A stretch of 33,097 bases of DNA from Candidatus Fervidifonticultor sextus (GTDB lineage: Bacteria; Sysuimicrobiota; Sysuimicrobiia; Sysuimicrobiales; Humicultoraceae): assembly GCA_031459875.1 (NCBI GenBank), contig JAVKHQ010000029.1:1-33097 (forward strand). Reading direction: 5' to 3'. Shown piece by piece: positions 1 through 33,097 of the stretch (positions are counted from its first letter, which is position 1; every line of letters starts with the position of its first letter). The notes beneath the pieces were generated by a model, which saw only the letters and a list, made by a program, of their open reading frames with translations, was not told where the DNA came from and searched no databases. Position numbers and translations under genes: made by a program.

Positions 1-826
1 CGGGCAGGGCCAGGAGCGCTTCGACAACTTCCGGATAGCGCTTCGTGATGACCCGGTGGTTCCGGCCGTAGAGCCCGACAGTCCGCCCGCGGCGCTCGGC
101 GAGGGCGCGGACACCGTCGTACTTGATCTCGAAGAGCCAGTCTTTGCCCGAGAAGGGGCGCTCGGCGGAGGCCGCGAGCATGAAGGGCTGGCTGCGCGCC
201 GCCACGTCGCGTCGGGGCGCGTCGAGGACCCGCAGCCGCTCGCGGATGGCGACCAGTTTGCCGGGAGGATCGGCGATCTCTTCGATCGTCAGGCCCGAGA
301 TGACCGACTGCGGGTAGCGCTCGGTCACCTCCTCGTCGCCGGATGCGGCGTCGGCCTTCTTGAGCAGGAGCCAGTCCTTTTGGGACTTCGCCATGCGGAC
401 CAGCGTCCACCGACCGCGCAGCTTGTGCCCGAAGAACTCCAGTTCCAGCTTGCCGGCGGCCAGGTGGTCCAGCGGGTTGCCCTCCTGGACGTCGCGGTAC
501 CACCCGCGATCCCAGACGATCACCGATCCGGCGCCGTAGTTCCCCGGGGGAATGGTGCCTTCGAAGTTCGCGTACTCCAGGGGGTGGTCCTCGACGTGCA
601 CCGCCAGGCGCTTTTCCTCCGGCCGGACCGAGGGACCGTTGGGGACGGCCCAGCTCTTGAGGACGCCGTCCATCTCCAGCCGCAAGTCGTAGTGGAGGCG
701 CCGGGCCGCGTGCTTCTGGATCACGAAGATGGGAGGGCCGCCCCGAGGACGCCCGCCAAAGGGCTCCCGCGTCCGCTCGGGGTCCCGCTTCCTGCGGTAG
801 GCCTCGAGGCTGGACGGTCGTTTCAT
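1..826 (-). CDS. ligD: NHEJ DNA ligase D (3'-phosphoesterase domain followed by ATP-dependent ligase domain), truncated by the left window edge
   Basis: Not in the ORF track because there is no stop inside the window. Manual translation from ATG 826 (alternative in-frame ATG 844) gives MKRPSSLEAYRRKRDPERTREP...FVIQKHAARRLHYDLRLEMDGVLKSWAVP...RLAVHVEDHPLEYANFEGTIPPGNYGAGSVIVWDRG (LigD PE domain), then WLFEIKYDGVR (ligase KxDG motif). Divergent from ku. Confidence 0.95.
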   Translation of the reverse strand, partial: MKRPSSLEAYRRKRDPERTREPFGGRPRGGPPIFVIQKHAARRLHYDLRLEMDGVLKSWAVPNGPSVRPEEKRLAVHVEDHPLEYANFEGTIPPGNYGAGSVIVWDRGWYRDVQEGNPLDHLAAGKLELEFFGHKLRGRWTLVRMAKSQKDWLLLKKADAASGDEEVTERYPQSVISGLTIEEIADPPGKLVAIRERLRVLDAPRRDVAARSQPFMLAASAERPFSGKDWLFEIKYDGVRALAERRGRTVGLYGRNHRVITKRYPEVVEALLALP

Positions 827-903
827 CGAAGCACCTTGAGGCATGGAGCGCTTCGTGGTATGTTTCTCTTCACCTGCATATTGTCCGCTGGAGGGATTCC
901 GCC

Positions 904-1767
904 ATGCCTCCGCACGCGCTCGGCTCGGGGACGATCTCGTTCGGCCTGGTCTCGATCCCCGTCAAGGTTTATACTGCCACATCTCCGGGCACCGTACGCT
1001 TCAACATGCTCCACGCCCGATGCGGCAGCCGGATCAGGCAGCAATACTTCTGCCCGGTCGACAAGGTGGTGGTGGATCGGTCCGAGATCGTCAAGGGCTA
1101 CGAGTTCGCCAAGGACCAGTACGTGCGGGTCACCGATGAGGAACTCAAGGCGCTGGAGGGTGAGGCGTCGAAGGTCATCGACATCGCCGAGTTCGTCCCG
1201 CTGCCCAAGGTGGATCCCATCTTCTTTGAGAAGACCTACTACCTGGGGCCCGACAAGGGCGGCGAAAAGGCCTACCGCCTGCTGGCCGACGCCATGGCCA
1301 AGACGGACCGGGTCGCCCTGGCCAAGTTCGTGATGCACGGCAAGGAGAATCTGGTCTTGATCCGGCCGGCGGGCGGGGGCCTCGTGCTCCACACCATGTT
1401 TTTCGCCGACGAGGTGCGGGACTTCGGCGAAGTCGAGAAGGGCGAGAAGGCGAAGATCAAGAGTGGAGAACTGGAGCTCGCCCTGCGCCTGATCGAGGAA
1501 CTGTCCAGCGAGGAGTTCAGGCCCGAGGCGTACCGGGACGAGTACCGGCTGCGGGTCCTGGACCTCATCAACATGAAGATCGAGGGCAGGGAGGTTACCG
1601 CGGTCGGGCCGCAGGTGCAGCGGGCCCAGGTCATCGACCTGATGGAGGCCCTGAAGAAAAGCCTGGAGCGGCGGGTCCCACGGGAGAAGCGGCCCGCGGT
1701 CAAGGCCCGTCCCGCTGCGGCTGCGGCGGAGAAGCCGGAGAGGAAGGCCCAAGCCGCCAGGAAATGA
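904..1767 (+). CDS. ku: Prokaryotic NHEJ Ku protein
   Basis: GTISFGLVSIPVKVY, FNMLH..CGSRIRQQYFCP, EIVKGYE, IDIAEFV, YYLGP and VIDLMEALKKSL motifs; basic C-terminal tail; adjacent to ligD. Confidence 0.96.
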   Translation: MPPHALGSGTISFGLVSIPVKVYTATSPGTVRFNMLHARCGSRIRQQYFCPVDKVVVDRSEIVKGYEFAKDQYVRVTDEELKALEGEASKVIDIAEFVPLPKVDPIFFEKTYYLGPDKGGEKAYRLLADAMAKTDRVALAKFVMHGKENLVLIRPAGGGLVLHTMFFADEVRDFGEVEKGEKAKIKSGELELALRLIEELSSEEFRPEAYRDEYRLRVLDLINMKIEGREVTAVGPQVQRAQVIDLMEALKKSLERRVPREKRPAVKARPAAAAAEKPERKAQAARK

Positions 1768-2591
1768 CGCAGTTCTTCACCACCCGCGAGGTGGCGAAGA
1801 TCCTGGACCTGACCGAGCACCGGGTCCGCGCGTGCGTGCGCGCGGGCCTGGTGGCCCCGAGCCGGGGCCCCCGCCGGAGCCTGCAGTTCAGTTTTCAGGA
1901 CCTGCTGCTCCTCAAGACCACCAGGGACCTCCTCGACGCCCGGGTCCCGTTGCCCCGGATCCGCCGGATGCTGGCGTCGCTGCGCCGGCAGCTCCCCGAC
2001 GAACAGCGGCTGTGGGGTCTGACGATCTACGCCGACGGCCGGCGCATCGTCGCCTGGGACGGTCAGGCCCGGTGGCAGCCGGACTCGGGCCAGTTCCTGT
2101 TCAGCTTCGACGTGCAGGACGTCGCCGAGCGCATTCCGCCTCCCGATCGTCCGCCGCAGATCACCTTCATGCTGACGGCCCAGGAGTGGTTCCGTCTGGG
2201 GGTGGAGCTCGAGACCTACGGACCCGAAGAAGCGCGCCGGGCCTACCATCAGGCGCTGGAACAGGACGCGACCCTGACCGACGCCCACATCAACCTGGGC
2301 CGGCTGTACCATCAGGCCCGGGACTACGAGCGGGCCGAGGCGCACTACCGGGCTGCGGTCGAACGGGCGCCCGATGATCCGGTCCCCCGCTTCAACCTGG
2401 GCGTCCTGATGGACGACCTGGGCCGGCGCGACGACGCCATCCGCTTCTACCGCCAGGCGATCGAACGCGACCCCGAGTTCGCCGACGCCCACTACAACCT
2501 GGGTCTGCTCTTCGAGGCTACGGGTCGGCGTACCGAGGCCATCACCCATCTGCGCCGGGCGCGTGCCCTCTACGGTCGCGTGGGGAACTAA
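1764..2591 (+). CDS. MerR-like HTH plus tetratricopeptide-repeat protein
   Basis: N-terminal FTTREVAKILDLTEHRVRACVRAGLVAP...FSFQDLLLLK is MerR-type HTH-like. C-terminal TPRs: AHINLGRLY, RFNLGVLM, AHYNLGLLF. ATGA overlap with the ku stop. Confidence 0.85.
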   Translation: MTQFFTTREVAKILDLTEHRVRACVRAGLVAPSRGPRRSLQFSFQDLLLLKTTRDLLDARVPLPRIRRMLASLRRQLPDEQRLWGLTIYADGRRIVAWDGQARWQPDSGQFLFSFDVQDVAERIPPPDRPPQITFMLTAQEWFRLGVELETYGPEEARRAYHQALEQDATLTDAHINLGRLYHQARDYERAEAHYRAAVERAPDDPVPRFNLGVLMDDLGRRDDAIRFYRQAIERDPEFADAHYNLGLLFEATGRRTEAITHLRRARALYGRVGN

Positions 2592-2610
2592 TTCCGGGCC
2601 CTCCTCGCTT
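2584..2610 (+). promoter_or_regulatory. Putative ECF-sigma promoter GGAAC-N17-CGCTT
   Basis: GGAAC 2584-2588, 17-nt spacer, CGCTT 2606-2610, directly upstream of the ECF sigma operon. Resembles the SigH/SigR/SigE-type GGAAC-N17-CGTT consensus. Confidence 0.55.
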
Positions 2611-2647
2611 GAGAGAGTGTAAGGCCATCATGAGAGGGGGACTGCCG

Positions 2648-2998
2648 ATGAAGATCTTTGCCGTCCTGCTGATCGCCCTGGCCGTGGCCCTTGCGCCTGC
2701 GACGGTGCGGACCGCCCAGGCCGCCGTAAAGACCGCTCCCTTCCGTCTGGAGGGGAAGATCGTCGAGGTCTCCAAAGGGTGGATCCAGGTCGAGGTGATC
2801 AAAGTCGTCCAGGGGTCCGGGTTCAAGGCCGGGGACAAGGTGAAGATCACCGAGAGCTCCAGGACGCGAATCCTTCAGGCCGGGAAGCGGGTTTCGAACA
2901 GCAAGCTCGCCACCGGCGAGATGGTTGAGGTGTCGGGCCAGATGGTTGAGGGCAAGACCCCGACATTCCGGGCGACGACGGTCAGCATCTTGAAGTAG
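2648..2998 (+). CDS. Small secreted basic protein, OB-fold-like (DUF5666-like)
   Basis: GAGGGGG RBS before ATG 2648; signal peptide MKIFAVLLIALAVALAPATVRTAQA; beta-rich LEGKIVEVS...LATGEMVEVSG...FRATTVSILK pattern. Confidence 0.65.
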   Translation: MKIFAVLLIALAVALAPATVRTAQAAVKTAPFRLEGKIVEVSKGWIQVEVIKVVQGSGFKAGDKVKITESSRTRILQAGKRVSNSKLATGEMVEVSGQMVEGKTPTFRATTVSILK

Positions 2999-3043
2999 AC
3001 TGGTGCGGGGGCAGGGAAGATCCTGCCCCCGCACGCCCCCATC

Positions 3044-3646
3044 ATGGTCACCATCCCCACGGCGGTGCTGGATATTCCCGGGCAGGACGCGACCACCGAG
3101 GCTGTTACGCACACGGGCGACTTCGACAGGTTCACCGAGCTCCTGACCCGGCACTGGGACTCGGCCTACCGGTACGCGTATCATTTGACCGGCAACGTGC
3201 CCGACGCGGAGGACCTGGTGCAGCAGGCGGCGGAGGAGGCCCTTGTCTCATTCCGCCGGTTCCAGCCGGGCACACGCTTTGATCGCTGGCTGATGCGCAT
3301 TGTTCACAATTCATTCATCGACCGAATCCGGCGAGGTCGCCGTCTTACGGTCTTCTCTCTCGACGACGTCCACGCCTCGCCGCTGGTCGCCGATCGCTCG
3401 GATGACCCCGAGGCCGCCGCCGAGGCCGCGCTCCACGGTCTGGTGCTGCGGGCGCTCCAAGCCCTGCCGCCCGAGTTTCGTGCCGCGGTGATCCTTGTAG
3501 ATCTCCAGGGGCTCCCGTATGGGGATGCAGCGGAGATCCTGCACTGTCCCGTGGGGACCATTCGTTCCCGGCTGCACAGAGGGCGCCTGACCCTGCGGGA
3601 ATTGCTCCGGCCGCACATGGAGGCCGTGAAGCGAGGAGAAGCGTGA
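3044..3646 (+). CDS. ECF-subfamily RNA polymerase sigma factor
   Basis: Region 2: DAEDLVQQA...FDRWLMRIVHNSFID. Region 4: LPPEFRAAVILVDLQGLPYGDAAEILHCPVGTIRSRLHRGR. Confidence 0.93.
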   Translation: MVTIPTAVLDIPGQDATTEAVTHTGDFDRFTELLTRHWDSAYRYAYHLTGNVPDAEDLVQQAAEEALVSFRRFQPGTRFDRWLMRIVHNSFIDRIRRGRRLTVFSLDDVHASPLVADRSDDPEAAAEAALHGLVLRALQALPPEFRAAVILVDLQGLPYGDAAEILHCPVGTIRSRLHRGRLTLRELLRPHMEAVKRGEA

Positions 3647-4107
3647 TGGACGAGCACCCGTCGGATCTCCTGTCCGCCTACGCGGACGGCGCACTGCCGC
3701 AGGGGCAGGCTGCGGAGGTTGCGGCCCACCTGGTCGAGTGCGACCGTTGCCGGACCGTCGTTGACGATCTCCAGGAAGTCCAGACCATGCTGCACTCGAT
3801 TCCTCGTCCGTCCCCTGATCCATCGCTCCTGCCGCGAACGCTGGCCCGTCTGGAGGGCAGGAATCGGCGCAGCCGTTTTGTGATGCGGTGGCGGATCGCC
3901 GCGGCGGTGGCGATGGGAGGCGCGGTCCTGGCCCTCCTGTGGCCCGTGACGCCGGTACCGTCCGCCGAGCACGGGACCGGGACATGGTACTTCCGGCAGC
4001 ATGCCGAGATGGCCCTGATCCATCCGGTCGAGGACGTCTCGCTGGCATCCTACCTCAGCACCCCGCTGCCGTATCGGGCGGTGGAGGAGAGTCTGGAATG
4101 GCGGTAG
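3643..4107 (+). CDS. Zinc-binding (zf-HC2/ZAS) membrane anti-sigma factor
   Basis: LLSAYADGAL...HLVECDRC (HxxxCxxC); one hydrophobic segment IAAAVAMGGAVLALLW; GTGA overlap with the sigma gene. Confidence 0.88.
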   Translation: MMDEHPSDLLSAYADGALPQGQAAEVAAHLVECDRCRTVVDDLQEVQTMLHSIPRPSPDPSLLPRTLARLEGRNRRSRFVMRWRIAAAVAMGGAVLALLWPVTPVPSAEHGTGTWYFRQHAEMALIHPVEDVSLASYLSTPLPYRAVEESLEWR

Positions 4108-5177
4108 GCTTCTGCACCCGGGCGGCGGTCGTTGGCGCCCTCGCGTGCCTGGTGGCGGGGCCCGGCCGCCCCGCCAGCGCCGCGCCACCTCCACCCGCGT
4201 CGCTGCTCCAGGCGATGCAGGCGCGGAAGGCATCGGCCTTCAGGGGTGAGCAGATCGTCGTCACGTGGGAGAATGGAGGGACCCATGTCACCCTCGGGCG
4301 CATCGAGCATGATCCACCCGGGTGGGTACGGCTGGAGTATGCGCCTGTGGGGACATCCACGCGCTGGATCGTCGTACGACAGAGTGGTATGGAGATTCAG
4401 TACGATCCCGCAACCCGCGTGGGGACGAAGTCTCCGCGCTTGGTCGGCGATGATGGTGAGACCGTGCTGGCTACGCACCTCCCATGGCTGCTGGAGAACT
4501 ATCGGGTCGGGGCAGCGCCGGGGCTGTTCCTGGGCCGGAAGGTTGAACGGATCGTGATGCGGCCGGTCAGGGCCGATCGGCCGGCACGCCGGATCGACGT
4601 CGATCAAGAGAGCGGAGTCGTCCTGCGTTCGGAACGCATGGAGCCGGGAGGTCGGCTGGTGGGGATGACCGCCTTCCAGAGTTTTGAGGTCATGCCGAGA
4701 GGATGGAGGGCAGGCGCTGGCCTGCCCCGTGACCTCCGGCTTGTCGAACGGCCCATGGCGCGCAAGGTCACGCCGGAAGAGGTGGTCCGCCAATTCGGCA
4801 CCATCCCGGTGGCGATAGAGACGCCCGGAGGATTCCACCCTGTAGCGTACTACCTGGTCCAGCACCGGCAGCCAGCCCTCCAGGTGGTGTACTCGGACGG
4901 GCTGAGCGTGCTTGTGGTCACGATGCAACGCGGGATTCTCCCCAGACCGCCGAAGGGCAGCCGGCTCGTCCACGGCGCCGCCGGCCCGGTGTGGGTCCGC
5001 CGTTTCGGGCAGAACGCGCTGGTGCACTGGGCGTACAACGGGTGGCTGCTGACCATGGTGGGAGACGTCGTCCCGGAGCAGCTCATCCGTGCGGCCGAGC
5101 TGACAGGCGTCGCCCGCATGCCCCGCGTGTACGATCACATCGAGTCCTGGCTCAAGGGTCTGTTCGGCCCATTCTAG
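4098..5177 (+). CDS. MucB/RseB-like extracytoplasmic sigma-E regulatory protein
   Basis: Likely start ATG 4098. Signal peptide, then FRGEQIV, LLENY, FLGRKVERIVMRP, IDVDQESGVVLRSE and LQVVYSDGLSVLVV, typical of RseB/MucB. Third gene of a sigma / anti-sigma operon. Confidence 0.8.
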   Translation: MAVGFCTRAAVVGALACLVAGPGRPASAAPPPPASLLQAMQARKASAFRGEQIVVTWENGGTHVTLGRIEHDPPGWVRLEYAPVGTSTRWIVVRQSGMEIQYDPATRVGTKSPRLVGDDGETVLATHLPWLLENYRVGAAPGLFLGRKVERIVMRPVRADRPARRIDVDQESGVVLRSERMEPGGRLVGMTAFQSFEVMPRGWRAGAGLPRDLRLVERPMARKVTPEEVVRQFGTIPVAIETPGGFHPVAYYLVQHRQPALQVVYSDGLSVLVVTMQRGILPRPPKGSRLVHGAAGPVWVRRFGQNALVHWAYNGWLLTMVGDVVPEQLIRAAELTGVARMPRVYDHIESWLKGLFGPF

Positions 5178-5189
5178 AAATTCAGTCCC

Positions 5190-6248
5190 GTGCCGCGGAT
5201 CCGCGAGTTCCTCTCGCTGGGGGTTCTGCCGCCCGGTCCCCTCGACGCCATCACCGATGTGCCCGGCGTCCGCGTCGGTCATGCGTCGCTGCGCGCCGGC
5301 CCGCTGCGCACCGGGGTGACCGCTGTCCTGCCCCACGGCCGCAACCTCTATCGGGAGAAGGTCACCGCGGCGGTCGCAGTCCTCAACGGCTACGGGAAGT
5401 CCATCGGCCTCATGCAGATCGAGGAACTGGGCAGCATCGAATCCCCCATTCTCCTGACGAGCACCCTCAATGTGCCGCGGGCGGCGGACGCGCTCATCAC
5501 GCACATGCTCGCGCAGGATCCGGTCATCGGCGACAGCGAGACGGTGAACCCGGTCGTTCTGGAGTGCTTCGACGGGTACCTCAGCGATGCGCGTGCCCGT
5601 GCCATCGGTGAGGCCGAGGTGATCACAGCCATCACCTCGGCCAGCGAGGGTCCGGTCCAGACCGGGTGCGTGGGCGCGGGCGTGGGGATGCGCTGTCAGG
5701 GCTTCAAGTCGGGAATCGGAACCGCCTCGCGTGTGATCGGGCCCGGCGGATGGTGCCTGGGCGTCCTTGCCGTTCCCAACTTCGGGTTCCCCGGCGATCT
5801 GGTCATCGCCGGGGTGCCGGTGGGGCGGGAACTGGCGCGCGTCCCCCAGCCGGGTGAGCGGGGCTCCTGCGTCTTCGTGGTGGCAACCGACGCGCCGCTG
5901 TCGGCGCTCGACCTGCGCCGGATCGCGTGGCGCTGCTTCCTGGGGATGGCGCGGACCGGCGCTATCAGCGGTGTGACGAGCGGGGATGTAGCGGTCGCAT
6001 TCACCACCGCGCGGCAGGCCGCATCCGCCGACCGTGAGACGATGAACGGACTCTTCCGGGCGGCGGTTGAATCCTCCGAGGAGGCCATTGTGGACGCGCT
6101 GTTCTCCGCCGAGACCACGACCGGTCGGGAGGGGCACACGATGCCGGCCCTGCCGATTCAGCAGACGCTGGAGATCCTCGCCCGACACCGGGCACCCGGG
6201 CTTCGTCGCGCACCCACAGACCCAGGCGCCGGCAGCCCTGGGTCATGA
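5190..6248 (+). CDS. P1 family (DmpA-like, peptidase S58) aminopeptidase
   Basis: DAITDVPGVRVGH, TGVTAVLP, NGYGKSIG, NPVVLECFDGYLSD, VGAGVGM..GFKSGIGTASR, and the autoprocessing G/S site in RGSCVFVVATDAPL. Confidence 0.9.
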   Translation: MPRIREFLSLGVLPPGPLDAITDVPGVRVGHASLRAGPLRTGVTAVLPHGRNLYREKVTAAVAVLNGYGKSIGLMQIEELGSIESPILLTSTLNVPRAADALITHMLAQDPVIGDSETVNPVVLECFDGYLSDARARAIGEAEVITAITSASEGPVQTGCVGAGVGMRCQGFKSGIGTASRVIGPGGWCLGVLAVPNFGFPGDLVIAGVPVGRELARVPQPGERGSCVFVVATDAPLSALDLRRIAWRCFLGMARTGAISGVTSGDVAVAFTTARQAASADRETMNGLFRAAVESSEEAIVDALFSAETTTGREGHTMPALPIQQTLEILARHRAPGLRRAPTDPGAGSPGS

Positions 6249-6316
6249 CGGGTTTCTGGTTCTTCGACAGGATCGCCCGCACCGGGGCCAGGCGGCGCCA
6301 TGGTGCCCCCGCATGT

Positions 6317-6346
6317 TGGACAGCCGCCGGGAGAATCCTGTATGCT
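6317..6346 (+). promoter_or_regulatory. Putative sigma-70 promoter TGGACA-N18-TATGCT
   Basis: -35 at 6317-6322, -10 at 6341-6346, ATG 7 nt downstream (leaderless geometry). The same TGGACA -35 occurs before both tRNAs. Confidence 0.5.
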
Positions 6347-6353
6347 CTGTGCA

Positions 6354-6506
6354 ATGGACGGCTTCCGTGCAGCCGGTGCCCCGGCTGGCCTGACGGAATT
6401 CCCGGTGCCCCGCGGCTCCCGCCCGCACGACATCGTGCCCTCATCCGACGGTGCGGTGCGGTAGACGGCTCAGGCCGCCGGCGGACTCGGCCGGCTGGAG
6501 CCGTGA
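6354..6506 (+). pseudogene. Remnant of a Vgb (virginiamycin B lyase)-family beta-propeller gene
   Basis: MDGFRAAGAPAGLTEFPVPRGSRPHDIVPSSDGAVR*TAQAAGGLGRLEP* matches the Vgb first-blade pattern EfPvP.GSRPHDv.P..DG.VWYTAQ..G.LGRLDP. WY appears decayed to CGG-TAG and the rest of the gene is missing. Confidence 0.7.
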
Positions 6507-6515
6507 GGTGAGAGG

Positions 6516-7553
6516 GTGACCTTCAAGTGGCCGGTGATGCTGTGGGCCCTGGGGGCCCTCCCGGCGGCGCTGGGGTTCGCGGCCATAGCCGCCGGGCACC
6601 GGCGCCGGGCCGAGGCCCGTCTGGCGGATCACCACCTCTATGACCGGCTGGTCGGGCCCCTGAGAGGCAGAGACCGCCTCCCGGCTGTGCTGTATTTCTC
6701 GTCATTCGCGCTGCTGATCGTTGCGGCGGCCCGGCCGATCGCGGCCGTGCCGCTCCCGGTCAACCGCGCTACAGTGGTCCTCACGGTCGATGCCAGCCAG
6801 AGCATGGTCGCCGACGACGTGAAACCGACGCGGCTGGAGGCGACGAAGGTAGCGGCGCGCACGCTCGTCGGTGCCCTGCCGCGCGGGGTCCGCGTGGGGC
6901 TGGTGGTCTTCAGCGACGTCGGGACGATCCTGGTGCTGCCGACGACAGACCGCACCGATCTTTTCGATGCGTTGGAACGGCTCCAGACGCAGCAATCCAC
7001 GGCTGTCGGTGCGGCGATTGTCGAGAGCCTGTATGTCCTGCCCGACCGCCGAGCGTTTCTGGGCGAGCGTCTCGCGCGGCTGCGCAACCGGTCGTCCCCC
7101 GACCCGGCGCAAGGATCGCCAGGATCGCCGGGTCCGATGCCGGCTCCGTCGGCTGCCGACCTCCCGCCTGCGGCGATCATCCTGTTCTCGGATGGCGTGA
7201 CCAACACGGGTGTGGACCCGCAGATCGCCGCGGACCTGGCCCGGGAGGCGCGCGTTCCCATCCACGCGGTCGGCGTGGGGCAGGAGGGCGGTGCCGTAAC
7301 GACTCTTGGGGGCCGCCCCGTCCTGGTCCCATTTGACGCCAGCGGCCTGCGGGACCTGGCGCGGCGCACCGGCGGGGAGTACCTGGAGATCGGCGACGAA
7401 GGCGCGCTGCGCCGCATCCCCGCGACCCTGGGGCGCGTCATCGGCTGGGAACGTCACCCCACCGAGGTTACGGCGATCCTGGCGGGCCTGGCGGGGCTGC
7501 TGATGACGACCGGGGCCGCGCTGTCGGCGGCCTGGTTCAGAAGGGTGCCGTGA
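6516..7553 (+). CDS. BatA-like VWA-domain membrane protein
   Basis: N-terminal TM MTFKWPVMLWAL, AAARP, MIDAS DASQS, PTRLEATK, VGLVVFS, ILFSDG, C-terminal TM. Confidence 0.9.
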   Translation: MTFKWPVMLWALGALPAALGFAAIAAGHRRRAEARLADHHLYDRLVGPLRGRDRLPAVLYFSSFALLIVAAARPIAAVPLPVNRATVVLTVDASQSMVADDVKPTRLEATKVAARTLVGALPRGVRVGLVVFSDVGTILVLPTTDRTDLFDALERLQTQQSTAVGAAIVESLYVLPDRRAFLGERLARLRNRSSPDPAQGSPGSPGPMPAPSAADLPPAAIILFSDGVTNTGVDPQIAADLAREARVPIHAVGVGQEGGAVTTLGGRPVLVPFDASGLRDLARRTGGEYLEIGDEGALRRIPATLGRVIGWERHPTEVTAILAGLAGLLMTTGAALSAAWFRRVP

Positions 7554-8527
7554 TGGTGGAATTTCTGTGGCCCGGGTTTCTCGCGGGCTTCGCCCTGCTG
7601 CCGTTCCTGGTCGTGACCTACGTGCGGTGGATCCGGAGGCCGGTGCCACGGGTCGTCGCGTATCCCGACGTGATCACGGTGCTGGCGGCAACGGGGCAGG
7701 GCCGTCGATGGCGGCGTCACCTGGGGGCGGGGCTCTTCCTCGTCGGGCTCGCCGCCGTCATCACGGCGCTGGGCCGACCGACCTTCCCGATTCCTGTGCC
7801 GGCCGACCGGTCCGCCATCATGCTCGTCATCGACATCAGCGGCAGCATGCGGTCGACCGACATTGAGCCCAACCGCCTGGAAGCGGCCAAGGCCGCCGCC
7901 AAGATCTTCCTGGACGACCTGCCGGATCAGGTGCGCGTCGGGCTGGTGACCTTCGGCGGATACGCAACCCTGGTGGCGCCCCCCGGTACGCCGCACGATC
8001 AGATCAAAGCGTCCATCGACGGATTGAACTACTTCATCCGCCGCACCGCGATCGGGGCGGGCCTGCTGGAGGCCATGGCCGCCCTGCCCGGGCGCGTACG
8101 GCCCGGCCCTGACGGAACCCTTCCGTCCCTGCCGACTGTCAAGCGGCCTCCTGGTATCATCATCCTGCTGTCGGACGGGCGGAGCAACACCGGCATCGAC
8201 GCGGTTCGGGCGGCGGAGATGGCCGGAGCCCAGGAGGTCACCATACACACCATTGGCGTCGGGCAGACCGAGTGGAGGCCGGGGGCCTTCATGATCGGCG
8301 GTGCGCTTGATGAGACCGAACTGCGGGCGGTTGCGAGCGCCGGGGGAGGCACCTACCACCACGCCTCATCCGCCTCGGCCCTCAAGGACGTCTATCGGTC
8401 GCTGGCGCGGTCGGTGGGATGGGAGCGTCGGCCCGACGAGGTATCGGCGGTTTTTGCCCTGACCGGCGCCGTGGTGCTCGCCGGTGCGCTCGTGCTCAGG
8501 CAGGTCACCTCCCCGCTGGGCTTCTAG
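7550..8527 (+). CDS. BatA-like VWA-domain membrane protein (paralogue)
   Basis: ALGRP, MIDAS DISGS, PNRLEAAK, VGLVTF, TAIG, LLSDGRSN, TIGVG; overlaps the preceding stop. Confidence 0.9.
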   Translation: MMVEFLWPGFLAGFALLPFLVVTYVRWIRRPVPRVVAYPDVITVLAATGQGRRWRRHLGAGLFLVGLAAVITALGRPTFPIPVPADRSAIMLVIDISGSMRSTDIEPNRLEAAKAAAKIFLDDLPDQVRVGLVTFGGYATLVAPPGTPHDQIKASIDGLNYFIRRTAIGAGLLEAMAALPGRVRPGPDGTLPSLPTVKRPPGIIILLSDGRSNTGIDAVRAAEMAGAQEVTIHTIGVGQTEWRPGAFMIGGALDETELRAVASAGGGTYHHASSASALKDVYRSLARSVGWERRPDEVSAVFALTGAVVLAGALVLRQVTSPLGF

Positions 8528-8641
8528 GCAGACTGCCAGCAACCCTCACGCCGGATGTCCCGATAGTACCAGCACCACGCGGTCAGCGCACAGCGGTGAC
8601 ACGTGGGCGCGACCGCGCAGATCGCCTCGTTTCTGTAGCCG

Positions 8642-8670
8642 TTGCGCGGTCCCTTCCGCGGGAGTATGGT
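8642..8670 (+). promoter_or_regulatory. Putative sigma-70 promoter TTGCGC-N17-TATGGT driving the riboswitch leader
   Basis: -35 at 8642-8647, 17-nt spacer, -10 at 8665-8670, about 20 nt upstream of aptamer P1. Confidence 0.55.
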
Positions 8671-8690
8671 AGGGGGTGAAGGCACCGAAG

Positions 8691-8845
8691 CCCGTAGTCT
8701 TCCGGGGCAGGGTGAGGCGCCGCCAGAGGCGCCGATTCCCGATCGGCGGTGACAGCCCGTGAGGTCCGCCTGCGCTGGGGGCGGGCCGTGGCCCGGTGGA
8801 ATTCCGGGGTCGACGGTACAGTCCGTATGAGGTGAAGGCTACGGG
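8691..8845 (+). ncRNA. FMN riboswitch (RFN element), variant
   Basis: 12-bp P1 (CCCGTAGTCTTC 8691-8702 with GAAGGCTACGGG 8834-8845). Conserved blocks in order: GGGGCAGGGTGA, ATTCCCGA-TCGGCGGT, AGCCCGTGAG, a P4 hairpin, CCCGGTGGAATTCCGGG, TCGACGGTACAGTCCG, ATGAG..GAAG. Extra hairpin in L2 (8716-8733). Confidence 0.9.
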
Positions 8846-8873
8846 AATGTGCGGCGCGTTCTCACGCCCCACG

Positions 8874-8903
8874 GACGCCCGAGTTCGGGCGTCTTCGACT
8901 TTT
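8874..8903 (+). terminator. Terminator-like hairpin of the riboswitch expression platform
   Basis: GACGCCCG-AGTT-CGGGCGTC stem (8874-8893) followed by TTCGACTTTT, between the aptamer and the start codon. Confidence 0.65.
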
Positions 8904-8921
8904 CCACCTGGGGGTGTGGCG

Positions 8922-10070
8922 ATGAACCGCAGCCTTTCCGATCGTGCCGGACGCGTCGTGCTGCTCGCGGTGTGCATCCTGCTGGTCGCGTCACCGGGTC
9001 CGGTGGCGACCCAGGCGCTCCTCGAGAACCGGCTCGTCGTCCTGACGCCCATTCCGCTGGAGGTCGCCAATCCCGTCGCCGACCGGTTCGCCGAGCATGC
9101 CCGGCAGCGCTACGGCGTGGCGGTGCGCCCCACGCTGGTCGCCATGGGCGGTCCGACGATGTATGCCCGCGTCCTCGAGTGGCGCGGCCAGCCGGATGCC
9201 GACCTGCTCTGGGCCAGCGAGGCCGAGGTGCTCGACGACCTGGCCACTCGGCGCCTGATCGTCCCGCACGAACTGCCCGACGGCCTGGTCAGGGATGTCC
9301 CCCCCACGCTCGGTGAGCCCCGCCCCATCCCGCTTCGCGACGGCAAGGGCTTTTGGGTCGGGACGGCGCTGACCGCAGCCGGCATCGTCTACCATCCTCA
9401 CCTGCTCCGCCGGTTGGGCATCGCGCCGCCGCGCGACTGGGACGACCTGACCGAGTGCCGCTTCAAGGGGCAGGTGGTGCAGACGACGCCCGACCGATCT
9501 GCCACCAACCACAGTTCGCTGGAGGTCATCCTGCAGTTGCGAGGGTGGGACAGGGGGTGGGTGTGGGCCCAGCGCCTGGCGGCCAACACCGGCATCTATG
9601 TGACGCGCAGCCGGGATGTGCCGACCTTCGTGGCGCGCGGCGAGTTCGCCGTGGGATTCGCGGTGCTCTCCTACATGGCATTCCAGGAGGTGCTGGCGGG
9701 CCACGACCTGCGCTTCGTCAGCCCCCCGTACGCCTGGATCTCGCCGGCGCCGACGGCCGTGCTGGCCGGCGCGCGCGCGCCGCGGGCCGCCCGCGCCTTC
9801 TTGCAGTACCTGCTCAGCGAAGAGGGCCAGCGGTTGATGACCGCCCACGGGCTGTTTCCGATCGTGCCGAAGTACAAGATGGAGGGGCCTCCGGGTTCGG
9901 TGGCCGCCCAGGCGGCGACGTTTGCGGGCATGCGGTCGTTCTACGACCGACCGGTCAAGACCATCTACGACGACGACCTGGCCCAGAAACGCTACAACGA
10001 GGTCAACGAACTCTATCGGAAATTGATCGTCGAGCGCCTGGCGCAGCTGCAGAAACTGTATTGTCCGTGA
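8922..10070 (+). CDS. ABC-type extracellular substrate-binding protein, AfuA/FbpA-like (SBP_bac_6-type); orphan, riboswitch-preceded
   Basis: Start ATG 8922 after GGGGG; signal peptide; PDADLLW, GIVYH..LL..LGI..PRDWDDL...FKGQV, PDRSAT, VARGEFAVG, AARAFLQYLLSEEGQ. No adjacent permease or ATPase. Confidence 0.85.
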   Translation: MNRSLSDRAGRVVLLAVCILLVASPGPVATQALLENRLVVLTPIPLEVANPVADRFAEHARQRYGVAVRPTLVAMGGPTMYARVLEWRGQPDADLLWASEAEVLDDLATRRLIVPHELPDGLVRDVPPTLGEPRPIPLRDGKGFWVGTALTAAGIVYHPHLLRRLGIAPPRDWDDLTECRFKGQVVQTTPDRSATNHSSLEVILQLRGWDRGWVWAQRLAANTGIYVTRSRDVPTFVARGEFAVGFAVLSYMAFQEVLAGHDLRFVSPPYAWISPAPTAVLAGARAPRAARAFLQYLLSEEGQRLMTAHGLFPIVPKYKMEGPPGSVAAQAATFAGMRSFYDRPVKTIYDDDLAQKRYNEVNELYRKLIVERLAQLQKLYCP

Positions 10071-10095
10071 GGCCGGCTCTACCACTTGAAGAGGC

Positions 10096-10123
10096 TGGAC
10101 ACCCCCGGGGTGTCGCATATAAT
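10096..10123 (+). promoter_or_regulatory. Putative tRNA promoter TGGACA-N16-TATAAT
   Basis: Perfect -10 TATAAT at 10118-10123 and -35 TGGACA at 10096-10101, just upstream of tRNA-Lys. Confidence 0.7.
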
Positions 10124-10140
10124 AGTCGTGGACCGGTGGT

Positions 10141-10216
<76 letters not shown>

Positions 10217-10452
10217 GCAAGAACTCAAACCGCGGCCCAGACCTGCGGAACACCGCTACACGGGCATCCGCTCTTCCGGTAGTAAGATCTTCGGCTATCC
10301 AAGCCCTGCGTGCCAACTCCTCGGGAGAGGAGGCGGCCATCTCCGCCACCGCCGCCGGCGACGATGGCCCGGGCATCAACCGAGGCTAGGGCATGTCTCC
10401 AAATGCAGGGGGCGTCCTAACCCCGGCGGGCATGCGGCAGGGCCGAGCCGTA

Positions 10453-10490
10453 TTGACGGGGTGTGGACTTCTTTATAATCTTCATTATAA
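10453..10490 (+). promoter_or_regulatory. Promoter (TTGACG-N17-TAATCT) overlapped by palindromic operator TTATAAT-N4-ATTATAA
   Basis: AT-rich patch in GC-rich DNA. Inverted repeat at 10473-10490 covers the -10, upstream of a ROK repressor gene. Confidence 0.7.
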
Positions 10491-10519
10491 GTCGTTAAAA
10501 AAGTTCCGGTGCGAAGGCG

Positions 10520-11731
10520 GTGCCGGGAGTGCCACAGGCCAGGACCAAGCCGCGACCGCGGGTGCGCGCCCGCCGCCCTGCCGAGTTAGCCTCCAACTCC
10601 CTGGCCGTCCTCGCCGCCCTGCGCGGGCGCACCTGCTCCGCCGCTGAACTTGAGCGGGCCACCGGCTTGAGCCAGCTCACGGTCCGCCGCCACGTCTCGG
10701 CACTCGCCGGGTTGGGGCTGGTGGCACCGGCCGGGTTCGGTCGGTCGAACGGCGGCCGACAGCCACGGCTCTTCACGCTGGTCTCGGACAGCCGCTTGGC
10801 CGTGGCCATCCACCTCCAGTTTCCCGGTGCCAGAGTGGCCACTGTCGGGCTGGACGGCAGCATCGCCGCGACGCGCCACGTGCCGGCAGACGGCGGTGAG
10901 GATCCCCTGGTGGTGTTGGACAGGATCGCCGCTGTCGCGCACTCTCTGGTGCGGCGGGTGCCCGAGGGACAGCTGATCGGTGTCGGCGTGGCTTTGCCTG
11001 GGTACGCGGACCTCACCCGCGGGATCGCGTTGCGCATCGGCCGGGCTCCGGCCTGGCGGGACGTCCCTGTGACCGACACCCTGTCCCGGCGCCTGGGGCT
11101 TCCGACGCTAGTGGTGCACGACACCGCGGCGATGGCGCTGGCCGAGTCCGAGGTGGGGGACGCGCGCGGGCAACGGCACTTCGCGTTCGTCCTGGCTGAA
11201 GAGGGCGTCAGTGCCGGACTGTTCCTGGAAGGGACCGTCTATCAGGGAGCGTTCGGCAATGCTGGCCTCCTCGGCCACATGACGGTCCGGCCAGCCGGCC
11301 GTCTCTGCCTCTGCGGCAGCGCGGGCTGCGTGGAAGCCTACACCTCCGCACGCGCCCTGGTGGAGCGATCCAGAGAACTGGAGTCCGAGATCGCCGGACC
11401 GTCGCTGTCGTACCAGGACGTGATTCGGTATGCCCTGTCCGGACGCGAGCCCTTCCGTACCGTGCTGGATGAGGCCCTGGACATCCTCGGCATCGCCATT
11501 GCCAACCTAGCCAAGATCCTGGAGGTCTGCGCGGTCTTCGTGGGAGGCTACCCCGCCAGCCTGCCGGAGGGGGCCCGCCAGCGCGTCTTTGAGGTAGCGC
11601 ACGCGCACCTGCAGCCGCCACTGAGGGTCAACTTCGAGGTCCGTTACAGCCGGGTCCGCGAGGCAGGGCTGATCGGCGCGGCCATTCCGGTGATCCGCCG
11701 GTTCCTCGGGATGCCGGTCGCCACACGATGA
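10520..11731 (+). CDS. ROK-family transcriptional repressor (NagC/XylR-like)
   Basis: HTH SAAELERATGLSQLTVRRHVSALAGLGLV, GGRQP, GVGVALPG, zinc motif GH.......CLCGSAGCVEAY. Confidence 0.9.
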   Translation: MPGVPQARTKPRPRVRARRPAELASNSLAVLAALRGRTCSAAELERATGLSQLTVRRHVSALAGLGLVAPAGFGRSNGGRQPRLFTLVSDSRLAVAIHLQFPGARVATVGLDGSIAATRHVPADGGEDPLVVLDRIAAVAHSLVRRVPEGQLIGVGVALPGYADLTRGIALRIGRAPAWRDVPVTDTLSRRLGLPTLVVHDTAAMALAESEVGDARGQRHFAFVLAEEGVSAGLFLEGTVYQGAFGNAGLLGHMTVRPAGRLCLCGSAGCVEAYTSARALVERSRELESEIAGPSLSYQDVIRYALSGREPFRTVLDEALDILGIAIANLAKILEVCAVFVGGYPASLPEGARQRVFEVAHAHLQPPLRVNFEVRYSRVREAGLIGAAIPVIRRFLGMPVATR

Positions 11732-13494
11732 GCGCCGTGGACGCCGCGCTGGTGAGCCCCGACCGGGTCCGCGCCGGCCAGCAGACCCGGGTGGAGCTGC
11801 GGCTGCGTCTGCGCGAGCCGGTGGAGGCCGGGGCGTCGCTGCGCCTGACGGTGCCGCTGGGCTGGACGCCGCCCTCGCTGGAGGGTGGAGCCGGGCTGAC
11901 CCGGTGGCGCGTGTCAGGCCGCGCGCTGGTCCTGGGTGAGATCGTGCGCCGGCGCTATCTGCAGTTGAACGTGACCGGTGGCCGCCTCCGTCGTGACGAC
12001 GAGATCCTCGTCACCTACGGCGCCGGGCCAGACGGGGCGGTGGCCCAACCGTGGGTGACCGATGTGTCGGCCACCTTTGAGGTGGAGATCTGTCGGCATG
12101 GTGAGGGGCCGTACGTTCCAGACTGCTCGGTTCCCGTCACGGTGGATCCGGCCCCGCCCGCCTACCTGCACGTCGTGGCGCCCTCCGGAGCGTCGCCTGG
12201 CGTCGGAGTCCCGATTCGCCTGCGGGTGCTCGACGAGTTTGGCAATCTCTGCCGGGGCTGCACGGCCGAAGCGCTGATCGCCGGGGTGCTGCCCGCTCCC
12301 ATTGAAGCCGGGTGCGGCGAGGCCCGGCTCACCTTCGCTGCGGAGGGGATCCACCGGGTGGACGTCACCCTGGACGGGCTGGGGCTGTCGGGCCGCTCGA
12401 ACCCGTGTCGGGTCGCGCGGGACGCAGCCGGGATCTGGTGGGGGGATCCCCATGTGCACACCACGCTCTCCGACGGCGTGGCGTCACCTGAGTTTGCCCT
12501 GGCGTACGGGCGTGATGTGGCCTGCCTGGATTTTGCCGCCATCACCGACCACGACATCGAGTACCATCACGCCTGGTTCACGCGGCGCTGCCAGCGTCTG
12601 GCGGATGAGACCTGGTTGGCCCTGGCCGAGACCATCAACCGGTACCGCGCCAGCGGACGGTTTGCCGTCCTGCGGGGGTACGAGTGGACCGGCCGCCCCT
12701 ACGGCGACCGGTGTGTCTACCTGCGCTCCGATGGGACTGCCATATGCCGGTACGAACCGGGTGGCGCCCCCACGCTGCAGGCGCTGTGGCGGGAGCTGAA
12801 ACGCACGGCTCCCCGCGAGGCGCTCGTGGTCCCTCACACCCCTGCGTCGGGCTTCATGGGGACGGACTGGACCGAACACGATGAGGACCTGGAAACTCTC
12901 GTGGAGATCTATTCGATGCACGGATCATCAGAGTGCGCCAGCGGCTCGGCTGAGATGACCGGAGCGGTGCCCGGTCGATACGTCCAGGACGCGCTGGCCC
13001 GGGGGTACCGGCTGGGGTTCGTGGCCGGAGGCGACATGCACAGCAGCCAGCCGGGCAACCCGGTCCTGGCCTTCGGTCCGTACCGCACGCTGCGCTTCAA
13101 GCCGGGCCTGACCGCGGTCCTGGCCGATCGTCTCGACGAGGGCGCGATCCTGGACGCCATGCGGGAACGGCGGACGTACGCCACCACCGGGGCCCGAATC
13201 CTGCTGCAGTTCTCGGTGAACGACGTGCCGCTGGGGGGCAATCTCATCCTCGGTGCCGGCCGGCCGGTCATCGTGCGCGGCCGCATTCACGGCACGGCCG
13301 CGCTGGCAGAGGTGGCCCTGATCCGGGACGGGGTGGCGGCGTACGCGGCGCACCCCCGGCAGGAGGACTTTGAGGTCACGTGGGAGGACCCGCAGCCCGT
13401 TGCCGCTGGAGACGCGTCGTACTACTACTTGCGTGCGGTCCAGGCCGACGGCGAGGTGGCCTGGTCGAGCCCGGTCTGGGTGAGGCGCTCGTGA
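11728..13494 (+). CDS. PHP-like metallohydrolase (DUF3604 / CehA-McbA-like) with N-terminal beta domains
   Basis: WGDPHVHTTLSDG, DFAAITDHD, GYEW, VPH, EIYSMHG, GFVAGGDMH, RRTYATTG, YYYLRAVQADGEVAWSSPVWV. Confidence 0.82.
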   Translation: MSAVDAALVSPDRVRAGQQTRVELRLRLREPVEAGASLRLTVPLGWTPPSLEGGAGLTRWRVSGRALVLGEIVRRRYLQLNVTGGRLRRDDEILVTYGAGPDGAVAQPWVTDVSATFEVEICRHGEGPYVPDCSVPVTVDPAPPAYLHVVAPSGASPGVGVPIRLRVLDEFGNLCRGCTAEALIAGVLPAPIEAGCGEARLTFAAEGIHRVDVTLDGLGLSGRSNPCRVARDAAGIWWGDPHVHTTLSDGVASPEFALAYGRDVACLDFAAITDHDIEYHHAWFTRRCQRLADETWLALAETINRYRASGRFAVLRGYEWTGRPYGDRCVYLRSDGTAICRYEPGGAPTLQALWRELKRTAPREALVVPHTPASGFMGTDWTEHDEDLETLVEIYSMHGSSECASGSAEMTGAVPGRYVQDALARGYRLGFVAGGDMHSSQPGNPVLAFGPYRTLRFKPGLTAVLADRLDEGAILDAMRERRTYATTGARILLQFSVNDVPLGGNLILGAGRPVIVRGRIHGTAALAEVALIRDGVAAYAAHPRQEDFEVTWEDPQPVAAGDASYYYLRAVQADGEVAWSSPVWVRRS

Positions 13495-14519
13495 TAGGTG
13501 GGCGTCGCGATCAACGCGCGGTGGATCGTCTGGCTGCGTCTGAGTCGGGCACTGAGACCAGTGGGGGGACCGTGGTCGGGATCGACCTCGGCGGCACAAA
13601 GATCGCGGTCGGGCTCGTGGCCCGGTCTGGGGATGTCAACGTGTTTCGCAGCCGCCCGACGCTGGCCGCAGACGGCGCGAGCGCCGTGATCGACCGACTC
13701 GCTGGGCTGGTGCGCGAGGTGCTTGCCACCCTGCCAGGCGGGGCGCGTGAGGTGATTGGCGTCGGCCTCGCTACCCCGGGCATCGTGGACGCCGGTACCG
13801 GCACCGTGCGCTACGCGACGCCGGCCCTGCCAGGCTGGACGGGCCTCGCGCTGGGGCCGCGCCTGGCCGAGGCTCTCGGCCTGCCGGTGGTCGTACACAA
13901 CGACGGGCACGCGGCGGCGATGGGCGAGTGGGCCGTAGGGGCGGCGGCCGGCGCGGCGGATGCCGTCGTGGTCGTCCTCGGCACAGGGATCGGCGGCGGG
14001 ATCATCGCCGGCGGCCGCCTCCTACGGGGCTTTCTGGGCGGCGCGGGCCGGATTGGCCACCTGAGCGTCGAGGCCGGCGGCCGACGCTGCTGGTGTGGTG
14101 CGCGAGGGTGCATCGAGCAGTACGCATCGGGGTCGGCGGTCGCGCGCGACGCGCAGGTCGCCATCGGCGGTGGCGCGGCCACGTCGTTGCGCTCGCTCCG
14201 GCGGCCGCTGACTGCTGCCGACGTGGTTCGGGCCGCGCGGCGGGAAGACAAGCTGGCCCTTGGGCTCCTCGCCGAGGCCGGCCGGCACCTCGGCGCCGCC
14301 CTGGTCTCGCTGGTGAACATGCTGAGCCCGCAGGTGATTGTCGTTGGCGGCGGTCTCGCGGACGCGGGCGCGCTCCTGTTCGGTCCAGCCGAGGCCGTCC
14401 TCCGCGAGCGGTTGCCGCCTCCGGTCCGGGCGTCCGTCGAGGTCCGACCCTCGAGTCTGGGGTATTGCGCGGCGGTGGCAGGCGCGGGACTCCTGGCGTG
14501 GGAGCGTCTTGGGACATGA
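13491..14519 (+). CDS. ROK-family sugar kinase
   Basis: [11 protein letters not shown] motif, [14 protein letters not shown]......[14 protein letters not shown]. Start GTG 13491 overlaps the upstream stop; the exact start is uncertain. Confidence 0.87.
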
Positions 14520-15277
14520 GTCGCCCGGCCGCGGCCCCCAAGATCGTCGTGAGCCACGTCAGCCGGCAGTTTCCCGCTGAGGACGCCGAGCGCGGACTGG
14601 CCCTGCAGGACATCAATGTGACCATCATGCCCAATGAGTTCGTGGCCATCGTGGGTCGCAGCGGGTGTGGCAAGACTACGCTGCTGAACCTGATCGCGGG
14701 GCTGTTGCGGCCCACAGAAGGTGAGGTACGCATTGACGGACGTCTGGTCCAGGGGCCCGGTCCGGACCGCGGCATGGTGTTCCAGAACTCGGCGCTCTTC
14801 CCGTGGCTGACCGCGATCGAGAACGTGGAGTTCGGCCCGCGCAACCTGGGTGTGCCGGCGGATCGCCGCCGGGCCCTGGCACGGGAGCTGATCGACCTGG
14901 TACGGCTTCGCGGCTTCGAGAGCAGATATCCGCGGGAACTGTCCGGGGGTATGAAGCAACGGGTAGCCATCGCTCGGGCGCTCGCCACCGATCCCGAGAT
15001 CCTCTTGATGGATGAGCCCTTTGGTGCGCTCGACGAGCTCACCCGGGCCGAGATGCAGGAAGAGTTGCTGCGCATCTGGGAAGCGCGCCGCAAGACGGTG
15101 GTCTTCGTGACCCACAGCATCATGGAGGCGATCTACCTGTCGGACCGCGTCATCGTCCTCAGCCCCCATCCCGGCCGGGTGCGCAAGGACGTGCCGATTT
15201 CGCTGCCCCGGCCCCGCCAACGCTCGTCCGGCGCATTCATGGCCTACTACGAGGAGATCCATGGCAGTATCTTCTAG
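14516..15277 (+). CDS. NitT/TauT-family ABC transporter ATP-binding protein
   Basis: [43 protein letters not shown] 14516. Confidence 0.93.
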
Positions 15278-16082
15278 GCCCCAGCCGCTGGGCCACAGCA
15301 GGGGTTGGGAGCGCGTCGTGGGTGTGGTGACCATCGCCGCGCTGCTGGCCACCTGGGAGCTGGCGGGCCGCGCCGGCAGACTCAGCTCTTACCACTTCCC
15401 GCGTCCGTCGCGCCTTCTGGCGACCATCTGGGATCTGGTCGCGATCGGGTTTCCCGTCGGGGTGACCGTCTGGCAGCACGTGGGAGCCACGGTGGCACGG
15501 ATCGTGCAGGGGTACGCGCTGGCCGCGGCGCTGGCGATCCCGCTCGGGCTGGTGGTTGGCGGGATACCTGCCCTCGACCGGGCCTGCGCACCCGTGATCA
15601 CGTTTGCCCGTTCAGTGGCGACGATCAGCCTGCTGCCTCTGGCCGTGGCATGGTTCGGGGTCGGGGAGCTGTCGCGGGTGCTGCTGATTGCCTATGGGTG
15701 CTTCTGGGTCATCCTGACCAACGTAGTCGAGGGCGTCAAGTCAGCGGATCCCGACCTGATCCGGGCCGGCCGCGTGCTGGGTGCCACACCCCGGCAGGTG
15801 TTCACCCGCGTCGTGCTCCCGGCCTCGACCCCTCGGATCTTCGCCGGCATGAAGGTCGCCCTGGGGCTGGCGTTCATGGTCATCGTGGGCGTGGAGATGA
15901 TCGGGACGATCAAGGGTCTGGGTGCCCTGATCATGGAGGCACGCACCTTCTACCGCAGTGACGCGGCCATGGTCGGGATGGTGTTCATCGCCCTCTTCGG
16001 CTTTGCGCTGTCTCGACTGCTCGACCGGCTCGAACGCAGACTCTTGCCCTGGAGCGCGGGCGTGGAGGAGGCGGAGCGGTGA
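15261..16082 (+). CDS. NitT/TauT-family ABC transporter permease
   Basis: Multiple TM helices; WFGVGE and the EAA-like loop [10 protein letters not shown]...VVLP. Confidence 0.9.
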
Positions 16083-16849
16083 CCGCGCGCTCCTCGCCCC
16101 GCGACGTCTGGGCCTCGTGGTCAGGGGTCCTCGTGGTCCTAGGGGTCTGGCAGGCCATTGCCACCCTCAGGCTGATCAATCCGGTCATCTTTCCCGGCCC
16201 GGTGGACGTCGTGTGGGCCGCGCTGACGCTGGCGCCACCCGGGCGGGTCCTTGCGCATGTCCACAGCAGCCTTGTTCGCATCGTGTGGGGGTTCTCGCTG
16301 GGCGCCGGGTTGGGGGTGCTCATCGGCGTGACGTCGGGATGGTACCGCCGGCTGGGCAGTGTGCTGCGGGCACCCATCGAGCTGTTGCGGCCGATCCCAC
16401 CGCTGGCGTGGATCCCCCTGGCCATCATCTGGTTTGGCCTGGGCGAACCGTCGAAGGTGTTCATCATCTGCCTGGGCGCGTTCTTCCCGGTCGTGACCAA
16501 TGCCTACAAGGGAGTGATCGGGATCGACCCAGATCTGTTCCGGGCCGCCCAGACCCTGGGCGTGCGCGGATGGCGGCTGCTCCTGCGCGTCGCCCTGCCG
16601 GCAGTCCTGCCCGATGTCGCCACGGGCGTCCGCGTCGGGTGGAGCCTCAGCTTCGGCGCCCTGGTCGCCGCAGAACTCATCGCTGCCGACCGCGGCCTGG
16701 GCTTCATGATCATGAACGCCCGCGAGCTGGGCCAGATCAGCGTGATCATGTACGGCATCATCGTGATCGGCGCGTTGAACTTCCTCACCGACTGGGTCAT
16801 TCGCGAGGCGCTGTTCAAGCGGCGGCTTCGCTGGCATTTTGCCTCGTGA
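16079..16849 (+). CDS. NitT/TauT-family ABC transporter permease
   Basis: LRPIPPLAWIPLAIIWFGLGE, AAQTLG, LVAAELIAADRGLG. Confidence 0.93.
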   Translation: MTARSSPRDVWASWSGVLVVLGVWQAIATLRLINPVIFPGPVDVVWAALTLAPPGRVLAHVHSSLVRIVWGFSLGAGLGVLIGVTSGWYRRLGSVLRAPIELLRPIPPLAWIPLAIIWFGLGEPSKVFIICLGAFFPVVTNAYKGVIGIDPDLFRAAQTLGVRGWRLLLRVALPAVLPDVATGVRVGWSLSFGALVAAELIAADRGLGFMIMNARELGQISVIMYGIIVIGALNFLTDWVIREALFKRRLRWHFAS

Positions 16850-16900
16850 CGGGCATGGGGAGGGCAGCAAGTCACTCAAATCACTAAGGAGGGATTCTCT

Positions 16901-17938
16901 ATGGGTTGGTTCGCGAGTCTGGTGGTACTTGCCCTGATGCTGACGGTTGCCGGGCACCCGCTGGCTGCTCCAGCCGGGACCCCGGAGATCAAGACGCTCT
17001 CGATGGGGTTTGGCGTGGACCCCGTGTTCGCCCCGCACATCATGGCCATGGAGAAGGGGTGGTTCCGCGAGGCTGGATTCGAGCGGGTCGAGACCAAGAC
17101 GTTCACCGCCGGCGCGCTGGCCGGCGAGGCGCTGGCGGCGGGGCAGATCCAGTTGTGGACGCCGGGCAATCTGCCCCCGATCAGCATGCGGCACAACGGG
17201 CTGCCGATCGTCATTTTGGGCACCAACACCCTGGCCTACATTGACCGGCTGGTGGTGCGGGCCGACGCCAACGTCCAGCGGCCAGCCGACCTCTACAACA
17301 TCCGCATTGGGTTGTTGGAGGGGTCTGTGGCCTCAGCCGTCCTCGATCGGATCGCCGAGTACTACCGGCTCGACGTCCGGCGGTTGCAGGTCGTGAACCT
17401 CCCGCCGCCGGAGCAGCTCACGTCCCTGATCAACAACAACATTCAGGCCTTCATTTGCTGGAACCCGTGGCCGTATCTCGCCCAGCAGCGCGCCAACGTG
17501 AAGATCCTCCATACCGGTACCGTGAGTCACTTTGCCGACGACGCCGGGCGAAAGGTTCAGACCTCTAACACCCGGTCGATCTTCGTGGCATCCGAGGACT
17601 TCGTCCGTCGGTCGCCCAACGCCGCCCGGGCCATGATGCGGGTGCTGCTGCGGGCCCAGATGTACGTGGCGGATCCGAAGAACCGCGACGAGGTCATCAC
17701 CACCATCTCCCGGTTCCTGCAGCAGCCGGTGGAGCAGAACCGGGCGCTGTGGGGCGACTACTCGTTCGACCCCCGGTTCGACAAGAAGTACTGGGAGGAC
17801 ATGAAGGTCTACACCGACTTCCTGGCCAAGACCGGGCGCATCCGCAACCCGGTGGATCCGCTGGAGTACACCTACACCGGGTACGTGGAGGAGTTCAACC
17901 CGGCTCTGGTGACCCTGAGGGGAAGGTGGAAGCCATAG
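16901..17938 (+). CDS. SsuA/TauA/NMT1-like ABC substrate-binding protein
   Basis: AAGGAGG RBS, signal peptide, AMEKGWFREAG, ALAAGQIQ, IGLLEGS, WNPW; lies in the ABC operon. Confidence 0.87.
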   Translation: MGWFASLVVLALMLTVAGHPLAAPAGTPEIKTLSMGFGVDPVFAPHIMAMEKGWFREAGFERVETKTFTAGALAGEALAAGQIQLWTPGNLPPISMRHNGLPIVILGTNTLAYIDRLVVRADANVQRPADLYNIRIGLLEGSVASAVLDRIAEYYRLDVRRLQVVNLPPPEQLTSLINNNIQAFICWNPWPYLAQQRANVKILHTGTVSHFADDAGRKVQTSNTRSIFVASEDFVRRSPNAARAMMRVLLRAQMYVADPKNRDEVITTISRFLQQPVEQNRALWGDYSFDPRFDKKYWEDMKVYTDFLAKTGRIRNPVDPLEYTYTGYVEEFNPALVTLRGRWKP

Positions 17939-17944
17939 GCCACT

Positions 17945-18979
17945 ATGAAGTCTGAGCGTCCCGCCTTCGGCATCATCGGCGCCGGCCACATCAGCGACTA
18001 CCATATTGTGGGCCTGCGTGAGGCCGGCGCCGAGGTGCTGGTCTTGTGCGGGCGCCGAGCCGAGGCGGTGCGCGCCAAGGCGGCGCGCTACGGCATCCCC
18101 CACGCGGTCACCGATCCTGAGGCGCTGCTGGCGCGGGACGACATCGACGCGGTGGTCATCGCGACCCCCGACGCCACCCACGAGCCGCTGGCCCTGGCCG
18201 CGGTGCGCGCGCGCAAGCCCATGCTGATCCAGAAGCCGATGGCGCGCAATGTCGCCGAGTGCCGCCGGATTCTGACGGCGGCCGAGGCGGCCCGGGTGCC
18301 GGTCTTCGTGAGCTTCATGCACCGGTACTTCGACGAAGTGGACGCCGCGCGCCGTCTGGTGGTCGAGGGGGCACTGGGCGCGGTGCAAAGCGTGCGGCAG
18401 CGGAACGCCACCCCCGGAGCCGGGTGGGCCGGGTGGTTCTACCGCCGGGCCGATGTGGGCGGTGGGGTGGTGCTGCAGCTCGGCACCCATGGGATCGACG
18501 TGCTGCGCCACCTGTTCGGAGATATCGTCCAGGTCTGGGCGACCACGGCGACGCTGCGTCGCCAGCGCGTGCTGGATGACGGGACGGTTGTGCGCCCGGA
18601 CAACGAGGACCACGCAGTGGCGATCTATCGGTTCGCCTCCGGGCTGCAGGCCGTACATGAGATGGACTACACCGAGGTGACCGGCACCGACCGGTTCCGG
18701 ATGGAGATCTACGGCGAGCGCGGTGTGGCGTGGCTGCGCACGGAGCGCGGGCGGCTGGCGGTCGCCCTGCCCGATGCCAGCGGCCGCCCCGCGTGGTCTG
18801 CGGTTGACCTGCCGCCCGAGTGTCCGGGGCCCAGACAACACGCGCACCTGATTGCCATGCTGCGGGGCGAGGTGCCTCCGGACGACTCGGCCCGGGCCGG
18901 GTTGCACGCGGCGCTCGTGGCCGAGGCGATCTACCGGTCGGCGGCTTCGGGCCACTGGGAGGACGTTGAACGGCCGTGA
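17945..18979 (+). CDS. Gfo/Idh/MocA-family oxidoreductase
   Basis: GIIGAGHIS, IDAVVIATPDATH, QKPMA, GGGVVLQLGTHGID, EIYGERG. Confidence 0.92.
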   Translation: MKSERPAFGIIGAGHISDYHIVGLREAGAEVLVLCGRRAEAVRAKAARYGIPHAVTDPEALLARDDIDAVVIATPDATHEPLALAAVRARKPMLIQKPMARNVAECRRILTAAEAARVPVFVSFMHRYFDEVDAARRLVVEGALGAVQSVRQRNATPGAGWAGWFYRRADVGGGVVLQLGTHGIDVLRHLFGDIVQVWATTATLRRQRVLDDGTVVRPDNEDHAVAIYRFASGLQAVHEMDYTEVTGTDRFRMEIYGERGVAWLRTERGRLAVALPDASGRPAWSAVDLPPECPGPRQHAHLIAMLRGEVPPDDSARAGLHAALVAEAIYRSAASGHWEDVERP

Positions 18980-20028
18980 GGGCGCCGGTCAGGGTCGGCC
19001 TGCTCAGCTTTGCCCACTACCACGCCGAGTTCTGGGCGCGGGCGGTGGCAGGCCATCCCGAGGCGCGCCTGGCGGGTGTGTGGGACGACAACCGGCCCAG
19101 GGGAGAGGCGGCCGCCGCCCGGCACGGCACCCGGTACTTCGATGAACTGGGAGCCCTGTTGCGCGAGTGCGACGCGGTGGGCGTGACCTCCGAGACGGTT
19201 CGGCACGCCGACCTCGTGGAGGAAGCGGCCCGCGCCGGCGTGCACATCCTGTGCGAGAAGCCCATGGCGGCCTCGCTCGCCGACTGCGATCGCATTCAGC
19301 GGGCCGTGGAAGCCTCGGGGGTCACCTTCATGCAGAACTTTCCCAAGCGCTTCGATCCGGTCAACCACGAGCTGGTCGCCCGGGTTCACCGGGGCGAGCT
19401 CGGCCGGGTCGTCCTGGTCCGGGTCCGGCACGGCCACGGGCAGGGCCACCAGCCGGAGTTCCTGCGGCTATGGTATGTCGATCCCGATCTCGCCGGCGGC
19501 GGGACGCTGCTCGACGAGGGCGTCCACGCGGCGGACTTTCTCCTGTGGCTGCTGGGCCCGCCCGAACGGGTGACCGCGGTGGTCTCACACCGGGCGCTGC
19601 AGTTGCGCACCGAGGATACGGCTGCGGCGATCTTCACATTCCCGGACGGCGGCCTGGCCGAGGTGGCCACCAGTTGGATCTTCGTGGCGGCCGAGCAATC
19701 GGTGGAGATCTATGGGACCGAAGGGACCGCCCTGCTCCTAGGCGTCGACCTGGCGTCACGGGCATTTACGCGTCCTCCCCATCTTAAGGTCTTCCGGCGC
19801 GGGGACGCGGCAGGCAGGTGGGAGTCGTCGCCCACGGCGACGTCCTTCGGCGACGAGCGTTTTCATCAGGGTGGCCCCAGACACTTCATCGACTGCCTGC
19901 GCAGGGGGCGGCGGCCGTCACTGGGCGTGGAGGAGGGCCGCCGGGCGGTCGAGATGATTCTCGCGGCGTACCGCGCCGCGGCCAGCGGGCGCAGCGAACC
20001 CGTGATATTCGGTAGGAGGCGCCCATGA
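18976..20028 (+). CDS. Gfo/Idh/MocA-family oxidoreductase
   Basis: HILCEKPMA, GGGTLLDEGVHAAD, EIYGTEG; GTGA overlap. Confidence 0.92.
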   Translation: MRAPVRVGLLSFAHYHAEFWARAVAGHPEARLAGVWDDNRPRGEAAAARHGTRYFDELGALLRECDAVGVTSETVRHADLVEEAARAGVHILCEKPMAASLADCDRIQRAVEASGVTFMQNFPKRFDPVNHELVARVHRGELGRVVLVRVRHGHGQGHQPEFLRLWYVDPDLAGGGTLLDEGVHAADFLLWLLGPPERVTAVVSHRALQLRTEDTAAAIFTFPDGGLAEVATSWIFVAAEQSVEIYGTEGTALLLGVDLASRAFTRPPHLKVFRRGDAAGRWESSPTATSFGDERFHQGGPRHFIDCLRRGRRPSLGVEEGRRAVEMILAAYRAAASGRSEPVIFGRRRP

Positions 20029-21545
20029 CGCTGCCGGGCTACGAAGGCCTTCGGGTGTACTTCGGGGATCTGCACAGCCATTGCGACGTGGGGTACGGCT
20101 ACGGCACGCCCGAGGATGCCTACACCAACGCCCGGCTGCAGCTCGACTTCGCCAGCGTGACCGCCCACGGGGGCTGGCCCGACATGCCTGCGTCCGATGC
20201 GCGTCTTGCCGACGTCGTCGAGTACCACCGGCGCGGTTTCGCTGCCGCAGCGGCGCGGTGGCCCCACCTGCGGGCCGTGACCAACGCGGCCAACGAGGAC
20301 GGACGGTTCGTCACGTTTCTCAGCTACGAATGGCACTCCCTGCGCTACGGCGACCACAACGTCTACTACCGGAACGGGGACGGGGAGATCGTGGAGGCGG
20401 CGGACCTGGACGGGCTGCGGCGAGCCCTGGGGGAGATCGCGGCCTCAGGCAGGCCGGTACTGCTCATCCCGCATCACATCGGATACCGGGCCGGCTATCG
20501 GGGCATTGACTGGGCGACGTTTGTGCCTGTGTGGTCGCCTGTTGTGGAGATCGTTTCCATGCACGGTGCCGCCGAGTCCGACGAGGCCCCCTATCCCTAT
20601 CTTCACACCATGGGGCCGCGCGACGGCCGGGGCACCATGCGGCACGGCCTCCGGTTGGGGAAGGTCTTCGGTGTCATCGGTTCCACCGACCATCACGCCG
20701 CCCACCCGGGCAGCTACGGCGGAGGCCGCGCTGGGGTCTGGGCCGCCGGCCTCACGCGTGAGGCGATCTGGGACGCGCTGACGCGGCGGCGGACGTACGC
20801 GCTGACCGGCGATCGCATCGTGCTCGCCTTCGCCATCAACGGACAGCCGATGGGGTCGGTTCTGGGCTCCACACGTCAACGGCATATCCAGGTGGCCGTC
20901 GAAGCCGGGGACACCATCGACTACGTGGATGTGGTGCACAACGGGAGACTGTTGCACAGGTGGACGCCCACCCCGGGTAAGGTGGCCTCCAGCACCTGGA
21001 AGGTTGTCCTGGAGCTGGGATGGGGTGATCGGGCCGCGCCTGTCACGTGGCGCGTGGACCTCAGCGTCGAGGGCGGTCGGCTGCTGGATGTGGAGCCGCG
21101 GCTGCGAGGCCACGATGTGGTGTCTCCCAGGGAAGGCGGCGGTGAGCACTTGGTCCTCAGCTCCTGGGAACGTCGCGGGGACCGGGCCCTGCTCGAGACT
21201 ACGACCAGAGGTAACCCCAATCCGTTGACGCCAGGCATCCAGGCGATCAGCCTCCACGTGGCTGGCGATGGGTCCACACGGTTTGCCGGTCGAATCAACG
21301 ATCGCGAGGTGGTCGTGCCGCTCGCCGCGTTGTGGGAAGGTGCGGAGGTTGGATATCTCGGCGGCTTCCGAACGCCGGCGTACCGCTTCAGCCGCGCGGT
21401 GAGCGCCACCGAGTTCTCAGGCTCATTTGCGCTGGAGCACAACGGGGAGGGCGAGGGGGGATGGTACTACGTCCGGGTCCGCCAGACGAACCATCAGTGG
21501 GCCTGGAGCTCCCCTATCTGGGTGGGGGCGCGGTCGAGCCCGTAA
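20025..21545 (+). CDS. PHP-like metallohydrolase (DUF3604-like)
   Basis: FGDLHSH, DFASVTAH, YEWH, GDHNVY, PHH, EIVSMHG, GVIGSTDHH, RRTYALTG, YYVRVRQ...AWSSPIWV. Confidence 0.82.
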   Translation: MTLPGYEGLRVYFGDLHSHCDVGYGYGTPEDAYTNARLQLDFASVTAHGGWPDMPASDARLADVVEYHRRGFAAAAARWPHLRAVTNAANEDGRFVTFLSYEWHSLRYGDHNVYYRNGDGEIVEAADLDGLRRALGEIAASGRPVLLIPHHIGYRAGYRGIDWATFVPVWSPVVEIVSMHGAAESDEAPYPYLHTMGPRDGRGTMRHGLRLGKVFGVIGSTDHHAAHPGSYGGGRAGVWAAGLTREAIWDALTRRRTYALTGDRIVLAFAINGQPMGSVLGSTRQRHIQVAVEAGDTIDYVDVVHNGRLLHRWTPTPGKVASSTWKVVLELGWGDRAAPVTWRVDLSVEGGRLLDVEPRLRGHDVVSPREGGGEHLVLSSWERRGDRALLETTTRGNPNPLTPGIQAISLHVAGDGSTRFAGRINDREVVVPLAALWEGAEVGYLGGFRTPAYRFSRAVSATEFSGSFALEHNGEGEGGWYYVRVRQTNHQWAWSSPIWVGARSSP

Positions 21546-21593
21546 TGGAGAGGCCCCCTTAGGTATCGCGCATCGGTGATCCGCCACCGAGCC

Positions 21594-21622
21594 TGGACAG
21601 GTGGGGCCCGCTGGCCTAGAAT
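21594..21622 (+). promoter_or_regulatory. Putative promoter TGGACA-N17-TAGAAT for tRNA-Leu-tig-clpPX
   Basis: -35 at 21594-21599, -10 at 21617-21622, upstream of the tRNA. Confidence 0.7.
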
Positions 21623-21650
21623 GACTCAGGAGCAAGGCAGGTACGACCCC

Positions 21651-21737
21651 GCGGGCGTAGCCGAACTGGTACAGGCGCCAGATTTAGGATCTGGTCGGCG
21701 CAAGCCGGTGGGGGTTCGAGTCCCTCCGCCCGCACCA
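21651..21737 (+). tRNA. tRNA-Leu (anticodon TAG)
   Basis: GCGGGCG acceptor strand, anticodon arm CCAGA-TTTAGGA-TCTGG, long variable arm CGGC-GCAA-GCCG, GGTTCGAGTCC, CCA; 87 nt; typical position upstream of tig. Confidence 0.96.
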
Positions 21738-21770
21738 CGCGAGCCCCTGTAGGCCGGCTGGGAGGTACCG

Positions 21771-23033
21771 ATGAAGGTGGAGTGGAGGCGCGAGCCGGGC
21801 AGCCGCGCCGTCCTGGAGGTTGAGGTTCCGGTCGAGGACGTCCAGCGGGAAGTTCGGGCCTCGGCCGCGCGGCTGGCCCGCCAGGTGCGCGTGCCGGGGT
21901 TCCGACCGGGCAAGGCGCCCCGGGCGGTGCTGGAGCGGTACGTCGGCCGCGACGAACTGTACAGCGAGGCCCTGGACGCCCTGGTCTCGTCGGCGTACCG
22001 GCAGGCCCTCGCCGAGGTGGGGGTCATTCCGGTGGGACGGCCCGAGTTCGACGTGCCGGCCCTGGACGAGACGCAGCCGCTCCGGTTCGTCGCCCGGGTG
22101 GACGTGGTCCCCGATGTGGATCCGGGGCCGTACGACCGGATCCGCATCCCCGTCGAGGAGCCGACGGTCACCGACGCCCATGTGGATGCCGCTATCGAGG
22201 AACTGCGCCGGCGGCGCGGCCGGCTGGTGTCGGTACAGGAGAGGGCCGCCCGGGGTGATTTCGTCCTGATCCGGCCGACGGTGGTGGAGGGGTCCAACCG
22301 CTTCCAGGTCGGCCGGGACGTGCTGGTCGAGGTCGGGGCCGGCGTGTTCCCGCCCGAGGTCGAGCAGGCCCTGGAGGGCGCGGCCGCGGGCGAGGAGCGG
22401 ACGGCGCAGTTCGACGAGGGGGGGCGGCTGGTCGCCACGGTCGTGGATGTCAAGCGGCGCGAGCTCCCCGTCCTCGACGACGCGTTTGCGAAGGCGGTCG
22501 CCGACGTGGCCACGGTCGAGGAGCTGCGCGCCCGCCTGCGGGAACGGCTGGCCGCCGATGCCGCGGCGCGGGCGCGCGAGGCGTACGAAGAGCAAGTCAT
22601 CGCGGGAGTCCTCGACGGCGCCTCGGTGGACCTGCCGGCCTCGCTGATAGACCATGAGATCGAGCACCTGGTGGCCGACCTCGAGGAGTCCTTGCATCGG
22701 CGCGGCTACACGCTGGCCGGCTACCTGGAAGGGGCCGGCAAGGACCAGGCGGCGCTGCGCGACGAACTGCGGCCGCGGGCCGAGCGGCGGTTGCGGCTGC
22801 GGCTGGTGCTGGATGAAATAGCGCGGCGGGAAGGGCTCGTTCCCACAAAGGAGGAGATCGCCGCGGAGGAGGAGAAGGTGGCGGCCGATCTGAAGCAGGA
22901 CCCGGCGAGGGTCCGTGAATGGCTGGATCGGGAGGGCCGGCGGGAGGCGATGGTGGCCATGCTGCGTCGCCGGAAGACCGTCGAGATGCTGGTGGCCCGT
23001 GCCCGGGGCGTCGGGAGCGGGGGGACCCCATGA
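21771..23033 (+). CDS. tig: Trigger factor
   Basis: Ribosome-binding signature [21 protein letters not shown]; tig-clpP-clpX-lon synteny. Confidence 0.95.
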
Positions 23034-23635
23034 CGCTCATCCCGATGGTTGTCGAGCAGACCCCGCGCGGCGAGCGCGCCTACGACATCTACTCGCGCCT
23101 GCTCAAGGACCGCATCATCTTCCTGGGCGGCGGGATCGACGACGATACGGCCAACCTGGTCATCGCGCAGTTGCTCTACCTGGAGGGAGAAGATCCCGAC
23201 AAGGACATCATGCTCTACGTGAACAGCCCCGGAGGCGACCTGATTGCGTCGCTGGCCATCTACGACACGATGCAGTACGTGCGGCCGGATGTGGCGACGA
23301 TCTGCGTGGGGCTGGCGGCCAGCGGGGGCGCCCTGATCCTGGCCGGCGGCGCCAAGGGCAAGCGCTCGGCCCTGCCGTACTCCCGTATTATGATCCACCA
23401 GCCCTGGGGCGGCGCGCAGGGGACGACCGCCGACATCGACATCCAGGCCAAGGAGTTCCTCAAGATGCGGGCCCTGATGAACGAAATCCTGGCCCGCCAC
23501 ACCAATCAGCCCCTGGAGCGCATTGAGCGCGACACCGACCGGAACTTCTGGATGAGCGCGCAGGACGCCAAGGAGTACGGGATCATCGACGAGGTGATCC
23601 TGCCGCGGGAGAGGGTCAAGGCCAAGAAGGAGTAG
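23030..23635 (+). CDS. clpP: ATP-dependent Clp protease proteolytic subunit
   Basis: [32 protein letters not shown]; catalytic Ser (GLAASGG), His (IMIHQP) and Asp (DTDRN). Confidence 0.97.
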
Positions 23636-23639
23636 GCCG

Positions 23640-24908
23640 ATGCTGCGGGGAGGCGACGAGCGCGACCGGATGAAGTGCTCCTTCTGCGGCAAGCCGCAAG
23701 AGCATGTGCGCAAACTCGTGGCCGGTCCCGGCGTCTACATCTGCGACGAGTGCATCGAACTGTGCAACGAGATCGTCGAGGAGGAACTGGCGGCCGATGA
23801 GCCGCGGCCCCAGTTCCGCCCGACGCCGAAACCCAAGGAGATCTACGAGATCCTCAACCAGTACGTCGTCGGGCAGGACCGCGCCAAGAAGGCGCTGTCG
23901 GTCGCCGTCTACAACCACTACAAGCGCATCGGGAACCGCCGGCCCAACGATGTGGAACTGCAGAAGTCCAACATCCTGCTGATCGGGCCCACCGGGTGCG
24001 GCAAGACCCTGCTGGCCCAGACCCTGGCGAGGATCCTGGACGTGCCGTTTGCGATCGCCGACGCCACGTCGCTGACTGAGGCAGGCTACGTCGGGGAGGA
24101 CGTGGAGAACATCCTGCTGCGCCTCATCCAGGCCGCCGATTACGATGTGAGGAAGGCCGAGCGCGGCATCGTCTACATCGACGAGGTGGACAAGATCGCC
24201 CGCAAGAGCGAGAACCCCTCGATCACCCGCGACGTCTCCGGTGAGGGCGTCCAGCAGGCGCTGCTGAAGATCCTGGAGGGGACGACCGCCAACGTCCCGC
24301 CCCAGGGCGGCCGCAAGCACCCGCATCAGGAGTTCATCCAGATCGACACCAGCAACATCCTGTTCATCTGCGGCGGTGCCTTCGAGGGGCTGGAGCGCAT
24401 CATCGAGTCGCGGACGCGGCAGACCAGCATCGGGTTCGGCGCGCACATCGAGCCGCGCAGCAAGCACCACCTAGCCGAGGTCCTGGGCCAGGTCATGCCC
24501 CAGGACCTGCTGCGCTACGGCCTGATCCCGGAGTTCATCGGCCGGCTGCCCGTCATCGTGCCGCTCGACCCGCTGGACGAGGCGGACCTGGTCATGGTGC
24601 TGGTGGAGCCCAAGAACGCGCTGGTGCGCCAGTACCAGCGGATTCTCGAGATGGATGGGGTGGAGCTGGTCTTCACCGACGAGGCGCTGCGGGCAATTGC
24701 CCGGGAGGCGATGGGCCGGAACACCGGCGCCCGGGGCCTGCGCACGATCATCGAGGAGATCATGCTGGACATCATGTATGAGATCCCCTCGCGGGGCGAC
24801 GTCCGGCGCTGCCTGGTCACCGAGGAGGCCGTCCTGAGGCGGAACGGCCCCCTCCTGCTCACCGCCGCGGACCTGAAGAAGCAGGTCCGTGAGAAGCCGG
24901 CATCCTAG
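23640..24908 (+). CDS. clpX: ATP-dependent Clp protease ATP-binding subunit
   Basis: C4 zinc finger CSFCGK...[28 protein letters not shown] loop, GARGLR. Confidence 0.98.
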
Positions 24909-24955
24909 CCGTCGCCGGTCCAGGTTCAGTAAAGGTTTTTTTATCGAACTTTCGC

Positions 24956-24994
24956 GTCCCTCGGGGCGGGCAGAGAGGCCCGCGGGGACTTTTT
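24956..24994 (+). terminator. Possible intrinsic terminator between clpX and lon
   Basis: Imperfect GTCCCTCGGG...CCCGCGGGGAC stem followed by TTTTT. Confidence 0.4.
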
Positions 24995-25011
24995 GGGCAT
25001 CCTGGAAACCG

Positions 25012-25038
25012 GGAACACCACAGGCCGCCCCGGCGTTT
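25012..25038 (+). promoter_or_regulatory. Putative ECF-sigma promoter GGAAC-N17-CGTTT upstream of lon
   Basis: GGAAC 25012-25016, 17-nt spacer, CGTTT 25034-25038. Confidence 0.6.
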
Positions 25039-25089
25039 ATCACCGTGATAGAGGATGCGCGCCCTGATCAGGGCACTGAGGAGGTACGC

Positions 25090-27549
<2,460 letters not shown>

Positions 27550-27726
27550 GGGGGGTCGCGGGTTCGTCCGCGGCGGATTTGAGTAGAGTACGAGCTTACT
27601 CACCCCGGACGTGATGCCTTGTGGCAGGGGCGCGCCGTCGGCCTCGAACGTGAGCTCGGGCGCGGACAGCATGTTCGTGGTCGGCACCGGCGGGCGCAGC
27701 CTCCATCCTTTCCGGAGCGTCCCGGA

Positions 27727-28002
27727 GCGTCGCTGCGGGCCGGGTTCGCCAACTCGGAGATCCCGCAGATTCACGGCACGCGCATGATCCGCCGGGCGTA
27801 CGTCCCTGGCGGCCGCGCGGCCACGCAGCTCGAAGACCTGCGCATGGCGCAGGCGCTGTCGACGCTGGCTGGGGTCAGGCTGCCGCACCTCGAGAGCGCG
27901 GTGGCGCTCTACCAGGCGCTGGTCGCCCGCGGCCGGGGCGACCTCGACCATTCGGCGCTCCACCCGCTGCTCTGGGAAAATTCCGGCGAGGCCCCGGGCT
28001 GA
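27727..28002 (+). pseudogene. C-terminal remnant of a 2-hydroxy-3-oxopropionate reductase / beta-hydroxyacid dehydrogenase (NAD_binding_11 domain)
   Basis: SLRAGFANSEIPQIHGTRMIRRAYVPGG...QLEDLRMA...LP......LYQALVARGRGDLDHSAL matches the GlxR/MmsB C-terminal domain. No Rossmann N-terminus upstream. Confidence 0.7.
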
Positions 28003-28024
28003 GCGAGGTGTCCTCACGGGCGCC

Positions 28025-29470
28025 TCATGGCCGAGCGACGCTCCTGGCCGCCTGGTAGCGCGCCTGCGCCCGGACCCGCGCCGCGGCGTGGTCCACAAGC
28101 GGCGCCGGGTAGTCGCGTCCAATCCGACAGTCCGCCGCGCGCTGCGTCTCCGATGGCATCGTCCACGGCTCATGGATGTACTGATCGGGCACACGCGCCA
28201 GCTCGGGTACCCACTGCCGGACGTAGGTGCCGTGCGGGTCGGTGCGCCTGCCCTGGAGGGTGGGATTGAAGGTACGGAAGTAGGGCGCGGCGTCGGTGCC
28301 CACCCCGGCGGTCCACTGCCAGCCACCGGTGTTGGCGGCCGGATCCCCATCGAGCAACAGGCGCATGAAGTGCCGCTCACCGTGACGCCAGTCGATCAAG
28401 AGGTCCTTGACCAGGAATGAGGCCACGATCATCCGGGCCCGATTAGGGATCCAGCCGGTGCGGGCGAGCTGGCGCATCGCCGCATCCACAATGGGAAACC
28501 CCGTGAGGCCGGCCTGCCAGGCCGCAAGGCCGTCAGGGTCGTCGTTCCACCGGATGCCGCGCAGGGCGGGGCGGAACTCCTGCTCGAGCACATGGGGAAA
28601 GTGGCGCAGGATCGCGGCATAAAACTCGCGCCAGATCAACTCGCCGATGTAGACGCGCACGCTCTGGCACGCCGACGCATCGGGCGCGAGGCGCATCGCC
28701 CGGTGCGCCGCAGCCAGGACCTCGCGCGCCGAGACCATGCCGAAGCGCAGATAGGGCGACAGGCGCGAGGTGCCATCGAGGTCCACCCGGTCTCGTGTGG
28801 CCGCGTATCGGTAGATGGGCGCGTCGGCACCTGCTGCGAAGGCCGCTAGACGCTTACGCGCCGCCTGCTCCCCAGGCGGGAACCCTTCGAACCCCGGAGC
28901 GGAGGCCGGAATCTCCTCTGTGGCAAGGGTCTCCGGCACGGCGAGGCGCGAGGGCGGGGCGATCGGCGCGAGGTGCTCGGTCGCGACCGCCGCCTCCCAG
29001 GCCCGGCGGAAGGGTGTGAAGATCCTGTAGGGTGACCCCTCCGGCCCTGTGACGCGGTCCGGCGGAACCACGGTCACACCGCCCACAAGCTGCAGCGGCA
29101 GATGCGCGGCGACCCGTGCGTCACGCCGCTGCGCATAGGGTGAAACATCGGCCTGCGCTACGATCACCTCGGCGCCCGTCTCGCGGACGACCTGCGCGAG
29201 CACGCGGTGAGGACGGCCGCGCCGGACAACCAGGCGCCCGCCCCGCGCTCGCAGGTCCTGGTCCAGTGTCCTCAGGCCGGCGAAGAGAAACGCCGTGCGG
29301 CCCGGCGAGGCGTCAGGCGACGAGAGCAACGCCGGATCGAGGATGAACAGAGGCACGACACTCCGCCCGCGTTCCAGGGCCGCGGCCAGGGCCGGGTTGT
29401 CGTGGAGGCGCAGGTCGCGGCGAATCCACCAGACGGCCACTCCGCCTGCGCTGCGGCGTCGCCTTCTCAC
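28025..29470 (-). CDS. phr: Deoxyribodipyrimidine (CPD) photolyase
   Basis: WWIRRDLRLHDNPAL, TSRLSPYLRFG, ELIWREFY, TGFPIVDAAMRQL, NRARMIVASFL, GGWQWTAG. GTG 29470 overlaps the SRPBCC stop. Confidence 0.95.
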   Translation of the reverse strand: MRRRRRSAGGVAVWWIRRDLRLHDNPALAAALERGRSVVPLFILDPALLSSPDASPGRTAFLFAGLRTLDQDLRARGGRLVVRRGRPHRVLAQVVRETGAEVIVAQADVSPYAQRRDARVAAHLPLQLVGGVTVVPPDRVTGPEGSPYRIFTPFRRAWEAAVATEHLAPIAPPSRLAVPETLATEEIPASAPGFEGFPPGEQAARKRLAAFAAGADAPIYRYAATRDRVDLDGTSRLSPYLRFGMVSAREVLAAAHRAMRLAPDASACQSVRVYIGELIWREFYAAILRHFPHVLEQEFRPALRGIRWNDDPDGLAAWQAGLTGFPIVDAAMRQLARTGWIPNRARMIVASFLVKDLLIDWRHGERHFMRLLLDGDPAANTGGWQWTAGVGTDAAPYFRTFNPTLQGRRTDPHGTYVRQWVPELARVPDQYIHEPWTMPSETQRAADCRIGRDYPAPLVDHAAARVRAQARYQAARSVARP

Positions 29471-29958
29471 AGCCGCCGCGTCGGCGCGCGCCCCTCGGCC
29501 CGTGCCGCGAAGTGCTCCTCGAGAGCACGCCGCCGGAACTCGAAGATCTCTTGGAGCCGTGGAGCCACCACCAGGCGACTGACGATCAGGCCTAGCCATC
29601 CCAGAGGCAGCGCGTAGTGAACGATGTCCTCCATCTCGACGCCGCCCGGGACCTCGCGGAAGAGGTGCTGGTGATGCCAGAAGCGATACGGCCCGAGGCG
29701 CTGCTCGTCCACGAACAGGTGCGGTTCGCAGACGTGCGTGATCTCCGTCACCCATGTCACGGGAATGCCCGCCACCGGACGCACACGGTAGGTGATGAGG
29801 AGCCCGGCGTAGGCGCGGTCGAGCAGGGGCGAGAGGATCTCGAAGCGCATCCACGGCGGTGTGAGCCGGCTGAGGTTGCGGGGATCGGAAAAGAACGCCC
29901 AGGCATCCGAGATCGCCACCGACAGACGCTGCACGGTTCGGAGAGACTGCAGCCTCAT
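29467..29958 (-). CDS. SRPBCC-family (START-like ligand-binding) protein
   Basis: WAFFSDPRNLSRLTPPW, WVTEITH, FVDEQRLGPYRFWHHQH, IFEFRRRAL. Confidence 0.88.
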   Translation of the reverse strand: MRLQSLRTVQRLSVAISDAWAFFSDPRNLSRLTPPWMRFEILSPLLDRAYAGLLITYRVRPVAGIPVTWVTEITHVCEPHLFVDEQRLGPYRFWHHQHLFREVPGGVEMEDIVHYALPLGWLGLIVSRLVVAPRLQEIFEFRRRALEEHFAARAEGRAPTRRL

Positions 29959-30065
29959 GGGACTGTTGTGGGGCGAAGCCCCTCCGGTCTTCCTGCCGGG
30001 GTCGGACGAGACATGGCGGGCACATGGCCGGTCGCACCGATCCCCGGGACCAGACGCCGGCTCAT
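29955..30065 (-). pseudogene. Probable internally deleted remnant of an NAD(P)-binding SDR/NmrA-type gene
   Basis: GGAGG RBS 8 nt before ATG 30065. MSRRLVPGIGATGHV differs from LVLVTGATGYV by four single-nucleotide changes. The ORF ends after 36 aa in an ATGA overlap with SRPBCC. Confidence 0.5.
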
Positions 30066-30120
30066 GCGTTGAGCCTCCAAATCCTGAGGTTCAAGTCCGA
30101 CCACGAGGTCGGCCAGGGGA

Positions 30121-30153
30121 GCGGGGGGCCGCCGGACACGCTCGGCCCCCCGC
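30121..30153 (-). other. Strong intergenic stem-loop downstream of the fasciclin gene
   Basis: 11-bp inverted repeat GCGGGGGGCCG (30121-30131) / CGGCCCCCCGC (30143-30153). No U-tract. Confidence 0.55.
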
Positions 30154-30199
30154 CGTGTTCCTGCGCCGTCCACGTCTCGCGCCTCGCGGGTACCCACCG

Positions 30200-30688
30200 C
30201 TAGCGCGGCAGGATCACGCTGTCGATGACGTGGATCACGCCGTTCGAGGCGATGATATCCGTCCGGATCACGCGGGCGGTGTCCACCATGACGGCGCCGT
30301 CCTTGACGCTGATCGTGATCTCCTGACCGTTGACCGTCTTGGCCGACTTCAACTTCATGACATCGGCAGCCAGCACGCGGCCGGGGACGACATGGTAGGT
30401 CAACACTGCAGTAAGCTTCTGTCTGTCCTTAAGCAGCGCGTCGAGCGTGCCCGGCGGCAGCTTCGCGAATGCCTCGTCGGTGGGCGCGAAGACCGTGAAT
30501 GGTCCCGGGCCCTTCAGCGTCTGGACGAGCCCGGCTTCCTGGACGGCCTTGACCAGCGTCGTGAACGAACCGGCCGCCACAGCGGTGTCTACGATATCTC
30601 GCGCAGCCTGCGCGCCGCCGGTCGAGGCGCCGGCCAGCAGTGTGCTCAGCGCGAACGTGATCGAGAGCATCGTGCGCTTGCTCGTCAT
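30200..30688 (-). CDS. Secreted fasciclin (FAS1) domain protein
   Basis: AAGGAGG RBS, ATG 30688, signal peptide; [50 protein letters not shown]. Confidence 0.93.
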
Positions 30689-30759
30689 CCTCCTTACCTC
30701 CCATCCGGTTAGGCTCGGGCAAGATTGGCAGTGCCTGCCGTCCGTGCCCTGCAATGGGC

Positions 30760-30821
30760 ATGCTAGCCTAGGCGATCCTCTGCCTCAATAGTTTGTCTAA
30801 TGTTTATCCGTAGTATGTTGA
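30760..30821 (-). promoter_or_regulatory. Promoter TTGAGG-N17-TAGCAT with overlapping candidate CarH operator (TnnACA boxes at 11-bp period)
   Basis: Minus-strand hexamers TCAACA (30821-30816), CGGATA (30810-30805), TAGACA (30799-30794) and TTGAGG (30788-30783, the -35) are spaced 11 bp apart. -10 TAGCAT at 30765-30760. Confidence 0.55.
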
Positions 30822-30837
30822 TTCTCCGGGCCTGAGA

Positions 30838-30875
30838 GTGGCATACTGGGAGCGTGGCATACTGGTGGCATACTG
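30838..30875 (+). repeat. Three exact copies of the 11-mer GTGGCATACTG
   Basis: Copies at 30838-30848, 30854-30864 and 30865-30875, immediately upstream of the carH ATG. Confidence 0.9.
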
Positions 30876-30881
30876 AACGAT

Positions 30882-31814
30882 ATGACACCTGATCGCGGGC
30901 CCAAGTACACAATCAAGACGGTGGCGAAGATGACCGGCGTGGGGACGGCGACACTGCGCGCGTGGGAGAAGCGCTACGGCATTCCCGCGCCCGTTCGAAC
31001 GGCCTCCCGCTACCGTTTGTACTCAGATGCCGATGTCCGCGAGATCCGGTGGCTGGTGGCCCGAATCGAGCAGGGCATCCCACCTCGACAGGCCGCCCGC
31101 CTCGCCATCGACCGTCGCACGGCCGGAGTGGCCCTGGACGAGGAACCCTCGGTCGAGATCCCGGCCCTGATCTCGGATCTGCGGGCCGCCTGTCTGGCTT
31201 ACGACGAGGAGACAGCGGAGGAGATCTTACGGCGTGCCGCATCCGTCCTGCGCCCCCACGAGATCGTCCGCAGCGTAGTGCTGCCGGCGGTTGCCCAGGT
31301 GGGCCGCGACTGGGAAGCCGGGCTCGTGAACGTGGCCCAGGAACACTTCACGAGTGGACTGACGCGGCGGGTTGCCCTGCGGCTGATGGACCTCTATCAG
31401 GCCTCACCCGGCCTTGTGCCCATCGTCTGCGCCTGCGCGCCCGGAGAGCTTCACGAACTGGGGCTGCTCGCGGTCGCCCTGGAGCTGCGGCGCCGCGGCC
31501 ACCCTGTGGTCAATCTGGGGCAGGCCACCCCTGTCGATGCCGCGCTGTCGGCGATCGAGCGGCTGGGCGCCCGGATCGCGGTCGTGGCGGCCACGCTGCC
31601 CGAGCATCTCGAGCCCTGGGTGGCCGCCCGAGGGGCCGTGGAAGACCTCCACAGGCGCACCGGCGCAGTGATCGTGTGGGGCGGCCCGGGAGCCGCGTGC
31701 GCGTCGGCGCAGGGACTTCCGGGTCCGGCGGCCGTCACGATCGACGAGGCGGTGGCGGCGGTCGCCGGGCTGCTCGAGATGATGACGCCGGCGCGCGGTG
31801 GGGCCCGCGCCTGA
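30882..31814 (+). CDS. CarH/LitR-type MerR-family, cobalamin-binding photoreceptor regulator
   Basis: MerR HTH YTIKTVAKMTGV...LRAWEKRYG..P.RT...YRLYS; W-x9-EH motif (WEAGLVNVAQEH); B12-binding ELHELG; divergent from the photolyase operon. Confidence 0.88.
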   Translation: MTPDRGPKYTIKTVAKMTGVGTATLRAWEKRYGIPAPVRTASRYRLYSDADVREIRWLVARIEQGIPPRQAARLAIDRRTAGVALDEEPSVEIPALISDLRAACLAYDEETAEEILRRAASVLRPHEIVRSVVLPAVAQVGRDWEAGLVNVAQEHFTSGLTRRVALRLMDLYQASPGLVPIVCACAPGELHELGLLAVALELRRRGHPVVNLGQATPVDAALSAIERLGARIAVVAATLPEHLEPWVAARGAVEDLHRRTGAVIVWGGPGAACASAQGLPGPAAVTIDEAVAAVAGLLEMMTPARGGARA

Positions 31815-31819
31815 GGACG

Positions 31820-32281
31820 TCAGGCCAGCGTCAGCGCGGCGCGTTTCGTCAGCGCCGTGTAGGTCGCCCGCCCCGCCTTGAAGGTCGCCAGCAGGATCTC
31901 CTCCCGGCTCCTGCTCTCGTCATAGGACACGTGCACCCAGGTCCCCTCGAAGATGAGCTGGTCGTAGGGCAGCCCCGCGCGCACCAGGGCCTTAAACAGG
32001 GCGAGGGTCCCGATGGCCGGGCACACGATGTCCGCGGCCTTGCCCTCGATGTGCTGGCTGCGCCGCGACCCTCCGATCGCCGCGTTGACCTTGGGCGATC
32101 GATACCCCGAGGTGATCTGGATGGGTTTGCCGATCACAGCGCGCAGCGGCTCCAGCACGTTCACACAGAGGGCCCGCATGTGCTCGATGTGCGACTCGTC
32201 GGGCGCATTGTCGAGCCCCTGGCGAATCGCCGTCTGCGAGAAGGTAAACTCATCCAGGGTGAAGTGCTTTGAGAGACGCAT
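31820..32281 (-). CDS. Peptidase M15A (D-Ala-D-Ala carboxypeptidase-like zinc metallopeptidase)
   Basis: LSKHFTLDEF, LEPLR...GKPIQITSGYRS, SQH..GKAAD, WVHVSY. Confidence 0.88.
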   Translation of the reverse strand: MRLSKHFTLDEFTFSQTAIRQGLDNAPDESHIEHMRALCVNVLEPLRAVIGKPIQITSGYRSPKVNAAIGGSRRSQHIEGKAADIVCPAIGTLALFKALVRAGLPYDQLIFEGTWVHVSYDESRSREEILLATFKAGRATYTALTKRAALTLA

Positions 32282-32303
32282 CGGCTCCTCCGTGTCGGCG
32301 GCT

Positions 32304-32723
32304 TCAGCGCTTCTTCGTCGAGAGCAGGCTCAACAGGCCAACCTGCCCCCTGAGCGCCTCGAACTCGGGATCTTTGTGGACGAGGGTCGCGCCCCCCAGC
32401 CTCGCGACCGCGGCGATCAGCGCATCGGCCACGGAGAGGCGGTGCGCGGCCTTCACTCTTCCAGCCTGCAACAGGGCCTTCTCGTCCGGATAGACCCACG
32501 CCACGGGCCAGGCTCTGACGAGAGCCAGGAGCCGAACAGCCTCGTCCTCACCCTTTGTGCGCAGGGCCGTGTAGAAGACCTCCATCAGCGTGATCGAGCA
32601 GGCCAGCACCTCGTGCTGGCCTGCCTGCACCCCCCGCAGCAGGCGCTCCACCCGACCGGCACCGGGTTCATCCCCCAGAAAGGCCACGATTGCAGACGTG
32701 TCCAGGACGTAGCGCTCAGCCAC
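32304..32723 (-). CDS. vapC: VapC-family PIN-domain toxin
   Basis: YVLDTSAIVAFL..E, ITLMEV, LSVADA, LVHKDPEF. Confidence 0.9.
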   Translation of the reverse strand: MAERYVLDTSAIVAFLGDEPGAGRVERLLRGVQAGQHEVLACSITLMEVFYTALRTKGEDEAVRLLALVRAWPVAWVYPDEKALLQAGRVKAAHRLSVADALIAAVARLGGATLVHKDPEFEALRGQVGLLSLLSTKKR

Positions 32724-32937
32724 GCTGTCGTTCGCGTCTGCGGTCCCTCAACAGCGCCGCGCGCAGACCCTTTGCAGCCCCCCGGGCGGAGGCGATGGGA
32801 TCGTCAGGCAACGGAACTACACGAATTGTCTGTCCGTCATCGATCCACTCGATCCGCGTCTGGGGAGTGATCCTGTGCGCGCGGCGCACCTTGGCAGGAA
32901 TAACGGTTTGTCCCCTCGCGGTCACCGTGGTCTTCAT
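32716..32937 (-). CDS. AbrB/MazE/SpoVT-family antitoxin (VapB)
   Basis: GGAGGT RBS, then MKTTVTARGQTVIPAKVRR...IEW; overlaps the vapC start. Confidence 0.88.
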   Translation of the reverse strand: MKTTVTARGQTVIPAKVRRAHRITPQTRIEWIDDGQTIRVVPLPDDPIASARGAAKGLRAALLRDRRRERQRG

Positions 32938-32957
32938 CAGATCACCTCCCCCAAGGT

Positions 32958-32986
32958 ACGATACAAGACGAATCTTGGAAACGCAA
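32958..32986 (-). promoter_or_regulatory. vapBC promoter TTGCGT-N17-TATCGT with palindrome CAAGA-N4-TCTTG in the spacer
   Basis: Inverted repeat at 32964-32977 lies between the -35 (32986-32981) and the -10 (32963-32958), the usual geometry for TA autorepression. Confidence 0.55.
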
Positions 32987-33014
32987 GTCAAACCTGGAAC
33001 TTGCCATTCAGCAC

Positions 33015-33097
33015 TCACACATAGGCCTCGTACTCATGGATGTTGACCGGTACGCTGATCACCGCGGCCTGCTCGGACCGCACCGCGTCCTCCAGCG
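33015..33097 (-). CDS. 3' end of a gene entering from the right edge (possibly a TPP-dependent enzyme C-terminus)
   Basis: ...LEDAVRSEQAAVISVPVNIHEYEAYV* with GC-biased codons. Too short for a firm assignment. Confidence 0.35.
   Translation of the reverse strand, partial: LEDAVRSEQAAVISVPVNIHEYEAYV

Follow-up and report, generated by a model that had tools for sequence, protein, structure and literature searches.

The window analyzed here, a 33,097-nucleotide stretch of contig JAVKHQ010000029.1 from Candidatus Fervidifonticultor sextus, carries on its forward strand an RNA with the six-helix fold of an FMN-type aptamer (8691-8845) and, downstream on the same strand, a gene for a secreted solute-binding protein of the AfuA/P5PA group (8922-10070). 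Infernal aligned positions 8694 to 8842 end to end with the FMN riboswitch model RF00050 (model positions 1 to 138; 62.2 bits, E value of 1.2e-13), a match far beyond chance. The score falls just under the RF00050 gathering score of 66.2 bits, and for this reason the aptamer is absent from a default Rfam scan. The arrangement of six helices around a central junction is also supported by covariation within the class described below and by the minimum-free-energy (MFE) fold of the leader, which yields P1, P2, P4, P5, and P6. The folding z-score of the leader was -1.72, a value of little weight at such G+C content.

All parts of the aptamer could be placed on the forward strand. P1 pairs 8691-8702 with 8834-8845 over 12 bp, one of them G-U. 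J1/2 (8703-8709) consists of an extra pyrimidine, C8703, and the motif GGGGCA, which contains the phosphate-contact guanines G10 and G11. The extended stem P2 (8710-8740), with P2b formed by 8716-8721 and 8728-8733, is followed by an AUCG junction (8742-8745), whose C8744 and G8745 (G32) build a 2-bp helix with 8811-8812. P3 (8746-8760) is closed by a G-U pair (U8760) and has a loop one base longer (8751), and J3/4 (8761-8762) holds G47 and a retained A48. Next come the P4 hairpin (8763-8787), which varies in length, and J4/5 (8788-8791), which reads GUGG, retaining U61 and G62 and having G, not A, after G62. P5 (8792-8808) bears a UGGAAUU loop that is almost fixed across the class, J5/6 (8809-8813) reads GUCGA, with U8810 equivalent to C82U and with G84 and A85 retained, and the 3-bp stem P6 (8814-8825) is invariant in the class. 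J6/1 (8826-8833), UAUGAGGU, exceeds the canonical GAUGGGA by one base and comprises G98U (8826), the retained A99 (8827), and G102A (8830).

Beyond the aptamer lies a terminator-type hairpin (8873-8905), GGACGCCCG-AGUU-CGGGCGUC, which is followed by an interrupted U-tract, UUCGACUUUUCC. The promoter/terminator pattern scan of the window returned no match, the hairpin being missed because its U-run is interrupted. Its motif recurs in 37 of the 38 unique genomic variants, regardless of the gene downstream. A candidate switching element, GCCCC (8866-8870 in the window), is found in 36 of 37 leaders, 3 to 5 nucleotides ahead of the terminator arm, and is complementary to the GGGGC of J1/2. The predicted fold of the window leader also pairs this element with the ribosome-binding site, and its pairing with J1/2 as a switching helix is only a lead. 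No anti-terminator was found in folds from J6/1 through the terminator, in folds of the full transcript, or with the P1 5' strand blocked; the terminator was kept in the MFE fold of 35/37 leaders without constraint and of 37/37 with that strand blocked. Covariation of U82 with the terminator arm was considered and ruled out, since variants with C82 have an identical arm.

The gene behind this leader is preceded by a Shine-Dalgarno-like GGGGGUG and opens with ATG at 8922-8924 (both within 8910-8924). It encodes a monocistronic protein of 382 amino acids matching PF13531 (1.6e-18), with AfuA (4r72, 5e-15) and P5PA (6wce, 3.2e-14) as best solved relatives; PhnS2, its best match in NCBIfam, scored 70 bits where the cut-off is 393. 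The Ser-Gly-Thr phosphate clamp of P5PA aligns with Ser-Ala-Thr in the window protein. The alignment is weak around the ring-binding residues of P5PA: His203 is not conserved, being Ser or a gap, and the placement of Tyr103 is ambiguous, with Trp opposite it when AfuA is the reference and Gly when P5PA is. No permease or ATPase gene adjoins the binding-protein gene in the window, where a tRNA (10141-10213) lies downstream; at two related loci (L080 and L088), the next gene encodes trigger factor.

Distinctive bases and maintenance of the variant class

The window aptamer belongs to a class of which 38 unique sequences were found in genomes and 28 further ones in metagenomes (66 in total). The 38 genomic variants were compared with 51 unique canonical aptamers of the same order and with 60 outgroup RF00050 hits. 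An initial annotation, made from the letters of the window, had described an intact six-helix aptamer with a P1 of 12 bp and four substitutions in its FMN-binding core. All of its coordinates were borne out (T8826, UGG at 8789-8791, AUCG at 8742-8745, UCGA at 8810-8813, and AUGAGGU at 8827-8833), as were the length of P1 and, through the RF00050 alignment and class covariation, the fold. The weight of the substitutions proved uneven. U98 occurs in every variant, in 0/51 local canonical copies, and in 0/60 outgroup hits; G98 occupies the position in 51/51 and 59/60 of these, respectively. The change of J6/1 from GAUGGGA to UAUGAGGY is likewise found in every variant, together with G98U, and in none of the 51 local canonical copies, so that the changes do co-occur in relatives. 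These two features are the true hallmarks of the class. U8810 of the UCGA junction shows enrichment without being universal: 31/38 variants carry it, as against none of the 51 local canonical and none of the 60 outgroup copies. The AUCG junction carries U8743 in 38/38 variants, yet 24/51 canonical copies have it too, among them the ribD riboswitch of the window's own genome; it is common among the canonical aptamers of the lineage and is therefore background. Two of the four listed substitutions, AUCG and UCGA, thus weigh less than the initial annotation had assumed.

According to published work, the phosphate of FMN is contacted by G10, G11, G32, G62, and G84 and its ring by A48, A85, and A99 (PMC6298564), with A48 stacking on the ligand (PMC6298564, PMC7573352). 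All eight bases are invariant in the 38 variants, which also have G at each of the positions 8704-8707 and A at 8762 (A48). The G98-A85 pair serves as the platform under the stacked isoalloxazine ring (10.1101/389148), and G98U would be expected to alter this platform. The class adds one base each in J1/2 and J6/1, that is, on either side at the top of P1; the extra J1/2 base (8703) is U in 20 variants, C in 17, and A in one, and lies opposite 8833 in a non-Watson-Crick pair. Bases adjoining G62 and A48 are altered as well. In J4/5, G8790 is retained in 38/38 variants, whereas the next base is G (G8791) in 35/38 variants and A in 37/51 canonical copies, and U8760 is found in 38/38 variants versus C in 51/51 canonical copies.

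The helices are maintained across the class. In an alignment that covered all unique variants but one (37 of 38; L101, of 214 nucleotides, was left out), 97.8% of cells were paired, compared with 36 to 56% when the partners were slid, and 21 of 38 pairs showed compensatory changes, a number reached by 0 of 500 shuffles. These changes affected 10 of 10 tested pairs in P1 (37 variants), 6 of 6 pairs in P2b, where 99.1% of cells were paired, and 4 of 5 outer pairs in P4. Among the RF00050 hits fetched from 61 related genomes (about 9 hits were left out), the sequence after P6 was either GGAUG or GUAUGA/GUACGA, with the degenerate L071 as the sole exception. The 38 variants form one clade in the tree, with no canonical copy within it and a clade support of only 0.58. 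Consequently, the variant class is a discrete, maintained RNA. Its other members score 57.3 to 72.9 bits against RF00050, and the class therefore straddles the 66.2-bit threshold. Every example belongs to one of two families in a single phylum, whose relatives in public databases carry the title Armatimonadota, and the genomes are mostly metagenome assembled, so the locus counts given here are not independent. An apparent G98U copy in another phylum (L074, titled Bacillota) was rejected as a member; it lies at a contig end and nearly duplicates a canonical riboswitch of its own genome, the differences being position 98 and a single base further downstream.

Downstream genes and the proposed ligand

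In the genome collection, the 36 loci bearing the variant signature precede the binding-protein gene in 11 cases, a gene for a PF07155 ECF-S component with an AIR-synthase-like gene in 15, and pdxS in 6; three others lie at a contig edge and one precedes an unrelated gene. The metagenomes gave 52 loci, of which two (L157 and L164) were AT-rich chance matches to the 20-mer used for these searches and were dropped. The other 50 comprise 28 ECF-S, 13 pdxS, and 5 binding-protein loci, along with one APC permease, one unclear case, and two contig edges. Among the variant loci with downstream sequence, in genomes and metagenomes alike, no flavin/riboflavin or deazaflavin gene was seen downstream. 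The canonical aptamers of the same order, in contrast, all precede ribD (37 of 51) or a RibU-type PF12822 gene (14 of 51). The genomes with variants retain such a canonical copy, at 88 to 103 bits, for ribD or RibU, and the gene contexts are never exchanged between the two types.

The products of these genes point to vitamin B6. PdxS and PdxT reached 508.6 bits (cut-off of 395) and 235.7 bits (cut-off of 105.55) against their NCBIfam models, and we consider these sequence-based identities sound. The variant-linked ECF-S proteins belong to the PdxU/HmpT family (PF07155), with 4hzu_S as best solved relative (2.8e-20). PdxU and PdxU2/HmpT (PF07155) and P5PA (PF13531) are given as the only characterized prokaryotic B6 transporters (PMC9997740), and both of these families are present in the variant regulon. 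PF07155 proteins were once predicted to be thiamine-precursor carriers and some variant operons adjoin thiamine genes, an observation that counts against a B6 reading. The AIR-synthase-like partner has likeness to ThiL and HypE, and the ESM Atlas describes it only as an "AIR synthase family protein"; at one locus (L158), its gene follows pdxS-pdxT on the same strand.

The B6 gene content of the genomes is in line with this context. In families f1 and f2, a variant stands directly upstream of 7 of the 8 pdxS genes found, and one pdxS gene of the clade (in G017) lacks the riboswitch. No PdxS or PdxJ match was found in the window's genome, which is 96% complete and carries a Phos_pyr_kin kinase, and a search of the 6 genomes in its genus turned up no pdxS. 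The regulon also suggests that many members of the clade rely on environmental B6.

Taken together, we favor, at a probability of about 0.58, the view that the class is conserved, restricted to its lineage, and derived from the FMN fold, and that it controls B6 rather than flavin supply, acting as an OFF switch for pyridoxal 5'-phosphate (PLP) or B6. We infer the ligand solely from gene context, and the OFF logic and the switching helix are proposed in the same conditional sense. PLP, or failing that a near B6 vitamer, would be held by the retained phosphate pocket and a remodeled ring pocket. Binding would stabilize P1 and leave the downstream hairpin free to terminate transcription; the window leader has a weak U-tract and may act, instead of or in addition to termination, by masking the ribosome-binding site. 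By either route, plentiful B6 would switch off production of the secreted protein proposed to bind B6 for uptake. The retention of the phosphate-contact guanines argues for a phosphorylated ligand. Several points count against the B6 reading. Since A48, A85, and A99 are kept, the sequence is compatible with a flavin-like ligand; the link between ring and phosphate is far shorter in PLP than in FMN, which makes it hard to see how one pocket would grip both ends; the AIR-synthase-like partner is without a known role in B6 metabolism; and the binding protein is related to P5PA only distantly and has no permease gene next to it. An even bet, in our judgment, is the fuller scenario of a first natural PLP riboswitch that arose from an FMN aptamer by keeping the phosphate pocket and rebuilding the ring pocket, that probably governed pdxST first and B6 importers later, as PLP synthesis was lost, and in which the AIR-synthase-like enzyme would be a missing B6-salvage step.

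A different non-flavin ligand, such as an unphosphorylated B6 vitamer (pyridoxal or pyridoxamine), a thiamine/hydroxymethylpyrimidine compound, or a sugar phosphate, appears unlikely, although part of the gene context speaks for it. PF07155 includes HmpT, first predicted as a hydroxymethylpyrimidine carrier and later linked to pyridoxamine (PMC4860826). Some ECF-S/AIR-synthase-like operons continue with genes for ThiT and thiamine pyrophosphokinase, the AIR-synthase-like protein itself resembles ThiL and HypE, and the binding protein resembles AfuA, which binds sugar phosphates, no less than it resembles P5PA. However, at three loci (L076, L078, and L093), a TPP riboswitch directly follows the AIR-synthase-like gene; these thiamine genes have their own TPP riboswitch, thiamine is therefore sensed separately, and its candidacy as ligand is weakened. 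Neither thiamine nor sugar-phosphate logic is evident in the pdxS-pdxT operons (6 genome and 13 metagenome loci), and in L158 the AIR-synthase-like gene lies behind pdxS-pdxT. An unphosphorylated ligand is further disfavored by the retained phosphate-contact guanines.

We regard it as very unlikely that the RNA still responds to FMN, with tolerated substitutions and B6 genes tied to flavin status. The eight intact contact bases and the scores of several class members above the Rfam threshold (67.8 to 72.3 bits) would fit such a response. It is opposed by the canonical copies serving ribD or RibU in the same genomes, whose contexts are never swapped with those of the variants, and by the universal loss of G98, one half of the ring platform. 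Moreover, to our knowledge the PLP synthase PdxST has no flavin dependence. About as unlikely is a relative of FMN as ligand. The initial annotation had named riboflavin and deazaflavins, together with precursors and degradation products of flavins, and lumichrome, lumiflavin, and roseoflavin fall under the same idea. This part of its account was not supported, since the variants adjoin B6 genes and neither flavin nor deazaflavin genes were seen behind them at any locus. There is precedent in Clostridium FMN variants that bind riboflavin, lumiflavin, and lumichrome (PMC6298564), and the ring-contacting adenines are retained in the present class; those known variants, however, lose phosphate-contact guanines and precede efflux pumps or COG3601 transporters, whereas the present class keeps the guanines and precedes PLP synthase and B6-type importers. 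Finally, decay of an FMN riboswitch to a non-functional relic is scarcely credible, even with the window copy under the Rfam threshold and a relative that has lost the 5' half of its aptamer (L051 in G008, 26.6 bits), given the compensatory changes in 21 pairs, the 97.8% of paired cells, the conserved expression platform, and deviations that are common to the 38 genome and 28 metagenome sequences rather than scattered; the preference of the initial annotation for a specificity shift over decay was well placed.

Significance and relation to known systems

PLP is among the few near-universal coenzymes without a validated riboswitch, and a review from 2022 expressly counts it among the riboswitch gaps (PMC10043782). 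The variant may be the first natural one, and a candidate of about 155 nucleotides with 66 unique natural variants and a clear ligand set makes the PLP question directly testable. If the B6 reading is true, a large, complex aptamer can switch ligand class with every direct contact base retained, and surveys restricted to changes at contact positions would overlook such events. The class may also be hidden inside the FMN family, because some of its members pass the Rfam threshold and would be annotated as FMN riboswitches. In addition, the regulon nominates the binding protein, the ECF component, and the AIR-synthase-like enzyme for roles in the poorly known transport and salvage of B6 in bacteria.

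With the FMN riboswitch (RF00050), the class shares the six-helix architecture, the J1/2 motif GGGGCA, the eight contact bases, and a leader design in which a terminator hairpin follows the aptamer. It differs in U98, in a J6/1 (UAUGAGGY) that is one base longer, in the extra J1/2 pyrimidine, in the mostly G base after G62, in the G-U pair closing P3, in a fixed L5, and in an L3 that is one base longer. Riboflavin biosynthesis and transport genes are not found downstream, and the window copy scores under the family threshold. A parallel is offered by the subtype 1/2 FMN variants of Clostridium and Atopobium, which are also rare FMN-fold offshoots located before transporters, are thought to have changed ligand, and were once lumped into the FMN family (PMC6298564). 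In these subtypes, phosphate- and ribityl-contact guanines are replaced by adenines and positions 48, 85, and 99 are kept (Atilho, Perkins and Breaker 2019, PMC6298564). The genes behind them are COG3601 or MATE/MFS efflux genes, and subtype 2 binds riboflavin, lumiflavin, and lumichrome as an ON switch (PMC6298564). The present class, by contrast, keeps all the guanines, alters G98 and J6/1, belongs to another phylum, precedes B6 genes instead of COG3601 or MATE/MFS genes, and looks like an OFF switch.

At the protein level, P5PA (6wce) and AfuA (4r72) are the best solved-structure matches of the window protein and share with it the PF13531 domain and the Ser-x-Thr phosphate clamp; the window protein is distant in sequence, lacks His203, and has no adjacent permease or ATPase gene. 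The reconstructed regulon of PdxR, a PLP-responsive transcription factor of the MocR type, contains pdxST, pdxK, and pdxU (PMC5320631). This is the functional set found behind the variant RNA, which would therefore be the functional counterpart of PdxR, although the two are not homologous, PdxR being a DNA-binding protein and the variant a cis-acting RNA. Retuned riboswitch classes have been described elsewhere, from guanine to xanthine, 2'-dG, or 8-oxoguanine and from SAM to spermidine. Their scaffolds and ligands differ from those considered here, and the principle is the same: a few pocket changes in a kept scaffold, recognized from a switch in gene context.

The variant class and its canonical relatives

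The base positions listed in the initial annotation for the aptamer at 8691-8845 were all verified in the sequence. On the forward strand, these are P1 (8691-8702 with 8834-8845, 12 bp including one G-U pair), UGG in J4/5 (8789-8791), the AUCG (8742-8745) and UCGA (8810-8813) junctions, T8826 after P6, and AUGAGGU in J6/1 (8827-8833). Infernal aligned the full RF00050 model (positions 1-138) to 8694-8842 with 62.2 bits (E 1.2e-13), slightly below the gathering score of 66.2 bits; consequently, a default Rfam scan of the window gives just two tRNAs. The regulated gene (8922-10070, forward strand, ATG at 8922) encodes a binding protein of 382 aa with a signal-peptide-like N-terminus and PF13531 and PF13343 (solute-binding) matches, and it stands alone, since a tRNA (10141-10213) is next downstream. 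The surrounding forward-strand genes, two of von Willebrand factor A/BatA type upstream (6516-8527) and a ROK-family regulator and a DUF3604 protein downstream (10520-13494), have no vitamin connection.

A canonical copy immediately 5' of ribD, with 92.5 bits, is the only other RF00050 match in the genome of the window (3.05 Mb, 96% complete). This copy differs from the window aptamer in GCCGAC versus GUCGAC, GGAUGGGAGAAGG versus GUAUGAGGUGAAGG, and UGAU versus GUGG, and shares CCCGAUCGG with it. Thus, AUCG, previously counted among the pocket deviations, is lineage background, and U8743, present in 24 of 51 canonical aptamers, is not a class marker.

An RF00050 scan of 61 related genomes revealed that many hold two types of match, of approximately 88-103 and 57-73 bits. 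After P6, the retrieved matches read either GGAUG or GUAUGA/GUACGA, except for one degenerate locus (L071) with neither; this split covers most matches of the 61 genomes, with about nine high-scoring ones and one fragment outside it. Among genomes from 185,579 species, a class signature of 20 bases across P6 and J6/1 was found in 36 stretches, almost all from metagenome-assembled genomes titled Armatimonadota or plain "bacterium"; metagenome contigs had 52 stretches, two of which were AT-rich chance matches. These searches provided 38 unique full-length variants from genomes and 28 additional ones from metagenomes, all with G98U and the J6/1 change, so the substitutions do co-occur in relatives. 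Within the phylum, 34 of 94 genomes carry the exact signature, all in families f1 (17/33 plus the window's genome) and f2 (16/22), and none of the 38 genomes of the other five families does. Two genomes, G013 and G022, are unpublished; the canonical locus L020, the contig-end variant L048 and two phylum signature matches come from them, and the conclusions are independent of these data.

In a tree of 89 aptamers, the 38 variants formed one clade on a long stem, with no canonical copy within it (support only 0.58). The pdxS-linked variants branch closest to the root; this topology, from a short alignment, would fit one origin at pdxS followed by recruitment of the RNA to importers.

Genes downstream of the variants

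Gene context is the key result of this analysis. In the 36 genome loci, the next gene was a PF07155 ECF S-component (ECF-S) with an AIR-synthase-related (AIRS-like) gene in 15, a binding-protein ortholog in 11 and pdxS in 6; three loci ended at a contig edge and one (L074) had an unrelated gene. The 50 remaining metagenome loci, which are not independent of the genome loci because the collections may share contigs, yielded ECF-S (28), pdxS (13), the binding protein (5), an APC-family permease (1), nothing clear (1) and contig edges (2). Both PdxS (508.6 versus 395) and PdxT (235.7 versus 105.55) exceeded their NCBIfam equivalog cut-offs, and for L091 and L099, the two loci tested, Pfam and NCBIfam verified that pdxT comes after pdxS. 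The APC-family gene (PF13520, amino-acid type; L153:3-983, reverse strand), truncated by the contig end, may be a fourth transporter type within the regulon. L074 itself is a contig-end repeat of the 3' end of a canonical riboswitch of the same genome (L207 in G094), from which it differs by T for G at position 98 and at one further site, probably due to strain variation or an assembly artefact. At L051 (G008:C4:82815-82916; 26.6 bits), 5' of a binding-protein ortholog, the 3' half of the aptamer is intact and the 5' half unrecognizable; it is a naturally decayed copy, contrasting with the other class members.

According to a comparative-genomics paper on PLP metabolism (PMC9997740), only three prokaryotic vitamin B6 transporters have been characterized, namely PdxU, PdxU2/HmpT (COG4720, PF07155) and P5PA (PF13531), and alternative B6 kinases are still to be found. 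The variant-linked PF07155 component has as its best solved relative 4hzu chain S (2.8e-20), the HmpT/PdxU2 component treated in PMC4860826. The best solved-structure matches of the binding protein were AfuA (4r72, 5e-15) and P5PA (6wce, 3.2e-14), and its best NCBIfam match was a phosphonate-binding model far under cut-off. In P5PA, the phosphate is held by Thr37, Ser147, Gly148, Thr149 and Ser183, and the ring by Tyr103 and His203 (PMC8427247). The Ser-Gly-Thr clamp aligns with Ser-Ala-Thr of the binding protein, whereas His203 is not conserved and the two alignments disagree at Tyr103, pairing it with Trp and with Gly, respectively. The ligand of the binding protein appears to be a small phosphorylated compound, for which pyridoxal phosphate (PLP) is a candidate.

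Genome content also fits a B6 logic. Each of the two known routes to PLP has a signature enzyme, PdxS or PdxJ. Neither had a match in the window's genome, where a Phos_pyr_kin kinase is present, and pdxS had none in the six genomes of its genus, although such absences come from incomplete assemblies and are not proof of true absence. Five of these six genomes (G000-G004) have the variant 5' of the binding protein, and the sixth (G005) has no FMN-type match. In f1 and f2, pdxS occurred in eight sampled genomes, with the variant directly 5' in seven, and it occurred in the variant-free families f4 (8/8), f5 (8/8) and f7 (1/1); the one f3 and one f6 genome sampled gave no pdxS match. The exception in f1 and f2 (L112, G017:C134) is the clade's sole pdxS without the variant; a CAGTACTACTG-type motif occurs three times in its upstream region, possibly as a protein operator that took the place of the riboswitch.

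In some ECF-S/AIRS operons, genes for ThiT and thiamine pyrophosphokinase come next, which could tie the variant to thiamine instead of B6. This reading is weakened by TPP riboswitches above the Rfam threshold that separate the AIRS-like gene from the ThiT or thiamine pyrophosphokinase genes they control in L076 (1266-1378, reverse strand), L078 (2028-2140, forward) and L093 (4695-4807, forward), so thiamine is sensed separately. L158 ties the AIRS-like gene to B6, since it is encoded there 3' of pdxS and pdxT, with all three on one strand. The TPP-controlled genes adjoin the variant-controlled operon as two vitamin-uptake units with one riboswitch each. In most ECF loci, the gene after that of the PdxU-like component encodes the uncharacterized AIRS-like protein (PF00586 and PF02769; L078:1024-2028, L081:3673-4692 and L158:3400-4377, forward strand). 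The closest NCBIfam models to this protein (HypE, ThiL and SelD) are all far under cut-off, and it may carry out an as yet unknown step of B6 salvage.

The flavin-type ligands initially proposed found no support: none of the genome and metagenome loci with downstream sequence has a riboflavin gene 3' of a variant, with mostly B6-family genes there instead, whereas in the control set all 51 unique canonical aptamers precede RibD (37) or a RibU-type PF12822 component (14). Canonical riboswitches of f5 (L052-L060 and L064-L068), also 5' of RibU-type or rib genes, combine a canonical core with a large P5-loop insertion, which places them at 41-65 bits, under the Rfam threshold.

Binding pocket and fold

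Positions were compared between the 38 unique variants and the 51 unique canonical aptamers from their order. In this table, positions 8826-8830 are circular because the sorting pattern fixed them, and the unfiltered post-P6 listing splits the RF00050 matches in the same way. Independently of sorting, U8760 in the P3 closing pair occurred in 38/38 variants (C in 51/51 canonical), G8791 after G62 in 35/38 (A in 37/51) and C8792 in 37/38 (U in 36/51). In addition, variant L5 is nearly fixed as UGGAAUU, L3 is one base longer, and the junction beside P1 has one added base per end (pyrimidine 8703 opposite 8833). The substitution in UCGA (U8810, C82U) held for 31/38 variants versus 0/51 canonical copies, with seven variants lacking it.

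The outgroup consisted of all 60 RF00050 matches in 61 genomes of a class that is unrelated and to which a locus titled Bacillota had led. Position 82 was C in 60/60; at position 98, 59 matches had G, one had C and none had U. Position 102 was A in 21 of the 41 matches parsed, so G102A alone means little. Three outgroup loci, L234 (G103:C2:16230-16379, 59 bits; C at 85, C at 98 and U at 99) and L229 and L233 (GGAUAAA after P6 and an altered J1/2), may be other specificity variants, possibly published Clostridium subtypes.

FMN is contacted by G10, G11, G32, G62 and G84 at the ribityl-phosphate and by A48, A85 and A99 at the ring (PMC6298564); A85, G98 and A99 form the isoalloxazine side, and J4/5 holds U61 and G62 (PMC7573352). 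All eight contact bases are invariant in the 38 variants. With the contact guanines kept and G98 and J6/1 changed, the alignment indicates that the variants retain the phosphate side and alter the ring side, together with the bases flanking G62 and A48.

Mapping the FMN secondary structure, as defined on the window's sequence, onto 37 variants (L101, of 214 nt, left out) gave standard pairs in 97.8% of cells versus 36-56% with partners slid by 1-3 columns. Two-sided changes affected 21/38 pairs (P1 10/10, P2 extension 6/6, P4 4/5 and P5 1/5). None of 500 shuffles attained any of five covariation measures, a control that overstates significance because the sequences are related; neither the slid-partner control nor the count of distinct pair types is affected by relatedness. 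Maintained pairing with compensatory changes therefore rules out decay of the aptamer, and the comparative evidence sides with the specificity shift already favored over it, as the pocket changes are common to the class. Altered specificity is well supported by these sequence comparisons.

Leader design and comparison with known systems

The three gene classes share one leader design: GCCCC, a hairpin GGACGCCCG-loop-CGGGCGUC (37 of 38 unique variants) and a U-rich tract, with GCCCC 3-5 nt 5' of the terminator-type hairpin in 36/37 leaders. Hairpin and tract look like an intrinsic terminator, which suggests an OFF switch, apt for biosynthesis and uptake genes. No anti-terminator was found in these leaders; the hairpin formed in 35/37 minimum-free-energy folds and in 37/37 with the P1 5' strand blocked. 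The leader GCCCC is complementary to the invariant GGGGC of J1/2, which is included in the FMN switching sequence (PMC7573352), and this pairing is a lead as a candidate switching helix. The window has an interrupted U-tract (UUCGACUUUUCC), and its GCCCC region is predicted to pair with the Shine-Dalgarno region and start codon; control at the level of translation may thus be more important in this genus.

We infer PLP or a close B6 vitamer, over a flavin, as the most likely ligand of the variant; the OFF logic and the switching helix are inferred as well. Searching full texts for a riboswitch for PLP or B6 brought up only unrelated papers, and no FMN-like variant linked to pdxS or pyridoxal was described in the titles and abstracts of the papers found. 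Pyridox-, SOR, solute-binding and Armatimonad- do not occur in the main text of the FMN-variant paper (Atilho et al. 2019, PMC6298564), nor pyridox-, PLP and Armatimonad- in the 2017 riboswitch census, nor "riboswitch" in the available text of the PLP pathway paper (PMC9997740). An earlier listing among FMN representatives might exist in Weinberg et al. 2017b or the supplement of Atilho et al. 2019. A 2022 review (PMC10043782) lists pyridoxal phosphate among the near-universal coenzymes without a validated riboswitch class. This variant on a known riboswitch fold would fill a recognized gap if binding is confirmed. PdxR is a protein PLP sensor with a reconstructed regulon of pdxST, pdxK and pdxU (PMC5320631). 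With pdxST and known B6 transporter families behind the variant, the gene set of this RNA matches the PdxR regulon.
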